A stretch of DNA of 37,150 nt. Source: an uncultured Candidatus Saccharibacteria bacterium. GTDB lineage: Bacteria > Patescibacteriota > Minisyncoccia > Phycocordibacterales > UBA2100. The notes under the pieces are model-generated. The model was not told the origin of the DNA. It saw nothing but the letters and a program-made list of their open reading frames with translations, and did no database searches. The position numbers and the translations under genes are program-made. Below, one piece after another: positions 1 through 37,150 of this stretch; positions within the stretch are counted from its first letter, which is position 1, and every line of letters starts with the position of its first letter. The DNA lies in the NCBI GenBank assembly GCA_964604085.1, contig CAZRXN010000002.1, positions 5,508 through 42,657 on the forward strand. The letters are read 5' to 3'.

Positions 1-52
1 GTATACCAAAATGTGCTCACGCGGCTTTCGCCGCTCCACGACTTCATGCATA

Positions 53-1318
53 ATGAAGAACATGGCTAAAAACGGGCACTCGCGGGAACCATACAAGGGC
101 GTGCGCGACTTTTACCCTCAGGATCAATTCCTCCAGCGCTACATTTTCGAGCACATGGAGCGATCCTGCGAGCTCTTCGGCTATGAGGAGTACAGCGCTT
201 CGATCCTCGAACACGCCGAGTTGTATCGCGCGAAGACCTCTGAGGAGATCGTAAACGAGCAGATGTACACGTTTGTCGATCGGGGAGAGCGCGAGGTTGC
301 GCTACGCCCAGAAATGACCCCGACGCTCGCGCGCATGGTGGCAGCGCGCTCGAGAGAAATCCCGTTTCCCGCACGTTGGTACTCGATCCCGAATGTCTTC
401 CGATATGAGCGCCCCCAGCGCGGCCGCCTACGCGAGCACTGGCAGCTAAACGCCGATCTGCTTGGTGTCCCCGGAGTGGAGGCGGACGCCGAAATCATCG
501 CGCTCTCGCATCACCTCATGCGCTCGTTCGGCGCCGAGGAGCGCGATTTCGAAATACGACTCTCCGATCGGCGTCTGCTCGACGCGGCGTTCAACGAATG
601 CGGCATTCCCCAAGAGTCGCACGCGGCGACCGCGCGCCTGCTTGACCGCCGTGACAAACTGGACGACTTCCCCGCGGCGCTCGCCGAGCAGGTCGGCGAA
701 ACGCAAGCTGCTGCGCTCATCTCGCATCTCGAGCGGACGACGAGCTCCGCGTATCTGGAGGAATTACGCAGCGAGCTTCACGGCCTCGGCGTCCGCAACA
801 GTGCGGTCGATACGCGTATCACCCGCGGCTTCGACTACTACACGGGCATGGTGTTCGAGGTGTACGACACAAATGAGGAAAACTCGCGCGCGCTCTTCGG
901 CGGCGGCCGGTATGACAACCTCCTCGCCGAATTCGGCGACAAGCAGATCCCCGCCGTGGGCTTTGGTATGGGCGACGTGCGCATACGAGACTTCCTCGAA
1001 ACCCACTCTCTGCTCCCCGACTACACTCCGTCCACCGAGCTCATGCTCTGCGTCGTCGAGCGTGATGCGCTCGTCCACGCCAACAAGCTCGCGCAGGACC
1101 TTAGGCGCGAGGACGTAACCGTCGCCGTTAATTTCTCTGGAAAGCGCATCGGCGACCAGGTCCGGCAAGCGGACGCGATGCGCATCCCCTTTGTGATTGC
1201 CGTCGGAGAAAAGGAGCGCGATTCGGGCCGCTACACGGTCAAAAACCTGGAGACCGGCGCGGAAATCACGCTTCCCGCTGATCGCATTGCGGAACACCTC
1301 TTTTCTTCGCTGGGATAA
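53..1318 (+). CDS. hisS: Histidyl-tRNA synthetase (class II)
   Basis: ORF 11..1318. HisRS-type motifs: MTPTLARMVA, RWYSIPNVFRYERPQRGRLREHWQLN (motif 2), FGGGRYDNL (motif 3), plus a C-terminal anticodon-binding-like region. Start placed at ATG 53 (MKNMAKNG); ATG 62 is also possible. Confidence 0.9.
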   Translation: MKNMAKNGHSREPYKGVRDFYPQDQFLQRYIFEHMERSCELFGYEEYSASILEHAELYRAKTSEEIVNEQMYTFVDRGEREVALRPEMTPTLARMVAARSREIPFPARWYSIPNVFRYERPQRGRLREHWQLNADLLGVPGVEADAEIIALSHHLMRSFGAEERDFEIRLSDRRLLDAAFNECGIPQESHAATARLLDRRDKLDDFPAALAEQVGETQAAALISHLERTTSSAYLEELRSELHGLGVRNSAVDTRITRGFDYYTGMVFEVYDTNEENSRALFGGGRYDNLLAEFGDKQIPAVGFGMGDVRIRDFLETHSLLPDYTPSTELMLCVVERDALVHANKLAQDLRREDVTVAVNFSGKRIGDQVRQADAMRIPFVIAVGEKERDSGRYTVKNLETGAEITLPADRIAEHLFSSLG

Positions 1319-1375
1319 CGAGGCACAGCACGTGTGCGTAGAGAAATCGTATCGAACGGGGTATACTGCCATTTC

Positions 1376-1951
1376 ATGCGTACGATCGTGTTCGATATCG
1401 AAACGGCAAATTGGTTCCCCGATATCGGCTCTAGCAATCCCGCAGACCTGAAGATCGCGCTTGTCGGCGCATACGATTCGGAGAACGATTCTTACAGCTC
1501 CTACCTCGAGCACGAGCTTCCGCTGCTCTGGAAACGCATTGAAGGCGCGGACCTTCTCGTCGGGTACAACTCGGACCATTTCGACATCCCTCTGCTCAAT
1601 AAGTACTACCCGGGCGACCTCTCCCGTGTGCGCAGCATCGATTTAATGAAGGAGGTATACGCGGTTGCCGGACGCCGCATCAAGCTCGATGCGGTCGCGG
1701 AGGCGACACTCGGGATACGAAAGAGCGGCCACGGCGGCATTTCTCTCCAGTGGTGGCGCAGCGGCGAAGTCGAAAAGGTACGCGATTACTGTCTGCGCGA
1801 CGTGGAGATCACGAAGAAGCTCTTCGACCACGCGATCGAAAACGGCTCCGTAAAATACAAAGAGCTTGGCCGCGTCCGCGAGGTGCCGCTTGAGACGGCT
1901 GGGTGGCTCTCCGGCGAAAGCGCCGCGCTCACGCATACGCTCGGCTTTTAG
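1376..1951 (+). CDS. RNase H-fold 3'-5' exonuclease, DEDDy type (PolB-exonuclease-like / YprB-like)
   Basis: ORF 1334..1951. Motifs VFDIET (Exo I), GYNSDHFDIPLL (Exo II) and YCLRDVEIT (Exo III, Y-x3-D). ATG 1376 (MRTIVFDIE) chosen; TATACT lies 8 nt upstream. Confidence 0.7.
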   Translation: MRTIVFDIETANWFPDIGSSNPADLKIALVGAYDSENDSYSSYLEHELPLLWKRIEGADLLVGYNSDHFDIPLLNKYYPGDLSRVRSIDLMKEVYAVAGRRIKLDAVAEATLGIRKSGHGGISLQWWRSGEVEKVRDYCLRDVEITKKLFDHAIENGSVKYKELGRVREVPLETAGWLSGESAALTHTLGF

Positions 1952-2736
1952 AAAACGAAGATAACGGTGAGTAGTGCCGCGAGTGCGAGCCGGTACCATA
2001 CAAACGGCATCAGCGAGTGCGTTCGCAGGAAGCGAATGAGCAGGTGTATGGCGGCGATCCCGCAGAGGAATGCCGCGGCCCCAGCAAGCGCGAGCGGGAG
2101 CGGCTCCGCTGCGAGCGTCCCCGTCTCGTAGAGCTCCTTCAATTTGAGCGACCCTGCTCCGAGAATAATCGGAAATGAGAGCAGGAAGGCGAAACGCGTC
2201 GCCTCCTCTCGCGAAAGGCCAAGCAGAAGACCGCCGGAGATCGTCATGCCCGAGCGGCTCATGCCGGGAATGAGCGCAAGCACTTGGAAGCAGCCGACGA
2301 GGATGCCCTTGCGCACCGAAATATCCGAGGACGATTCAGGATCCCTGAAGCGCTCCGCAAAGGCCATAAGGGCCGACCCGGCGAGAAGGCCGAAAATGAC
2401 TACGCCGACCCCGCGCAGCGTGGATTCGATGTAGCTCTCGATGAGGAGGCCGATGAGCGCAGCCGGTACGGTTCCTGCGGCGAGCGCCAGTGCGAGCGTC
2501 CATGCTTTCGAATCGCGACGGAAGACACCGCTGATGATGCGTGCGATGTCCGAGCGGAAATATACGAGCACGGCGAGGGCGGTCGCGAGGTGCAGGATCG
2601 CATCCACCGCGAGGGCGTGCTCGCCCGCCACCGCAAGGGCATCCCGCGCAAGAATGAGATGGCCGGATGAAGAAACGGGCAGAAATTCAGTAATACCCTG
2701 CACCGCGCCGAGCAGGAGCCCTTGGAGCACTGTCAT
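1948..2736 (-). CDS. uppP: Undecaprenyl-diphosphatase (BacA/UppP)
   Basis: ORF 1948..2817. Signature GITEFLPVSSSGHLIL near the N-terminus, PGMSRSG motif, polytopic hydrophobic profile. Start at ATG 2736 (MTVLQGLLLGAVQG), preceded by TACAAT 6 nt upstream. Confidence 0.9.
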   Translation of the reverse strand: MTVLQGLLLGAVQGITEFLPVSSSGHLILARDALAVAGEHALAVDAILHLATALAVLVYFRSDIARIISGVFRRDSKAWTLALALAAGTVPAALIGLLIESYIESTLRGVGVVIFGLLAGSALMAFAERFRDPESSSDISVRKGILVGCFQVLALIPGMSRSGMTISGGLLLGLSREEATRFAFLLSFPIILGAGSLKLKELYETGTLAAEPLPLALAGAAAFLCGIAAIHLLIRFLRTHSLMPFVWYRLALAALLTVIFVF

Positions 2737-2802
2737 GAGGGCATTGTACCGCAAGAGCGGGTGCATGATATACTGCGCGCATACTCGGTAACCGCTTCCG
2801 AC

Positions 2803-3579
2803 ATGGAAACGCTGCAAAAACTATCCATACCCATCGCGATCGTCATCGCGGGCGGCCTCATTGCAGGGTCCGTCTTTTATGTAAATAGAAACGCGGGCAG
2901 CACCCCTCCCCCTTCGGGCGGCGTTGTTGCCGAAAATATACGGGGCGTGCAAGCGGACGATCACACGCTCGGCAATCCGGACGCGCCGGTCGTACTCGTC
3001 GAATTTTCCGATCCGGAGTGCCCGTTCTGCAAGCAATTCCACCAGACGCTGCACCGACTCATGACGGATTACGGCCCTTCCGGCGACGTCGTGTGGGTGT
3101 ACCGGCACTTCCCGCTCTCGCAGTTGCATCCGAAAGCGCCGAAAGAAGCCGAGGCGCTTGAGTGCGCGGCGGCGCAGGGCGGCAACGAGATGTTTTGGAA
3201 GTACACCGACCTTCTCTACGAAACAACAAACTCAAACAACTCCCTCGACGACGGCATCTACAATACCCCCGCAAACCCTCCCATCGACCCTACGACTGGC
3301 AAGCCGTACTACACGCAACATGAGCCACGGAGCGATACCGATGCAGGTATGCTCTCCGACATGGCGAAGGAGCTCGGACTTGATGTCGCAGCATTCGAAC
3401 AGTGCCTCGCCGACGGCACGTACGCGGATCGAATCGAGAAAGATTGGAACGAAGCGGTTGCTGCCGGCGGTCAAGGCACGCCCCATAGCATCCTGATCGC
3501 GCCGGATGGATCGCAGATTCCCATTGAGGGTTCGCAATCCTACGAGGTGGTAAAGGGGATGATCGACTCGCTCCTCTAA
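2803..3579 (+). CDS. Membrane-anchored DsbA-like thiol:disulfide oxidoreductase (thioredoxin fold)
   Basis: ORF 2722..3579. N-terminal TM helix (LSIPIAIVIAGGLIAGSVFYV). Active-site CPFC within FSDPECPFCKQFH. Conserved GTPHSILI (cis-Pro-loop-like) near the C-terminus. Start at ATG 2803. Confidence 0.8.
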   Translation: METLQKLSIPIAIVIAGGLIAGSVFYVNRNAGSTPPPSGGVVAENIRGVQADDHTLGNPDAPVVLVEFSDPECPFCKQFHQTLHRLMTDYGPSGDVVWVYRHFPLSQLHPKAPKEAEALECAAAQGGNEMFWKYTDLLYETTNSNNSLDDGIYNTPANPPIDPTTGKPYYTQHEPRSDTDAGMLSDMAKELGLDVAAFEQCLADGTYADRIEKDWNEAVAAGGQGTPHSILIAPDGSQIPIEGSQSYEVVKGMIDSLL

Positions 3580-6536
3580 AGCGTCGGCTCCCGTGCGCCC
3601 GTGAGTTGCCGCAGCGCGCAGTACTCGCACCCTTTCTTGCCGCAGGTGCTGCCCCAAAATGAAAGGGTGCGTATGTCTTCTGCTGCCCGCGCGATTGTCG
3701 CCTTCAATTCCTCGATGTCGGCGGACGGGATTTCGAACACTTCGCGATGGTACGCGCCACGGGCGTCCGGCTGAAGAAACTCGAGAACGACCGCGCGTGC
3801 GCGCTGGGTGCCATCCAATTCTAGGAGGAGCGCGTAGAACACGAGCTGCCTATAGTTCGCCGCGGCCGATACGTCGGCGGTTTTGCCTAGTAGGGCGTTG
3901 CGCGATTTCGGCTTACCCGTCTTGTAATCGATCACGATGACCGATCCATCGTCCTGATAATCCATTCGGTCCAGCTTACCTAAGAGGGATACCGTCTTCC
4001 GTTCCGACAGCGGCAACTCCGCTCGCAGTTTGTACTCCGTTTTAGCATGACGCGGAAGCTGCGCCGAAGCGAACCACCCGGAGAGGAATGCCGAACCACG
4101 CTCCAGCAGCTCCTCATACTCTCCCCTTGAGAGCGCCTTGCGCGCAAGCGATTCTCTATACCACGTAACCAATTTCTTCGCGTTTGATTTCTTACCCTCT
4201 ACGTGCTCGGCAACGAGTCGCTTGAGTGCTTCGTGCGCCGCCTCGCCCAGAATCATGTGCTTCCCTCGTGCCGTCGGGATACTAATCAGGGTCGAATAGA
4301 AATACATCCATGGGCATTCGAGATACTGATTGAGTCCGGTTGCCGAGAGACCCTGCTCGTCGAAGAGTTCCCTCAAATAGGCGTGTTCCGAAGTGGGCGG
4401 CTTTTCCTTGGGGCGGAGCGCCTGCGGGACGAAGCGCCGCTCAAACTCCTCGACGTCCACGGTCTGCAGCAATCCGGGGTTCACATCCTCGAGCAGCCTG
4501 CTGCGCAGCCGATCGCGCCCGCTCTCACTCTCGCGCGAAAAGGTGAGGCACACTGCAATCTTCCCCCGCGTGAGTGCGACATAGAGCAGCCGCCGCTCAT
4601 CCTCGTCGGATCCGGACACACCCGCGTCCGGCAGCAGGAAGAATTTCGATTCGCGCCGGCCTCCCCATACTCCGTCCGCCGCTTGAACGATGAAAACGTA
4701 CTCAAACTCAAGTCCCTTTGCTCGGTGCGCTGTCATGAGTCGGACGGCGCCAGGTCGCGGTGCGGCTCGTTTCTCCTTGCGGACGGAAACGTCGTGTTCG
4801 TCGAAGAGATCGAGGTCGCGCACGAAATCGGCGAGCCCGTAATCGAGCTTCCCGGACGCGAGCACCTCCACGTCGCCCCAGAGCCACCCAAGCTTTTCCA
4901 AAAGCTCCGGGGGATTGCTGGACGAGAGCGCATACTCGAGAAATCCTGACTCCCGCACCATGCGCTCGAGAATCTGTGGCACCGACCCCGGGGCGGAGGC
5001 AAACTCTGCAAGTTTCCGGTAAAGCTCCGTAAGCTCGTCTCCTTCTACGCCGGCGGCGGTGCAAAGTTTTCCGCTGCGAATCACGTCCGCGAGCGTGAGT
5101 GAGTGCCTGCGCGCGTACTGTGCCGCCTTGTATGCCGCAAGGGGCGGAATGCGGAGAAAATTGAGATGCAACGTACGGAGGATCCATTCATCCGAAGGGC
5201 GCGCGACCGCGCGCACCAATGTGAGGAAGCGCCTTATCTCGGGGTCGCGCAAAGCGCTCTCCCCCGCTTCGACCGACGCCTCGACACCCGCTGCCTCAAG
5301 CGCGCGTGCGACGGGCTCCGCCTCTTTGTTGGTTCGATAGAGAATTGCGATTGAGGAGGGTTCTACCCCTTCTCTAGTGAGGCGAGCTGCCTCACTCGCG
5401 ACCCATGCGCGCTCCACCTCAGGACGCGAAAACGCCGCCATCTTTACTTCGCTCCTCGTGCCCGTCCGTGATACGAGCGGTACGTGCGCGGTTTGCGCGA
5501 GCGAGTGCGCGGCATCCAGGATCTCGCTACCAGAGCGGTAGCTCTCCGTGAGCGTAATGAGGCGCGCATCCGGGAAGAGGCGCTTGAAGTGCGCGAAATT
5601 TTCAAGAGAAGCCCCTTGGAAGCGAAAAATCGCCTGTCGCTCGTCTCCGACGATGCAAAGATTCGGCGAAGAGTGGAATCCAGAGATCAGCTCCAATAGC
5701 TTGTTTTGCGCTGCATTCGCATCCTGGTGCTCATCGGCGAGGATGTAGAGCGACTCTTCCTGCAGTCGCAAGCGAAGCTCGGGGCTCGATGCGAGAGCAG
5801 CGACCACCTCCATGATCATGTCCTCAAAATCGTACCGCTTGCGCGTCCGGAGCTGTGCCTCGTACTTCTCGTAGACCGAGGCAAACTCCTTCGTGCGCGT
5901 AATTAATTTCAGACGCCTCTGATGCTCCGCTTTCATGGCGCCCTTGTGCGCGCCTTTTTCGTGATACAGATCCGGCGTCGCGCTGAACGCGACCTCCTGC
6001 TCTTCTATGTAGGACTTGAGCGCCGCGGGGGTGCAGTTCTCCCGCTTCAACGAGGCGATGCTCGAGAGCATACTGGGGAGGAAATAGAGCGGGCTGCCGA
6101 ACGTTACGACTTCCCTCCAGGAGCCCCCTTCCAGAATGCCGCGCATGATGTCTATGCGCTCGATCTCGGAAATGGGTTCCGACCCGATAATGCGCGGAAA
6201 GTCATCGGGGTAGCGCTCGATCACGTCTTGGCAGTACCCATGGAACGTGTGCATGCGCACGCGGTACGCGGGCTGGCCGATGATCGCGGCGAGCCGCCGC
6301 CGCATATGCGCGGCGGCGGCCTCCGTGAACGTGAGCGCAAGGATCCCATCGGGCGGCGTGTCAGTTTGCTTCAGAATATTGGCGATACGGAGGGTGAGGA
6401 CATGCGTCTTACCCGTCCCCGGCCCGGCAACCACCATTACGGGGCCTTCAATAGCATCGACGGCCTCCCTTTGCGCTGAATTGAGCCCCTTATAGAGCTT
6501 TGAAAAGGCAGGAGAAATGCGAGGGAGCGTGCGCAT
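3576..6536 (-). CDS. SF1 UvrD/PcrA-type helicase fused to a C-terminal PD-(D/E)XK (Cas4/AddB-like) nuclease with a 4-Cys cluster
   Basis: ORF 3576..6656. Helicase motifs: AGPGTGKTH (Walker A), ILADEHQDANAAQ (motif II), VGDERQAIFRFQGA (III), MTAHRAKGLEFEYVFIV and LLYVALTRGK (V/VI). Nuclease: GKLDRMDY ... VIVIDYKTGK (D...D-x-K) and YRQLVFYAL (QxxxY). Cys at ECPWMYF plus CGKKGCEYC. Start at ATG 6536 (MRTLPRIS), with TGATACACT 7 nt upstream. Confidence 0.85.
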   Translation of the reverse strand: MRTLPRISPAFSKLYKGLNSAQREAVDAIEGPVMVVAGPGTGKTHVLTLRIANILKQTDTPPDGILALTFTEAAAAHMRRRLAAIIGQPAYRVRMHTFHGYCQDVIERYPDDFPRIIGSEPISEIERIDIMRGILEGGSWREVVTFGSPLYFLPSMLSSIASLKRENCTPAALKSYIEEQEVAFSATPDLYHEKGAHKGAMKAEHQRRLKLITRTKEFASVYEKYEAQLRTRKRYDFEDMIMEVVAALASSPELRLRLQEESLYILADEHQDANAAQNKLLELISGFHSSPNLCIVGDERQAIFRFQGASLENFAHFKRLFPDARLITLTESYRSGSEILDAAHSLAQTAHVPLVSRTGTRSEVKMAAFSRPEVERAWVASEAARLTREGVEPSSIAILYRTNKEAEPVARALEAAGVEASVEAGESALRDPEIRRFLTLVRAVARPSDEWILRTLHLNFLRIPPLAAYKAAQYARRHSLTLADVIRSGKLCTAAGVEGDELTELYRKLAEFASAPGSVPQILERMVRESGFLEYALSSSNPPELLEKLGWLWGDVEVLASGKLDYGLADFVRDLDLFDEHDVSVRKEKRAAPRPGAVRLMTAHRAKGLEFEYVFIVQAADGVWGGRRESKFFLLPDAGVSGSDEDERRLLYVALTRGKIAVCLTFSRESESGRDRLRSRLLEDVNPGLLQTVDVEEFERRFVPQALRPKEKPPTSEHAYLRELFDEQGLSATGLNQYLECPWMYFYSTLISIPTARGKHMILGEAAHEALKRLVAEHVEGKKSNAKKLVTWYRESLARKALSRGEYEELLERGSAFLSGWFASAQLPRHAKTEYKLRAELPLSERKTVSLLGKLDRMDYQDDGSVIVIDYKTGKPKSRNALLGKTADVSAAANYRQLVFYALLLELDGTQRARAVVLEFLQPDARGAYHREVFEIPSADIEELKATIARAAEDIRTLSFWGSTCGKKGCEYCALRQLTGAREPTL

Positions 6537-6591
6537 GTTTCCGAGTGTATCACGCAGTGCTCCAGTGACTTGCGAGCGTCCAAACCTACAT

Positions 6592-6620
6592 TTGACATCC
6601 GAATTTTTATATTCTACAAT
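6592..6620 (+). promoter_or_regulatory. Sigma-70-type promoter TTGACA-17 nt-TACAAT
   Basis: TTGACA at 6592..6597, 17-nt AT-rich spacer, TACAAT at 6615..6620. Lies in the divergent intergenic region, about 28 nt upstream of sORF ATG 6648. Confidence 0.55.
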
Positions 6621-6647
6621 CTTGCTAGATAAATTGGGAGAAATGCA

Positions 6648-6755
6648 ATGGCACAAATCGGACGAAGCGTATTATGGAATGCCTACGTATTGTTCTTCAT
6701 TGGCTTCATGATCGTCTTTGTGGCGACGGAGCTCTGGAGCGCAGTCGGCGGCTAG
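6648..6755 (+). CDS. 35-codon hydrophobic small ORF (single predicted TM helix)
   Basis: Not in the ORF track (below its length cut-off). Hand translation: MAQIGRSVLWNAYVLFFIGFMIVFVATELWSAVGG, stop TAG 6753..6755. GGGAG at 6636..6640, 7 nt before the ATG, with a consensus promoter just upstream. Confidence 0.35.
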   Translation: MAQIGRSVLWNAYVLFFIGFMIVFVATELWSAVGG

Positions 6756-6759
6756 CGCT

Positions 6760-6788
6760 TTGACAATCGGGACTCGCAGGAATAGGAT
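6760..6788 (+). promoter_or_regulatory. Candidate promoter TTGACA-17 nt-TAGGAT
   Basis: TTGACA 6760..6765 and TAGGAT 6783..6788, about 40 nt upstream of ATG 6829. The -10 is weak. Confidence 0.3.
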
Positions 6789-6828
6789 TCCGCGAGCCCC
6801 CGTTTTTTCGGGGTGAGGAGGAGAAAAG

Positions 6829-7467
6829 ATGATCCCAACGAGTTATGAACGCGGCTTTACTCTTTTGAAGGAAGCAGGGCTCCTGCAAAAAATCCGACCC
6901 CAAGACCTCTCAAAAATAATCATGCGGAACGTCGGCCCGCTGCAGCATGTGAATCTTCTGACGCTCTCCTGTTGCGATGGCCACCAGTTTTGCGATGTTA
7001 CGGCGCACGCGACGGGATGCTTCACCGAAGCGAAGCAAATGCTCGGCATCGAGCTGATCGGCGACGATTGCATACATTGGCGCAGCGAGAACGGGGGGCC
7101 CTTCGTTCTGTCGGTGCCTCGGCTCGAGATACGTCTGTATCGGGGTGAGCCGGACAACGTGCGGCGCAACATCTTCGCCTCCATGCATGAGAGCATGGGG
7201 CTGAAGAAGCTGGATGTCGTACTTCTGCTCGCGCATTGTGTATGCGGCAAGGTCGCTGAATTGTTCGACTCGCCAGTCGAGTACGTTCGATATCTTGCGC
7301 TCGCGAAGGAGAACGTCATGCGTGAGTTCAACCTGCCGAGCAGTCAGGTAATCGCCTGGCTGCAGACGCACCGCAGGGACGGGAGGAGAACCTATCACCT
7401 GGACTACTCCGGAGTCCGAGCAACTGATCTCCTCGGATTCAGGGATGAGATCTTGCGCTCCGCGTAG
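6829..7467 (+). CDS. Hypothetical protein with SCCDGH ... AHCVCG Cys/His motifs
   Basis: 212-aa ORF with a strong SD (GGTGAGGAGGAG) 5-8 nt upstream, followed by a hairpin terminator. No family recognised. Motifs C-x-D-x-H (aa 48-52) and H-x-x-C (aa 136-139). Confidence 0.6.
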   Translation: MIPTSYERGFTLLKEAGLLQKIRPQDLSKIIMRNVGPLQHVNLLTLSCCDGHQFCDVTAHATGCFTEAKQMLGIELIGDDCIHWRSENGGPFVLSVPRLEIRLYRGEPDNVRRNIFASMHESMGLKKLDVVLLLAHCVCGKVAELFDSPVEYVRYLALAKENVMREFNLPSSQVIAWLQTHRRDGRRTYHLDYSGVRATDLLGFRDEILRSA

Positions 7468-7485
7468 GAGCGCCTCAAGAAGTAT

Positions 7486-7516
7486 AAAGCCGCCCCTCTT
7501 GGGCGGCTTTTCTTTT
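7486..7516. terminator. Bidirectional rho-independent terminator
   Basis: Stem AAAGCCGCCC (7486..7495) / GGGCGGCTTT (7501..7510), loop CTCTT, then a T-rich run. Sits between the convergent genes ending at 7467 (+) and 7528 (-). Confidence 0.7.
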
Positions 7517-7527
7517 ACTATAGGTGG

Positions 7528-7917
7528 CTAGCCGCGGCAGACTTCTGTAACGCTGCCGTCGGCAACATCTATGAACACACCGACGACTTCGTCATAGAGG
7601 CCGAAGCCCGAGACGATCTTTGCAGACTGCTGGATGGCCTCCAGATGCTGCTCTCTTTCCGTTGGATATCCTGCGCATGCGGAATGCCCCGCGATGAGCG
7701 CGCGCTTTGCTCCATGCTTTTCTGCGGAAATGCGCGCGTTTATGAGAGCACGCTCCCGCTCACCCTCATCGTTGAGAAGGACACCGTCGCATCCCGCGAT
7801 CGTTACCGTATCCGCGTAGGTCGCGCCGAACTCTTTCTTGCACCACGCAAGCGCCGGTTCCTGGCAGCGCCCATCTATGCAATTAAAAACCGTGCAAAAC
7901 GTATGCTGTGAACTCAT
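7528..7917 (-). CDS. Small protein with a beta-carbonic-anhydrase-like zinc-ligand pattern (C-x-D-x-R ... H-x-x-C)
   Basis: C-terminal 129 aa of ORF 7528..8370, from ATG 7917 (MSSQHTFCTVFNCIDGRCQ ... LIAGHSACAGYP). The longer ORF would overlap the plus-strand VIT gene. The family call rests on motif resemblance only. Confidence 0.55.
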   Translation of the reverse strand: MSSQHTFCTVFNCIDGRCQEPALAWCKKEFGATYADTVTIAGCDGVLLNDEGERERALINARISAEKHGAKRALIAGHSACAGYPTEREQHLEAIQQSAKIVSGFGLYDEVVGVFIDVADGSVTEVCRG

Positions 7918-7995
7918 GATCGTGTTCCGAAAGTAATAACCTGCAGATGCTACTACGCGAGCTGCGAATCGGCAATACGTGCTATACTTCGCGCA

Positions 7996-8466
7996 ATGGA
8001 TAAACGCCTCTTTATCCTCCAGTACATCCAGCCGGGACTTCTCGGCCTCATGGATGGAACCGTCTCGACACTCGCTCCCCTCTTCGCCGCCGCATTCGCG
8101 ACCGGCAGCACACACATCGCGCTCATCATCGGCGTCTCGGCTGCGGTGGGCGCAGCCATCAGCATGGGCTTCGCGGAAGCGCTCTCGGACACGGGTATCC
8201 ACACGGAGCGCGGGCACCCGATGCGTCGCGGATTCGTGACCGGCGGCATGACCTTCGTTGGTGGTATTCTGCACGCGTTTCCCTTCCTGCTCTCCGACCT
8301 CTCGGCGGCTCTCACCCTGGCCTACATAGTGGTCGGAATCGAGCTTCTCGCGATCGCCTACATTCGTCACCGTTTTTTCGAAATGAACGTCTTTCTCTCT
8401 ATCGTGCAGGTCGTGATCGGAGGCGCGCTCGTGGTGGTAGCGGGGGTGCTCATAGGCAGCGCCTGA
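7996..8466 (+). CDS. VIT1/CCC1-family (iron/manganese transporter-like) membrane protein, short form
   Basis: 156-aa ORF. N-terminal GLLGLMDGTVSTLAPLFAAA resembles the VIT-family signature, and there are several hydrophobic helices. TGCTATACT lies 7 nt upstream of the ATG. No ferritin-like N-domain. Confidence 0.7.
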   Translation: MDKRLFILQYIQPGLLGLMDGTVSTLAPLFAAAFATGSTHIALIIGVSAAVGAAISMGFAEALSDTGIHTERGHPMRRGFVTGGMTFVGGILHAFPFLLSDLSAALTLAYIVVGIELLAIAYIRHRFFEMNVFLSIVQVVIGGALVVVAGVLIGSA

Positions 8467-8537
8467 CCCCCTCTTCCCAAGTGCCTAGCTGCGGGATACC
8501 CTTCTCAAAGGGGTATGGAGAAGGAAGGATCACGCAC

Positions 8538-8945
8538 ATGCGTACACTTGCGCTTTTGGCATGCCTCGTCGGCAGCATGCTTTTTGGCCCTCCGGCCGCA
8601 CTCGCATGGGATTTGCCCCAGCAGTTCGCCTGGCAGTCTCCCTGCGGAGAGCCGCAGAATACAGCCGCGCTGATCAAGGGCTGCTATTTCGGCAAGGCCG
8701 GCTCAACCAAGCACGCGGGTCTTGCGTTCTTTCGCATCTGCGGCGCATACAAGGAGTCCGTGCCGTTTCTCATAGCGTACTTCGACAAGAATATGTATGA
8801 GTTCAATCGTGATGCGGAGGGGCGGGATACCGAGATCGGCCCGCTTTCGGATGGTCCAGCATCATCGTTCACAATCGATCCTGCACCATTCTTCGCAAAC
8901 GTCGAAGAGTGGCGAGGAACGTGTCGCGGCGGACAAGCTGCGTAG
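8538..8945 (+). CDS. Hypothetical secreted protein (signal peptide, 4 Cys)
   Basis: ORF 8481..8945. ATG 8538 gives MRTLALLACLVGSMLFGPPAALA/WDL. SD GGAGAAGGAAGGA upstream and a terminator downstream. Confidence 0.6.
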   Translation: MRTLALLACLVGSMLFGPPAALAWDLPQQFAWQSPCGEPQNTAALIKGCYFGKAGSTKHAGLAFFRICGAYKESVPFLIAYFDKNMYEFNRDAEGRDTEIGPLSDGPASSFTIDPAPFFANVEEWRGTCRGGQAA

Positions 8946-8954
8946 CGTGTACAG

Positions 8955-8982
8955 AACCGGCTGCGAAAGGCAGCCGGTTTTT
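8955..8982. terminator. Bidirectional rho-independent terminator
   Basis: Perfect 10-bp stem AACCGGCTGC (8955..8964) / GCAGCCGGTT (8970..8979), loop GAAAG, then TTT. Lies between convergent gene ends 8945 (+) and 8986 (-). Confidence 0.75.
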
Positions 8983-8985
8983 GTA

Positions 8986-10245
8986 TTAGTAATTCTTGAG
9001 CTGCTTCGCGCGCTCGTGAAAGCGTATGCGCTCAAGCGCCTTCGCCTCGATTTGGCGGATGCGCTCTCGGGTCACGCCGAACTCCCGTCCTACTTCCTCA
9101 AGGGTGTAGCAGACACCGTCATCCGTAAGGCCATTGCGCATTTCCAAAATCTTGCGCTCCTTCGGCGAGAGCTCGTCCAGGATCGCCATCATCTGCTCCG
9201 AGAGGATGCGGCGGGACGCGTCCTGATCCGGCGCGGCAATCGTCTCGTCCGCGATGAAGCTTCCGAGCGTACTGCGTTCATCGTCGTCCTCTCCCACCGG
9301 GCTCTCCAGAGAAACCGTATCCTGACTGATTTTCTGTATGGTATAAATTTTTTCTACTTCGGTGCCCATTTCTGCAGCTATTTCTTCCGGCAGCGGGTCG
9401 CGGCCGAGGTGCTGCGAGAGTTCGCGTACTTTTTGCTTGTACTTGGCAATCGTCTCCACCATGTGTACCGGAATACGGATCGTTCTCGATTGGTCTGCGA
9501 GCGCGCGCGTAATCGCCTGTCGAATCCACCAGGTCGCGTATGTGGAGAATTTATATCCCTTCGTATAATCAAACTTGTCTACCGCCTTGAAGAGACCGAG
9601 ATTTCCCTCCTGGATGAGATCGAGGAGTGAGAGATCCGGGGAACGGTTTACGTACTTTTTTGCGATTGAAACGACGAGACGGAGGTTTGAACGAGCGAGA
9701 ATGCCTCTTGCCTCGTCATCTCCCTCGACGATTCGCTTCGCGAGGTCGCGCTCCTGTTGCGCATTGAGCAGCGGGTATTGGCCGATTTCCCGCAGGTACA
9801 TCTGGACGGAATCATAGGAGCTATCGGAGCGGCGGTTCTGGAGCTTTTTGCGCTCCAAGACGCCTTCTGCACCCGAATCTTCAAGCAGCGTCCCTCCCTC
9901 GAGTACGTCGATACCCGCCGTGCCGAAACGCTCATAGATATCTTCGAGCAGCAGTACGTTGTCCTCAATCGTCGGAAATTCTCGCAAGATCTCATCATAG
10001 GTAACATAGCCGCGCTCGCGACCGAGTCGGATCAGCGCCTCTACCCGACCCTCCGATTGCACCTTCTTAGAGACGGAAGGGCGGCGGGTTGGGGCGCGCT
10101 TTGCCGTGCTGGTGCGCCGCGCATGCGTCCGGGCAGTCACCTTCCGCTTCGCGCTCGTGCGCGCAGGTGCGCGGCGTGCGCTCGCGCTTCTTGCGCGCGC
10201 AGGGGTTCGCTTCTTTTTCGATTTTGCCGATTTGAGTTGAGCCAT
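8986..10245 (-). CDS. rpoD: Primary RNA polymerase sigma factor (sigma-70 family, group 1)
   Basis: 419 aa. Region 2: [32 protein letters not shown]. Regions 3 and 4: [24 protein letters not shown]. Lys/Arg/Ala-rich N-terminal tail. Confidence 0.95.
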
Positions 10246-10328
10246 AGTAGAATCAAATACCGCAATCAGTTAAGGTCACACCTTTTGAATGAAGTTGCCG
10301 TGAAGGGGCATGTCGCAAAACCAACCCA

Positions 10329-10350
10329 CCCCTCTCCTTGGAGAAAGGGG
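10329..10350 (-). promoter_or_regulatory. Intercistronic hairpin between dnaG and rpoD (possible attenuator or partial terminator)
   Basis: On the minus-strand RNA, CCCCUUUCU pairs with GGAGAGGGG (9 bp including G-U pairs) around a CCAA loop. It is followed by GGGUUGGUUUUG. Located in the 125-nt dnaG-rpoD spacer. Confidence 0.3.
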
Positions 10351-10370
10351 CGCGTGTTGTAGGGGGTATT

Positions 10371-12101
10371 TTACCCTATAGGGGAGAGGCCCGCAATCTC
10401 TCGTGTGCGCAGTGCACACTCCGCCGTGAGCGCCGCCACGCGCTGTTCATCCCCCGCCCGCTCGGCTTCTTTGAGCTCTATGGTGAGCGTATCGAGCTCC
10501 TTGGTAAGCCTCTCCCTACGTACGAGATGCAGGAGCGTCGCGCTCTCTTCTTTAATGCGCGCTTTGGCAAATAATCGCTCTGCGGAAAAGCGCAGGCGTT
10601 CGTGCTCTTCCTCCGGCAGGGAGCGAAGCCGCTTGAAGGGAGCCGCCCCGACCGCATCCTCGAGCTCTCGCGCGAACGCGGCGGCATCAATGTCTTTTTC
10701 TTTCCTTGCTTCCTGCCACAGGAGCAGCGCAAACGCTTGCTCGCCACGGCCAAGCGCATCGGAAACGGGAGCGATCGGCTCTCGCGCGTCGCCCTCCGAG
10801 GGTGCGCGGGGCATCTTTTCCCATGCCGCTGATACGGACGCTTCCGATACGCCGAGGCGCGCAGCGATGTCGCGAACGTACTGTTCCCGAGCAATCGGGC
10901 TCTCCACGTCGTACAGGAACGGGAGCACGATCCGCTCCACGAGGCGGCGGAAACGCTCTCGCGCAAGTGGCGCATCTTCACCGCTTGACGCGGCACGCCG
11001 CTCAAGCGCATCGAGCAGAAACGCGAGAATATCTTGCGCCTCGCGCACGAGCGCGCTCCACGCCTCCTTACCTCCTTCGCGCAGCACGTCGGCAGGGTCT
11101 TTACCGCCTCGTATTTCCGCGATTTTTACGTTCAGGCCCGCCTTGAGTGCCACATGCGCGGCACGAACCGCCGCCTTGAAGCCCGCCTCGTCCGCATCGA
11201 GCGCGATGACCAGGTTCTCGGTAAGACGGCGCAACAGCGTCGCATGTTCGGGCGAAAATGCGGTGCCCGACGTCGCCACAGTGTTCGCCCATCCCGCTTG
11301 GTGCGCCATTGCGAGGTCCATCTGTCCCTCGACGAGCACCGCGCATCCGGACGTACGGATGGACATCTTTGCCCGATCGAACCCGTAGAGAATCCGCGAC
11401 TTCTGGAATAAGGGGGTTTCGGGGCTGTTGAGGTACTTCGGGGCTTCGGGTTCGGACTCCGAGGAAAGTAGCCGGCCAGAGAATCCGACTACCCGCCCGG
11501 CGCTGTCGGCGATCGGAAAGAGGACCCGATTTCTGAAACGATCGTAGACTCTCCCCTGCTCTCCCCGCTTCGCGATTCCGGCATCAAGCACCTCTCGTTC
11601 GGAGAACCCCTTTGCTTTTAGATGATCGGTCATGTCGCTCCATCCCGCTCCTGAAAACCCAAGCCGAAGTGCGCGAATGGTCGCGGCTTGGAGACCGCGC
11701 TCATTCTCGAGGTATGCGAGCGCGGCGGGAGTATCTGCGAGCGAGCGCATCGCCTGTATGGTCGCCGTTTCGAGAAGCTCGTAGAGGCGGTCACGCCCCT
11801 CCGTTTTCTGTCCCCGCTCCCACGTGAGCGGAACACCCGCTTTCTCGGCGAGAAGCTTTAGCGCTCCTTTAAAATCGAGTCCCTCTATCTGCTCGACAAA
11901 CGTGAATATGTCTCCCCCTGCTCCGCAGCCGAAGCAGTGGTACGTCCCCCGGTCGGGCGAGACATGGAAAGACGGGGTGCGCTCCGCATGAAAGGGGCAG
12001 CGCGCGCGCAATGATGAACCGGCCCTCTCAAGCTTTATGTACTGACCCACGACATCCTCTATGGAGAGCTTGTCTTTAATGTGTTGAACGGTATCGGCCA
12101 T
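10371..12101 (-). CDS. dnaG: DNA primase
   Basis: 576 aa. CHC2 zinc finger CPFHAERTPSFHVSPDRGTYHCFGCGAGGD. TOPRIM region VLVEGQMDLA ... VIALDADEAG. Confidence 0.95.
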   Translation of the reverse strand: MADTVQHIKDKLSIEDVVGQYIKLERAGSSLRARCPFHAERTPSFHVSPDRGTYHCFGCGAGGDIFTFVEQIEGLDFKGALKLLAEKAGVPLTWERGQKTEGRDRLYELLETATIQAMRSLADTPAALAYLENERGLQAATIRALRLGFSGAGWSDMTDHLKAKGFSEREVLDAGIAKRGEQGRVYDRFRNRVLFPIADSAGRVVGFSGRLLSSESEPEAPKYLNSPETPLFQKSRILYGFDRAKMSIRTSGCAVLVEGQMDLAMAHQAGWANTVATSGTAFSPEHATLLRRLTENLVIALDADEAGFKAAVRAAHVALKAGLNVKIAEIRGGKDPADVLREGGKEAWSALVREAQDILAFLLDALERRAASSGEDAPLARERFRRLVERIVLPFLYDVESPIAREQYVRDIAARLGVSEASVSAAWEKMPRAPSEGDAREPIAPVSDALGRGEQAFALLLWQEARKEKDIDAAAFARELEDAVGAAPFKRLRSLPEEEHERLRFSAERLFAKARIKEESATLLHLVRRERLTKELDTLTIELKEAERAGDEQRVAALTAECALRTREIAGLSPIG

Positions 12102-12119
12102 AGTTCATGCTGTCTTACC

Positions 12120-12148
12120 TTGTCTATAGTATGCATTAAATCTAGGAT
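12120..12148 (+). promoter_or_regulatory. Candidate promoter TTGTCT-17 nt-TAGGAT (contains a CTATAGTAT element)
   Basis: Lies in the divergent 95-nt region between dnaG (start 12101) and the regulator gene (ATG 12197, SD GAGAAGGGAG). Weak match to consensus. Confidence 0.3.
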
Positions 12149-12196
12149 CCGCGCCCGCGGGACGGATCGTTGAACGGCTAGAGAAGGGAGCAACCC

Positions 12197-12841
12197 ATGA
12201 AAATGCAGTTCCAGAGGAGCGGAGGCGTCGCTTCGCGGCGTTTTGTGCGCGGCCCTTTCGGCACCATCGATATAGGGACCCTTCCGGGTTCCCCGGCGGG
12301 ACGCTGGGGCATCCGAAGGAAGGCAGAGCTGCATGCGGCGATCGTGAGCCGCATACTCTCTTTCGACGAAGCGTCGCTTCGCTACGCCTTGTCTCGTACG
12401 GAATTGGGTGCCTGGCACACGCTGATCAAATCAGGAGGGTTTCCGGCGCTCGGAAGTTCTAAAACGCAAATCGAAAGTGTAGGCGCCGGATCCGCAGCGC
12501 GCATGATTGAAGAAGCGTGGCCAAGTGATTCAGTGGAGTCGTTCGGAAACCTAACGCTCGACTACACGCACCAAAAAGCGCTCGCGCACGGTGTGCAGCT
12601 CGCGCTCACGAACCTCCAATACTCGATTCTTGAGCTTCTCGCGCTTTGCGCCGGATACGTGGTAACGAGAGCGATGCTACTCGATTACCTCTACGGGACG
12701 GTCGGCAATGGGGAGCCCGAAATGAAAATAATCGACGTCGAGGTTTGCCGCATGCGCGCACAGATCGCGAAAAAAACAGGTGCGGCGTACATACGCACCG
12801 TTTGGGGACGAGGGTATCTATTCATGACCCCCTCTGCCTGA
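12197..12841 (+). CDS. Receiver-less OmpR/PhoB-type winged-helix DNA-binding protein with an N-terminal DUF1153-like HTH region
   Basis: 214 aa. C-terminus LTNLQYSILELL ... VVTRAMLLDYLYG ... KIIDVEVCRMRAQI ... IRTVWGRGYLF matches the Trans_reg_C pattern. N-terminus LPGSPAGRWGIRRKAELHAAIVSRILSFDEASLRYALSRTELGAWHTLI resembles DUF1153. No D-D-K receiver motifs. Confidence 0.75.
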   Translation: MKMQFQRSGGVASRRFVRGPFGTIDIGTLPGSPAGRWGIRRKAELHAAIVSRILSFDEASLRYALSRTELGAWHTLIKSGGFPALGSSKTQIESVGAGSAARMIEEAWPSDSVESFGNLTLDYTHQKALAHGVQLALTNLQYSILELLALCAGYVVTRAMLLDYLYGTVGNGEPEMKIIDVEVCRMRAQIAKKTGAAYIRTVWGRGYLFMTPSA

Positions 12842-12847
12842 ACCTCG

Positions 12848-12871
12848 AGAGCCGGGCGTATGCCCGGCTCT
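12848..12871. terminator. Bidirectional hairpin terminator
   Basis: Perfect 10-bp stem AGAGCCGGGC (12848..12857) / GCCCGGCTCT (12862..12871), loop GTAT. Lies between convergent ends 12841 (+) and 12875 (-). Confidence 0.65.
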
Positions 12872-12874
12872 TCG

Positions 12875-15800
12875 CTACTCTATCTCTTCCCTGCTGCCCG
12901 CGTCGAACGACTTCTGGAGCTCGCGAATCATTTCGCTCTTACGGCTCCCTTCGAAGCCTGTTCCCGCAGGTATCAAACGCCCGATGATGACGTTCTCCTT
13001 GAGGCCCACGAGCCGGTCAACCGCTCCCGATACCGCTGCTTCGGCAAGTTTGCGCGGCGTATTTTGGAACGAAATCGCAGATAGGAAGGAGGCGCGCGTG
13101 AGCGACACTTCGGTGATTCCCATGAGAAGCTGCTTTGCCTTTGCTTCCGTAGAGCCCGCTTCCTTGGCGCTCTTGTTGATACGATCCAGCTCGAAGTCGG
13201 CAATCGTCTCGCCTACCGATACGCCGGTGTCGCCGGATGCCGTTACGGATACGCGGGAGAACATCTGCTTCACGATAATCTCGAGGTGCTTGCGCGCGGT
13301 GGAGACGCCCTGCAATTCGTAAATACGGGTGATCTCGTTGATGATGTACTCCTGGGCGCGCTCCTTACCCGCGAGCGTGAAAAGCTCTTCGAGATCCGCG
13401 GAGCCGTCCGAGAGGAAGTCGCCCTTTTCGACAGTCTGTCCTTCCTTCACGAGCACCTGGCGGGCAGGGTGGACACGATACTCCGTGTCGCGCTTCGCTG
13501 CCTTGCCGGTCTTCGTAGTAACGGTTTCGGGAATGATGGTGATTACCGTTTCCTGCCCCTCGCGTGCGACGCTACCGATGACCCCGTCGACGCGTGCGAT
13601 CGCAGCCGGAAGCTTCGGCGTGCGCGCTTCAAATACTTCTTCGACGCGCGGCAGACCCATGGTGATGTCGCCTCCCGCGGTAGCGACGCCTCCGGTATGG
13701 AAGGTGCGCATGGTGAGCTGGGTGCCCGGCTCGCCGATGGCTTGTGCGGCGATGACCCCGACCGATTCTCCAACATCGATCATTGCACCTGTCGTGAGAT
13801 CTTCGCCGTAGCAGAGCTGGCAGACGCCGCGGTGCACCTTGCAGGTCATCGGGGAGCGGACGGTAACGCCGGCAATATCGCTCTTTTCTACCGCTTCCGC
13901 ATCATCGTGCGAAAGGAGGTGGTTGCGCTTGAACGAGACGGCACCATCAGACGAGGAAACGTCGCTCGTAAGGGTGCGCCCCGAAATGCGGTCTGCGAAC
14001 GAGCCGCCGATATTCTCCTTTCCGGGTCGCAGGATCTCCACGCCCTCCCGTGTGCCGCAATCTGCCTCGAGCACGACCACGTCGTGTGCGACGTCGAACA
14101 AACGTCTCGTGAGGTACCCGGCGCGAGCCGTATTGAGTGCGGTGTCAGCGAGTCCTTTCCGTGCTCCGTGTGTCGAAATAAAGTATTCGATCGGAGTCAA
14201 ACCCTCCTTGAGCGAGGAAGTGATCGGGAATTCGATGATCTCGCCCCGAGGGTTCGTGATAAGGCCTTTCATACCTGCCATCTGATGGAGCTGCACGACG
14301 GAGCCGCGAGCGCCTGAGGTGATCATGTTATGCACCGAGCCCTGTGGATCGAGCGTATCGAGGAGGTGCGAGCGGAGCTCGGAAGACACTTTCCCCCAGA
14401 TCTCGATCGTGGAGCGCTTACGTTCATCGTTGGTGAGGAGACCCCCCTCGTAGTTCTCCCACTCACGCGCGACTTGCTCCTGCCCCGCCTTTACGAGCGC
14501 CTCCTTCTCGGGCGGCACCGTTACATCGGAGAGCGACCAGGTGATTCCGGCGTGCGTGGCATAGCGGAACCCGAATCGTTTGATGGAGTCGAGGATCTTG
14601 GGGATGCCATCGAGCTGATAGTGGTTCACAAGCTCCTGGACGAGTCGGCCCATACGCTTATTGGTGATTTCTTCGTTTATGTACGGGAAGTCGTTCGGCA
14701 GCACCGAGTTGAAAAGCAGGCGACCGACGGTCGTCTCGAAGAGAGCACCTTCGAACTGCGCATATTTTTTATTCTCCGAAGGAAGAACGCGGATCGGCGC
14801 GCGCAAATCGATCGCCCCGAAATCATAGGCGGTAATCGCCGCGTTTGTAGTGGGAAATGCACTACCCTCGCCCTTCGTGCCCGGGACCGCCTTCGTCATC
14901 CAGTAGCAGCCGAGTACGATGTCGAGAAGTTTCGACGCTACGACGACATCGCCGCTACCCGGCTTGAGAACGTTCTTGTTCGCCGACATTATCTTGGCAG
15001 CTTCCATCTGCGCCTCTTCCGAGAGCGGCACGTGTACCGCCATAGCGTCGCCGTCGAAGTCCGCATTGTACGCGGGGCAAACGAGCGGATGCACCTGAAT
15101 CGCGTTTCCTTCTATAAGGACGGGACGGAAGGCCTGTATGGACTGGCGATGGAGCGTCGGTGCGCGATTGAGTAGTACGTACTTGCCCGCGATCGCCTCC
15201 TCAAGAATCGGCCACACCTCGGGCGCCTCATCTTCGATAAGACGACCGGCACCGCGGATGTTGTATGCATGCTCGCGCGCGAGCAGCCCCTGAATCACGA
15301 ACGGGCGGAAGAGCTCCAACACCATGTGCTTGGGGAGCCCGCACTCATCGAGTGCGAGGTCGGGACCGACCACGATCACCGAGCGGCCCGAGTAATCGAC
15401 GCGCTTGCCGAGGAGATTCTGCCGGAGGTAACCATGCTTGCCCTTGAGGTAATCCGCGAGCGATTTCAAAGCGCGGCGACGGCCGCCGAGAATACCGAGC
15501 GCACCGCTGCCCCGGCGCATGGAGTTGTCGAGGAGCGCATCGACTGCTTCCTGAAGAATGCGTTTCTCATTGCGCAAGATTACCTCCGGCGCGTGGATCG
15601 CGAGCAGGCGCTTGAGACGGTTATTTCGGTTGATGACGCGCCGATAGAGATCGTTAAGATCGCTCGACGCGTGGCGGCCGCCTTCGAGCGCGACCATCGG
15701 GCGCAACGCAGGCGGGACGACTGGGAGGCGCACCATAAACATCCACTCGGGGCGCACCCCGGCGCGCTGCATGGCTTGTGCAAGTGCGAGCCGCTTGCGG

Positions 15801-16570
15801 AGCTTGTCCCGCTCCCCTGCTCCCGCTTTTTCGAGGTCGGTCCGGAGCCGATCAATAAACTTCTCGAGATCGATTTGCTTCAAAATGCTGTAGAGCGCCT
15901 CCGCGCCGATTGCGGCTCGGAACATCGCCCCGTACTTCACGGCAAACAGGTGGTATGCCGCTTCATCGAGCACCACGCCCTGCTGGATGGACTCTATGTC
16001 CTTCTTCGCCTTCGTCGCAAGTTCCTTGACGCGCGTCTTTTCGTCCGCATTTTTCGCTTCCTTCGTACGCGTTTGAAATTCCTGGTCGAGATCCTTGAGG
16101 AGCCGCTGCCTCTCGCCCTCGTCTACCGACGTAACGATGTAGCCCGCGAAATAGACTACCTTCTCCACTTCGGCGGCGGAAAGTCCGAGCATGAGGGCGA
16201 TGCGCGAAGGAATGCCGCGCAGGAACCAGATGTGGGACACCGGTGTCGCGAGCTCGATGTGGCCCATGCGTTCCCGGCGCACGATGGCTCGGGTGATTTC
16301 TACGCCGCACTTCTCGCAGACGATGCCGCGGAAGCGAATGCCCCGGTACTTGCCGCAGTAGCACTCGTAGTCTTTTTCAGGGCCGAACACGCGCTCGTCG
16401 AAGAGACCGTTCTTCTCCGGCCGCTGCGTCCGGTAATTGATCGTCTCGGGCTTCGTGATCTCGCCGTGGGACCATTCGATGATCCGCTCCGGCGACGCGA
16501 GGCGCATGACCACCGCATCGAAATCCTGCGGGATCGCGTCCTTTCTGCTGAATTGTGTTCTCTGTTGCAT
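12875..16570 (-). CDS. rpoC: DNA-directed RNA polymerase subunit beta-prime
   Basis: 1231 aa. Zn-finger [10 protein letters not shown] ... CEKCGV, catalytic [12 protein letters not shown], and trigger-loop/bridge-helix-like regions. Confidence 0.97.
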
Positions 16571-16588
16571 ATAGGTGTATTGCCGGAG

Positions 16589-19500
16589 CTAATAAGTTTC
16601 TATTTGTCGTCCCTCCTCCATAAATTCGATATCGATGCCGAGACCGCGCAGATGGCGTACGAGGACATTGAAGGTCGCGGGCGTGTTGGTTTCCTTGATG
16701 CGCTCACCGGAGACGATCGCGTCGAATGCGGCGCTGCGTCCCAGGATGTCGTCGGACTTGTAGGTGAGAATCTCCCGCAGCGAGTACGCCGCACCGTAGC
16801 CGAGGAACGCCCAGACTTCCATTTCTCCCACACGCTGTCCGCCGTTTTGCGCCTTACCCCCGAGCGGCTGCTGGGTCGTAAGCGAGTACGGGCCGATAGA
16901 GCGCATGTGGATCTTGTCCTCCACCATGTGGTGCAGCTTCAGCATATACATCACCCCGACAGATACGGGCTGCGCGAAAGGCTCGCCTGTGCGGCCGTCG
17001 AAGAGCGTGAATTTCCCGGTTTCGTTGAATCCCGCAGACTTCAGCTCCTCGCGGATTTCCTCTTCGGTCGCGCCTGCGAATGAAGGTACGACGGCCTGGT
17101 AGCCACCCGCGGTCGCCGCGAGCCCAAGGTGCAGCTCGAGGATCTGTCCGAGATTCATACGGGAAGGTACGCCAAGCGGCGTGAGAATGATGTCCACCGG
17201 CTCGCCGTTCTCGTCGTACGGCATGTCTTCTTCGGGAAGCACGCGCGAAATGACGCCCTTGTTTCCGTGCCGCCCTGCGAGCTTGTCGCCGACGGAAATC
17301 GTTCGGAGCTGCGCCACTTCGACGTGTACGCGCTTGATGACGCCGCTCTCGAGCTGGTCGCCGTTCTCCCGCGAGAATACTTTGATGCCTACGATCCGGC
17401 CCCGCTTCCCGCCCTCCATGCGCATGGACGTATCTTTCACATCCTTCGCCTTCTCTCCGAAAATCGCATGCAAGAGGCGCTCCTCAGGCGAGAGCTGGGT
17501 CTCGCCTTTCGGCGTTACCTTGCCGACAAGTATATCGCCGGGACGGACCTCCGCGCCAATGCGCACAACGCCCTCCTCATCGAGATTGCGCAGTTTGAAT
17601 TCGCTCACGTTCGGAATGTCATGCGTGGTCACTTCCGGACCAAGCTTCGTGTCGCGCACGACGCAGATAAACTCCTCCATGTGAATGGAGGTAAAGCGCG
17701 CGTCTTTTGCGAGCCGCTCTGAAATGACGATCGCATCTTCGTAGTTCGCGCCGAACCACGGCAGGAACGCGACGCGGACATTCTGACCGATCGCGAGTTG
17801 GCCATTCGAGGATGTAGAGGCGTCCGCGAGCACATCTCCGCGCTTCACCGAATCCCCGACAGAAATGAGCGGCCGCTGGTGGAAGGTCGTGAAGCCGTTG
17901 GTTCGGGAGAAATTTACGAGCTCGTACTCTTTCGTCTTGCCGTCATTGTTCTTCACTTTGATGAGCCGCGCATCGACATAGGTAACCTCGCCCGCTTCCT
18001 TTGCCAGTACGAGGCGTCCGGAATCGCGTGCGGCTTCGCTCTCGATTCCCGTGGCAACGACGGGGGCCTCCGGCGTGATGACCGGGACGGCTTGCTTTTG
18101 CATGTTCGAGCCCATGAGCGCGCGGTTCGCGTCGTCATTCTCCACGAAGGGGATGAGCGACGTAGCGACCGAAAACGGCTGATTCGTCGCAACCTCCATG
18201 AAATCGACTTCTTCGCGCTCCACCAGTTTCGGCTCGCCTTCTTTGCGAACCTCAACGAGCCGCTCCGTGATCTTTCCGCTCTCGTCGCGGGTAGTGCCAG
18301 CGTGCGCGATGGCGTACTGCTCTTCCTCGAGCGCGTTCATGTATACGATTTCTTTCGTAACCTTTCCCTTCTCAACCTTCGCATACGGAGTCTCGATGAT
18401 GCCAAACTCATTGGGTCGGGCGTACAAGCTCATGTGGAGTACCAGGCCGATGTTCTTTCCTTCAGGGGTGTGGATCGGGCATACGCGGCCGTAGTGCGAG
18501 GCGTGAACGTCGCGCACTTCCAGGCCCGCGCGCTCCGACGTGAGACCGCCGCGACCGAGCGTAGAGAGCGTGCGCAGATGCTCGATTTCATCGAGGGTGT
18601 TGTACTGCTGCATGAGCTGGGAGAGCTGATCCGTCGTGAAGAATTCGCGCACTGAGGCCTGGAACGGGCGAGGATTCACGAACTGCACGGGCAAGATCGT
18701 CTCCGCATCCACCATCGCCATGCGGTCCTGGATGTTGCGCTTCATGCGGGAGAGCCCGATGCGCATGCGTTGCTCAAGCAGCTCGCCGACGAAACGCACC
18801 CGGCGAAAACCGAGGTGGTCGATGTCGTCGCTAGTCGCTTCCGGGTCCGCGTTCTGCTCCGCGATGTGATTGACGATTCGCACCACATCATCGAGCGAGA
18901 GCGACGAGCGTGCGAGGTCCTTTTCCGACGTGCCAAGACCAAAGCGGCGATTGAAATGGAAGCGCCCGACTCGGGAGAGGTCGTAACGCTCCGCCGAAAG
19001 TGTGGATTCTACGTGATCCCGCGCCGAATCCGGCGTTGCGATATCCCCATCGCGAAGGCGTCGATAAATCTCGACGAATGCTTCTTCGGTCGTTTTCGCG
19101 TGGTCATGCGTAAGGGTTGTTGCGATGGTGTCGCGGCCCGCAGCGTTCGCGAACGCGCCTTGAATTTCCTTGTCTGTCGCGAGACCAAGCACGCGCAGGA
19201 GTGTCGTGATCGGGAATCGGCGCTTCCGATCGATTTTGACGTACATGCCGCCGTCGGGATCGGATTCGATCTCGATCCACACGCCGCGCGACGGAATAAC
19301 TTTCGCAGCGAAATAATTCTTACCCTTGTACGGGACCGCCTCGAAGAAGACACCGTAGGATCGTGCGAGCTGCGGGACGATTATGCGTTCGACGCCGTTG
19401 ATGATGAACGTACCGTGGTCGGTCATCCACGGAAAATCCGCGAGGAATATCTCCTGTTCTTTCTCCTCTCCGGTGGTCTTGTTCTTGAGGTGCGCGACGA

Positions 19501-19771
19501 TCGAAAGAGGCGCCTCGTAGGTACGGTTCGTGCGCTTCGCGAAGTGCTCGTCCCAACGCACGGGTCCGAACGCGAACGATTTGAGCGTCAATTCAAATTT
19601 CTTGCCAGCGTGATCGGCTATGGGTGAAAATTCCATGAACACCCGCTCCGCTCCGCCTTCGACGAATTGGCGGAACGACTCGAGCTGGCTCTCGACGAGG
19701 TTCGGGAGCTTAACGAGGGGCTCTTGCGACCTCTTGAAATACTTCTGCTGAATACGCGCCTTTGTACTCAT
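16589..19771 (-). CDS. rpoB: DNA-directed RNA polymerase subunit beta
   Basis: ORF 16589..19822. Conserved LSQLMQQYN, GRVCPIHTPEGKNIGL, GDKLAGRHGNKGVISRV and GGQRVGEMEVWA. Start at ATG 19771 (MSTKARIQQKYF). An 18-nt gap separates it from rpoC. Confidence 0.97.
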   Translation of the reverse strand: MSTKARIQQKYFKRSQEPLVKLPNLVESQLESFRQFVEGGAERVFMEFSPIADHAGKKFELTLKSFAFGPVRWDEHFAKRTNRTYEAPLSIVAHLKNKTTGEEKEQEIFLADFPWMTDHGTFIINGVERIIVPQLARSYGVFFEAVPYKGKNYFAAKVIPSRGVWIEIESDPDGGMYVKIDRKRRFPITTLLRVLGLATDKEIQGAFANAAGRDTIATTLTHDHAKTTEEAFVEIYRRLRDGDIATPDSARDHVESTLSAERYDLSRVGRFHFNRRFGLGTSEKDLARSSLSLDDVVRIVNHIAEQNADPEATSDDIDHLGFRRVRFVGELLEQRMRIGLSRMKRNIQDRMAMVDAETILPVQFVNPRPFQASVREFFTTDQLSQLMQQYNTLDEIEHLRTLSTLGRGGLTSERAGLEVRDVHASHYGRVCPIHTPEGKNIGLVLHMSLYARPNEFGIIETPYAKVEKGKVTKEIVYMNALEEEQYAIAHAGTTRDESGKITERLVEVRKEGEPKLVEREEVDFMEVATNQPFSVATSLIPFVENDDANRALMGSNMQKQAVPVITPEAPVVATGIESEAARDSGRLVLAKEAGEVTYVDARLIKVKNNDGKTKEYELVNFSRTNGFTTFHQRPLISVGDSVKRGDVLADASTSSNGQLAIGQNVRVAFLPWFGANYEDAIVISERLAKDARFTSIHMEEFICVVRDTKLGPEVTTHDIPNVSEFKLRNLDEEGVVRIGAEVRPGDILVGKVTPKGETQLSPEERLLHAIFGEKAKDVKDTSMRMEGGKRGRIVGIKVFSRENGDQLESGVIKRVHVEVAQLRTISVGDKLAGRHGNKGVISRVLPEEDMPYDENGEPVDIILTPLGVPSRMNLGQILELHLGLAATAGGYQAVVPSFAGATEEEIREELKSAGFNETGKFTLFDGRTGEPFAQPVSVGVMYMLKLHHMVEDKIHMRSIGPYSLTTQQPLGGKAQNGGQRVGEMEVWAFLGYGAAYSLREILTYKSDDILGRSAAFDAIVSGERIKETNTPATFNVLVRHLRGLGIDIEFMEEGRQIETY

Positions 19772-19942
19772 GCTGATGATAGGATTTTCTGCTCGTGCGT
19801 GGGACCGTACACGCGCGAACATGTGCTCGTAATCCTTCTAATGGAAACGCAAGGAATATTTCCTTGATGGGAACCCGGGTCTTTGCTCATTCAAAGGCGC
19901 GCCACCGCAACACAATCAGCCGGAAATCGCAAATACCGGAGG

Positions 19943-19970
19943 AGTATACAGCTTGCTGAAATGCTGTCAA
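19943..19970 (-). promoter_or_regulatory. Candidate rpoBC promoter TTGACA-16 nt-TATACT
   Basis: Minus strand: TTGACA (19965..19970), 16-nt spacer, TATACT (19943..19948). Begins immediately after the trmD stop. Predicts a 5' leader of roughly 165 nt before rpoB ATG 19771. Confidence 0.55.
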
Positions 19971-19973
19971 GGG

Positions 19974-20651
19974 TCAAGAGCCCCTTCGTGTGGATGCTTT
20001 CGGTGAGTGCGCCTTTTTCCATTCGTTGATTTTGGCGTGATCGCCCGTGAGGAGCACCTTCGGTACGCGATACTTCTTCCCTTTCCATTCGAGCACTTCC
20101 GGTCGAGTGTACACTTCTGGGCTCGAGACGCGCGAGCGCTCGAGCGACTCTGCTTTTCCGAGAACGCCCGGCACGAAGCGGGCCACCGCGTCTATGACCG
20201 TCGCAGCCGGTAACTCCCCTCCCGTGAGCACGTACGGCCCCATTGAAATCTTCTTTGCCCGCGTGATCTTCTGCACGCGCGCATCAATGCCTTCGTAGTG
20301 GCCGCAGATGAGCACTATGTCTTTCCTCTTGGAGAGCTTTTTCGCGCGCGCTTCATCGAAGAGCGAGCCATCCGTAGAAAAAAAAAGTGTTTCGACGCCG
20401 CGCCTTCGGCCAACAGCTTTTTCTATTGCGCGCAGCACGGGCTCGCTCCGTAGCACCATCCCGGGCCCGCCGCCATAGGGCCTGCGATCAACCCTCTCAT
20501 CCTGGACGCGCTTCGTTTTTTTAACGAAATCTTTCGGATTGTAGTACGAGACGCGGATGCGTCGGTCCGCCTGGGCGCGTCCCAAAATTGAAGCAGAAAG
20601 GTACGGCTCGATCGCTTCCGGAAAGAGCGTGATGATATGAAAATGGAGCAT
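19974..20651 (-). CDS. trmD: tRNA (guanine37-N1)-methyltransferase
   Basis: 225 aa. N-terminus MLHFHIITLFPEAIEPYLSASILGRA. Also ICGHYEGIDARV and LTGGELPA, typical of the TrmD SPOUT knot. Confidence 0.93.
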   Translation of the reverse strand: MLHFHIITLFPEAIEPYLSASILGRAQADRRIRVSYYNPKDFVKKTKRVQDERVDRRPYGGGPGMVLRSEPVLRAIEKAVGRRRGVETLFFSTDGSLFDEARAKKLSKRKDIVLICGHYEGIDARVQKITRAKKISMGPYVLTGGELPAATVIDAVARFVPGVLGKAESLERSRVSSPEVYTRPEVLEWKGKKYRVPKVLLTGDHAKINEWKKAHSPKASTRRGS

Positions 20652-20718
20652 AGAGAGGAGGCGGACAGAGAGACAGGGCTGACGAAGCTCTCCTGCCGTA
20701 GGATCGGCTATTTTTCGT

Positions 20719-21030
20719 TTACTCGGCTTTGAGATCTTCGATCACGTCGTCCACACTGCGATCGCGCATGGCCTCTCGCTCGGATCCTTCCGGCTCCTCG
20801 ATCTTCAAATTAACCCGCGCATTCGACTTCATGCCGACGATGCGAAGGATTGTTCGTATGGCTTTTGCCGTCTGTCCCGAGCGGCCGATGATCTTGCCCA
20901 TATCATCCTTATGGACGGAGAGCGTGAGGAGCACGCCCATCTCATCGACGGTTCGCGCCACCTTCACATCATCGGGATTGTCGACGAGCGATTTGACTAC
21001 GTATTCTAGGAATTGCTGATCGTTTTCCAT
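20719..21030 (-). CDS. khpA: KH-domain RNA-binding protein (UPF0109 / KhpA-like) with an acidic C-terminal extension
   Basis: 103 aa. LVDNPDDVKV ... LLTLSVHKDDMGKIIGRSGQTAKAIRTIL matches the KhpA/YlqC pattern. Sits between rpsP and trmD, as in many bacteria. Confidence 0.85.
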   Translation of the reverse strand: MENDQQFLEYVVKSLVDNPDDVKVARTVDEMGVLLTLSVHKDDMGKIIGRSGQTAKAIRTILRIVGMKSNARVNLKIEEPEGSEREAMRDRSVDDVIEDLKAE

Positions 21031-21058
21031 GCGGCGGGGGTCCTCTCCTGGCCTTTGT

Positions 21059-21086
21059 ATTGTACGGGTTTGCGAGATGCCGTCAA
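21059..21086 (-). promoter_or_regulatory. Candidate internal promoter TTGACG-16 nt-TACAAT
   Basis: Minus strand: TTGACG (21081..21086) and TACAAT (21059..21064), in the rpsP-khpA spacer. SD AGGAGAGG follows, upstream of ATG 21030. Confidence 0.45.
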
Positions 21087-21090
21087 ATTG

Positions 21091-21567
21091 CTACTGATCG
21101 CTCTTTTCCTCTTTGGGCTCGGCCGCAGCGCTCTCCGGTTCCGACGAATCAGGAGTTTCGGCTTCAGCCGGAGCCGCTTCCTCGGGTGCGGCCGCTGTCT
21201 CCTTCTCGCCCTTGGGCTCCTCTGCCTTCGATACCTCGGCGCCCTCCTCTGCAGGTGTCTCTTCTGGTGCCTGCTCCTCTGCCTCCTTCTTGGGCGGGTG
21301 CTTTTTCGGCAGGACGTTGACCTTTTTGCCATCCACGATACCCGCCGAGACGAGCATGTTGTGTACGACACCCGAGGACTGCGCCCCTACCGAGAGCCAG
21401 TATCGAATACGGTCTTCCGCGAGAGCGCGCGCTTTTGTTTTCGGATTGTACGAGCCCACCTTTTCGATGAATGTACCCGCCTTCGGCCCCGCCGTGTGCT
21501 CGGTAACCACGAGGCGAAACGCAGGGTCGTTCCTGCGGCCGATGCGCTGCATGCGAATCTTCAACAT
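21091..21567 (-). CDS. rpsP: 30S ribosomal protein S16 with a long Glu/Ala/Pro/Lys-rich C-terminal tail
   Basis: 158 aa. N-terminus MLKIRMQRIGRRNDPAFRLVVTEHTAGPKAGTFIEKVGSYNPKT is canonical S16. About 70 aa of low-complexity tail follow. Confidence 0.93.
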   Translation of the reverse strand: MLKIRMQRIGRRNDPAFRLVVTEHTAGPKAGTFIEKVGSYNPKTKARALAEDRIRYWLSVGAQSSGVVHNMLVSAGIVDGKKVNVLPKKHPPKKEAEEQAPEETPAEEGAEVSKAEEPKGEKETAAAPEEAAPAEAETPDSSEPESAAAEPKEEKSDQ

Positions 21568-21582
21568 ACGATAAGTCGCGAC

Positions 21583-21610
21583 ACTGTAGCAGGATTTCCC
21601 GGAATTTCAA
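21583..21610 (-). promoter_or_regulatory. Candidate rpsP promoter TTGAAA-16 nt-TACAGT
   Basis: Minus strand: TTGAAA (21605..21610) and TACAGT (21583..21588), 15 nt before ATG 21567. No SD in between. Confidence 0.4.
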
Positions 21611-21621
21611 GGCACGGGCGC

Positions 21622-21960
21622 TTACCGGTCTTCCCGCACGACTACCGCCGTACCGTAGGCGAGTACTTCCGTTATACCGGCTCCCATTTCGGTGGCGTCG
21701 TAGCGAACGCCGATCACCGCATTGGCTCCCATTTCCGCAGCATGCTCAGCCATAAGCTCATAGGCATGGTTGCGCGCCTGCTCCGCGAGCGACGTGAAGA
21801 GCGTGATGTTTCCGCCGAAGAGTGTCTGCAATCCCCCGCCGATCGTCCCAAAAATAGAGCGCGAGCGAACAATGATACCCTTCGCCATCCCGCAGTTCTT
21901 CTCGATGCGATACCCCGGCAGCTCGAAGGCCGTCGTCATCATGCGCTCCTCGATCTTCAT
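21622..21960 (-). CDS. YbjQ-family (UPF0145) protein
   Basis: 112 aa. MTTAFELPGYRI ... GIIVRSRSIFG ... GANAVIGVRYD matches the YbjQ/UPF0145 pattern. TGATATACT lies 6 nt upstream of the ATG. Confidence 0.85.
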   Translation of the reverse strand: MKIEERMMTTAFELPGYRIEKNCGMAKGIIVRSRSIFGTIGGGLQTLFGGNITLFTSLAEQARNHAYELMAEHAAEMGANAVIGVRYDATEMGAGITEVLAYGTAVVVREDR

Positions 21961-22000
21961 GGTACCAGTATATCAAAAATCGCCCTGCGCTAAAATCGGC

Positions 22001-24172
22001 TTACTTCGCGACGCGTTCCGCCTCCTCTAGTTTTACGGAAAGAATCTTCGAGACGCCGTCATGCCCCATGGTTACCCCGTAGAGTTCGCCGGCAGCTGCC
22101 ATGGTCGCACGATTGTGCGTGATGACGATCAGCTGGCTCTTTCGACCCAACTCGCGAATCATGTCTGCATACCTACGACTGTTCGCCTCGTCGAGCGCGG
22201 CGTCCGTTTCGTCCAGTATCAAGAAAGGCGGCGGGTTCACTTGCGACATCGAAAAGATGAGTGCGATCGAAGTGAGCGCCCGCTCGCCCCCCGAGAGCGC
22301 TTCGAGCCCGCGAATTTTTTTGCGAGGCAAAGATACGTGGATCGAAAGTCCCGCATACAAATCTTCCTCGTCTTCGAGCGCGTCTTCCTCCGCCTCCGGA
22401 TCGACGTTGGCCGCTCTATGCCGGGGAGAGTCAACCTCAAGGCGGGCGTCTCCCCCGCCGAAGAGCTTCGAGAAAAAACCTCGGAGGGCCTCATTGATGT
22501 GGGCGAGACCCTCGGTGAAGCGCTCGTCAATCGTTTTCTCCAGGTCGGCAATGATGTCCTTGAGGGAGGCCGCGGAACGCTCCAAGTCGGCGAGCTCCCG
22601 CGCGAGAAACTCGTCCCGCTCTTTCGTCTGCGTGAACTCCTTTAGGATATTCTCGGTCTCGCCGAGTCCCGCTTCCTCTATCTTGATCTTGAGCCGCTCG
22701 ATCGCGCGTCGGCGCTTTTCCTGCTCCCCTCTATCCTCCGACAGCGCCCCTGGGGGAAGCTCCGCCCGCTCGAAACTGGAAGCCGCAACCCCCGCAAGGA
22801 CGACGCCTTCACGTACCTCCTCTTCGAAACGCTGGCGCAGGAGGGCGAGCTCTTCTAAACGGCGCGCCGTCGCCGCGCGGGCGGCCGTCTTCTCTCGTCG
22901 GGCCGCCTCGTCGGTCAGCATGTGGCGCTCGGCGTCATAGCGCGCTTCGCGCGCGCTCTCGGCAGCGGCGCGCGCCTCGCGAAGCGCGCGGTCGGCCTCC
23001 TCTTCTGCTTCCGTCGCGGAGGCGAGCCGCCGCGCAAGCGCTTCCACTTTTGCGCGCGCACTCGAGTCGACGGGCGCGTCGCCCAGATCCGCTATGAATG
23101 AGTCGAGCAGCGTGCGCGCGTGCGCCATGCGCCCGCGCACTTCGGAAAGATCGGAGAGCGACTGCGCGTCGGAAATGATTTTCGCGAGCTCTTGCGCAAA
23201 GGTGCGCGCTCGCGGAAGGGGCACCGGGGAGCCCTCCGCACCTGAGGCTTCGAGCGCCCCTTCGGCGCGGCCAAGCTCGCGGGCAAGCTCTTCTCGAGAT
23301 CGTCTCGCATCCGCAAGAGCTGCCTCAAGGGGGGCGGTGTCGGGCGCGCGCTCCTCTCGGGGCGACGCGGCACTCTTCGCCTCCGCGATGCGCGCCTCGA
23401 GTGCGGAGAGCTCTTGCGCCAGGCGACGATCTTCCTCCTGTGCCCTCGCCTGCTCCTGTGTTATGTAGGCACTCTCGCGCGCTAGGTATTCCGCGAGCAG
23501 ATGCTTCAGCTCTCCTTGCATGTCACGCGCCTTTTCAATGCGCTCCACTTGTATGCGCAGGAAATTCAAGTGCGGCATGATCTCACGCCGCAGCGACTTA
23601 GTTTTATCGATATTGGCAGCCGTCTCGTCGAGTTTGCGTTCGCTCTCCGCCTTTTTGTGCTGATAGAGCTTGAGGCCAAGCGCGTCCTCAACCATCTCGC
23701 GCCGCTCCCGTGGCGACGCGTTCAGGATGCGATCGGCTTCTCCCTGCGAAATGATCTGATACCCGGAGCCGCCGATGTTCGCGCCGGCAAGGAGGCGGAT
23801 GACATCCTTGAGACGCACCTGTGAGCCATTGAGGAGATATTCATTCTGTCCGTCGCGATAAACGATGCGCTCGATCGCGATTTCGGAGAAATCCATGTCG
23901 AGAAGTCGCGTACTGTTGTCGAATACAACCCGTACTCCTGCGCGATTCGTGCGCGGCAGTCCGGGAGAGCCGCCCCAGATGAGATCTTCCCCGCGCTTGC
24001 TGCGCATGGACTTCATGGACTGCTCGCCAAGCACGAAGCGGAACGCCTCCGCCACGTTGGACTTGCCGCTCCCGTTAGGGCCGACGATTGCCGCGATCGG
24101 CGACGTAAATACGAGCTCGGTCTTCTTGCCGAACGACTTGAATCCCGAAAGCTCTATGGATTTCAGGTACAT
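22001..24172 (-). CDS. smc: SMC-family chromosome partition ATPase, short form (about 723 aa)
   Basis: ORF 22001..24175. N-head MYLKSIELSGFKSFGKKTELVFTSPIAAIVGPNGSGKSNV (Walker A). C-head LSGGERALTSIALIF (signature) and FLILDETDAALD (Walker B). Ala/Arg/Glu-rich coiled-coil middle. Start at ATG 24172 (GTG 24175 is in frame). Confidence 0.85.
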   Translation of the reverse strand: MYLKSIELSGFKSFGKKTELVFTSPIAAIVGPNGSGKSNVAEAFRFVLGEQSMKSMRSKRGEDLIWGGSPGLPRTNRAGVRVVFDNSTRLLDMDFSEIAIERIVYRDGQNEYLLNGSQVRLKDVIRLLAGANIGGSGYQIISQGEADRILNASPRERREMVEDALGLKLYQHKKAESERKLDETAANIDKTKSLRREIMPHLNFLRIQVERIEKARDMQGELKHLLAEYLARESAYITQEQARAQEEDRRLAQELSALEARIAEAKSAASPREERAPDTAPLEAALADARRSREELARELGRAEGALEASGAEGSPVPLPRARTFAQELAKIISDAQSLSDLSEVRGRMAHARTLLDSFIADLGDAPVDSSARAKVEALARRLASATEAEEEADRALREARAAAESAREARYDAERHMLTDEAARREKTAARAATARRLEELALLRQRFEEEVREGVVLAGVAASSFERAELPPGALSEDRGEQEKRRRAIERLKIKIEEAGLGETENILKEFTQTKERDEFLARELADLERSAASLKDIIADLEKTIDERFTEGLAHINEALRGFFSKLFGGGDARLEVDSPRHRAANVDPEAEEDALEDEEDLYAGLSIHVSLPRKKIRGLEALSGGERALTSIALIFSMSQVNPPPFLILDETDAALDEANSRRYADMIRELGRKSQLIVITHNRATMAAAGELYGVTMGHDGVSKILSVKLEEAERVAK

Positions 24173-24250
24173 CACGTTAGTTTACCTATTGTATCAGGCA
24201 AAAGTTCATGCCCACGCCCTGTTCACTACACTGTATTCCCTGTTCCGTAC

Positions 24251-24281
24251 ATACTATAGTATATACTATAGTATATACTAT
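24251..24281. repeat. Tandem palindromic 12-mer ATACTATAGTAT (2.5 copies)
   Basis: Copies at 24251..24262 and 24263..24274, with a partial copy at 24275..24281. Each unit is its own reverse complement. Lies in the AT-rich rnc-smc spacer, with the 8-nt direct repeat CCCTGTTC at 24217 and 24238 (21-nt phasing) beside it. Confidence 0.8.
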
Positions 24282-24290
24282 TTTTCATAG

Positions 24291-24983
24291 CTACCAGCCC
24301 TTCGCCTCGATCGCCTTTTGTGCGGCGTCCTGCTCGGCCTCCTGCTTGGACCGCCCTTCTCCAGTCGCTACGCGCTCTGCCTCCAAGAATACGCCGATGA
24401 CGAAGGTCTTGTCGTGATCGGGACCCGACTGATCGAGCAGCTGGTACGACGGCGTGATCGAGACCTTTTCCTGCGCAAGCTCCTGGAAGCGGCTCTTGGC
24501 ATCCTGCCAGAGCCGCTTTGCGACGACCTCGTCCGTCTTGTGGAAAAGCTGCGCGGCGATGAATTCGCGCGCGACATCGTAGCCCGCATCGAGATACAGC
24601 GCGCCAATAACGGCCTCGAAGGCGTTCGCGAGGATGATCTGCCGCGCCCTGCCCGTGTCCTTTGCCTCCCCGCGCGAAAGGAGCAGGAAATCGTTCATGC
24701 CGAGCTTGGTTCCCGCGTCTGAAATGCTTTGGGTGTTTACCAGCGCGGCGCGATACGCCGTGAGCTCGCCCTCCGGCTTCTCCGGATACTTAGCGAACAG
24801 GAATTCGGTAACGACGAGCTCGAGAACCGCATCTCCCAAGAACTCCAGCCGCTCGTTGTGCTCCCGAGCTCCCCGCCGATTTTCGTTGATATAGGAGCGG
24901 TGCGTAAACGCCGCCTCTATCAGTGAGCGGTCGCGGAAGACGTGACCTATGCGCTGCTCAAAAGGAGAGAAATCCATATGCAT
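24291..24983 (-). CDS. rnc: Ribonuclease III
   Basis: 230 aa. Signature NERLEFLGDAVLELVV, catalytic ANAFEAVIGALYLD, and a C-terminal dsRBD (GPDHDKTFVIGV ... GEGRSKQEAEQDAAQKAI). Confidence 0.93.
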   Translation of the reverse strand: MHMDFSPFEQRIGHVFRDRSLIEAAFTHRSYINENRRGAREHNERLEFLGDAVLELVVTEFLFAKYPEKPEGELTAYRAALVNTQSISDAGTKLGMNDFLLLSRGEAKDTGRARQIILANAFEAVIGALYLDAGYDVAREFIAAQLFHKTDEVVAKRLWQDAKSRFQELAQEKVSITPSYQLLDQSGPDHDKTFVIGVFLEAERVATGEGRSKQEAEQDAAQKAIEAKGW

Positions 24984-24988
24984 TGAAA

Positions 24989-25894
24989 TTATGCGCGGCT
25001 CTTTTGCGCGAGGATGTTGATCGCGCGCGTAATCACCGGAAGGATGTCATCGTAAAAATTGAGGTCGCCGACACGTGCGAGCGGAAACCACTGCGCGTCG
25101 TCCAGACCGCCCTCTTTCTTGAGCCGCAGTTCCGAAAAGGGCGCGCGCGCGAGGAAGTAGGTCGCATGCCGTTTCTTTTTGCCGTGAGCGCCATTTGATG
25201 AATCGTTGGCGATGTACTCGTTCTCGCCGAGCTTCTCCTCTACTTCGACATCAAGACCGATTTCCTCTTTCACTTTTCGCAGAACGCCCTCCTCGTGACC
25301 CTCGTTCTGCTTGAGTTTCCCCTTTGAGAGCGTCCAGTGTCCAAAAATGTCGTGCACGAGGGCAAGGTATACGCCGTCAGGATCCCGCGCGTACACCACT
25401 GCCCCGACGAGCTCTTCGATCGGCATGGGGCCGCCCTTCTCTTTCCGCTTCGACCCCTCTGCTTTTCCCGGCTCGCCGAGCTCGATATATACAGCGCCCA
25501 AAACGCCGTTGACGAAGCGACTTGAGGCGCTGGAGCCAAACGTCTTCGCGAGCTCGATTGCTTCGTTGATGGCCACCTTTGCGGGAACCTGGGAACGGTC
25601 TGCATACAGCAGCTCCGCAAAGCCGATCCGCAGCACGTTTCGATCGATTGCCGCGATCTTTTCCAAAGGCCACTCGGGTGCCGCACGCGCGATCACCGCG
25701 TCTATTTCGCTCTGCTTGGCGATGACCGTCTTGAGGAGCGACTGCATGAATGGCATGTCCTGCGGGCGTGCGCCGAATTCGGAGGCATATGAGGAGAGAT
25801 GCTCCAGGGACTGCTCGAGCGACGTGTCGCCCGACTGATCCCTCTCGAAGAGGACCTGAAGGACGACGGATCGCGCAAGATGCCTATTTGCCAT
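24989..25894 (-). CDS. nusB: NusB antitermination factor fused to a C-terminal Nudix hydrolase domain
   Basis: ORF 24989..25939, start ATG 25894 (MANRHLARSVVLQVLFERD). NusB core: AIDRNVLRIGFAELLY ... VAINEAIELAKTFGSSASSRFVNGVLGAV. After a Lys/Glu/Gly linker comes the Nudix box GKLKQNEGHEEGVLRKVKEEIGL (G-x5-E-x7-R-x-U-x-E-E-x-G-U). Confidence 0.85.
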   Translation of the reverse strand: MANRHLARSVVLQVLFERDQSGDTSLEQSLEHLSSYASEFGARPQDMPFMQSLLKTVIAKQSEIDAVIARAAPEWPLEKIAAIDRNVLRIGFAELLYADRSQVPAKVAINEAIELAKTFGSSASSRFVNGVLGAVYIELGEPGKAEGSKRKEKGGPMPIEELVGAVVYARDPDGVYLALVHDIFGHWTLSKGKLKQNEGHEEGVLRKVKEEIGLDVEVEEKLGENEYIANDSSNGAHGKKKRHATYFLARAPFSELRLKKEGGLDDAQWFPLARVGDLNFYDDILPVITRAINILAQKSRA

Positions 25895-25970
25895 AGAGAA
25901 CAATTTCCTTAGTGTACAAAATTTCCCCCCGAGCAACACCGCGGGATCGGGAAAAGTCGGGACAAGGCGC

Positions 25971-26252
25971 TTACGCCGTCGCCTCTGTCTTTTCCTGTTC
26001 CTTCCCGGTGCTCTTTACCTGTCCGCTCTCGCGTAGCTCCTTTTCCTTGCGCGCGGATCGCCTCGCATCGCGTTTGGCGCGGGCTACGACATCGATGACG
26101 ACGCGGCCGCGGTATCGGCCGCACTCCAGACAGGCGCGGTGCGGCAAACGAAGAGCTCCGCACTCACAGCGCACTGCACGCGGCGAAGAGAGCCCCTGAT
26201 GGCTCCTGCGCTTTCCTGTTTTCGAGCGGTTCGCCCGCATTCGAACTACCAT
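25971..26252 (-). CDS. rpmF: 50S ribosomal protein L32 (4-Cys zinc-ribbon form) with a charged C-terminal tail
   Basis: C-terminal 93 aa of ORF 25971..26534, from ATG 26252: MVVRMRANRSKTGKRRSHQGL ... CECG ... HRACLECGRYRGR. Confidence 0.9.
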   Translation of the reverse strand: MVVRMRANRSKTGKRRSHQGLSSPRAVRCECGALRLPHRACLECGRYRGRVVIDVVARAKRDARRSARKEKELRESGQVKSTGKEQEKTEATA

Positions 26253-26262
26253 AGTTCGCGCA

Positions 26263-26886
26263 TTATACGGATATTTCGGCGTTTTGCAAAATATCCGAAG
26301 GTGCGAGGAGGCGGGTGCAGAATGTCGTTCGATGGAGCGGGCAAAAGCCGAAGCGGGCGATGCGCGCACGGTGCGACGGCGTTCCGTACCCCTTGTGCAC
26401 CTCAAAGCCGTAGACGGGGTACGAGCGCGCGAGCCGACGCATGTACCTGTCTCGCAGCACCTTCGCGACGATGCTCGCAAGCGAAATGACGGGTTCCTGC
26501 TCGTCCCCGCGGATGATCGTCCGCTGCGCGCCATAGGCGGCGGGCGCGCGCAGTCCTCCGTCGAGACGCACCTCGCACGTCGCAGGGTCCGCCGACACGC
26601 GCTTCAATACCCGCGAAAGGCTCGACCGAATAGCCGGGACGATGCCCTGCTCATCGATCACCACAGCCGAGGAGAACGATACTCCGAAGGAGAGGAGTCC
26701 GGATTGGTTCAGTTCGCGAATGCGACGGTACCACGTTTCGCGCGCCTCCGGGGAGAGCTGTTTGGAGTCGCGCACGCCGCGAACCAGCTCAAAATCGAAC
26801 GAGGCGGGGATGAGCACCGCACCAACGGCTACCGGCCCCGCGAGCGGCCCTCTGCCCGCTTCATCCACACCCACGAGGTACTGCAC
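26263..26886 (-). CDS. rnhB: Ribonuclease HII
   Basis: ORF 26263..27198. VGVDEAGRGPLAGPVAVGAV, DSKQLS, SIVAKVLRD and GYGT motifs. Start placed at GTG 26886 because TGGTATGAT lies 6 nt upstream and because ATG 26964 would overlap the divergent dnaE start. The start is uncertain. Confidence 0.8.
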   Translation of the reverse strand: MQYLVGVDEAGRGPLAGPVAVGAVLIPASFDFELVRGVRDSKQLSPEARETWYRRIRELNQSGLLSFGVSFSSAVVIDEQGIVPAIRSSLSRVLKRVSADPATCEVRLDGGLRAPAAYGAQRTIIRGDEQEPVISLASIVAKVLRDRYMRRLARSYPVYGFEVHKGYGTPSHRARIARFGFCPLHRTTFCTRLLAPSDILQNAEISV

Positions 26887-26892
26887 CCGCTC

Positions 26893-26928
26893 ATCATACC
26901 AGAGCGAGTCCCGACCCCTTGGTATACT
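26893..26928. promoter_or_regulatory. Back-to-back divergent extended -10 elements (rnhB and dnaE)
   Basis: Minus strand: TGGTATGAT (26893..26901), 6 nt before GTG 26886. Plus strand: TGGTATACT (26920..26928), 6 nt before dnaE ATG 26935. No SD on either side. Confidence 0.5.
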
Positions 26929-26934
26929 TGCAGC

Positions 26935-29900
26935 ATGTCGCGCGCGCGTTTCGTACACCTCCATACCCACTCTCACTACTCCCTTCTCGAAGCGCTCCCG
27001 AAGATCCCCGAGCTCGTTTCCGCTGCAAAAGAGGACGGCCAGAGTGCGCTCGCGCTCACGGATAACGGCAATCTCTACGGCGCGATTGAATTCTATAAGG
27101 AGTGCCTCAAGCAGGAGATGAAGCCCATCATTGGCGTCGATTTTTACGTCGCACCCCGCACCCGATTGGATAAAGAGCATCGGGTCGACGAGCACCACTC
27201 ACGTCTGGTCCTACTCGCAAAAAGCGCGGAGGGGTATGCGAATCTCATCCAGCTAGTCTCCGCCTCCTACCTTGAAGGATTCTTTCACCGGCCGCGGATA
27301 GACCGCGAGCTTATCGAACGGCATCGGGAGGGGCTGATCGCGATCCTCCCGGCATTCGCGGGCGAGCACGCGCGTGCCGTGCGCGACGGCCAAGCACGGA
27401 AGGCACAAGAATCGCTCGCATGGTACGCACAAATCTTTCCCGACGAGTGCTTTGCGGAAGTAACGCGGCACCCGGAGATAGAAGGCAGCGAAAAGGATAT
27501 GCGCGCGATCGTCGCGGCGGCGCAGAAAGCGGGAGTACCGCTCGTCGCCTCACACGAATGCTATTACCTGAAGCAAGACGAAGCACTCGCGCGGGAGCTC
27601 GTCGTCCGCATCAGGGAGGGCGGCGTGCTGAATCGAGAGTGGGGCGATGCAGTCCACGACTTTTCATTCAAAGGAAGCGCCGCAATGGAAGCGGCATTCG
27701 TGGACCTTCCGGAAGCGATCGAGAACACGGCGAAAATCGCGGACGCCTGCGCGCTGGAGCTCACGCTTGGAAAGGCGATTTTTCCCGACTTCCCTATCCC
27801 GAAGGGCTCGAGCGCCGACGCCGAGCTGCGCGCAAGGGCGGAGCGCGGTATCGCGGAGCGCGGCATGGAGAACACGCCAGAGGTACGAGCTCGCATCGAT
27901 CATGAGCTCACGATCATAGAAAAGAAACAGTACGCATCGTACTTCCTGATCGTGGCCGATCTTCTCGCGTGGGCTCGCGGCGCGGGAATCTATACAAACA
28001 CGCGCGGTTCGGCTGCCGGGTCGCTCGTTTCCTATCTGTGCGGCATCACCACCGTGGATCCGCTCGCCTTCCGCATGCCGTTCGAGCGGTTTCTCAATCC
28101 CGAGCGCCCTTCGGCACCCGATATCGACATGGATATCGCCGATAACCGCCGAGACGAGCTTATAGATTACGCGCGCGCGAAGTACGGCGAAGATCGCGTC
28201 GTGCAGATCGGCACGTTCGGCACAATGCTGGCACGAGCAGCCGTGCGAGACGTCGCGCGCGCACTCGGACACTCATACGGAACGGGCGACCGGATCGCCA
28301 AGCTCATCCCCTTCGGCAAGCAAGGGTTCCCCGTAACGATCGCCGGTTCGCTCGAATCGGTCCCCGAACTGAAAGAGGCGTACGACATGGATGCGGATGC
28401 GCGCGAGATCCTCGATCTCGCGCGCAAGATCGAAGGCAACGCCCGGCACGTCGGCGTCCACGCCGCGGGCGTCGTGATCGCGCCGGAAGCTGCGACACGC
28501 TACGTCCCCATCCAGCTCGACCCGAAGGGCGGCAAGACGATTACGCAGTACGATATGTACTCCATCGCCGACGAGTACGGCGGAGTCGGGCTCCTTAAGT
28601 TCGACTTCCTCGGTCTTAAGAACCTCTCCGTGCTCGCGGACTCCGTCGCGCGCGTCGAAGCGCGGCTCGGCGAGCGAGTCGATCTCGATCGCATCCCGCT
28701 CGATGCGCCCGCCGTGTATGAGATGCTCTCGCGCGGCGAAACGCTCGGCGTATTTCAAATGGCGGGCAGCGGCATGACGAGCTACCTCAAGGATCTGAAG
28801 CCCACCGTCATACACGACCTGAACGCGATGGTCGCACTCTACCGCCCCGGTCCGATGGCCTTCATCCCCGAGTACATCGAGCGCAAGCGAAATCCCGCGC
28901 GCGTGCGCTACCTTGACCCGCGCCTCGAGAGCATACTGAAGCCGACCTACGGCGTGCTCATTTATCAAGATGACGTCATGACGATCGCGGTAGAGCTCGC
29001 CGGCTACTCCTGGGGTGAGGCGGACAAGCTCCGCAAAGCGATGGGTAAAAAAATACCTGAAGAGATGCGCGCGCAGAAGGACCGCTTTCTCAAGGGGTGC
29101 GTCGAGCGCGGCATGACGGAGAGCGTCGCAAAGCAGCTCTGGGAGCAGATCGAGACATTCGCCGCGTACGGTTTCAACAAGGCGCATGCGGCGAGCTACG
29201 GAAACCTCGCTTACAAGACCGCGTACATGAAGGCGCTCTATCCGGTCGACTACATGGCGAGCGTCCTCTCGGCAGATGCGGGCGACGTGGAGAAGATCGC
29301 CGAGATCGTGTCGGAGTGCGTCCGCATGGGCATCACCATCCTGCCGCCGTCCGTCGAAGAGAGCCGGGGTACATTCACGGTCACGGACGATCGGACGATT
29401 CGATTCGGCCTGTATTCGATAAAAAATTTCGGCACCGGCGTCGCCGATTCGATCATCGCAGAGCGCGAAGCAAACGGACCGTTTGCCGACCTCGCGGACT
29501 TCCTCTCACGAATAAGCGACAAGAATCTGAATAAGAAAGCACTGGAATCGCTCATCAAGTGCGGCGCGCTCGACCACTTCGGCGAGCGGAACCTGCTCCT
29601 CGCCAATATCGAGGCGCTCCGCGCATTCCATAAGGAGCACACGCAAGCGCCAAGCGATCAGGTATCGCTTTTCTCCGGCGCGCTTCCACGCGATATGAAG
29701 CTGACACTCCCCGAGCGTGCGACGCCCGCCTCACTTGAGGAGCGGCTCACCTGGGAGAAGGAGCTGCTCGGCTTCTACATCTCCGGTCACCCGCTCGATC
29801 GGCACCGGGAGAAGCTCGGGCGCGCCAAAGACATCAAGCACACGAAGGAGCACCTCCGCGGCGCAGAGACCGTGATCGCCGGATACATCGAAAGCGTGCA

Positions 29901-30105
29901 AACGATCCTCACGAAGCACGGTGATCGAATGGGATTTCTCAAAGTGTCTGACTATTCCGATGGGATAGAAGTCGTCGCTTTTCCGCGCCTTTTGAAGGAG
30001 CACGGCGAGCTACTCGTGTCTGGCGCCTGCATTATGCTAAAAGGAAAGATCTCCGAACGGAACGGCGAGCCAAGCTTTGTTGCGGATAAAGTGAAGGCGC
30101 TATAG
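26935..30105 (+). CDS. dnaE: DNA polymerase III alpha subunit
   Basis: ORF 26284..30105, start ATG 26935 (MSRARFVHLHTHSHYSLLEA, PHP domain). Polymerase core with FDFLGLKNL, YRPGPM and GFNKAHAASY. Clamp-binding-like QVSLF. Ends right after the OB fold, so there is no long C-terminal tau-binding region. Confidence 0.95.
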   Translation: MSRARFVHLHTHSHYSLLEALPKIPELVSAAKEDGQSALALTDNGNLYGAIEFYKECLKQEMKPIIGVDFYVAPRTRLDKEHRVDEHHSRLVLLAKSAEGYANLIQLVSASYLEGFFHRPRIDRELIERHREGLIAILPAFAGEHARAVRDGQARKAQESLAWYAQIFPDECFAEVTRHPEIEGSEKDMRAIVAAAQKAGVPLVASHECYYLKQDEALARELVVRIREGGVLNREWGDAVHDFSFKGSAAMEAAFVDLPEAIENTAKIADACALELTLGKAIFPDFPIPKGSSADAELRARAERGIAERGMENTPEVRARIDHELTIIEKKQYASYFLIVADLLAWARGAGIYTNTRGSAAGSLVSYLCGITTVDPLAFRMPFERFLNPERPSAPDIDMDIADNRRDELIDYARAKYGEDRVVQIGTFGTMLARAAVRDVARALGHSYGTGDRIAKLIPFGKQGFPVTIAGSLESVPELKEAYDMDADAREILDLARKIEGNARHVGVHAAGVVIAPEAATRYVPIQLDPKGGKTITQYDMYSIADEYGGVGLLKFDFLGLKNLSVLADSVARVEARLGERVDLDRIPLDAPAVYEMLSRGETLGVFQMAGSGMTSYLKDLKPTVIHDLNAMVALYRPGPMAFIPEYIERKRNPARVRYLDPRLESILKPTYGVLIYQDDVMTIAVELAGYSWGEADKLRKAMGKKIPEEMRAQKDRFLKGCVERGMTESVAKQLWEQIETFAAYGFNKAHAASYGNLAYKTAYMKALYPVDYMASVLSADAGDVEKIAEIVSECVRMGITILPPSVEESRGTFTVTDDRTIRFGLYSIKNFGTGVADSIIAEREANGPFADLADFLSRISDKNLNKKALESLIKCGALDHFGERNLLLANIEALRAFHKEHTQAPSDQVSLFSGALPRDMKLTLPERATPASLEERLTWEKELLGFYISGHPLDRHREKLGRAKDIKHTKEHLRGAETVIAGYIESVQTILTKHGDRMGFLKVSDYSDGIEVVAFPRLLKEHGELLVSGACIMLKGKISERNGEPSFVADKVKAL

Positions 30106-30117
30106 AGTAGATGAACT

Positions 30118-31869
30118 ATGGCGGACGGCGACGCACTTGCGCATACGCGACACACACTTGCTCATCTCCTCGCCGCCTCCGTTCGCGAACACTATCCGGA
30201 CGCGAAGTTGACCCTAGGACCCGCGATCGACACGGGATTTTATTACGACATAGATTTCGGCAGCGAAAAGATCTCCGATGAAGATCTCTCGAAACTCGAG
30301 GAGACCATGCGCGCGCTCCTTCCCACGTGGGACGATTTTACCCACCGAGAAGTATCGAAAGAGGAAGCGCTCGCACTCTTTGCCGGGAATCCCTATAAGG
30401 AGGAGCTCATTCGGGAAATAGCGGATCGCGGGGAGTCCATCACGCTCTATACGTGCGGCAATTTTACCGACCTGTGCCGCGGCGGCCACACGGAGCACCC
30501 CTCGAAAGAGATCAAGCCGGATTCTTTCAAGCTCGACCGCATTGCGGGCGCATACTGGCGCGGCGACGAAAAAAATCCCATGCTCACCCGCATCTACGGC
30601 CTCGCATTCAAGACGAAAGCTGCGCTCGACGAGTACCTCGCGATGCGCGAAGAGGCCTTACGCCGAGACCACCGGAAAATCGCTAAAGAGCAAGACCTCC
30701 TGATTTTTTCGGACCTGGTCGGAAGCGGCATGCCGCTCTATACGCCGCGCGGCAATCTCGTACGTGGCGCGATCGTTGCCTACTCGCGCGAGCTCAACGA
30801 GCGCCTCGGCTTCGGAGAGGTGCATACGCCAAACATCAACAAAGCGGAGCTTTTCAAGATTTCCGGCCACTACGATCAGTACAAGGACGACATGCTCTCG
30901 GTGAGCTCCCAGTACGTAGCCGATGAAATGTTTCTCAAGCCCATGAACTGCCCGCAGCACACGCAAATTTACGCCTCGCGGCCCCGTAGTTATCGCGACC
31001 TCCCGCTCCGATACGCTGACTTCGCGAACCTCTATCGCGACGAGCGCCCCGGAGAATTATCGGGACTGACGCGTCTGCGCGCGTTCGCGCAGGACGACGG
31101 CCACATCTTCTGCCGAGTTGATCAGATCGAGGAAGAAGTCTCGGAGGTGCTCGGAGCGATTCAAGACGCGCTCGCTACATATAAGATCGACTATTGGATG
31201 CGGCTCTCGCTGCGCGATGAAAATAATACGGCGAAGTACCTCGGAGACGATGCGATCTGGCAGTCCTCACAGACGATCTTGCGCGACCTTTTGCAAAAAA
31301 AGAAAATCGAGTTCAAGGAGGCGGAGGGTGAAGCGGCTTTTTATGGCCCAAAGATAGACATCATGGCGGTGGATGCCCTCGGAAGAGAGTGGCAAATTTC
31401 GACGGTGCAACTCGATTTCAATCAGCCGGCCCGCTTCGGACTCACCTACGCGGATTCCGACGGCTCGGAAAAAATTCCGGTCATGATCCATCGTGCGCTT
31501 ATTGGCTCGCCCGATCGCTTCCTCGGCATTCTTCTCGAGCACTATGCGGGAGCACTCCCCACGTGGCTTGCGCCCTATCCAGTGCGCATCCTCCCCGTAT
31601 CTGATAAGCATGCTTCATACGCGGGAGAGGTCCGCGCATTTCTAGGTGAGCGCGGTATTCGGGCTGAGCTCGACGATTCGAACGAGACACTCGGCAAGCG
31701 GATCCGCGAGGCAAAGCTCGCGAAAATTCCCTACGTGCTCGTCGTCGGTGACACCGAAGTTGCGGCCGGATCCGTCACCGTGGAGAGCCGAGACAAGGGA
31801 AAGATCGGCGCACGCTCGAAAGAGGAGTTCGCGGACGATCTCATTGAGGAGATTCGCACGCGCGCCTAG
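30118..31869 (+). CDS. thrS: Threonyl-tRNA synthetase lacking the N-terminal TGS domain
   Basis: 583 aa. Begins in the editing/SAD region (HTRHTLAHLLA, H-x3-H). Class II core with FLKPMNCPQH, RYADFANLYRDERPGELSGLTRLRAFAQDDGHIF and FYGPKID, followed by an anticodon-binding domain. Confidence 0.93.
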   Translation: MADGDALAHTRHTLAHLLAASVREHYPDAKLTLGPAIDTGFYYDIDFGSEKISDEDLSKLEETMRALLPTWDDFTHREVSKEEALALFAGNPYKEELIREIADRGESITLYTCGNFTDLCRGGHTEHPSKEIKPDSFKLDRIAGAYWRGDEKNPMLTRIYGLAFKTKAALDEYLAMREEALRRDHRKIAKEQDLLIFSDLVGSGMPLYTPRGNLVRGAIVAYSRELNERLGFGEVHTPNINKAELFKISGHYDQYKDDMLSVSSQYVADEMFLKPMNCPQHTQIYASRPRSYRDLPLRYADFANLYRDERPGELSGLTRLRAFAQDDGHIFCRVDQIEEEVSEVLGAIQDALATYKIDYWMRLSLRDENNTAKYLGDDAIWQSSQTILRDLLQKKKIEFKEAEGEAAFYGPKIDIMAVDALGREWQISTVQLDFNQPARFGLTYADSDGSEKIPVMIHRALIGSPDRFLGILLEHYAGALPTWLAPYPVRILPVSDKHASYAGEVRAFLGERGIRAELDDSNETLGKRIREAKLAKIPYVLVVGDTEVAAGSVTVESRDKGKIGARSKEEFADDLIEEIRTRA

Positions 31870-32429
31870 CGGCGCAAGCCGAATCGCCGCAGAGCGCGCA
31901 GCATCTGTGCGTACAGTCCGCCGCGCCAAAATACAATCAGGTAGGCCCCTGCGATAGAAATGGCGATAAGACCTGCCCAGTACAATGCGTTGCCTATCGG
32001 CCCGAAGTCGAAACCCGTATAGGGCAAACTGGAGACCGAAATTGTCGTACTCGAAGCGGTGCTCCTGCACACGGTCTCACCGGCCTGCCCTACCGCCGTG
32101 AGCGTATATACCTCAGTGGGGCTTGCGACCGCTCTCGTGCCGGAAAGCGGTACGGGGCCTATACCGTGATCGATCGAGGCCGATGACGCGTTTGCCACCG
32201 ACCAGCCGAGCACCCCCGACGCGCCCATGTCCCGCATTTCGATATAGCACGCAGGTACCGACGTACTCGTAGAACTGGCGGTCGTGCTAGCGGAGTCTGC
32301 ATGTACGACTGCTCCCGAACCGACCAGCGCGAATGGAACAGCCTCGAAGAAAATGACTGATCCGGCGACGATCGCGATAATGAATCCTATCTGCCAAAAC
32401 CTCGCAAAAAATTTTTGTATGCTTTGCAT
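31866..32429 (-). CDS. Surface/membrane protein, short paralogue (one Cys-bracketed repeat + PYTG C-terminal module)
   Basis: 187 aa. N-terminal hydrophobic anchor, one repeat unit (C61 ... C121) and the C-terminus SLPYTGFDFGPIGNALYW + TM + RRFGLRR. Its stop overlaps the thrS stop on CTAG (31866..31869). Confidence 0.65.
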   Translation of the reverse strand: MQSIQKFFARFWQIGFIIAIVAGSVIFFEAVPFALVGSGAVVHADSASTTASSTSTSVPACYIEMRDMGASGVLGWSVANASSASIDHGIGPVPLSGTRAVASPTEVYTLTAVGQAGETVCRSTASSTTISVSSLPYTGFDFGPIGNALYWAGLIAISIAGAYLIVFWRGGLYAQMLRALRRFGLRR

Positions 32430-32496
32430 ACCCGCATAAAAGATTTGGTTAATGTGACCATTTTCATGCTCCCTCGTGAGCGCTCCATGAAAGCGA

Positions 32497-32524
32497 AAGC
32501 GGCGGCCCTTAAGGGCCGCCGCTT
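32497..32524 (-). terminator. Hairpin terminator downstream of the 667-aa gene
   Basis: Stem AGCGGCGGCCC (32498..32508) / GGGCCGCCGCT (32513..32523), loop TTAA, with T/A runs on both sides. Confidence 0.7.
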
Positions 32525-32543
32525 TTAATCGCCGTTACTCTTC

Positions 32544-34547
32544 TTAACTTCTATGAATCACGATGCGCGGCGCTTCGCCTCCCTTAGAAGGAATCATGCG
32601 CATGACATCGGCGAACTGCGCGCCATAGGTTCGGCTCCCGGCCGTGCGAAGGGCCTGCGGAATCCGGAATTCAGTCGCACTCTTCGCGTACGCGCGCGCC
32701 GTGCTTGCGATGGTGGCGCGGTAGTAGACTCCAAGGTAGAGGCACGCTACCGCGAGAGAGAGAATCGAGAGCCAGTAGGCTGCCGAGCCGATCGGTCCGA
32801 GGTCGAGCCCCGTATAGGGAACCTGCGTCAGGGAGATATACGGCGGTACCACCGGCGGAATGTACTGCTCCGTGCGGCAGGTTACGCTCTGCCCATTTGT
32901 GCCGTACGCGGTCATCGTGTACTGGGTGTAGCCACTAAGCTGCACGCTTCGCGATCCCGAGACGGCTACCGAGCCGATGTTGGAGATATACGCGGAGGTC
33001 GCGTTTGTCGAACCCCACGAGAGCGTCGCCTGATTGCCGTACCCATACTGATTGTAGTTCGATAGCGTGATCCAGCAGCTCGGGCCGGGCGTGTACGTGT
33101 TCACGTAGATCGTCGTGTGGCACTGCGCGCTCTGCCCGTTGTACCCGTACACCGTGAGCGTGTAGGTGGTCGTCGTGTTCGGGTAGACACTCTGGCTGCC
33201 GTTTACGCCGACGGACCCTATGTTGGTGAGGTAGGCGGACGTGGCGTTCGAGGACGACCAAGAAAGGTACGAGCTGCCGCCCTGTGAAATCGAAGTCGGG
33301 TTCGCGTAAATGCTGCACGAAGGCGTCTCGACCTGATTTACGTAGATGCTGGTCTGGCACTGCACGCTCTGTCCGTTCGTGCCATACACCGTGAGCGTGT
33401 ACGTTTTCGTGTGGTAGATGTCGTTCACCGTGCGCGATCCCGAAAGACCCACGGATCCGACACCGCCATCGATGAATGCAGAGCTGCCGTTCGTGGACGT
33501 CCACGAGAGCGTCGAGGAGCCGCCGTACTGCACGGAGCTCGGGTTGGCATAGATCGAACAGGTCGGCATTTGCTGCACCTCCACAACGATCGTGGTCGAG
33601 CACTGCGCCGTACCTCCCGGTCCGGAAATCGTCAACGTGTAGGTGCGCGTCGAAGTGAGGTTGTCCACGGTGCGGGAGCCGTTCAGCGAGACGGAACCGA
33701 TGCCGTGATTAAGGGATGCCGAAGTCGCGTTCGTAGACGTCCAAACGAGCGTGGACGCGCCGCCGTACTGCACCTGCGTAGGATTCGCGTAAATGGTGCA
33801 CGAGGGCGTCTGCTGTATTTTCACGATGATCGTGGTCTGGCACTTCGCGACGCCGCCCTGGCTGGTGACGGTGAGCGTATAGGTAACATCGCCAGTCAGA
33901 TTCGAAACCGTGTGCGAGCCGTTCTTAGAGACAGAGCCAATGCCGTGATCCAGCGATACCGAGGTGCCGTTGGTGGAGGTCCACGTAAGCGTAGACGAGC
34001 CGCCGTACTCGACGACACCAGGATTCGCCGAGAGCGTACAGCTCGGCTTTTGCGGCGGCGGGATTACGGTCACTTTGACGCTGCAGTCCTCGTCCCCGTC
34101 ATCGTTTGAGACGGTAAGGGTGTAGGTCGTAGTCGTATCCGGGGAAACGACACGGGATCCATCGTCCGGCACGTTCCCTATCCCATGATTGATGAATGCA
34201 TCGTCCGCGTTGGTAGATTCCCAGATCAGCGTCGTAGTCTCGCCCTTCACGATCGTCTTGATCGAGACGTCTATGTCGCAGGAGGGCGGCTGCTTCTTGT
34301 GGAAATTCCAGCCACCAGGGTTGAAATCGCCGCTGGAAGAGCCGTCGCCGCCAGAGCCGCAGCAGTCGCCGCCGCCGCCGCCATCACCACCGTCGGCGTG
34401 CGAGAGCAGTACGCCAATCGAAAGCGATCCGTCCTTCCCATGTTCAATGGAAAACGGCATCGCCATCGCAACAGAAATCGCGAGTGCGGCAGAGCCGATA
34501 ACGAAACCGATAACCCAGTAACGATTGAAAACGCGGCTGATAGACAT
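32544..34547 (-). CDS. Large surface protein: N-terminal anchor, Gly/Asp-rich DCC segment, six Cys-bracketed ~80-aa repeats, PYTG C-terminal module
   Basis: 667 aa. See the repeat feature. C-terminus LTQVPYTGLDLGPIGSAAYW + TM + about 58-aa tail ending GGEAPRIVIHRS. Confidence 0.8.
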   Translation of the reverse strand: MSISRVFNRYWVIGFVIGSAALAISVAMAMPFSIEHGKDGSLSIGVLLSHADGGDGGGGGDCCGSGGDGSSSGDFNPGGWNFHKKQPPSCDIDVSIKTIVKGETTTLIWESTNADDAFINHGIGNVPDDGSRVVSPDTTTTYTLTVSNDDGDEDCSVKVTVIPPPQKPSCTLSANPGVVEYGGSSTLTWTSTNGTSVSLDHGIGSVSKNGSHTVSNLTGDVTYTLTVTSQGGVAKCQTTIIVKIQQTPSCTIYANPTQVQYGGASTLVWTSTNATSASLNHGIGSVSLNGSRTVDNLTSTRTYTLTISGPGGTAQCSTTIVVEVQQMPTCSIYANPSSVQYGGSSTLSWTSTNGSSAFIDGGVGSVGLSGSRTVNDIYHTKTYTLTVYGTNGQSVQCQTSIYVNQVETPSCSIYANPTSISQGGSSYLSWSSSNATSAYLTNIGSVGVNGSQSVYPNTTTTYTLTVYGYNGQSAQCHTTIYVNTYTPGPSCWITLSNYNQYGYGNQATLSWGSTNATSAYISNIGSVAVSGSRSVQLSGYTQYTMTAYGTNGQSVTCRTEQYIPPVVPPYISLTQVPYTGLDLGPIGSAAYWLSILSLAVACLYLGVYYRATIASTARAYAKSATEFRIPQALRTAGSRTYGAQFADVMRMIPSKGGEAPRIVIHRS
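32841..34286 (-). repeat. Six tandem coding repeats (~80 aa each, beta-sandwich/Ig-like by pattern)
   Basis: Units start at PSCDIDV, PSCTLSA, PSCTIYA, PTCSIYA, PSCSIYA and PSCWITL. Each carries ...STL-x-W-x-STNA-x-SA...IGSV...GS-x-x-V...TYTLTV...C. Confidence 0.85.
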
Positions 34548-34590
34548 ATACGATTTGAATAATTTGATAAATAGTACGTAAGGTTGGTTC

Positions 34591-34615
34591 GGAAGCGGGC
34601 AGACTGCCCGCCTCC
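34591..34615 (-). terminator. Hairpin downstream of the small secreted-protein gene (weak terminator candidate)
   Basis: GGAAGCGGGCA / TGCCCGCCTCC arms with one G-U pair on the minus RNA. No clear U-run follows. Confidence 0.3.
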
Positions 34616-34625
34616 GAAAAGAGAA

Positions 34626-34940
34626 CTAACGGTCGAGATAGACGGTCGAGCCAATAATTCGACTCACGGTGTAGCGCACACCTTTAATGATCGTGCACCA
34701 CTCCCAGCTGGGGCGGATGTCCGCCATTCCGCAGCGGTACCCTCCTTGATTGGAAGTGAGGGTAATCTTTCCGGTCTGCCAACACCGGTGGCCTGGACAT
34801 TGAGAAGCTTTTCCCAATGTAATCCAGGCTCCCGGGTAGACGAACCCAGTCCCGCGTATGCAGTACGTGCCCGCAAACGCCTGAGAGGAAGCTGCAAAGA
34901 CCATCGCAGCAACCAGAACCCCCAGAGAAAACTTTTTCAT
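34626..34940 (-). CDS. Small secreted Cys-rich protein (signal peptide, 5 Cys in the mature part)
   Basis: 104 aa. MKKFSLGVLVAAMVFAASSQAFA/GTYC. Strong SD GGAGGAGGAG directly upstream. No family recognised. Confidence 0.65.
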   Translation of the reverse strand: MKKFSLGVLVAAMVFAASSQAFAGTYCIRGTGFVYPGAWITLGKASQCPGHRCWQTGKITLTSNQGGYRCGMADIRPSWEWCTIIKGVRYTVSRIIGSTVYLDR

Positions 34941-35055
34941 CTCCTCCTCCGTTAATAAAGCACGCAGTTAGCGTGCTATCTATCTAAAAGGTTACATCAT
35001 TTTTACCTATCTGTCAAGCATTTTCTCATGAATCCATGAAGGCCTCATGAGCACG

Positions 35056-35081
35056 AAAAAACGGCCTTTCGGCCGTTTTTT
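35056..35081. terminator. Bidirectional rho-independent terminator
   Basis: AAAAAACGGCC (35056..35066) / GGCCGTTTTTT (35071..35081), loop TTTC. Lies downstream of the 654-aa gene stop (35114). Confidence 0.75.
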
Positions 35082-35113
35082 CGTTCACTTGGAGTCGCAC
35101 CCGTCCTCATTTA

Positions 35114-37078
35114 TTAATTTCGCTTAATGACAATGCGCGGCATTCCCCCGTCTTCCGGTTGTATGAATGACATACGATCGGAAGAGCTTTCGCTCGCGAC
35201 TGGCTGCACAGGCAGCACGGCAGGGCGCACTTCCCTTTCCATCTGCTCGCTCGCGCTCGGCTGCGTTCCGCCCGTGCGGCGCACGCTTGACGCGAGTCCC
35301 GTGGCAAAGGCGACCATGCCTCCCTTCCAGTAGATGAGAAGGTACGCGGCTGCCGCCGAGATCGAAAGGAGCGAGAGCCAGTACAGAGCGTTTCCAATCG
35401 GCCCGAAGTCGAATCCCGTGTACGGAATCTGCGTGAGCGAGATGCTTCCCGAGACGGTTACGTAGGTCTGGCAGGTGGACGTGTGGCCCTGGTAGTCCTG
35501 CACGGTCAGCGTATAGGTGCGGGACGTATTAGGGCGGACGCCGAGCGAGCCGTTCGCGGAAACGGAGCCGAGCCCGTCAGAGAGGTACGCAGAGTTTGCA
35601 CCTACGGAGGTCCAAGAGAGGTACGACGTCTCGCCATCGCGGATCGACGCGGGACTTGCGGAGATCGTGCAGGAAACCGGCTGCTGATTAACTACCGTCT
35701 GGCAGTTCGCGCTCTGTCCGTTGTACCCGTACACAGTCATCGAGTAGACGGTGCCGCTCGACGGGTATACGGTGCGCGACCCACTCGTGGAGACCGAGCC
35801 GATATTCGGCGAGATCGTAGCGGAGGTCGCATTGGTCGAGCCCCAGGAGAGCGTGGACTGATTGTTGTACGAAGAGTAAGGCGAGAGCGTGATCCAGCAG
35901 CTCGGCGCGCCCTGATTACTGGTGTAGACGGTGGCCTGGCAGTTCGCACTCTGGCCATTGTATCCGTACACGGTAAGCGTGTAGGTCATGGTGCCGTTCG
36001 GATACACCGTCCGGGAGCCATTGGTAGAGACGGAGCCGATATTGGAGAGCGAAGCGGAAGACGCATTGGAGCTATTCCACGTGAGCGTTACTGGAGAGCC
36101 CGAGTTCAGATTCGTCGTAGACGCGTAGATGGTGCACGAAGGCGCCTGCTGGCTCACATAGACGGTCGTCTGGCAGTTCGAGGTGCCGCCCTGGCCGTAG
36201 ACGGTGAGGACGTAGGTCGTCGTCTGGCTCGGGTATACCGACTGGGAACCGTTCGTAGAAACGGAGCCGACATTGGAGAGCGACGCCGAGGTGGCGTAGT
36301 TCGAGTGCCACACCAGCGAGACCGACTGTGCGGAGGTGATGCTGCCCGGGGTGGCGGTGATGCTGCAGCTCGGCTGATTGAACGTGTACTGGACCGGATG
36401 ATAATTCGAGGTCGTGATCGGCGTTACGTTCGCCACGGTGATCGGCTGCGCGATTGAAATCGGAGCCGAAATCGCTATCGGCGTCGAGTAGCTCGTGTAG
36501 GAGTACGTCGGCACGTACGCGTCGTAGACGTCATATACATCGTAGGCGCTGCCATAGACATCATACACGTCGTATACATCGTACGGGTCTACGGCATTAT
36601 TATATCCGTAATCATACAGTGGATCGTTGTAGTCGAAATTGTACGCTGGATCGTTGTAGTCGAATGGGAATGTGGCGTCGTTGTAGTCGAAGTCAAACGT
36701 GGAATCGTTATAGGCGACGTCGAACGCAGAGTCGTTGTACTCGTAATATGAGGAGTAATCGTTAAAGGTTGGATCGTAGGAGAAATCGTTATAGTCGTAC
36801 CACAAGGAGGAATCATTGTAGTCAAAACTATATAGAGTATCGTTGTAACCCCAATCGTACTCCGGCTCGTTATAGGAGTACGAGAAGTCGAAGTCATTGA
36901 ATCCGGGATCATAGGAGAAATCGTTATAGCCCAGATCGAAAGCAGCGTCGTTGTAACCAAAATCGTATTCGCAGCAATCGAACTGCGCGAACGTCTGTTG
37001 CGGGATGGAAGTTACTCCGACGAATACTGCACAAATCAGTATCCCGGAGAGGAGAAAACGCTGGATGGCTGAACTCAT
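35114..37078 (-). CDS. Large surface protein: signal peptide, YND nonapeptide-repeat region, DVY repeats, four Cys-bracketed repeats, PYTG C-terminal module
   Basis: 654 aa. Signal MSSAIQRFLLSGILICAVFVGVTSIPQQTFA/QFDCC. C-terminus LTQIPYTGFDFGPIGNALYW + TM + about 70-aa tail ending DGGMPRIVIKRN. Confidence 0.8.
   Translation of the reverse strand: MSSAIQRFLLSGILICAVFVGVTSIPQQTFAQFDCCEYDFGYNDAAFDLGYNDFSYDPGFNDFDFSYSYNEPEYDWGYNDTLYSFDYNDSSLWYDYNDFSYDPTFNDYSSYYEYNDSAFDVAYNDSTFDFDYNDATFPFDYNDPAYNFDYNDPLYDYGYNNAVDPYDVYDVYDVYGSAYDVYDVYDAYVPTYSYTSYSTPIAISAPISIAQPITVANVTPITTSNYHPVQYTFNQPSCSITATPGSITSAQSVSLVWHSNYATSASLSNVGSVSTNGSQSVYPSQTTTYVLTVYGQGGTSNCQTTVYVSQQAPSCTIYASTTNLNSGSPVTLTWNSSNASSASLSNIGSVSTNGSRTVYPNGTMTYTLTVYGYNGQSANCQATVYTSNQGAPSCWITLSPYSSYNNQSTLSWGSTNATSATISPNIGSVSTSGSRTVYPSSGTVYSMTVYGYNGQSANCQTVVNQQPVSCTISASPASIRDGETSYLSWTSVGANSAYLSDGLGSVSANGSLGVRPNTSRTYTLTVQDYQGHTSTCQTYVTVSGSISLTQIPYTGFDFGPIGNALYWLSLLSISAAAAYLLIYWKGGMVAFATGLASSVRRTGGTQPSASEQMEREVRPAVLPVQPVASESSSDRMSFIQPEDGGMPRIVIKRN
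35447..36373 (-). repeat. Four tandem coding repeats of the same ~80-aa Cys-bracketed unit
   Basis: Units start at PSCSITA, PSCTIYA, PSCWITL and VSCTISA. Same W-x-S-x-NA-x-SA / IGSV / TYTLTV / C pattern as in 32841..34286. Confidence 0.85.
36515..36982 (-). repeat. 14 x nonapeptide [YF]N[DE]-x-x-[FY]-x-x-x coding repeat (27-nt period), followed by (DVY)n
   Basis: aa 33-188: FDCCEYDFG YNDAAFDLG YNDFSYDPG FNDFDFSYS YNEPEYDWG YNDTLYSFD YNDSSLWYD YNDFSYDPT FNDYSSYYE YNDSAFDVA YNDSTFDFD YNDATFPFD YNDPAYNFD YNDPLYDYG YNN, then DPYDVYDVYDVYGSAYDVYDVYDAY. On the plus strand this shows as RTCRTTRTA recurring every 27 nt. Confidence 0.9.
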
Positions 37079-37109
37079 AGGTAATAGCGCTTATTTCTTA
37101 ATGAATGGC

Positions 37110-37138
37110 ATTATATCTTCAAACCAAATAGATGTCAA
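37110..37138 (-). promoter_or_regulatory. Perfect consensus sigma-70 promoter TTGACA-17 nt-TATAAT
   Basis: Minus strand: TTGACA (37133..37138), 17-nt spacer, TATAAT (37110..37115), 31 nt upstream of ATG 37078. No obvious SD in the leader. Confidence 0.6.
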
Positions 37139-37150
37139 GGTAGCGACAAG

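Follow-up and report, generated by a model that had tools for sequence, protein, structure and literature searches.

What kind of surface protein is encoded by the paralogous genes at one end of a 37,150-nucleotide stretch of DNA (hereafter the window), and how could such proteins be held on the cell? From the sequence alone (the sequence-only reading), it has been proposed that three minus-strand ORFs of 187, 667 and 654 aa (A187, B667 and D654), with a 104-aa ORF (C104) between the two large genes, represent an expanding, disulfide-stabilised family of cell-envelope proteins or adhesins in a reduced-genome organism. All four ORFs were found, and a reduced-genome source is supported, namely a Patescibacteria (Kaiserbacteria-like) bacterium. 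To our knowledge, no bacterium of the Kaiserbacteria/Paceibacterota branch of the CPR has been cultured. An alignment-based scan of genome contigs found relatives in Kaiserbacteria/Paceibacterota, and 55 loci were compared.

RESULTS

Gene cluster and expression signals

The features of the cluster are listed in Table 1. The perfect promoter that had been claimed for the distal gene, D654, is present. Perfect promoters are found upstream of 19 of 79 family genes in the related loci as compared with 12 of 574 other genes, and in the D654 subclass, which is the commonest of the family, one precedes 13 of 32 genes; among other genes the share is 2% (enrichment at scores of 10 or more, Fisher p = 1e-11). 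D654 has a consensus promoter and is probably a major surface component. Individual hairpin terminators had also been proposed; hairpins follow D654, C104 and B667 (three of the four genes), but A187 has none, since its stop codon overlaps the convergent thrS stop by 4 nt. The hairpins were located by an inverted-repeat search and reading of the sequence, and a consensus terminator scan detected none of the three. No RNA gene was detected when the full window was scanned with Rfam and for tRNAs.

Table 1. Coordinates of the features of the gene cluster and of the DsbA-like gene (window positions)
Feature	Position	Strand	Details
DsbA/MdbA-like oxidoreductase, putative	2803..3579	+	membrane-anchored, CPFC; Pfam Thioredoxin_4 4.8e-23, DSBA 5e-14
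A187 gene	31866..32429	-	ORF, 187 aa
Palindrome 3' of B667	32496..32525	-	perfect, 15-nt arms
B667 gene	32544..34547	-	ORF, 667 aa
B667 conserved tail, predicted cytoplasmic	32547..32723	-	59 aa; ends DVMRM...GGEAPRIVIHRS; low-confidence beta-hairpin
B667 extended sorting signal, putative	32775..32840	-	YISLTQ-VPYTG-LDLGPIGSAAY; unstructured juxtamembrane linker
B667 Ig-like units 1-6	32859..34289	-	aa 87-563; units 3-4 modelled, pLDDT 97
B667 vicinal Cys-Cys	34359..34364	-	within GGGGGDCCGSGG; GGCCGG in orthologues
Hairpin 3' of C104	34588..34618	-	15-nt arms, without T-run
C104 gene	34626..34940	-	ORF, 104 aa
Hairpin 3' of D654	35046..35091	-	intrinsic-terminator-like; stem AAAAAACGGCC, loop GAAA, stem GGCCGTTTTTT, T-run
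D654 gene	35114..37078	-	ORF, 654 aa
D654 conserved tail, predicted cytoplasmic	35117..35317	-	67 aa; ends DRMSF...GGMPRIVIKRN
D654 extended sorting signal, putative	35381..35446	-	SISLTQ-IPYTG-FDFGPIGNALY
D654 Ig-like units 1-4	35453..36376	-	aa 235-542; two Cys around each
D654 acidic/aromatic short-period repeats	36377..36970	-	aa 37-234; Y 19%, D 17%, N 10%
D654 promoter	37110..37138	-	sigma-70-type, TTGACA-17 nt-TATAAT; score 12/12

The repeat unit is modelled as an Ig-like domain with a probable disulfide

As proposed, A187, B667 and D654 carry one, six and four copies, respectively, of a unit of ~80 aa, and each copy lies between two Cys residues (61/121 in A187; 90/155, 170/236, 250/316, 330/397, 411/476 and 491/557 in B667; 238/302, 315/380, 394/459 and 470/536 in D654). 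At the protein level all 11 units align to one consensus, PSC.I.a.p..G..stL.W.StNAtSA...giGSV..nGSr.V.p...tYTLTvyg..G.s..Cqtt, with pairwise identities of 29-67%. The similarity between the paralogues is far above chance (BLASTP E = 1e-95 for B667 against D654, and 1e-21 to 1e-28 for A187 against B667 or D654).

In a model of units 3-4 of B667 (pLDDT 97), each unit has 7-8 strands and folds as a complete, generic Ig-like beta-sandwich of two sheets. Used as a Foldseek query, this two-unit model gave 245 PDB matches at E <= 1e-3 with tandem Ig domains on top (JAM-A, E 4e-7; NCAM2; titin Z1Z2); GhpA shaft repeats are matched as well. None of the four proteins has a significant match in Pfam or NCBIfam; no window protein matches the Pfam models Ig_ADGRF3, I-set or PKD-like K319L at E <= 1, and the Pfam scan of the window proteins revealed no recognisable ligand-binding domain. 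Some homologues match Ig_ADGRF3 above the Pfam cut-off, and I-set and PKD-like K319L below it. PDB sequence searches with a profile of the unit and with one of the C-terminal module each returned zero matches.

The suggested disulfide stabilisation is in agreement with the covariation of the two unit cysteines, which are present both-or-neither in 712 of 724 units (98%), and with their placement in the first and last beta-strands (A and G) of the model. Among the 446 units that belong to PYTG proteins, 438 have both, and the extracytoplasmic Cys counts are even. A disulfide apparently joins the first strand to the last in each unit.

The idea that the family is expanding held only in part. Of two near-identical orthologues (P0022 and P0044), one has exactly one unit more than the other. 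The three paralogues, on the other hand, are old and belong to subclasses that recur across the clade. A DNA-level tandem-repeat search of the window found short arrays only, the Ig units being too diverged for detection, which indicates that they have not been duplicated recently within this genome.

Signal peptides and variable N-terminal regions

The N-termini of A187 and B667 are alike, as had been noted. The hydrophobic segments described as N-terminal anchors are real and present as helices in A187, B667 and D654 (aa 3-29 are helical in the B667 model), but by inspection of the sequences they are more likely to be Sec signal peptides with AXA-type cleavage sites (TFA↓Q in D654, AMA↓M or SHA↓D in B667, VHA↓D in A187). 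The vicinal DCC motif reported for both large proteins was recovered. In D654 the putative signal peptide (aa 1-31) is followed by D34-C35-C36; in B667 the N-terminal helix (aa 1-29) is followed by a conserved segment (aa 30-52) and a Gly/Asp stretch (aa 53-86) containing D61-C62-C63. Some B667 orthologues have up to three copies of GGCCGG, and this Gly-rich N-terminal CC is one of the unusual features of the family.

Absent from the sequence-only reading is a low-complexity acidic/aromatic region of 198 aa in D654, within which a 27-bp tandem array lies at 36619-36743; most family members have comparable D/Y/G/S/N repeats. The distal N-terminal end carries a variable part that is probably functional. 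The ectodomain has very few charged residues and much S/T/N/Q/G, with 11 Lys residues in that of B667 and none in those of D654 (aa 32-550) and A187 (aa 45-134).

A putative sorting signal and a conserved tail

The C-terminal module was confirmed to be common to A187, B667 and D654. Its core, which had been missed, is YVSLTQ-[ILV]PYTG-FDFGPxGN followed by a TM helix, and judged by this motif the module is a putative sortase-type sorting signal. The pentapeptide is LPYTG in A187, VPYTG in B667 and IPYTG in D654; LPYTG is an ordinary instance of LPXTG, as in the Streptococcus agalactiae beta antigen (PMC4457541). Hydropathy windows follow the motif at residues 148-166 (A187), 585-603 (B667) and 564-582 (D654), and in the B667 model PYTG lies in a disordered linker immediately before a helix (584-622). 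Family-wide, 84 of 89 genes encode xPxTG close to the C terminus; each of P, Y, T and G is kept in 83-84 of these 84, and the extended signal reads YVSLTQIPYTGFDFGPxGNAxY, again with a hydrophobic helix after it. Only one of 768 non-family neighbourhood genes has a comparable C-terminal signal, which looks spurious. The curated LPXTG-anchor models (Pfam Gram_pos_anchor and NCBIfam/TIGR) do not match A187, B667 or D654 at E <= 1.

The signal of A187 has the classical shape. A signal peptide or anchor, a Ser/Thr linker and one Ig-like unit (aa 58-127) are followed by LPYTG (aa 135-139), a TM helix and a basic tail of 19 aa with five Arg; the short basic tail is shared by about ten relatives, and this subclass recurs beside thrS. 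B667 and D654 lack such a short, positively charged tail. Their tails end in PRIVIxR[NS], and this tail recurs in 744 representative clusters, where it is without exception the very C terminus and the residues D, M, P, I, I and R do not vary. Distant PYTG proteins have cytoplasmic domains of 150-400 aa, in which Pfam scans found nothing.

A predicted sortase is a conserved neighbour in relatives

Conservation in related genomes is extensive: 53 of 55 loci contain the family in one and the same place, facing thrS-dnaE in convergent orientation, with one to four paralogues per cluster and a single family gene in 29 of the 53. A neighbouring gene matches the sortase family PF04203 (E 1e-18 to 1e-20, above the gathering score) in 17/17 related loci with >8 kb of upstream sequence and in 24/28 with >4 kb. 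It has the same orientation as the family genes and is separated from them by 6 bp to 8.8 kb, being directly adjacent in three loci (L015, L029 and L030), and there is one such gene per locus. Sortase and family genes thereby lie within a conserved island beside thrS-dnaE, the sortase a few kb upstream. The catalytic His, Cys and Arg are retained in 26-27 of 27 sequences. None of the curated class models reaches its cut-off (best class E, 36-41 bits as compared with 160; class C, 25-28 bits as compared with 160), which would make this a divergent sortase outside classes A-F. The 37-kb window itself encodes no sortase; by analogy with a related locus (L007), the gene of this organism would be situated just beyond window position 37150. 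The signal-peptide-like N-termini, the [ILV]PYTG motif with its TM segment and the conserved sortase neighbour in relatives are all in agreement with the proposed cell-envelope location. The island also holds a hypervariable set of secreted orphan proteins.

C104 and the DsbA-like protein

C104 has the features ascribed to it, with a hydrophobic N terminus (predicted signal peptide aa 1-23), five Cys in the mature part and the Shine-Dalgarno sequence GGAGGAGGAG directly before the ATG. Among 5.8 billion proteins, the only match was C104 itself, and weak syntenic relatives, in which four invariant Cys are kept, occur in two of the 55 loci (L007 and L005). C104 is a lineage-specific orphan and not a conserved partner of the family.

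The sequence-only reading also suggested that the repeat proteins may depend on a membrane-anchored DsbA-like oxidoreductase. The ORF starting at the ATG at 2803 indeed has a TM segment (residues 3-21 of the 258-aa form) and a CPFC motif (residue 73). The gene is 29 kb from the cluster and not genetically linked to it, and such a dependence is plausible only by precedent: MdbA is required for sortase-dependent pilins in Actinomyces, there is a Corynebacterium precedent, and MdbA-like oxidoreductases are enriched in CPR bacteria (PMC6744442, PMC5478893).

DISCUSSION

The best explanation of these findings, to which we assign a probability of about 0.6, is that the cluster encodes sortase-anchored, disulfide-clamped stalks of Ig-like beads on a Kaiserbacteria-type cell. 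According to this model, A187, B667 and D654 would be exported by the Sec pathway and then be held in the membrane by the C-terminal helix, until the divergent membrane-anchored sortase cuts them at the exposed [ILV]PYT↓G motif and couples the ectodomain to the cell wall. The ectodomain would be a stalk of one, six or four beads with, at its distal end, a variable region consisting of the Gly/Asp stretch and CC in B667, and of CC and ~200 aa of acidic/aromatic repeats in D654. A disulfide, presumably formed by the MdbA-like oxidoreductase, would join the first strand to the last in every bead; covalent bonds and not the fold would therefore bear a pulling force, and the stalk would resist forced unfolding. 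In Spy0128-type pilins, intramolecular isopeptide bonds connect the first strand to the last. Tying the N-terminal strand of every bead covalently to its C-terminal strand would have a similar mechanical effect here, except that the bond in this family would be a disulfide in place of a Lys-Asn/Asp bond, which would make the clamp redox-sensitive and oxidoreductase-dependent.

The family is rather a familiar Gram-positive wall-anchoring design in altered form than a wholly new system. It shares with LPXTG/sortase-anchored proteins of the MSCRAMM type a Sec signal peptide, a tandem Ig-like stalk, an xPxTG motif with a helix and a sortase encoded nearby (here in relatives). However, the repeat has no counterpart among Pfam or NCBIfam families or PDB sequences, every unit has a Cys pair placed in its first and last strands, the signal is extended and near-invariant, B667 and D654 have a conserved tail of 59-67 aa and not a short basic one, the neighbouring sortase fits none of classes A-F and the host is a CPR bacterium.

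Even if the proteins are wall-anchored, their role might be that of a protective or spacing surface coat, a substitute for an S-layer, and not adhesion to hosts or other cells. We regard this only as a tentative alternative. The core syntenic position beside housekeeping genes in 53 of 55 genomes, the consensus promoters of the commonest subclass, ectodomains that are poor in charge and rich in S/T/N/Q/G, and the lack of a recognisable ligand-binding domain would all suit a coat. Against a coat stand the variable tips (acidic/aromatic repeats and CC) and a number of units that is polymorphic between close relatives, both of which fit an interaction surface under diversifying pressure, and also the hypervariable secreted orphans embedded in the same island.

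The conserved tail of 59-67 aa is unexpected for a sorting signal, since this segment would be discarded after cleavage. It is unlikely, but would account for this tail, that B667 and D654 are permanent type I membrane proteins, receptors or adhesins, whose tail couples to an intracellular partner and in which PYTG is structural or only conditionally cleaved. The conservation of the PRIVI tail at the extreme C terminus in 744 clusters, the conserved 150-400-aa cytoplasmic domains of distant PYTG proteins, a conservation around PYTG that reaches well past the pentapeptide and the silence of the LPXTG-anchor HMMs can all be read in this way. On the other hand, the sortase is tightly syntenic and adjacent to family genes in three loci, the sorting signal of A187 and the other short-tail members is of textbook shape, and PYTG is exposed and unstructured in the model; moreover, a long tail is in principle no bar to sortase processing. 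Remnant C-peptides are described as being sensed in Streptococcus gordonii (cited in PMC11326707).

A more speculative extension of the sortase-anchored stalk model, which we think improbable, combines these elements into a disulfide-networked, sortase-gated organelle specific to Kaiserbacteria/Paceibacterota. The GGCCGG of B667 orthologues resembles the GPCCG knot of collagen III. Such Gly-rich CC segments could form interchain disulfide knots between distal stalk tips, bundling or networking them, and the knots might hold odd-Cys secreted orphans, C104 for example, as tip adaptors that can be exchanged. In addition, the PRIVI remnant left in the membrane once the sortase has cut might report the status of surface assembly to the cytoplasm.

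It is most improbable that the three paralogues make up a sortase-polymerised pilus of the Gram-positive kind as its tip, shaft and base subunits: clusters of one to four paralogues with a sortase, Ig-like subunits with disulfides like the MdbA-dependent pilins FimA and SpaA (PMC5478893) and a Lys often just before the first unit in B667 orthologues (..YNPKPSC..) recall such pili, but we rejected this mainly because the ectodomains of D654 and A187 have zero Lys, hence no pilin-motif nucleophile, and the sortase is not class C (25-28 bits as compared with 160), and in addition the Pfam scan found no CnaA/CnaB, pilin-motif or E-box match, there is one sortase per locus and 29 of 53 loci have a lone family gene.

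A likeness can be proposed to FimA of Actinomyces oris and SpaA of Corynebacterium diphtheriae, Ig-like surface proteins that depend on a sortase as well as on a DsbA-like oxidoreductase anchored in the membrane (PMC5478893), and a link between MdbA and the CPR has been put forward (PMC6744442). The family differs from these pilins by the absence of a pilin-motif Lys in D654/A187, of CnaB/isopeptide domains and of a class C sortase, and by a predicted disulfide in every unit and not in one domain. The Pam pili (PamA/PamB) are likewise CPR-restricted, with Ig-like folds, paired Cys and a proposed role in host contact; Pam pilins, however, assemble by donor-strand exchange with membrane-anchored chaperones and are found in Saccharimonadia and Microgenomatia (bioRxiv 10.64898/2026.03.03.709456). 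Each of the proteins described here, from Kaiserbacteria/Paceibacterota, is one chain in which the Ig units are complete and which carries a putative sortase signal, and no PapD/FimC-like chaperones were found among the conserved neighbours in related loci. Membership of the Pam system was rejected on the complete 7-8-strand units (pLDDT 97), the absence of chaperones and the different clade. Among the closest bacterial structural matches are the GhpA shaft repeats of Aureispira (PDB 9flw, 9g8b, 9fls and others; E 1e-6 to 1e-5, 16-25% identity), which similarly form long Ig-repeat shafts for reaching other cells. This likeness is at the level of the fold only; GhpA is giant and multimeric, comes from a Bacteroidota predator and has no sortase signal, and no Cys clamps were reported in the comparison.

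No description of the family was found in the literature searched on IPYTG, VPYTG and CPR sortase substrates, and the literature on sortases that was searched holds no precedent for a conserved cytoplasmic tail behind a sorting signal or for a sortase outside classes A-F. With 744 representative clusters, this is a sizeable protein family without any curated model. The sortase-anchored stalk model makes several predictions, namely the sortase motif, the disulfide maps, a mechanical clamp that depends on the redox state and, by cryo-ET, fibrils of ~15-25 nm; if the reading as a sorting signal is true, the Kaiserbacteria sortase is expected to cleave a SLTQIPYTGFDFG peptide. The family is a candidate for a role in adhesion or host contact. 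As its main products, the chromosomal surface island of a sortase, hypervariable small secreted orphans and one to four PYTG proteins is predicted to yield Ig stalks that are strongly expressed, anchored to the wall, clamped by disulfides and variable at their tips. The island offers a concrete, conserved candidate for the contact of these bacteria with their presumed hosts.

Results

Organization of the gene cluster

The four minus-strand ORFs reported in the sequence-only reading, named here by their length in amino acids (A187, B667, C104 and D654), are all present (see the table). The Cys positions bear out one, six and four Cys-bracketed copies of a repeat unit in A187, B667 and D654, respectively, with segments of ~66 residues, and each of the two large proteins has the vicinal Cys pair ascribed to it (C62-C63 in B667, C35-C36 in D654). 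Alignment of the 11 units at the protein level gave a clear consensus with pairwise identities of 29-67 %, and BLASTP E-values between the paralogues were as low as 1e-95. C104 has the expected signal-peptide-like hydrophobic N terminus, five Cys and a strong SD (GGAGGAGGAG immediately 5' of the ATG), and the perfect TTGACA-17-TATAAT promoter was located ahead of D654. The observation on the cluster was confirmed; of the individual hairpins claimed for these genes, those after D654, C104 and B667 were found, with a T-run at the D654 hairpin only, but A187 has none. The stop codons of A187 and of thrS, on the plus strand, converge and overlap by 4 nt, and there is therefore no room for a terminator behind A187.

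The remainder of the window is a compact housekeeping run (hisS, uppP, a DsbA-like gene, addA-like, rpoD, dnaG, rpoBC, trmD, rpsP, smc, rnc, a nusB-NUDIX fusion, dnaE and thrS), and neither RNA genes nor a sortase were found within the window. Besides the NusB-NUDIX fusion, it encodes a 'mini' SMC, in which the SMC_N head is matched end to end, and an S16 protein with a long charged C-terminal extension. A second small secreted Cys-rich protein, of the same kind as C104 and without a Pfam match, is encoded upstream of rpoD; its start is probably at an internal Met, with a signal peptide end ...PPAALA/WD. The closest homologues of B667 come from MAGs of Candidatus Kaiserbacteria, Parcubacteria and Paceibacterota.

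Positions of the features discussed in the text, in window coordinates
Feature	Position	Strand	Remarks
DsbA-like ORF	2803-3579
Second small secreted Cys-rich protein	8481-8945	plus	154-aa ORF; 6 Cys
S16	21091-21567	minus
Mini SMC	22001-24175	minus	724 aa
NusB-NUDIX fusion	24989-25939	minus
A187	31866-32429	minus	187 aa
A187/thrS stop overlap	31866-31869
A187 ectodomain	32028-32297	minus
B667	32544-34547	minus	667 aa
C104	34626-34940	minus	104 aa
D654	35114-37078	minus	654 aa
D654 ectodomain	35414-36985	minus
D654 acidic/aromatic low-complexity region	36377-36970	minus	aa 37-234; 198 aa; Y 19%, D 17%, N 10%
27-bp DNA array	36619-36743
D654 promoter	37138..37110

Fold and predicted disulfide of the repeat unit

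The unit has no sequence match in Pfam, NCBIfam or the PDB. A two-unit fragment (units 3-4 of B667), modelled from a 45-row alignment, has a mean pLDDT of 97 and 7-8 beta-strands per unit, and Foldseek returned 245 PDB matches to it at E <= 1e-3, among which tandem Ig domains (JAM-A, NCAM2, titin Z1Z2, Dscam) stand at the top, together with Ig-like repeats from the shaft of GhpA, the grappling-hook protein of Aureispira. As modelled, the unit is a generic Ig-like sandwich that carries no function-specific signature, with the bracketing Cys positioned in the first (A) and last (G) strands. An HMM built from the 11 window units and run over the 120 best homologues yielded 724 full-length units, 712 of which have both Cys or neither. 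Among the 446 units of proteins with the PYTG module, the sorting signal described below, 438 have both Cys, eight have one and none lacks both; the corresponding numbers for the 278 units of proteins without this module are 17, 4 and 257, and in these units another Cys pair often occupies HMM positions 31 and 60. Units of non-Patescibacteria proteins (P0018, P0038, P0051, P0060 and others) are without the bracketing Cys and often have the 31/60 pair instead, which suggests a lineage-specific placement of the disulfide.

An intradomain A-G disulfide in each unit is the most economical reading of the both-or-neither covariation, the even extracytoplasmic Cys counts and the location of the Cys in the terminal strands. 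Such a bond would short-circuit ~65 residues per bead, so that the stalk would resist forced unfolding, and we infer that the predicted disulfides may have a mechanical role. In Gram-positive pilins, isopeptide bonds are functionally analogous to such a clamp.

C-terminal sorting signal and tail

Judged from its sequence, the C-terminal module shared by A187, B667 and D654 is a sortase-type sorting signal, to which B667 and D654 add a conserved cytoplasmic tail, here called the PRIVI tail; repeat proteins with the signal are referred to as the PYTG family. Among the 120 best hits, all proteins with Cys-bracketed units and a complete C terminus have [ILVM]P[YH]TG with a hydrophobic helix behind it. 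Close homologues keep the full architecture, beginning with a hydrophobic N-terminal segment, GGCCGG and Cys-bracketed units, and ending with a PSCWITL unit, LTQIPYTG(L/F)DLG, a TM helix and a tail that terminates in APRIVIxR[NS]. In the related loci, 84 of the 89 family genes have the consensus Y-V-S-L-T-Q-I-P-Y-T-G-F-D-F-G-P-x-G-N-A-x-Y, and in these 84 the P, Y, T and G of the motif are essentially invariant. The segment after the motif measures 20-45 aa, the classical sorting-signal shape, in 10 genes, 46-79 aa in 16 and 80-144 aa in 56, and is longer in two. A187, with LPYTG, a TM helix and five Arg in its 19-aa tail, is a member of the short class, whose genes are often found beside thrS, and the tail class of B667 and D654 ends D-x-M-x-[FM]...G-x-x-P-R-I-V-I-x-R-[NS]. 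A profile of the PRIVI module, searched against 1.84 billion representatives, matched 744 representative clusters at E <= 1e-3 and 278 at <= 1e-10, invariably at the extreme C terminus. The full-length B667 model places PYTG within a disordered linker (residues 564-583) followed by a helix (584-622); it also suggests, with low confidence, that the DxMxM and PRIVI segments pair as a terminal beta-hairpin.

Distant proteins with PYTG and a TM helix (P0013, P0055, P0059, P0095 and others) end in conserved cytoplasmic domains, 150-400 aa long, for which Pfam gave no match; two types recur, ending ...KLA.TRAL... or ...AVKMAIMKA.K....

A sortase in the conserved neighbourhood

An alignment-based scan of species-representative genomes yielded 55 related loci (L001-L055). 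Family genes are present in 53 of these, as one copy in 29 loci, two in 16, three in seven and four in one. In 43 of the 53 loci thrS adjoins the family genes convergently, followed by dnaE, rnhB, rpmF, nusB, rnc and smc as in the window. Upstream in the relatives come, in this order, pheT, gyrB, a gene for a membrane-anchored CARDB-like protein and one for a protein of 220-300 aa with a TL(V/I)TC motif; the last is a sortase (PF04203, E 1e-18 to 1e-20). The catalytic His, Cys and Arg are retained in 26-27 of 27 neighbouring sortases. All 17 loci in which the upstream sequence exceeds 8 kb contain the gene, as do 24 of the 28 with >4 kb. It lies on the same strand as the family genes; the distance to the closest of them ranges from 6 bp to 8.8 kb, and in L015, L029 and L030 the two are directly adjacent. 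The sortase falls below every curated class cut-off, the top score being for class E (~40 bits vs 160), and its nearest solved relatives are weak matches (2kw8 at E 1e-5). Outside the family, a C-terminal sorting signal was seen in one of 768 neighbourhood genes, and this looks spurious. L007 repeats the window order of paralogue, C104-like gene and paralogue with a sortase ~5 kb upstream, and by analogy the sortase of the window organism would lie just beyond position 37150.

Divergent from the sortase, 18 loci encode a conserved ~345-aa protein (for example L003:593-1684 and L007:373-1422) whose N terminus has a TM anchor and whose C terminus is rich in Tyr, Asn, Gln and Pro. It gives a weak CARDB-like match and, being without the PYTG motif, is no obvious sortase substrate.

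Subclasses, expression signals and the surface island

D654 represents the commonest subclass, in which a standard signal peptide is followed by long acidic/aromatic short-period repeats, a YPVQY-type segment, 1-4 units, the sorting signal and the PRIVI tail. Its low-complexity region, absent from the sequence-only reading, consists of ~9-aa 'xFDYNDxx' and 'DVY' repeats and contains a 27-bp DNA array; analogous D/Y/G/S repeats are the hallmark of the subclass. In the multi-unit subclass that B667 represents, the N terminus has a conserved segment and a Gly/Asp stretch bearing the Cys-Cys, which is present in two or three copies in some relatives; residues 29-83 of B667 are disordered in the model. 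The ectodomains of D654 and A187 contain no lysine, S+T+N+Q+G make up 46-58 % of them, and charged residues are very scarce outside the acidic repeats. Two near-identical orthologues, with termini 97-99 % identical, differ by exactly one unit (P0022 5 vs P0044 4), indicating that repeat number is evolutionarily labile; the paralogue subclasses are nonetheless old.

Promoter scores were 12/12 for D654 and 9/12, with a perfect -35, for C104, and no sigma-70-like site was found ahead of B667 or A187. In the related loci 19 of 79 family genes (13 of 32 in the D654 subclass) have a perfect promoter, compared with 12 of 574 other genes (scores >=10, family vs other genes: Fisher p = 1e-11), and from this enrichment the D654 class would be expected to be expressed constitutively at a high level.

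The stretch from the sortase to the first PYTG-family gene (for example L007:2266-7489 and L016:5168-9184) is a hypervariable island whose orphan ORFs fall into clusters with one or two members; many of them have 2-8 Cys and either a signal peptide or a TM anchor at the N terminus. In the 55 loci a perfect TTGACA-16/17-TATAAT promoter precedes 12 genes outside the family, and all 12 lie in this island. One is the L049 sortase; the other 11, on inspection, are orphans of the kind just described, singletons or pairs, many of which have a few Cys and an N-terminal signal peptide or anchor. No C104 homologue was found in a collection of 5.8 billion proteins, and weak syntenic relatives, in which four Cys are invariant, occur in two loci only. 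Given this rarity and the island orphans, C104 does not look like a partner dedicated to the repeat proteins; it looks like one member of a hypervariable group of small secreted proteins encoded in a conserved 'surface island'. In six loci (L007:5631-6713 and five others) the island also holds a YkuD-type L,D-transpeptidase gene, which fits a cell-wall theme.

Discussion

We favour, with a probability of about 0.6, the interpretation that A187, B667 and D654 are Sec-exported, sortase-processed and wall-anchored stalks of disulfide-clamped Ig-like beads with variable tips, D654 being a major surface component. The main alternative, which we consider rather unlikely, is that the long-tail members remain in the membrane as type I proteins and use their conserved tail to bind a cytoplasmic partner. 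Conservation of the tail need not separate this from sortase processing, since in Streptococcus gordonii a two-component system senses the membrane-retained remnant of a sorting signal (according to a passage in PMC11326707 that cites this work); the tail could likewise act after cleavage, and both readings are then compatible. A sortase-polymerized pilus is very improbable, as Lys-dependent polymerization is at odds with the lysine-free ectodomains of D654 and A187.

The DsbA-like ORF of the window has a thioredoxin fold, a TM anchor and a CPFC motif; it lies 29 kb from the repeat-protein cluster, and neither VKOR nor DsbB was found in the window. Meheust et al. (PMC6744442) reported an enrichment of MdbA-like oxidoreductases, often beside VKOR, in CPR bacteria, and found sortases in over half of the CPR genomes. 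The sortase-dependent pili of Actinomyces oris need MdbA (PMC5478893). With the precedent of the CPR enrichment and of A. oris MdbA, it is reasonable to propose that the repeat proteins may depend on the DsbA-like protein.

The combination of a sortase signal, an Ig-repeat stalk and an oxidoreductase is an already known design, and CPR surface proteins have been stated in general terms to carry 'sortase motifs' (PMC5220378). A description of the PYTG family, its signal or its tail was not found in the literature searched, and Pam pili of other CPR classes, unlike the PYTG-family proteins, use donor-strand exchange (bioRxiv 10.64898/2026.03.03.709456). Five features appear to be new, judged from the sequences: a predicted A-G disulfide in each unit, a sorting signal that is both extended and invariant, a cytoplasmic tail that is itself conserved, the CC of the N-terminal part, and a sortase that fits no class and belongs to a syntenic island. 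If the sortase reading is true, the peptide Abz-SLTQIPYTGFDFG would be cut after Thr, with transpeptidation, by the neighbouring sortase (e.g. the L007 orthologue). As for the role of the stalks, adhesion and a structural coat are both compatible with their sequences.

Follow-up and report, generated by a model that had tools for sequence, protein, structure and literature searches.

The window, that is, the whole stretch of 37,150 nucleotides analysed here, carries three paralogous genes on its minus strand, whose products (p187, p667 and p654) share a C-terminal unit, hereafter called the module. The features of these genes, in window coordinates, are as follows.

31866..32429, minus strand: p187, the short paralogue (187 aa), with a signal/anchor, one Ig-like repeat, the module and a short basic tail (LYAQMLRALRRFGLRR)
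32013..32024, minus strand: PYTG codons of p187 (aa 136-139), from the translation
32544..34547, minus strand: p667, the 667-aa paralogue, with an N-terminal signal/anchor, a Gly/Asp-rich stretch, six Ig-like repeats and the long-tail module
32547..32615, minus strand: C-terminal 23 aa of p667, FADVMRMIPSKGGEAPRIVIHRS, the conserved tail motif
32721..32795, minus strand: membrane helix of p667 (about aa 585-609), from conservation and homology to the AF2 model of p654
32808..32819, minus strand: PYTG codons of p667 (aa 577-580), from the translation
35114..37078, minus strand: p654, a 654-aa surface protein, with a signal peptide, a low-complexity region, four Ig-like repeats and the long-tail module
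35117..35185, minus strand: C-terminal 23 aa of p654, SSDRMSFIQPEDGGMPRIVIKRN, a conserved motif predicted as a beta-hairpin and placed in the cytoplasm by positive-inside topology
35327..35401, minus strand: membrane helix of p654 (about aa 560-584), GPIGNALYWLSLLSISAAAAYLLIY, from conservation and an AF2 helix with pLDDT 85-97
35414..35425, minus strand: PYTG codons of p654 (aa 552-555), inside SLTQIPYTGFDFGP, a putative sortase cleavage motif
37110..37138, minus strand: sigma-70 promoter with a perfect consensus, TTGACA-17-TATAAT, which stops 31 nt short of the p654 start codon

Translation of the minus-strand ORFs returned exactly the sequences quoted in the initial annotation, which had described a C-terminal module common to the three paralogues. 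The module reads SSLPYTGFDFGPIGNALYWAGLIAISIAGAYLIVFWRGGLYAQMLRALRRFGLRR in p187; in p667, LTQVPYTGLDLGPIGSAAYWLSILSLAVACLYLGVYYR is followed by 57 aa and the C-terminal end KGGEAPRIVIHRS, and in p654, LTQIPYTGFDFGPIGNALYWLSLLSISAAAAYLLIYWKGG is followed by about 67-69 aa and the C-terminal end EDGGMPRIVIKRN. Positions 32547..32840 represent the last 98 codons of p667. All three proteins have in common [LIV]PYTG[FL]D[FL]GPIG and a membrane helix, their pentapeptides (LPYTG, VPYTG and IPYTG) being of the xPxTG type, and p667 and p654 also share the C-terminus D-x-M…PRIVI[HK]R[SN]. With 19 aa after the helix, p187 is the paralogue nearest to the canonical layout of a sortase signal. The module DNA was only 56-64% identical among the three copies, with 15-21 of 42 third codon positions identical; recent gene conversion was thus excluded, and the similarity of the paralogues is held at the protein level.

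To judge from a profile search, the module extends far beyond the window, which supports the initial annotation in treating it as a genuine C-terminal unit. It was detected in 819 protein clusters (50% identity) at E ≤ 1e-3 and in 286 at E ≤ 1e-10, nearly all of them from Candidatus Kaiserbacteria/Paceibacterota, and its position was C-terminal in every one of the 819. It was likewise found in 105 ORFs, picked by the presence of PYTG, from 78 related loci; chance similarity, or similarity private to the paralogues, was ruled out by these counts. That the module might be a sorting class portable to many kinds of protein found no support, since it is nearly confined to a single family: of 232 ectodomains, 199 carried the same Ig-like repeat, and the remainder were of low complexity. 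In public records these proteins are called just "hypothetical" or "Ig-like domain-containing". Exact-protein look-ups with p654, p187 and P0023 returned no record, nor did matches come from scanning a metagenome with the N-terminus of p654 or from an exact 46-mer taken at the window end.

Most family members have just one Ig-like domain and are otherwise largely of low complexity. In p667, each of the six repeats has a Cys pair, and the low-complexity region of p654 is acidic/aromatic, of the YND type. The invariant columns of the repeat alignment were P, C, L, W, G, V, G, V, Y, T, G and C, with no conserved Lys, and Lys was absent altogether from the ectodomains of p654 and p187. An N-terminal hydrophobic segment was present in all three window ORFs and in 86 of 97 complete family members. 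A sigma-70 consensus promoter matching at 12 of 12 positions lay upstream of 33 of 70 long-tail family genes, compared with 18 of 758 other ORFs (2.4%). On promoter sequence, this suggests high expression, as expected of a coat protein, and the module probably marks the principal coat protein on the Kaiserbacteria surface, one that is transcribed at a very high level. A search for RNA sequencing runs containing the gene found none. The DNA sequencing runs that contained it were from a soil metagenome, and we take the source to be an uncultured Kaiserbacterium (Patescibacteria).

Within the module, the most invariant element was [LIVM]PYTG, in which the family ORFs have I (94%), V or M before the PYTG core, and the FDFGP that follows it varied (LALGP, LADTA and ISSTA, for example). 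The extension after PYTG, G[FL]D[FL]GP.GN..YW, is conserved and leads into a helix with the near-invariant positions G, N, YW, A, YL and Y (A+22 91%, Y+27 96%, L+28 89%, Y+31 87%). An uncharged stretch of about 25 residues begins 8 residues after the P of the motif, and the outer flank had 0.11 K+R on average, the inner flank 2.9. This positive-inside charge distribution indicates that the helix is a membrane anchor and that the tail is cytoplasmic.

The long tail was present in 79 of the 105 members (90-154 aa counted from the P of PYTG) and missing from the other 26, including p187, in which PYTG and the helix were kept; the long tail is thus optional. Where present, its conserved end was longer than PRIVIxR, reading [ST]-x-D-x-M-(about 10 aa)-P-R-I-V-I-x-R-x, often with an LP[VT] element before it, and AF2 predicted this end as a beta-hairpin, the rest of the tail being a disordered linker rich in Ala/Val/Ser/Pro/Thr. 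A regex scan of the related loci located PRIVI-type ends in the module family only. A search with a 44-aa tail alignment examined 43 word candidates without a match, a result that is limited by sensitivity and is not evidence of absence. A look directly upstream of the long-tail genes for a conserved partner turned up just a YkuD family, in about 10 loci.

In line with the initial annotation, the module is laid out as a sortase signal, with xPxTG, helix and basic residues, and departs from LPXTG signals in its extension, G[FL]D[FL]GP.GN..YW, and in the long tail with its conserved end. That it is new to existing sorting-signal models was likewise borne out. Among Pfam/NCBIfam sorting-signal models, including TIGR01167 and PF00746, the three proteins had no match at E ≤ 1, and 12 isolated modules had none even at E ≤ 10. 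A PDB sequence search with the module gave no match, and the literature on sorting signals, PYTG with sortase, and Kaiserbacteria sortases yielded nothing specific. No Pro/Gly-rich wall-spanning segment was seen upstream of the motif in the window proteins. The module is undescribed, and no known sorting signal explains its helix conservation together with its cytoplasmic hairpin.

A six-frame search revealed no sortase in the window, in agreement with the initial annotation, yet this observation was misleading: upstream of the p654 gene just 72 bp are left before the window ends, and the syntenic position of the sortase falls beyond that end. Among 36 related loci having at least 8 kb of upstream flank, 34 carried a sortase gene on the same strand, 0.6-8.6 kb (median 3.3 kb) upstream of the module genes, and in two loci (L006 and L029) it began 16-21 bp after an extra paralogue. 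The neighbour sortase cluster matched PF04203 Sortase with E 2e-19 and 69.9 bits (cutoff 26.6), kept the His, TLxTC Cys and Arg motifs, and had an N-terminal membrane anchor. Its scores on the class C, D, E, F and GN models were 20-37 bits against cutoffs of 140-166, with the class C score (36 bits, cutoff 160) about equal to that of class E; only the general model TIGR01076 was passed, and no class A or B model was among the matches listed at E ≤ 0.1. Judged by its sequence, the enzyme is a genuine PF04203 sortase outside classes A-F. More than half of CPR genomes have a sortase (PMC6744442). The island around the sortase contained more envelope genes, namely a YkuD L,D-transpeptidase, a CARDB-like protein and secreted repeat proteins, and many loci repeated a tandem arrangement of paralogues in which a short-tail gene comes after a long-tail one. 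In about 1.1 Mb of related loci, all ORFs with a C-terminal xPxTG and helix came from the module family. The adjacency of sortase and family falls, however, within a wholly syntenic block (GyrB…SMC), so that the linkage could mirror conserved gene order instead of function.

Based on these observations, we consider it reasonably probable that the module is a variant sortase sorting signal of Candidatus Kaiserbacteria and close Paceibacterota, forming a dedicated sortase/target system on abundant surface coat proteins. The protein would be exported through its N-terminal signal peptide, known here just as a hydrophobic N-terminus, and the C-terminal helix would hold it in the membrane with the tail in the cytoplasm and Q-[IV]-P-Y-T-G placed 4-10 residues outside. 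The membrane-anchored sortase encoded nearby would then cut between T and G, SLSQIPYTGFDFGP being the module peptide that the Kaiserbacterial enzyme would cleave, and would move the Ig-like/low-complexity ectodomain onto peptidoglycan or another envelope acceptor, while the GFDFGP.GN..YW interface and the helix face may act as recognition determinants for the family's own sortase. Short-tail members such as p187, with motif, helix and basic tail, support the layout of a sortase signal. The near-invariant helix and the invariant cytoplasmic end count against it, because a discarded peptide should not be so conserved, and so do the failure of all curated sorting-signal models to match and the lack of a Pro/Gly-rich segment spanning the wall.

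Conservation of the helix and tail end as strong as that of PYTG would suit instead the chief rival reading, which was also the second option of the initial annotation: a permanent, uncleaved type I membrane anchor, in which QIPYTGFDFGP.GN..YW would be a structural juxtamembrane or oligomerisation element and the hairpin would couple the coat across the membrane, either with a partner inside the cell or with adjacent copies. The predicted combination of flexible linker and beta-hairpin has a docking-type geometry, and the lack of a wall-spanning linker and of any LPXTG model match to the module also speaks for such an anchor. We nevertheless regard it as rather unlikely: the 26 members lacking the long tail keep PYTG and the helix, PYTG is exactly of the sortase type and lies at the usual distance from the membrane, nearly every locus with enough flank has the sortase as a neighbour, the surroundings hold no conserved gene that could be a candidate partner, and in the loci scanned the PRIVI end was confined to this type of protein.

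The initial annotation had further reasoned that, with no sortase in the window, the module might need an enzyme of its own. Such a non-sortase enzyme would be analogous to the exosortase, archaeosortase, rhombosortase or CPBP-type systems, with PYTG as a mere mimic. A signature extending into the helix does resemble PEP-CTERM/PGF-CTERM-type signals more than LPXTG, and existing models all fail to match. However, the conserved enzyme next door in the relatives is a sortase, no exosortase, archaeosortase, rhomboid or CPBP-like genes were among the conserved neighbours annotated, and the module is not distributed across unrelated protein families, which makes a new class with a non-sortase enzyme improbable. 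Still less credible is a sortase-assembled pilus or fibre with long-tail and short-tail paralogues as shaft and base subunits joined by class C-like polymerisation, which we set aside in spite of the recurrent tandem paralogues, the Ig-like ectodomains and the similar class C and class E scores, as neither a conserved lysine nor a pilin motif is present in the repeats, the ectodomains of p654 and p187 are Lys-free, the class C cutoff was failed (36 bits vs 160), and the majority of the family is mainly low-complexity with one Ig-like domain.

Returning to the sortase signal, the cytoplasmic tail calls for its own account. It is possible, as a tentative suggestion, that the tail has a function of its own inside the cell as part of a sortase-type substrate, being either an uncleaved tether from coat to cytoplasm or a post-sortase remnant recognised for clearance, feedback or positioning. 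Our preferred guesses are that it would provide a handle by which, for instance, a membrane AAA+ protease could recognise or clear the abundant membrane remnant once cleavage has taken place, or that it might be a docking or positioning element working before cleavage.

As far as we know, hardly anything has been characterised of the Patescibacteria (CPR) cell envelope. The likely attachment mechanism for the Kaiserbacteria coat protein would be a neighbour-encoded sortase of no defined class, and a profile of the module could let annotation pipelines name hundreds of proteins currently labelled "hypothetical". The conserved helix and cytoplasmic hairpin exceed the known requirements of sortase signals. 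If they are functional, a surface-anchoring signal can also bear a cytoplasmic function, and a tether, if true, would connect an ultra-small cell's surface coat with a partner in the cytoplasm. We know of no sorting system for which a signal with information on both sides of the membrane has been described.

Compared with known systems, the module resembles PEP-CTERM, PGF-CTERM and GlyGly-CTERM signals in being tripartite, with a family-specific signature near or in the helix, and exosortase-type signals in their use on abundant surface or S-layer proteins. It differs from them in that no such model matches, no such enzyme is a neighbour and the signature is a sortase-type pentapeptide; moreover, PEP-CTERM-type signals stop right after a short Arg cluster. 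With LPXTG signals (TIGR01167/PF00746 Gram_pos_anchor) it shares a C-terminal xPxTG, a hydrophobic helix and basic residues on the cytoplasmic side, and the proteins share with LPXTG substrates an N-terminal signal peptide and, in relatives, a sortase nearby. Unlike LPXTG, its motif Q-[IV]-P-Y-T-G has a fixed Tyr and is extended by the conserved GFDFGP.GN..YW and by a helix that has near-invariant positions; in most module proteins there is a cytoplasmic tail of 50-120 aa with a hairpin, as opposed to the 3-8 basic residues of LPXTG substrates, p667 and p654 do not end soon after the helix, and the curated models do not detect the module. The neighbour enzyme has in common with class A-F sortases the sortase domain, the conserved His/Cys/Arg and the N-terminal membrane anchor, its closest solved structure being that of a Bacillus anthracis sortase (PDB 2kw8). 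An example of a dedicated pair of one sortase and a single target is the class GN ('marine') sortase (TIGR03784) with its cognate target. The neighbour sortase scored only 25.7 bits on TIGR03784 (cutoff 158), the target architecture differs, and we know of no GN-type target described with a long conserved cytoplasmic tail; what the module system shares with GN-type pairs is that one sortase, not a housekeeping enzyme for many unrelated substrates, is encoded close to a single target family that has a motif variant of its own.

The final 5.3 kb of the window contains three minus-strand paralogues with the C-terminal module, oriented convergently to thrS and dnaE:

31866..32429, minus strand: p187, module ORF whose basic tail stops after 19 aa
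32544..34547, minus strand: p667, module ORF whose tail runs 57 aa further
35114..37078, minus strand: p654, module ORF whose tail runs ~69 aa further
37110..37138, minus strand: perfect TTGACA-17-TATAAT sigma-70 consensus promoter, stopping 31 nt short of the p654 start

The C-terminal unit noticed in the initial annotation was found at the ends of all three ORF translations (32547..32840 being the final 98 codons of p667), and consists of [LIV]PYTG[FL]D[FL]GPIG, a ~25-residue uncharged stretch and then basic residues, with the tails of p667 and p654 both terminating in D-x-M-(about 10 aa)-PRIVI[HK]R[SN]. The DNA identity among the three modules was just 56–64% and the third codon positions were largely randomised, implying selection on the protein level; gene conversion as the cause of the module similarity was ruled out on the same grounds. 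Between p667 and p654, a 104-aa ORF (34626..34940, minus strand) with a clear signal peptide (MKKFSLGVLVAAMVFAASSQAFA) and six Cys residues gave no match in Pfam; it may be a small secreted product encoded alongside the surface-protein genes.

When the last 113 aa of p654 were used as a query, metagenomic proteins aligned over 96–100% of its length. A profile of 12 such modules, searched against 1.84 billion representative proteins, gave 819 matches at E ≤ 1e-3, 286 at E ≤ 1e-10 and 51 at E ≤ 1e-30, and among the matches listed the module was C-terminal in 150/150; it thus recurs well outside the three genes. No model of Pfam or NCBIfam, including those for LPXTG, PEP-CTERM and related signals, was matched by p187, p667 or p654 at E ≤ 1 or by the 12 isolated modules even at E ≤ 10, so that the suspicion of a signal outside the existing sorting-signal models was borne out. 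The public names of family members are just "hypothetical protein" or "Ig-like domain-containing protein".

Scanning one genome per species yielded 114 relatives, from which 77 loci, labelled almost entirely as Kaiserbacteria, Paceibacterota or Parcubacteria, were kept; together with the window they contain 105 module ORFs. Numbered from the P of PYTG, the conserved positions of these ORFs were L at -4 and Q at -2 (98% each), I at -1 (94%), F at +4 (85%), D at +5 (94%), G at +7 and +10 (98% each), N at +11 (77%), Y at +14 (94%), W at +15 (87%), A at +22 (91%), Y at +27 (96%), L at +28 (89%) and Y at +31 (87%), and [KR]GG follows the helix. The PRIVI-type end was present in 79/105, with tails of 90–154 aa from the P of PYTG. 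In the remaining 26 the tail is short or of another kind, and several carry a conserved amphipathic basic sequence of their own. At least two classes of such tail, exemplified by SFAGEVKTAMRNQLRAIRSI and FA.D.VRKVA.KLD..RG, were observed in short-tail paralogues (L014, L020, L021, L026, L027, L036, L056 and L077), which shows that selection acts on these short cytoplasmic tails as well. Across the ~1.1 Mb of loci, no PRIVI-type end and no ORF combining xPxTG with a C-terminal helix were found outside the module family.

AF2 prediction on the module alignment gave a single long helix (residues 14–54 of the 109-aa query; pLDDT 85–97 in the membrane part), a linker of low confidence and a C-terminal beta-hairpin with strands DRMSFI and PRIVIK (pLDDT about 70). 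The mean number of K+R was 0.11 over the 21 residues on the outer side of the helix and 2.9 over the 21 residues that follow it, a distribution that fits the positive-inside rule and places the tail in the cytoplasm. The tail linker is rich in Ala, Val, Ser, Pro and Thr (median 54 aa), and the linker-plus-hairpin is as strongly conserved as PYTG, with invariant D, M, P, R, I and R.

At the other end, an N-terminal hydrophobic segment was present in 86/97 complete family members. The ectodomain repeat, of ~80 aa with two invariant Cys residues, was predicted as an Ig-like beta-sandwich (pLDDT 95), whose best structural matches were CEACAM N-domains, Dscam Ig domains and the Ig-like repeats of the bacterial grappling-hook protein GhpA (query-normalised TM-scores about 0.55–0.73). 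At least one repeat, usually a single one beside the module, was found in 199/232 family ectodomains, and those lacking it consist of Tyr/Asn/Gln/Thr/Pro-rich low-complexity sequence. The module is thus confined to one fast-evolving surface-protein family rather than spread over unrelated proteins. Across the N-terminal third of p654 (36400..37000, minus strand) runs a long low-complexity stretch, acidic and aromatic, built of [FY]-D-Y-N-D-x-x-[FY]-type units; in many family members the ectodomain consists mostly of similar Tyr/Asn/Asp/Gly-rich sequence.

Of the long-tail genes, 33/70 are preceded within 150 nt by a promoter matching the consensus at 12/12 positions, versus 18/758 other ORFs (2.4%); its spacer is mostly 16 nt and its -10 element often TG-extended. 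Such promoters suggest very high transcription, as would be expected of a major coat protein or an S-layer-like one, and the module family is probably, to judge from these promoter sequences, among the most strongly transcribed genes of these genomes.

The gene order was strongly conserved across the related loci: GyrB, a CARDB-like membrane protein on the opposite strand, cluster c3, a secreted repeat protein and 2–10 variable genes are followed by one to four module genes, ThrRS, DnaE, RNase HII, L32, NusB-NUDIX, RNase III and SMC. By its sequence, c3 encodes a sortase. It matches PF04203 (69.9 bits, cutoff 26.6; E 2e-19), passes the general TIGR01076 while falling below the class C, D, E, F and GN models, and has an N-terminal membrane anchor followed by the conserved motifs of the His (F.HSS), the Cys (LTLVTCD) and the Arg, its closest solved relative being a Bacillus anthracis sortase (2kw8). 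With two copies hidden by greedy ORF selection included, 46 loci have it, among them 34 of the 36 whose upstream flank measures 8 kb or more; it is always on the strand of the module genes and 0.6–8.6 kb upstream (median 3.3 kb); in L006 and L029 it starts 16–21 bp after an additional multi-Ig paralogue. Since the whole region is syntenic, this adjacency is of limited value as proof of function. The earlier remark that the window holds no sortase stands for the window itself, none being detectable in six frames, but the window extends only 72 bp upstream from the start of p654 and, judged by the related loci, it is precisely there that the variable island would begin.

Around the sortase there is a cell-envelope island: the conserved CARDB-like protein (cluster c6, ~334 aa, e.g. 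L066 2419..3423) lies just upstream and divergent in 37 of the loci L002–L078, the repeat protein (c13), composed of ~6-aa VGRP/IAHA-type repeats, lies downstream, and a YkuD L,D-transpeptidase is often within the variable island.

Elsewhere the window carries housekeeping genes of a bacterium with a small genome, encoding HisRS, UppP/BacA, an AddA-like helicase, sigma-70, DnaG, RpoB/C, TrmD, SMC, RNase III, a NusB-NUDIX fusion, L32, DnaE and ThrRS; the last two are ~70–72% identical to Candidatus Kaiserbacteria MAG proteins, and near-identical DNA occurs in soil metagenome runs. The fusion (24989..25939, minus strand), a single ORF of 316 aa with a NusB and a NUDIX hydrolase domain, is kept in 43 related loci (cluster c4). 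Adjoining rpoC, a 214-aa protein (12197..12841, plus strand) has both DUF1153 and a DNA-binding domain of the OmpR-type Trans_reg_C family, and lacks a receiver domain. The mechanical ORF calls for DnaE (26284..30105, plus strand, 1273 aa) and L32 (25971..26534, minus strand, 187 aa) overlap each other, their homologues measuring about 1064 aa and about 60–97 aa, and the long N-terminal extensions are probably not translated.

The most economical reading, which we regard as fairly probable, is that the module is a sortase-processed sorting signal. It draws on a sortase-type pentapeptide that is invariant and as far from the membrane as is usual, on a helix with basic residues after it, on the signal for export, on the almost canonical layout of the short-tail members and on the near-universal neighbouring sortase. 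The conservation inside the helix and the cytoplasmic linker-plus-hairpin are explained by no known sorting signal; they keep alive the alternative, which we hold to be rather unlikely, that the protein stays anchored across the membrane for good and docks through its tail within the cell. The same two features support an intermediate idea, in which the remnant left after cleavage is specifically recognised. A sorting system that does not use a sortase is improbable, no alternative enzyme being conserved nearby, and a pilus is very improbable indeed, as the repeats lack a conserved Lys, the p654 and p187 ectodomains contain no Lys at all and the sortase is far below the class C cutoff.

Sortases are common in CPR bacteria (PMC6744442), and there is a general mention of "sortase motifs" on surface proteins of CPR bacteria (PMC5220378); no description of this module signal was found in the literature searched or in profile libraries. 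The module is real, widespread and so far unannotated, its conserved cytoplasmic tail being its one truly unexplained part. The module falls outside the strict LPXTG signal family on two counts, namely that the curated models give no match and that most members extend well past the helix. Compared with a housekeeping sortase system, the nearer likeness for the module system is a dedicated sortase/target pair.

What the first reader, a model, noticed from the sequence alone, without database searches (positions are those of the whole stretch)
36515..36982. Fourteen-copy nonapeptide YND aromatic/acidic repeat followed by (DVY)n at the mature N-terminus of a surface protein
Seen: directly after the signal peptide and a QFDCC motif, the 654-aa protein has 14 consecutive 9-residue units. 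Each has [YF]-N-[DE] at fixed positions and an aromatic residue three positions later (consensus about D-x-[GD]-Y-N-D-x-x-[FY]). Then come DVY triplets (DPYDVYDVYDVYGSAYDVYDVYDAY). The region is almost entirely Tyr/Phe/Asp/Asn with no basic residues. The 27-nt DNA period is imperfect, so the repeat looks held at the protein level rather than recently slipped. Established: strict 9-residue periodicity with Asp/Asn/Gly is the hallmark of RTX calcium-binding beta-rolls (GGxGxDxUx), but this consensus differs and is aromatic-rich. Inference: it may be a new metal-binding (Ca2+) beta-roll or beta-solenoid-like module, or an adhesive module. I do not recognise it as any described repeat family, including RHS/YD repeats.
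Basis: partly seen in the sequence, partly recalled or inferred. Interest (0 to 1): 0.7.

Follow-up and report, generated by a model that had tools for sequence, protein, structure and literature searches.

The report
Acidic-aromatic repeat head of surface protein
An uncultured ultra-small (Parcubacteria-type) bacterium carries a surface protein whose outer tip is 14 copies of a nine-residue Tyr-Asn-Asp unit; the unit is found nowhere else in public data and is kept by selection on the protein, related bacteria mount dozens of different acidic, aromatic repeat heads on the same anchor, and nothing yet shows it is a calcium-binding beta-roll.

Summary
The 654-aa ORF (35114..37078, minus strand) has 14 units with [YF]-N-[DEN] at exactly 9-residue spacing (aa 39-164), then DVY triplets (aa 165-188). 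There are no basic residues.

The array matches no known repeat family. Pfam, NCBIfam and PDB sequence searches gave nothing. A profile search of 1.84 billion proteins found only the protein itself.

Residues that are identical between units share a codon no more often than chance.

The array is one instance of a wider pattern. The protein belongs to an unnamed Parcubacteria/Kaiserbacteria family: signal peptide, 0-4 Ig-like domains, invariant [I/L]PYTG, membrane helix and tail, always beside thrS-dnaE. Fifty-nine of 158 sampled members carry a different acidic/aromatic tandem repeat (period 5-19) at the same N-terminal place. The DVY segment is a family-conserved junction.

The calcium beta-roll idea is unsupported but not excluded. 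The RTX features fail, and AlphaFold2 gives pLDDT below 50.

Best reading: a membrane-distal, hypervariable, polyanionic interaction head.

The parts
37110..37138 (-). Sigma-70-type promoter match, TTGACA-17 nt-TATAAT, upstream of the gene
   Evidence: 12 of 12 consensus matches. It is a consensus match only, with no transcript data.
35114..37078 (-). Whole gene: 654-aa surface protein (P0001), stop codon included
   Evidence: ORF. 334 homologues at E<=0.001, named Parcubacteria, Kaiserbacteria or Paceibacterota hypothetical proteins by their sources.
36986..37078 (-). Signal peptide, aa 1-31 (MSSAIQR / FLLSGILICAVFVGV / TSIPQQTFA)
   Evidence: Read from the sequence: n-, h- and c-regions with Thr at -3 and Ala at -1. 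No signal-peptide predictor was available.
36971..36985 (-). QFDCC: mature N-terminus with the Cys-Cys dipeptide
   Evidence: A CC dipeptide lies a few residues after the AxA site in many relatives, including the paralogue P0025.
36587..36964 (-). Fourteen nonapeptides, aa 39-164, consensus D-ar-(G/D)-Y-N-D-x-x-ar (ar = aromatic)
   Evidence: Same-codon test.
36515..36586 (-). DVY triplet stretch, aa 165-188; an expanded form of the family's YDVYDV junction motif
   Evidence: Local alignment to P0124, SAYDVYDVYDAYVPTYSYTS-YSTPIAISAP versus TAYDVYDVGYSYVPTYTAPSLYSAPIAVSKP. The motif is present in 18 of 59 cassettes.
36377..36514 (-). Tyr/Ser/Thr/Pro-rich and Pro-Ile-rich linker, aa 189-234
   Evidence: Homologous to the linkers of P0011 and P0124. 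pLDDT below 50.
35444..36376 (-). Four Cys-bounded Ig-like beta-sandwich domains, aa 235-545 (the stalk)
   Evidence: AlphaFold2 pLDDT mostly above 90. Foldseek matches to Ig-like extender regions of giant adhesins: 9flw, 4p99, 6xi1. Invariant Cys, Trp and Gly columns.
35414..35425 (-). P-Y-T-G (aa 552-555) within LTQIPYTGFDFGP; an LPXTG-like motif
   Evidence: P552, T554 and G555 are invariant and Y553 is at least 90% conserved in 70 sequences.
35330..35404 (-). Transmembrane helix, aa 559-583
   Evidence: AlphaFold2 helix 559-583; hydrophobic sequence.
35117..35329 (-). Cytoplasmic tail, aa 584-654, ending in the conserved GMPRIVIKRN
   Evidence: The family consensus ends in G-x-x-P-R-x-x-I-x-R. 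Predicted hairpin 634-653, pLDDT about 72-75.
35056..35076 (-). Hairpin acggcc-gaaa-ggccgt followed by T5; probable intrinsic terminator
   Evidence: Seen by eye. The scan did not flag it.
32544..34547 (-). Paralogue P0025 (667 aa): same anchor and Ig-like domains, with a short Gly/Asp-rich GGGDCCGSGG N-terminus in place of the repeat
31866..32429 (-). Mini paralogue (187 aa): one Ig-like domain, canonical LPYTG, membrane helix, short Arg-rich tail

Best explanation
The segment is the membrane-distal head of a cell-surface protein from a Parcubacteria/Kaiserbacteria-type (candidate phyla radiation) bacterium.

How the protein is built:
- It is exported by a Sec signal peptide.
- It is held at its C-terminus by an [I/L]PYTG motif plus a membrane helix. 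This may be a plain membrane anchor or a sortase-type signal.
- Four Ig-like domains act as a stalk.
- The stalk holds out the first ~200 mature residues: a Cys-Cys dipeptide, 14 Tyr-Asn-Asp nonapeptides, and the DVY junction.

Place in the family: the array is this lineage's version of a hypervariable acidic-aromatic repeat cassette. Related proteins carry such a cassette at the same position, with quite different units.

Reading of the unit: each nonapeptide looks like a five-residue amphipathic strand (aromatic-Asp-aromatic-Gly/Asp-Tyr) followed by an Asn-Asp-x-x turn. The array is a strong polyanion, net about -38 with no basic residue, with 27% aromatic residues.

Proposed mechanism (inferred): the head is a regular, multivalent binding surface that needs divalent cations to neutralise and compact it. 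It contacts whatever the cell adheres to, such as a host cell envelope, a polymer or a mineral. Its sequence must stay regular within one protein but is exchanged between lineages as a module.

What is shown and what is inferred:
- Shown: export and anchor architecture, the stalk fold, protein-level selection on the unit, uniqueness of the unit, and cassette diversity.
- Inferred: cation dependence, regular fold, and binding function.
For: Architecture:
- Signal peptide, PYTG motif, membrane helix and conserved tail.
- Ig-like stalk with pLDDT above 90, resembling adhesin extender domains.

Selection on the unit:
- The Tyr, Asn and Asp codons are essentially invariant at positions 1-2. Their third positions have pairwise identities of 0.47, 0.64 and 0.46.
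- Residues identical between units share a codon 0.55 of the time. Random codon choice predicts 0.58.
- Codon usage in the array equals that of the housekeeping genes.
- There is no indel across 14 units.
- Three other arrays behave the same way. P0112, P0161 and P0153 have peptide identity 0.86-0.94, with the same codon in 0.43-0.56 of pairs against 0.43-0.50 expected.

Cassette diversity:
- 59 of 158 sampled members have acidic-aromatic repeats with periods 5-19 and K+R at or below 4%.
- A cassette can sit directly on the anchor with no Ig-like domain, as in P0124.
- Proteins 81-88% identical downstream of YDVYDV carry three unrelated unit types, and 3, 4 or 7 matches to the DSY.YN[YF] unit.

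Conserved locus: the genes lie beside thrS-dnaE in the window and in five other loci.

Charge: net charge 0.24 per residue at mean hydropathy 0.40 places the bare chain on the natively unfolded side of the Uversky line. Counter-ions would therefore be needed for compaction.
Against: - There is no experimental or expression data of any kind.
- AlphaFold2 predicts no secondary structure for aa 1-230, either in context or alone.
- The YND unit has no orthologue. Conservation between species and copy-number variation could not be examined for this array.
- The family's repeat periods and motifs vary widely. This argues that composition, not a particular fold, carries the shared function.
- The binding partner is unknown.
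- The analogy with adhesin heads is an inference.
- The census comes from the hits of two searches, not from a random sample.
Confidence: 0.5

Rival explanations
1. It is a true calcium-binding beta-roll of the RTX kind. Two nonapeptides would make one turn of a parallel beta-helix. Ca2+ would be held in the Asn-Asp turns, and the aromatic residues would form the core.
For: - Strict 9-residue period with no indels.
- An invariant Asn-Asp pair, like the (N/D)-D that ends the RTX turn (consensus from PMC3034196).
- A conserved aromatic column.
- A polyanion that should be unfolded without cations, as RTX blocks are (PMC3034196).
- The related 9-mer array of P0112 has an 18-residue super-period.
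Against: - No G-G-x-G. Only one column has Gly, in 5 of 14 units, and bulky Tyr or Phe occupy the turn positions.
- When aligned on N-D, the hydrophobic column lies at +3, not +2.
- No match to PF00353 or any Pfam family, even at E<=1.
- No PDB sequence match.
- No 18-residue periodicity stronger than the 9-residue one in this array.
- The array is N-terminal and Sec-exported, not C-terminal with type I secretion.
- AlphaFold2 gives no solenoid.
Confidence: 0.12
2. It is an intrinsically disordered, negatively charged brush or spacer. It would keep the cell surface hydrated and repulsive, or simply add reach. It would have no defined fold or specific ligand, so only composition matters.
For: - AlphaFold2 pLDDT 33-48, with no secondary structure.
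- Charge-hydropathy values lie on the unfolded side.
- Relatives keep the composition (acidic, aromatic, few basic residues) but not the sequence or the period.
Against: - Position-specific conservation of Tyr, Asn, Asp and the second aromatic residue, with exact spacing, while synonymous sites are randomised. A composition-only constraint would tolerate indels and register loss.
- Other arrays keep 86-94% peptide identity at randomised codons.
- An aromatic content of 27% is unusual for disordered regions (own knowledge).
Confidence: 0.25
3. It is a structural wall or sheath component. Many Tyr-x-Tyr motifs would be oxidatively cross-linked, extensin-like, to build a covalent surface matrix.
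For: - Tyr is 21% of aa 33-190.
- Y-x-Y occurs repeatedly (YSY, YDY, YEY), followed by a Tyr/Ser/Thr/Pro-rich stretch.
- Relatives are likewise Tyr/Ser/Pro-rich, and one (P0181) carries a precomputed Extensin_1 Pfam tag.
Against: - No peroxidase or laccase gene lies in the 37-kb window.
- Phe replaces Tyr freely at the aromatic columns, which cross-linking would not allow.
- This rests purely on analogy.
Confidence: 0.06
4. It is not a functional feature: either a neutral slippage product, or not translated because the real start lies downstream.
For: Low-complexity composition. There is no homologue of the unit.
Against: - Synonymous sites between units are randomised while the motif is kept, and codon usage matches the genome.
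- The signal peptide needed by the Cys-bounded Ig-like domains lies upstream of the repeat.
- A consensus promoter match precedes ATG 37078.
- Equivalent cassettes recur in 59 relatives.
Confidence: 0.02

Closest known systems
RTX nonapeptide repeats (Pfam PF00353 HemolysinCabind; consensus X-(L/I/F)-X-G-G-X-G-(N/D)-D, PMC3034196)
   Same: Nine-residue period, an Asn/Asp-Asp pair, one conserved large hydrophobic column, a strongly acidic sequence, and probable disorder without counter-ions.
   Different: No Gly-rich turn, and aromatic residues at three of nine positions. The hydrophobic column is out of register. There is no HMM match. The array is N-terminal and Sec-exported, in a protein anchored at its C-terminus, whereas RTX repeats are C-terminal, type-I-secreted and found in Gram-negative bacteria.
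N-terminal hypervariable regions of wall-anchored fibrillar proteins such as streptococcal M protein (own knowledge)
   Same: The variable module sits at the tip far from an LPXTG-type anchor. It differs sharply between close relatives, while the stalk and anchor are conserved.
   Different: M protein is an alpha-helical coiled coil. Here the stalk is Ig-like and the tip is an acidic-aromatic short-period repeat. No host immune pressure is known for these bacteria.
Ser-Asp repeat region of staphylococcal Sdr/Clf MSCRAMM adhesins (SdrD: wall-anchored, calcium-binding adhesin; PMC13174682)
   Same: An acidic short-period repeat in an anchored surface protein, held at the peptide level with varied codons (own knowledge for the codon point).
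   Different: SD repeats are dipeptides without aromatic residues. They lie next to the wall anchor as a spacer, not at the distal tip.
Ig-like extender domains of giant bacterial adhesins (GhpA 9flw, MpIBP region II 4p99, Aeromonas RTX adhesin 6xi1)
   Same: The four domains at aa 235-545 match these folds (Foldseek E 1e-10 to 5e-13). They plausibly serve as a stalk.
   Different: This concerns the stalk, not the repeat. The protein is small (654 aa), Sec-exported and C-terminally anchored. No Pfam Ig family reaches threshold.
LPXTG sortase sorting signals
   Same: An invariant P-x-T-G just outside a hydrophobic helix. The 187-aa paralogue has exactly LPYTG plus a short Arg-rich tail.
   Different: P0001 has IPYTG and a 71-residue tail with a conserved C-terminal motif. 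There is no HMM match, and no sortase gene lies in the window.

Membership tests
RTX / HemolysinCabind beta-roll | Tandem nonapeptide period | tested here: met
   14 units at exact 9-residue spacing. Lag-9 identity 0.437 against 0.122 in shuffles.
RTX / HemolysinCabind beta-roll | Gly-rich calcium-binding turn G-G-x-G (consensus from PMC3034196) | tested here: not met
   Only one column contains Gly, in 5 of 14 units. The other turn positions are Asp or aromatic.
RTX / HemolysinCabind beta-roll | (N/D)-D pair followed by x-(L/I/F)-x, i.e. the hydrophobic residue at +2 | tested here: not met
   Asn (14/14) and Asp/Glu (13/14) are present, but the conserved aromatic residue lies at +3 after the Asp.
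RTX / HemolysinCabind beta-roll | Match to the family profile (PF00353) | tested here: not met
   No Pfam family at E<=1 for the whole protein or for the isolated repeat.
RTX / HemolysinCabind beta-roll | C-terminal position with type I secretion in a Gram-negative cell | tested here: not met
   The repeat follows an N-terminal signal peptide, and the C-terminus is a membrane helix plus tail.
RTX / HemolysinCabind beta-roll | Ca2+-dependent folding into a parallel beta-roll | not testable with these tools
   AlphaFold2 without ions or an alignment gave pLDDT 39 and no structure. This is uninformative about ion-dependent folding.
YD / RHS repeats | Match to the RHS repeat profile, and a unit of about 20 residues (own knowledge) | tested here: not met
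   No Pfam match. The period is 9.
Unnamed Parcubacteria [I/L]PYTG-anchored surface protein family (defined here) | N-terminal signal peptide, Cys-bounded Ig-like domains, invariant P-Y-T-G before a membrane helix, C-terminal P-R-x-x-I-x-R | tested here: met
   70-sequence alignment with invariant C, W, G, P552, T554 and G555. Structure model.
Unnamed Parcubacteria [I/L]PYTG-anchored surface protein family (defined here) | Location beside thrS and dnaE, usually as two or three paralogues | tested here: met
   Window: dnaE, thrS, then three paralogues. Also seen in L067, L068, L070, L071 and L072.
Unnamed Parcubacteria [I/L]PYTG-anchored surface protein family (defined here) | Acidic-aromatic tandem-repeat cassette ending in a YDVY-type junction | tested here: met
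   59 of 158 members have a cassette, and 18 of those 59 have the junction motif. P0001's junction aligns to that of P0124.
LPXTG sortase substrates | LPXTG pentapeptide, hydrophobic segment, short basic tail | tested here: inconclusive
   P0001 has IPYTG, a helix and a 71-residue tail. The 187-aa paralogue has LPYTG, a helix and an Arg-rich 19-residue tail. No NCBIfam or Pfam anchor model matches.
LPXTG sortase substrates | A sortase encoded in the genome | not testable with these tools
   Only 37 kb is available, and no sortase domain occurs among the ORFs scanned.

The most novel reading that the evidence does not exclude
The acidic-aromatic cassettes would be a new class of cation-stabilised repetitive folds. 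They would be beta-solenoid-like, with an aromatic ladder on one face and an Asp ladder on the other, and their coil length would differ by lineage (periods 5-19). They would be exchanged as modules at the conserved YDVY junction. Together they would serve as the host- or surface-specificity determinants of Parcubacteria, for which no such determinant is known.
Probability: 0.15. Interest if true: 0.8.

Novelty: new variant of a known kind. Interest (0 to 1): 0.5.

Why it matters
All cultivated Patescibacteria live attached to other microbes, and their host-recognition molecules are largely unknown apart from type IV pili (PMC12206443). This finding points to a conserved, syntenic locus that encodes anchored stalk proteins. 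Their exposed tips differ completely between close relatives, yet within each protein the tip is held rigidly regular by selection. That makes the locus an obvious candidate for host or surface specificity.

The arrays are also a natural library of short-period peptides whose synonymous sites are fully randomised. This separates selection on the protein from DNA-level repeat dynamics. It also offers test cases for cation-dependent repeat folding that current structure predictors do not resolve.

Tried and rejected
- **Word-index search:** a search with aa 1-237 found nothing, not even the protein itself. Local phmmer recovers the self-hit at 512 bits, so this miss reflects the word index and is not evidence.
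- **DNA pattern scans:** I scanned for three YND codon triplets at 27-nt spacing in 185,579 genomes, and used a stricter pattern in JGI metagenomes. They returned only unrelated simple repeats or non-coding DNA. The nearest in form were L015 (YNDxNYxQx), L007 (GYNDPYGGG), L046 (GFDPGFNDF x3) and L051 (DYNDVSYDY). The window's own contig is in neither collection.
- **Contig look-up:** P0001 is not on record in the look-up of encoding contigs.
- **Profile building:** an alignment of overlapping blocks (A2) was useless because MAFFT aligned the identical parts. I replaced it with three non-overlapping blocks (A3).
- **Nei-Gojobori pS values:** the values are inflated by two-fold degenerate codons. 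I rely on the same-codon test instead.
- **N-glycosylation:** rejected as the reason for the invariant Asn. N-x-S/T occurs in only 4 of 14 units, and the bacterial D/E-x-N-x-S/T sequon in only 2.
- **Diversity-generating retroelement:** not pursued. No reverse transcriptase is in the window, and Asn is invariant rather than variable.
- **Literature:** searches found no description of this family or repeat.
Full report
**1. The observation**

The finding lies in a 654-aa ORF on the minus strand, 35114..37078. Coordinates 36515..36982 are aa 33-188.

[YF]-N-[DEN] occurs at aa 42, 51... 159. That is fourteen copies at exactly nine-residue spacing with no indel. The unit reads as follows:
- Position 1: Asp in 8/14.
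- Position 2: aromatic in 10/14.
- Position 3: Gly in 5/14, Asp or Glu in 6/14.
- Position 4: Tyr or Phe in 14/14.
- Position 5: Asn in 14/14.
- Position 6: Asp or Glu in 13/14.
- Positions 7-8: variable.
- Position 9: Tyr or Phe in 11/14.

Lag-9 self-identity is 0.437. In 2000 shuffles it is 0.122 +/- 0.029, with a maximum of 0.218. The array is followed by PYDVYDVYDVYGSAYDVYDVYDAY (aa 165-188). Residues 33-190 contain 34 Asp, 33 Tyr, 16 Phe, 16 Asn and no Lys, Arg or His.

**2. Is the repeat translated?**

ATG 37078 is the first start, four codons after an in-frame stop. A perfect TTGACA-17-TATAAT match lies at 37138..37110. The first 31 residues read as a Sec signal peptide.

The downstream Ig-like domains each carry a conserved Cys pair, and they would lose their export signal if translation began after the repeat. 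Tyr, Asn, Asp and Phe codon usage in the repeat equals that of the window's housekeeping genes. The segment is therefore native and old, not a recent insertion.

**3. Selection on the repeat**

The 27-nt units are only 55% identical on average. At the Tyr, Asn and Asp codons, positions 1-2 are essentially invariant. The third positions have pairwise identities of 0.47, 0.64 and 0.46.

Over all pairs of identical residues in equivalent unit positions, the same codon is used 0.55 of the time. Random choice from the gene's own codon usage predicts 0.58. Synonymous sites are thus fully randomised between units, yet four or five columns and the exact spacing have been kept.

The Nei-Gojobori figures point the same way, but two-fold degenerate codons inflate them, so I do not rely on them.

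**4. Known families**

No known family matches:
- Pfam and NCBIfam give no match for the protein, nor does Pfam for the isolated repeat at E<=1.
- The sequence and a 36-column repeat profile find nothing in PDB sequences.
- The same profile, searched against 1.84 billion representative proteins, recovers only the protein itself (E = 2e-39). Three weak hits are perfect simple repeats of no similarity in kind.
- DNA pattern scans of 185,579 genomes and of JGI metagenomes found no related array.

The YND nonapeptide array is, for now, a singleton.

**5. The protein and its family**

The window is chromosomal. It carries hisS, an addA-like helicase-nuclease, rpoD, dnaG, rpoC, rpoB, smc, dnaE and thrS.

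The whole protein has 334 homologues at E<=0.001. Their sources name them as hypothetical proteins of Parcubacteria, Kaiserbacteria or Paceibacterota. Only the C-terminal two-thirds is conserved:
- Cys-bounded domains of about 80-90 residues.
- An invariant P-Y-T-G within LTQIPYTGFDFGP.
- A membrane helix.
- A tail ending in P-R-x-x-I-x-R.

AlphaFold2 with a 70-sequence alignment models four Ig-like domains (aa 235-545, pLDDT mostly above 90) and a helix at 559-583. Foldseek matches the domains to the Ig-like extender regions of giant adhesins: GhpA, MpIBP and an Aeromonas RTX adhesin.

With a cleaved N-terminal signal and a C-terminal anchor, the repeat is the part furthest from the membrane.

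The window holds three paralogues in a row beside thrS:
- P0001.
- P0025 (32544..34547), with a short Gly/Asp-rich GGGDCCGSGG N-terminus.
- A 187-aa mini version (31866..32429), with a canonical LPYTG and a short Arg-rich tail.

The same position beside thrS-dnaE recurs in five other loci.

**6. The repeat in family context**

I sampled 158 members with a complete N-terminus:
- 31 have nothing between the signal peptide and the first Ig-like domain.
- 37 have a short Gly/Asp-rich stretch, commonly with a Cys-Cys dipeptide a few residues after the AxA cleavage site.
- 59 have a long tandem repeat rich in acidic and aromatic residues, with K+R at or below 4%.
- 31 have other long N-terminal regions.

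Repeat periods in the 59 run from 5 to 19. Examples are LGYVDTYGSN, GTYFDDYDAGG, SWDSYTGGG, YGGYEPTYS, LGYYDSYGSN, GWGDTTYND and SYADSIDWSYEPSYS. Only the P0112 array (YDYGYDTGA / YDYGYDYGA) resembles the YND unit position by position.

A cassette can sit directly on the PYTG anchor with no Ig-like domain, as in P0124.

The DVY stretch is not peculiar to this protein. SAYDVYDVYDAYVPTYSYTS-YSTPIAISAP aligns to TAYDVYDVGYSYVPTYTAPSLYSAPIAVSKP of P0124. A YDVY-type junction occurs in 18 of the 59 cassettes. P0001 has simply expanded it.

**7. Evolutionary behaviour of the cassettes**

Three further arrays have peptide identity 0.86-0.94 between units. For identical residues, the same-codon fraction is 0.43-0.56, against 0.43-0.50 expected:
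- P0112: eleven 9-residue units.
- P0161: sixteen 9-residue units.
- P0153: nine 10-residue units.

These arrays are therefore not products of recent slippage or DNA-level concerted evolution. The peptide itself is selected in each unit.

Yet P0124 to P0128 are 81-88% identical downstream of the junction, and they carry three unrelated unit types. For one unit type, three of them hold 3, 4 and 7 matches to the DSY.YN[YF] pattern. The simplest reading is that cassettes are stable internally but are exchanged or replaced as modules between lineages.

**8. Structure of the repeat**

AlphaFold2 gives pLDDT 33-48 and no secondary structure for aa 1-230 in context. It gives pLDDT 39 for aa 32-197 alone. 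No alignment covers this region, so this is weak evidence for disorder.

Net charge is 0.24 per residue at mean hydropathy 0.40. This places the bare chain far on the unfolded side of the charge-hydropathy line, so counter-ions would be needed for any compaction.

Several features argue against simple disorder:
- The aromatic residues fall at unit positions 9, 2 and 4, that is at i, i+2 and i+4. Asp or Gly lies between them, which is the pattern of an amphipathic beta-strand.
- These are followed by Asn-Asp-x-x, in which position 7 is Pro or Ser in 6 of 14 units.
- The spacing is exact.
- Aromatic residues make up 27% of the segment.

I regard a regular, cation-neutralised repetitive structure as somewhat more likely than a plain disordered brush. 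Neither is shown.

**9. Comparison with RTX**

The RTX consensus is X-(L/I/F)-X-G-G-X-G-(N/D)-D. The first six residues form the calcium-binding turn, and two nonapeptides make one turn of the roll (PMC3034196).

The YND unit shares the period, an N-D pair and one hydrophobic column. It differs as follows:
- It lacks the Gly-rich turn.
- Aromatic residues sit where the Gly residues would be.
- Its hydrophobic column is one position out of register.
- It fails the profile match.
- It is N-terminal in a Sec-exported, C-terminally anchored protein.

It is not a member of the RTX family. Whether it works like one, by cation-dependent folding, remains open.

**10. Verdict**

The feature is the hypervariable, acidic-aromatic repeat head of a member of an undescribed Parcubacteria surface-protein family. 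The specific YND nonapeptide is unique in public data.

Function is inferred only from position, composition and evolutionary behaviour. The most likely role is a cation-dependent, multivalent interaction surface at the tip of the protein. Literature searches found no description of the family or the repeat.

Noticed in passing
window 31866..32429 (-): A third, 187-aa paralogue. It has a signal or membrane segment, one Cys-bounded Ig-like domain, a canonical LPYTG, a membrane helix and a short Arg-rich tail. This is the layout of a classical sortase sorting signal. No Pfam or NCBIfam match.
   Followed up: partly
window 32544..34547 (-): Paralogue P0025 (667 aa). It has the same Ig-like domains and anchor, but a short Gly/Asp-rich N-terminus with the same Cys-Cys dipeptide (GGGDCCGSGG). 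A CC dipeptide a few residues after the AxA cleavage site recurs in many relatives. Its role is unknown.
   Followed up: partly
window 34626..34940 (-): A 104-aa ORF with a signal peptide, several Cys and a strong GGAGGAGG ribosome-binding site lies between the two large paralogues. Small ORFs occupy the same position in L070 (89 aa) and L072 (132 aa). By eye, the L070 one is not obviously similar in sequence.
   Followed up: no
window 26284..32429; L067, L068, L070, L071, L072: The surface-protein genes always lie next to thrS and dnaE. L072 (P0153, small ORF, P0007, thrS) mirrors the window's order (P0001, small ORF, P0025, mini paralogue, thrS).
   Followed up: yes
P0124-P0128 (L070 3015..4181 for P0124): These proteins are 81-88% identical downstream of the YDVYDV junction, yet they carry three unrelated repeat units. 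For one unit type there are 3, 4 or 7 matches to the DSY.YN[YF] pattern. P0124 has a cassette directly on the PYTG anchor, with no Ig-like domain.
   Followed up: yes
P0118 (homologue, 601 aa): A Hint (intein/hedgehog-type) domain follows directly after the N-terminal CC and Gly/Asp-rich stretch (Pfam Hint E = 9e-7). This hints that some members autoprocess their N-terminus.
   Followed up: no
window 35056..35076 (-): Hairpin acggcc-gaaa-ggccgt followed by five T, just after the stop codon of P0001. It looks like an intrinsic terminator, but the scan did not report it.
   Followed up: no
window 24989..25939 (-) and 25971..26534 (-): One ORF combines NusB and NUDIX domains. The ribosomal protein L32 domain occupies only aa 103-148 of a 187-aa ORF, so there is either an N-terminal extension or a start codon further downstream.
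   Followed up: no
L015 1352..1414 (-), L007 5973..6035 (-), L046 3103..3165 (-), L051 1641..1703 (-): Unrelated organisms have other nine-residue repeats containing Y/F-N-D: Lachnospiraceae YNDxNYxQx before a membrane segment, a Sericytochromatia lipoprotein GYNDPYGGG, GFDPGFNDF x3 at the start of a cadherin-like ORF, and marine DYNDVSYDY. They are probably convergent low-complexity arrays.
   Followed up: no
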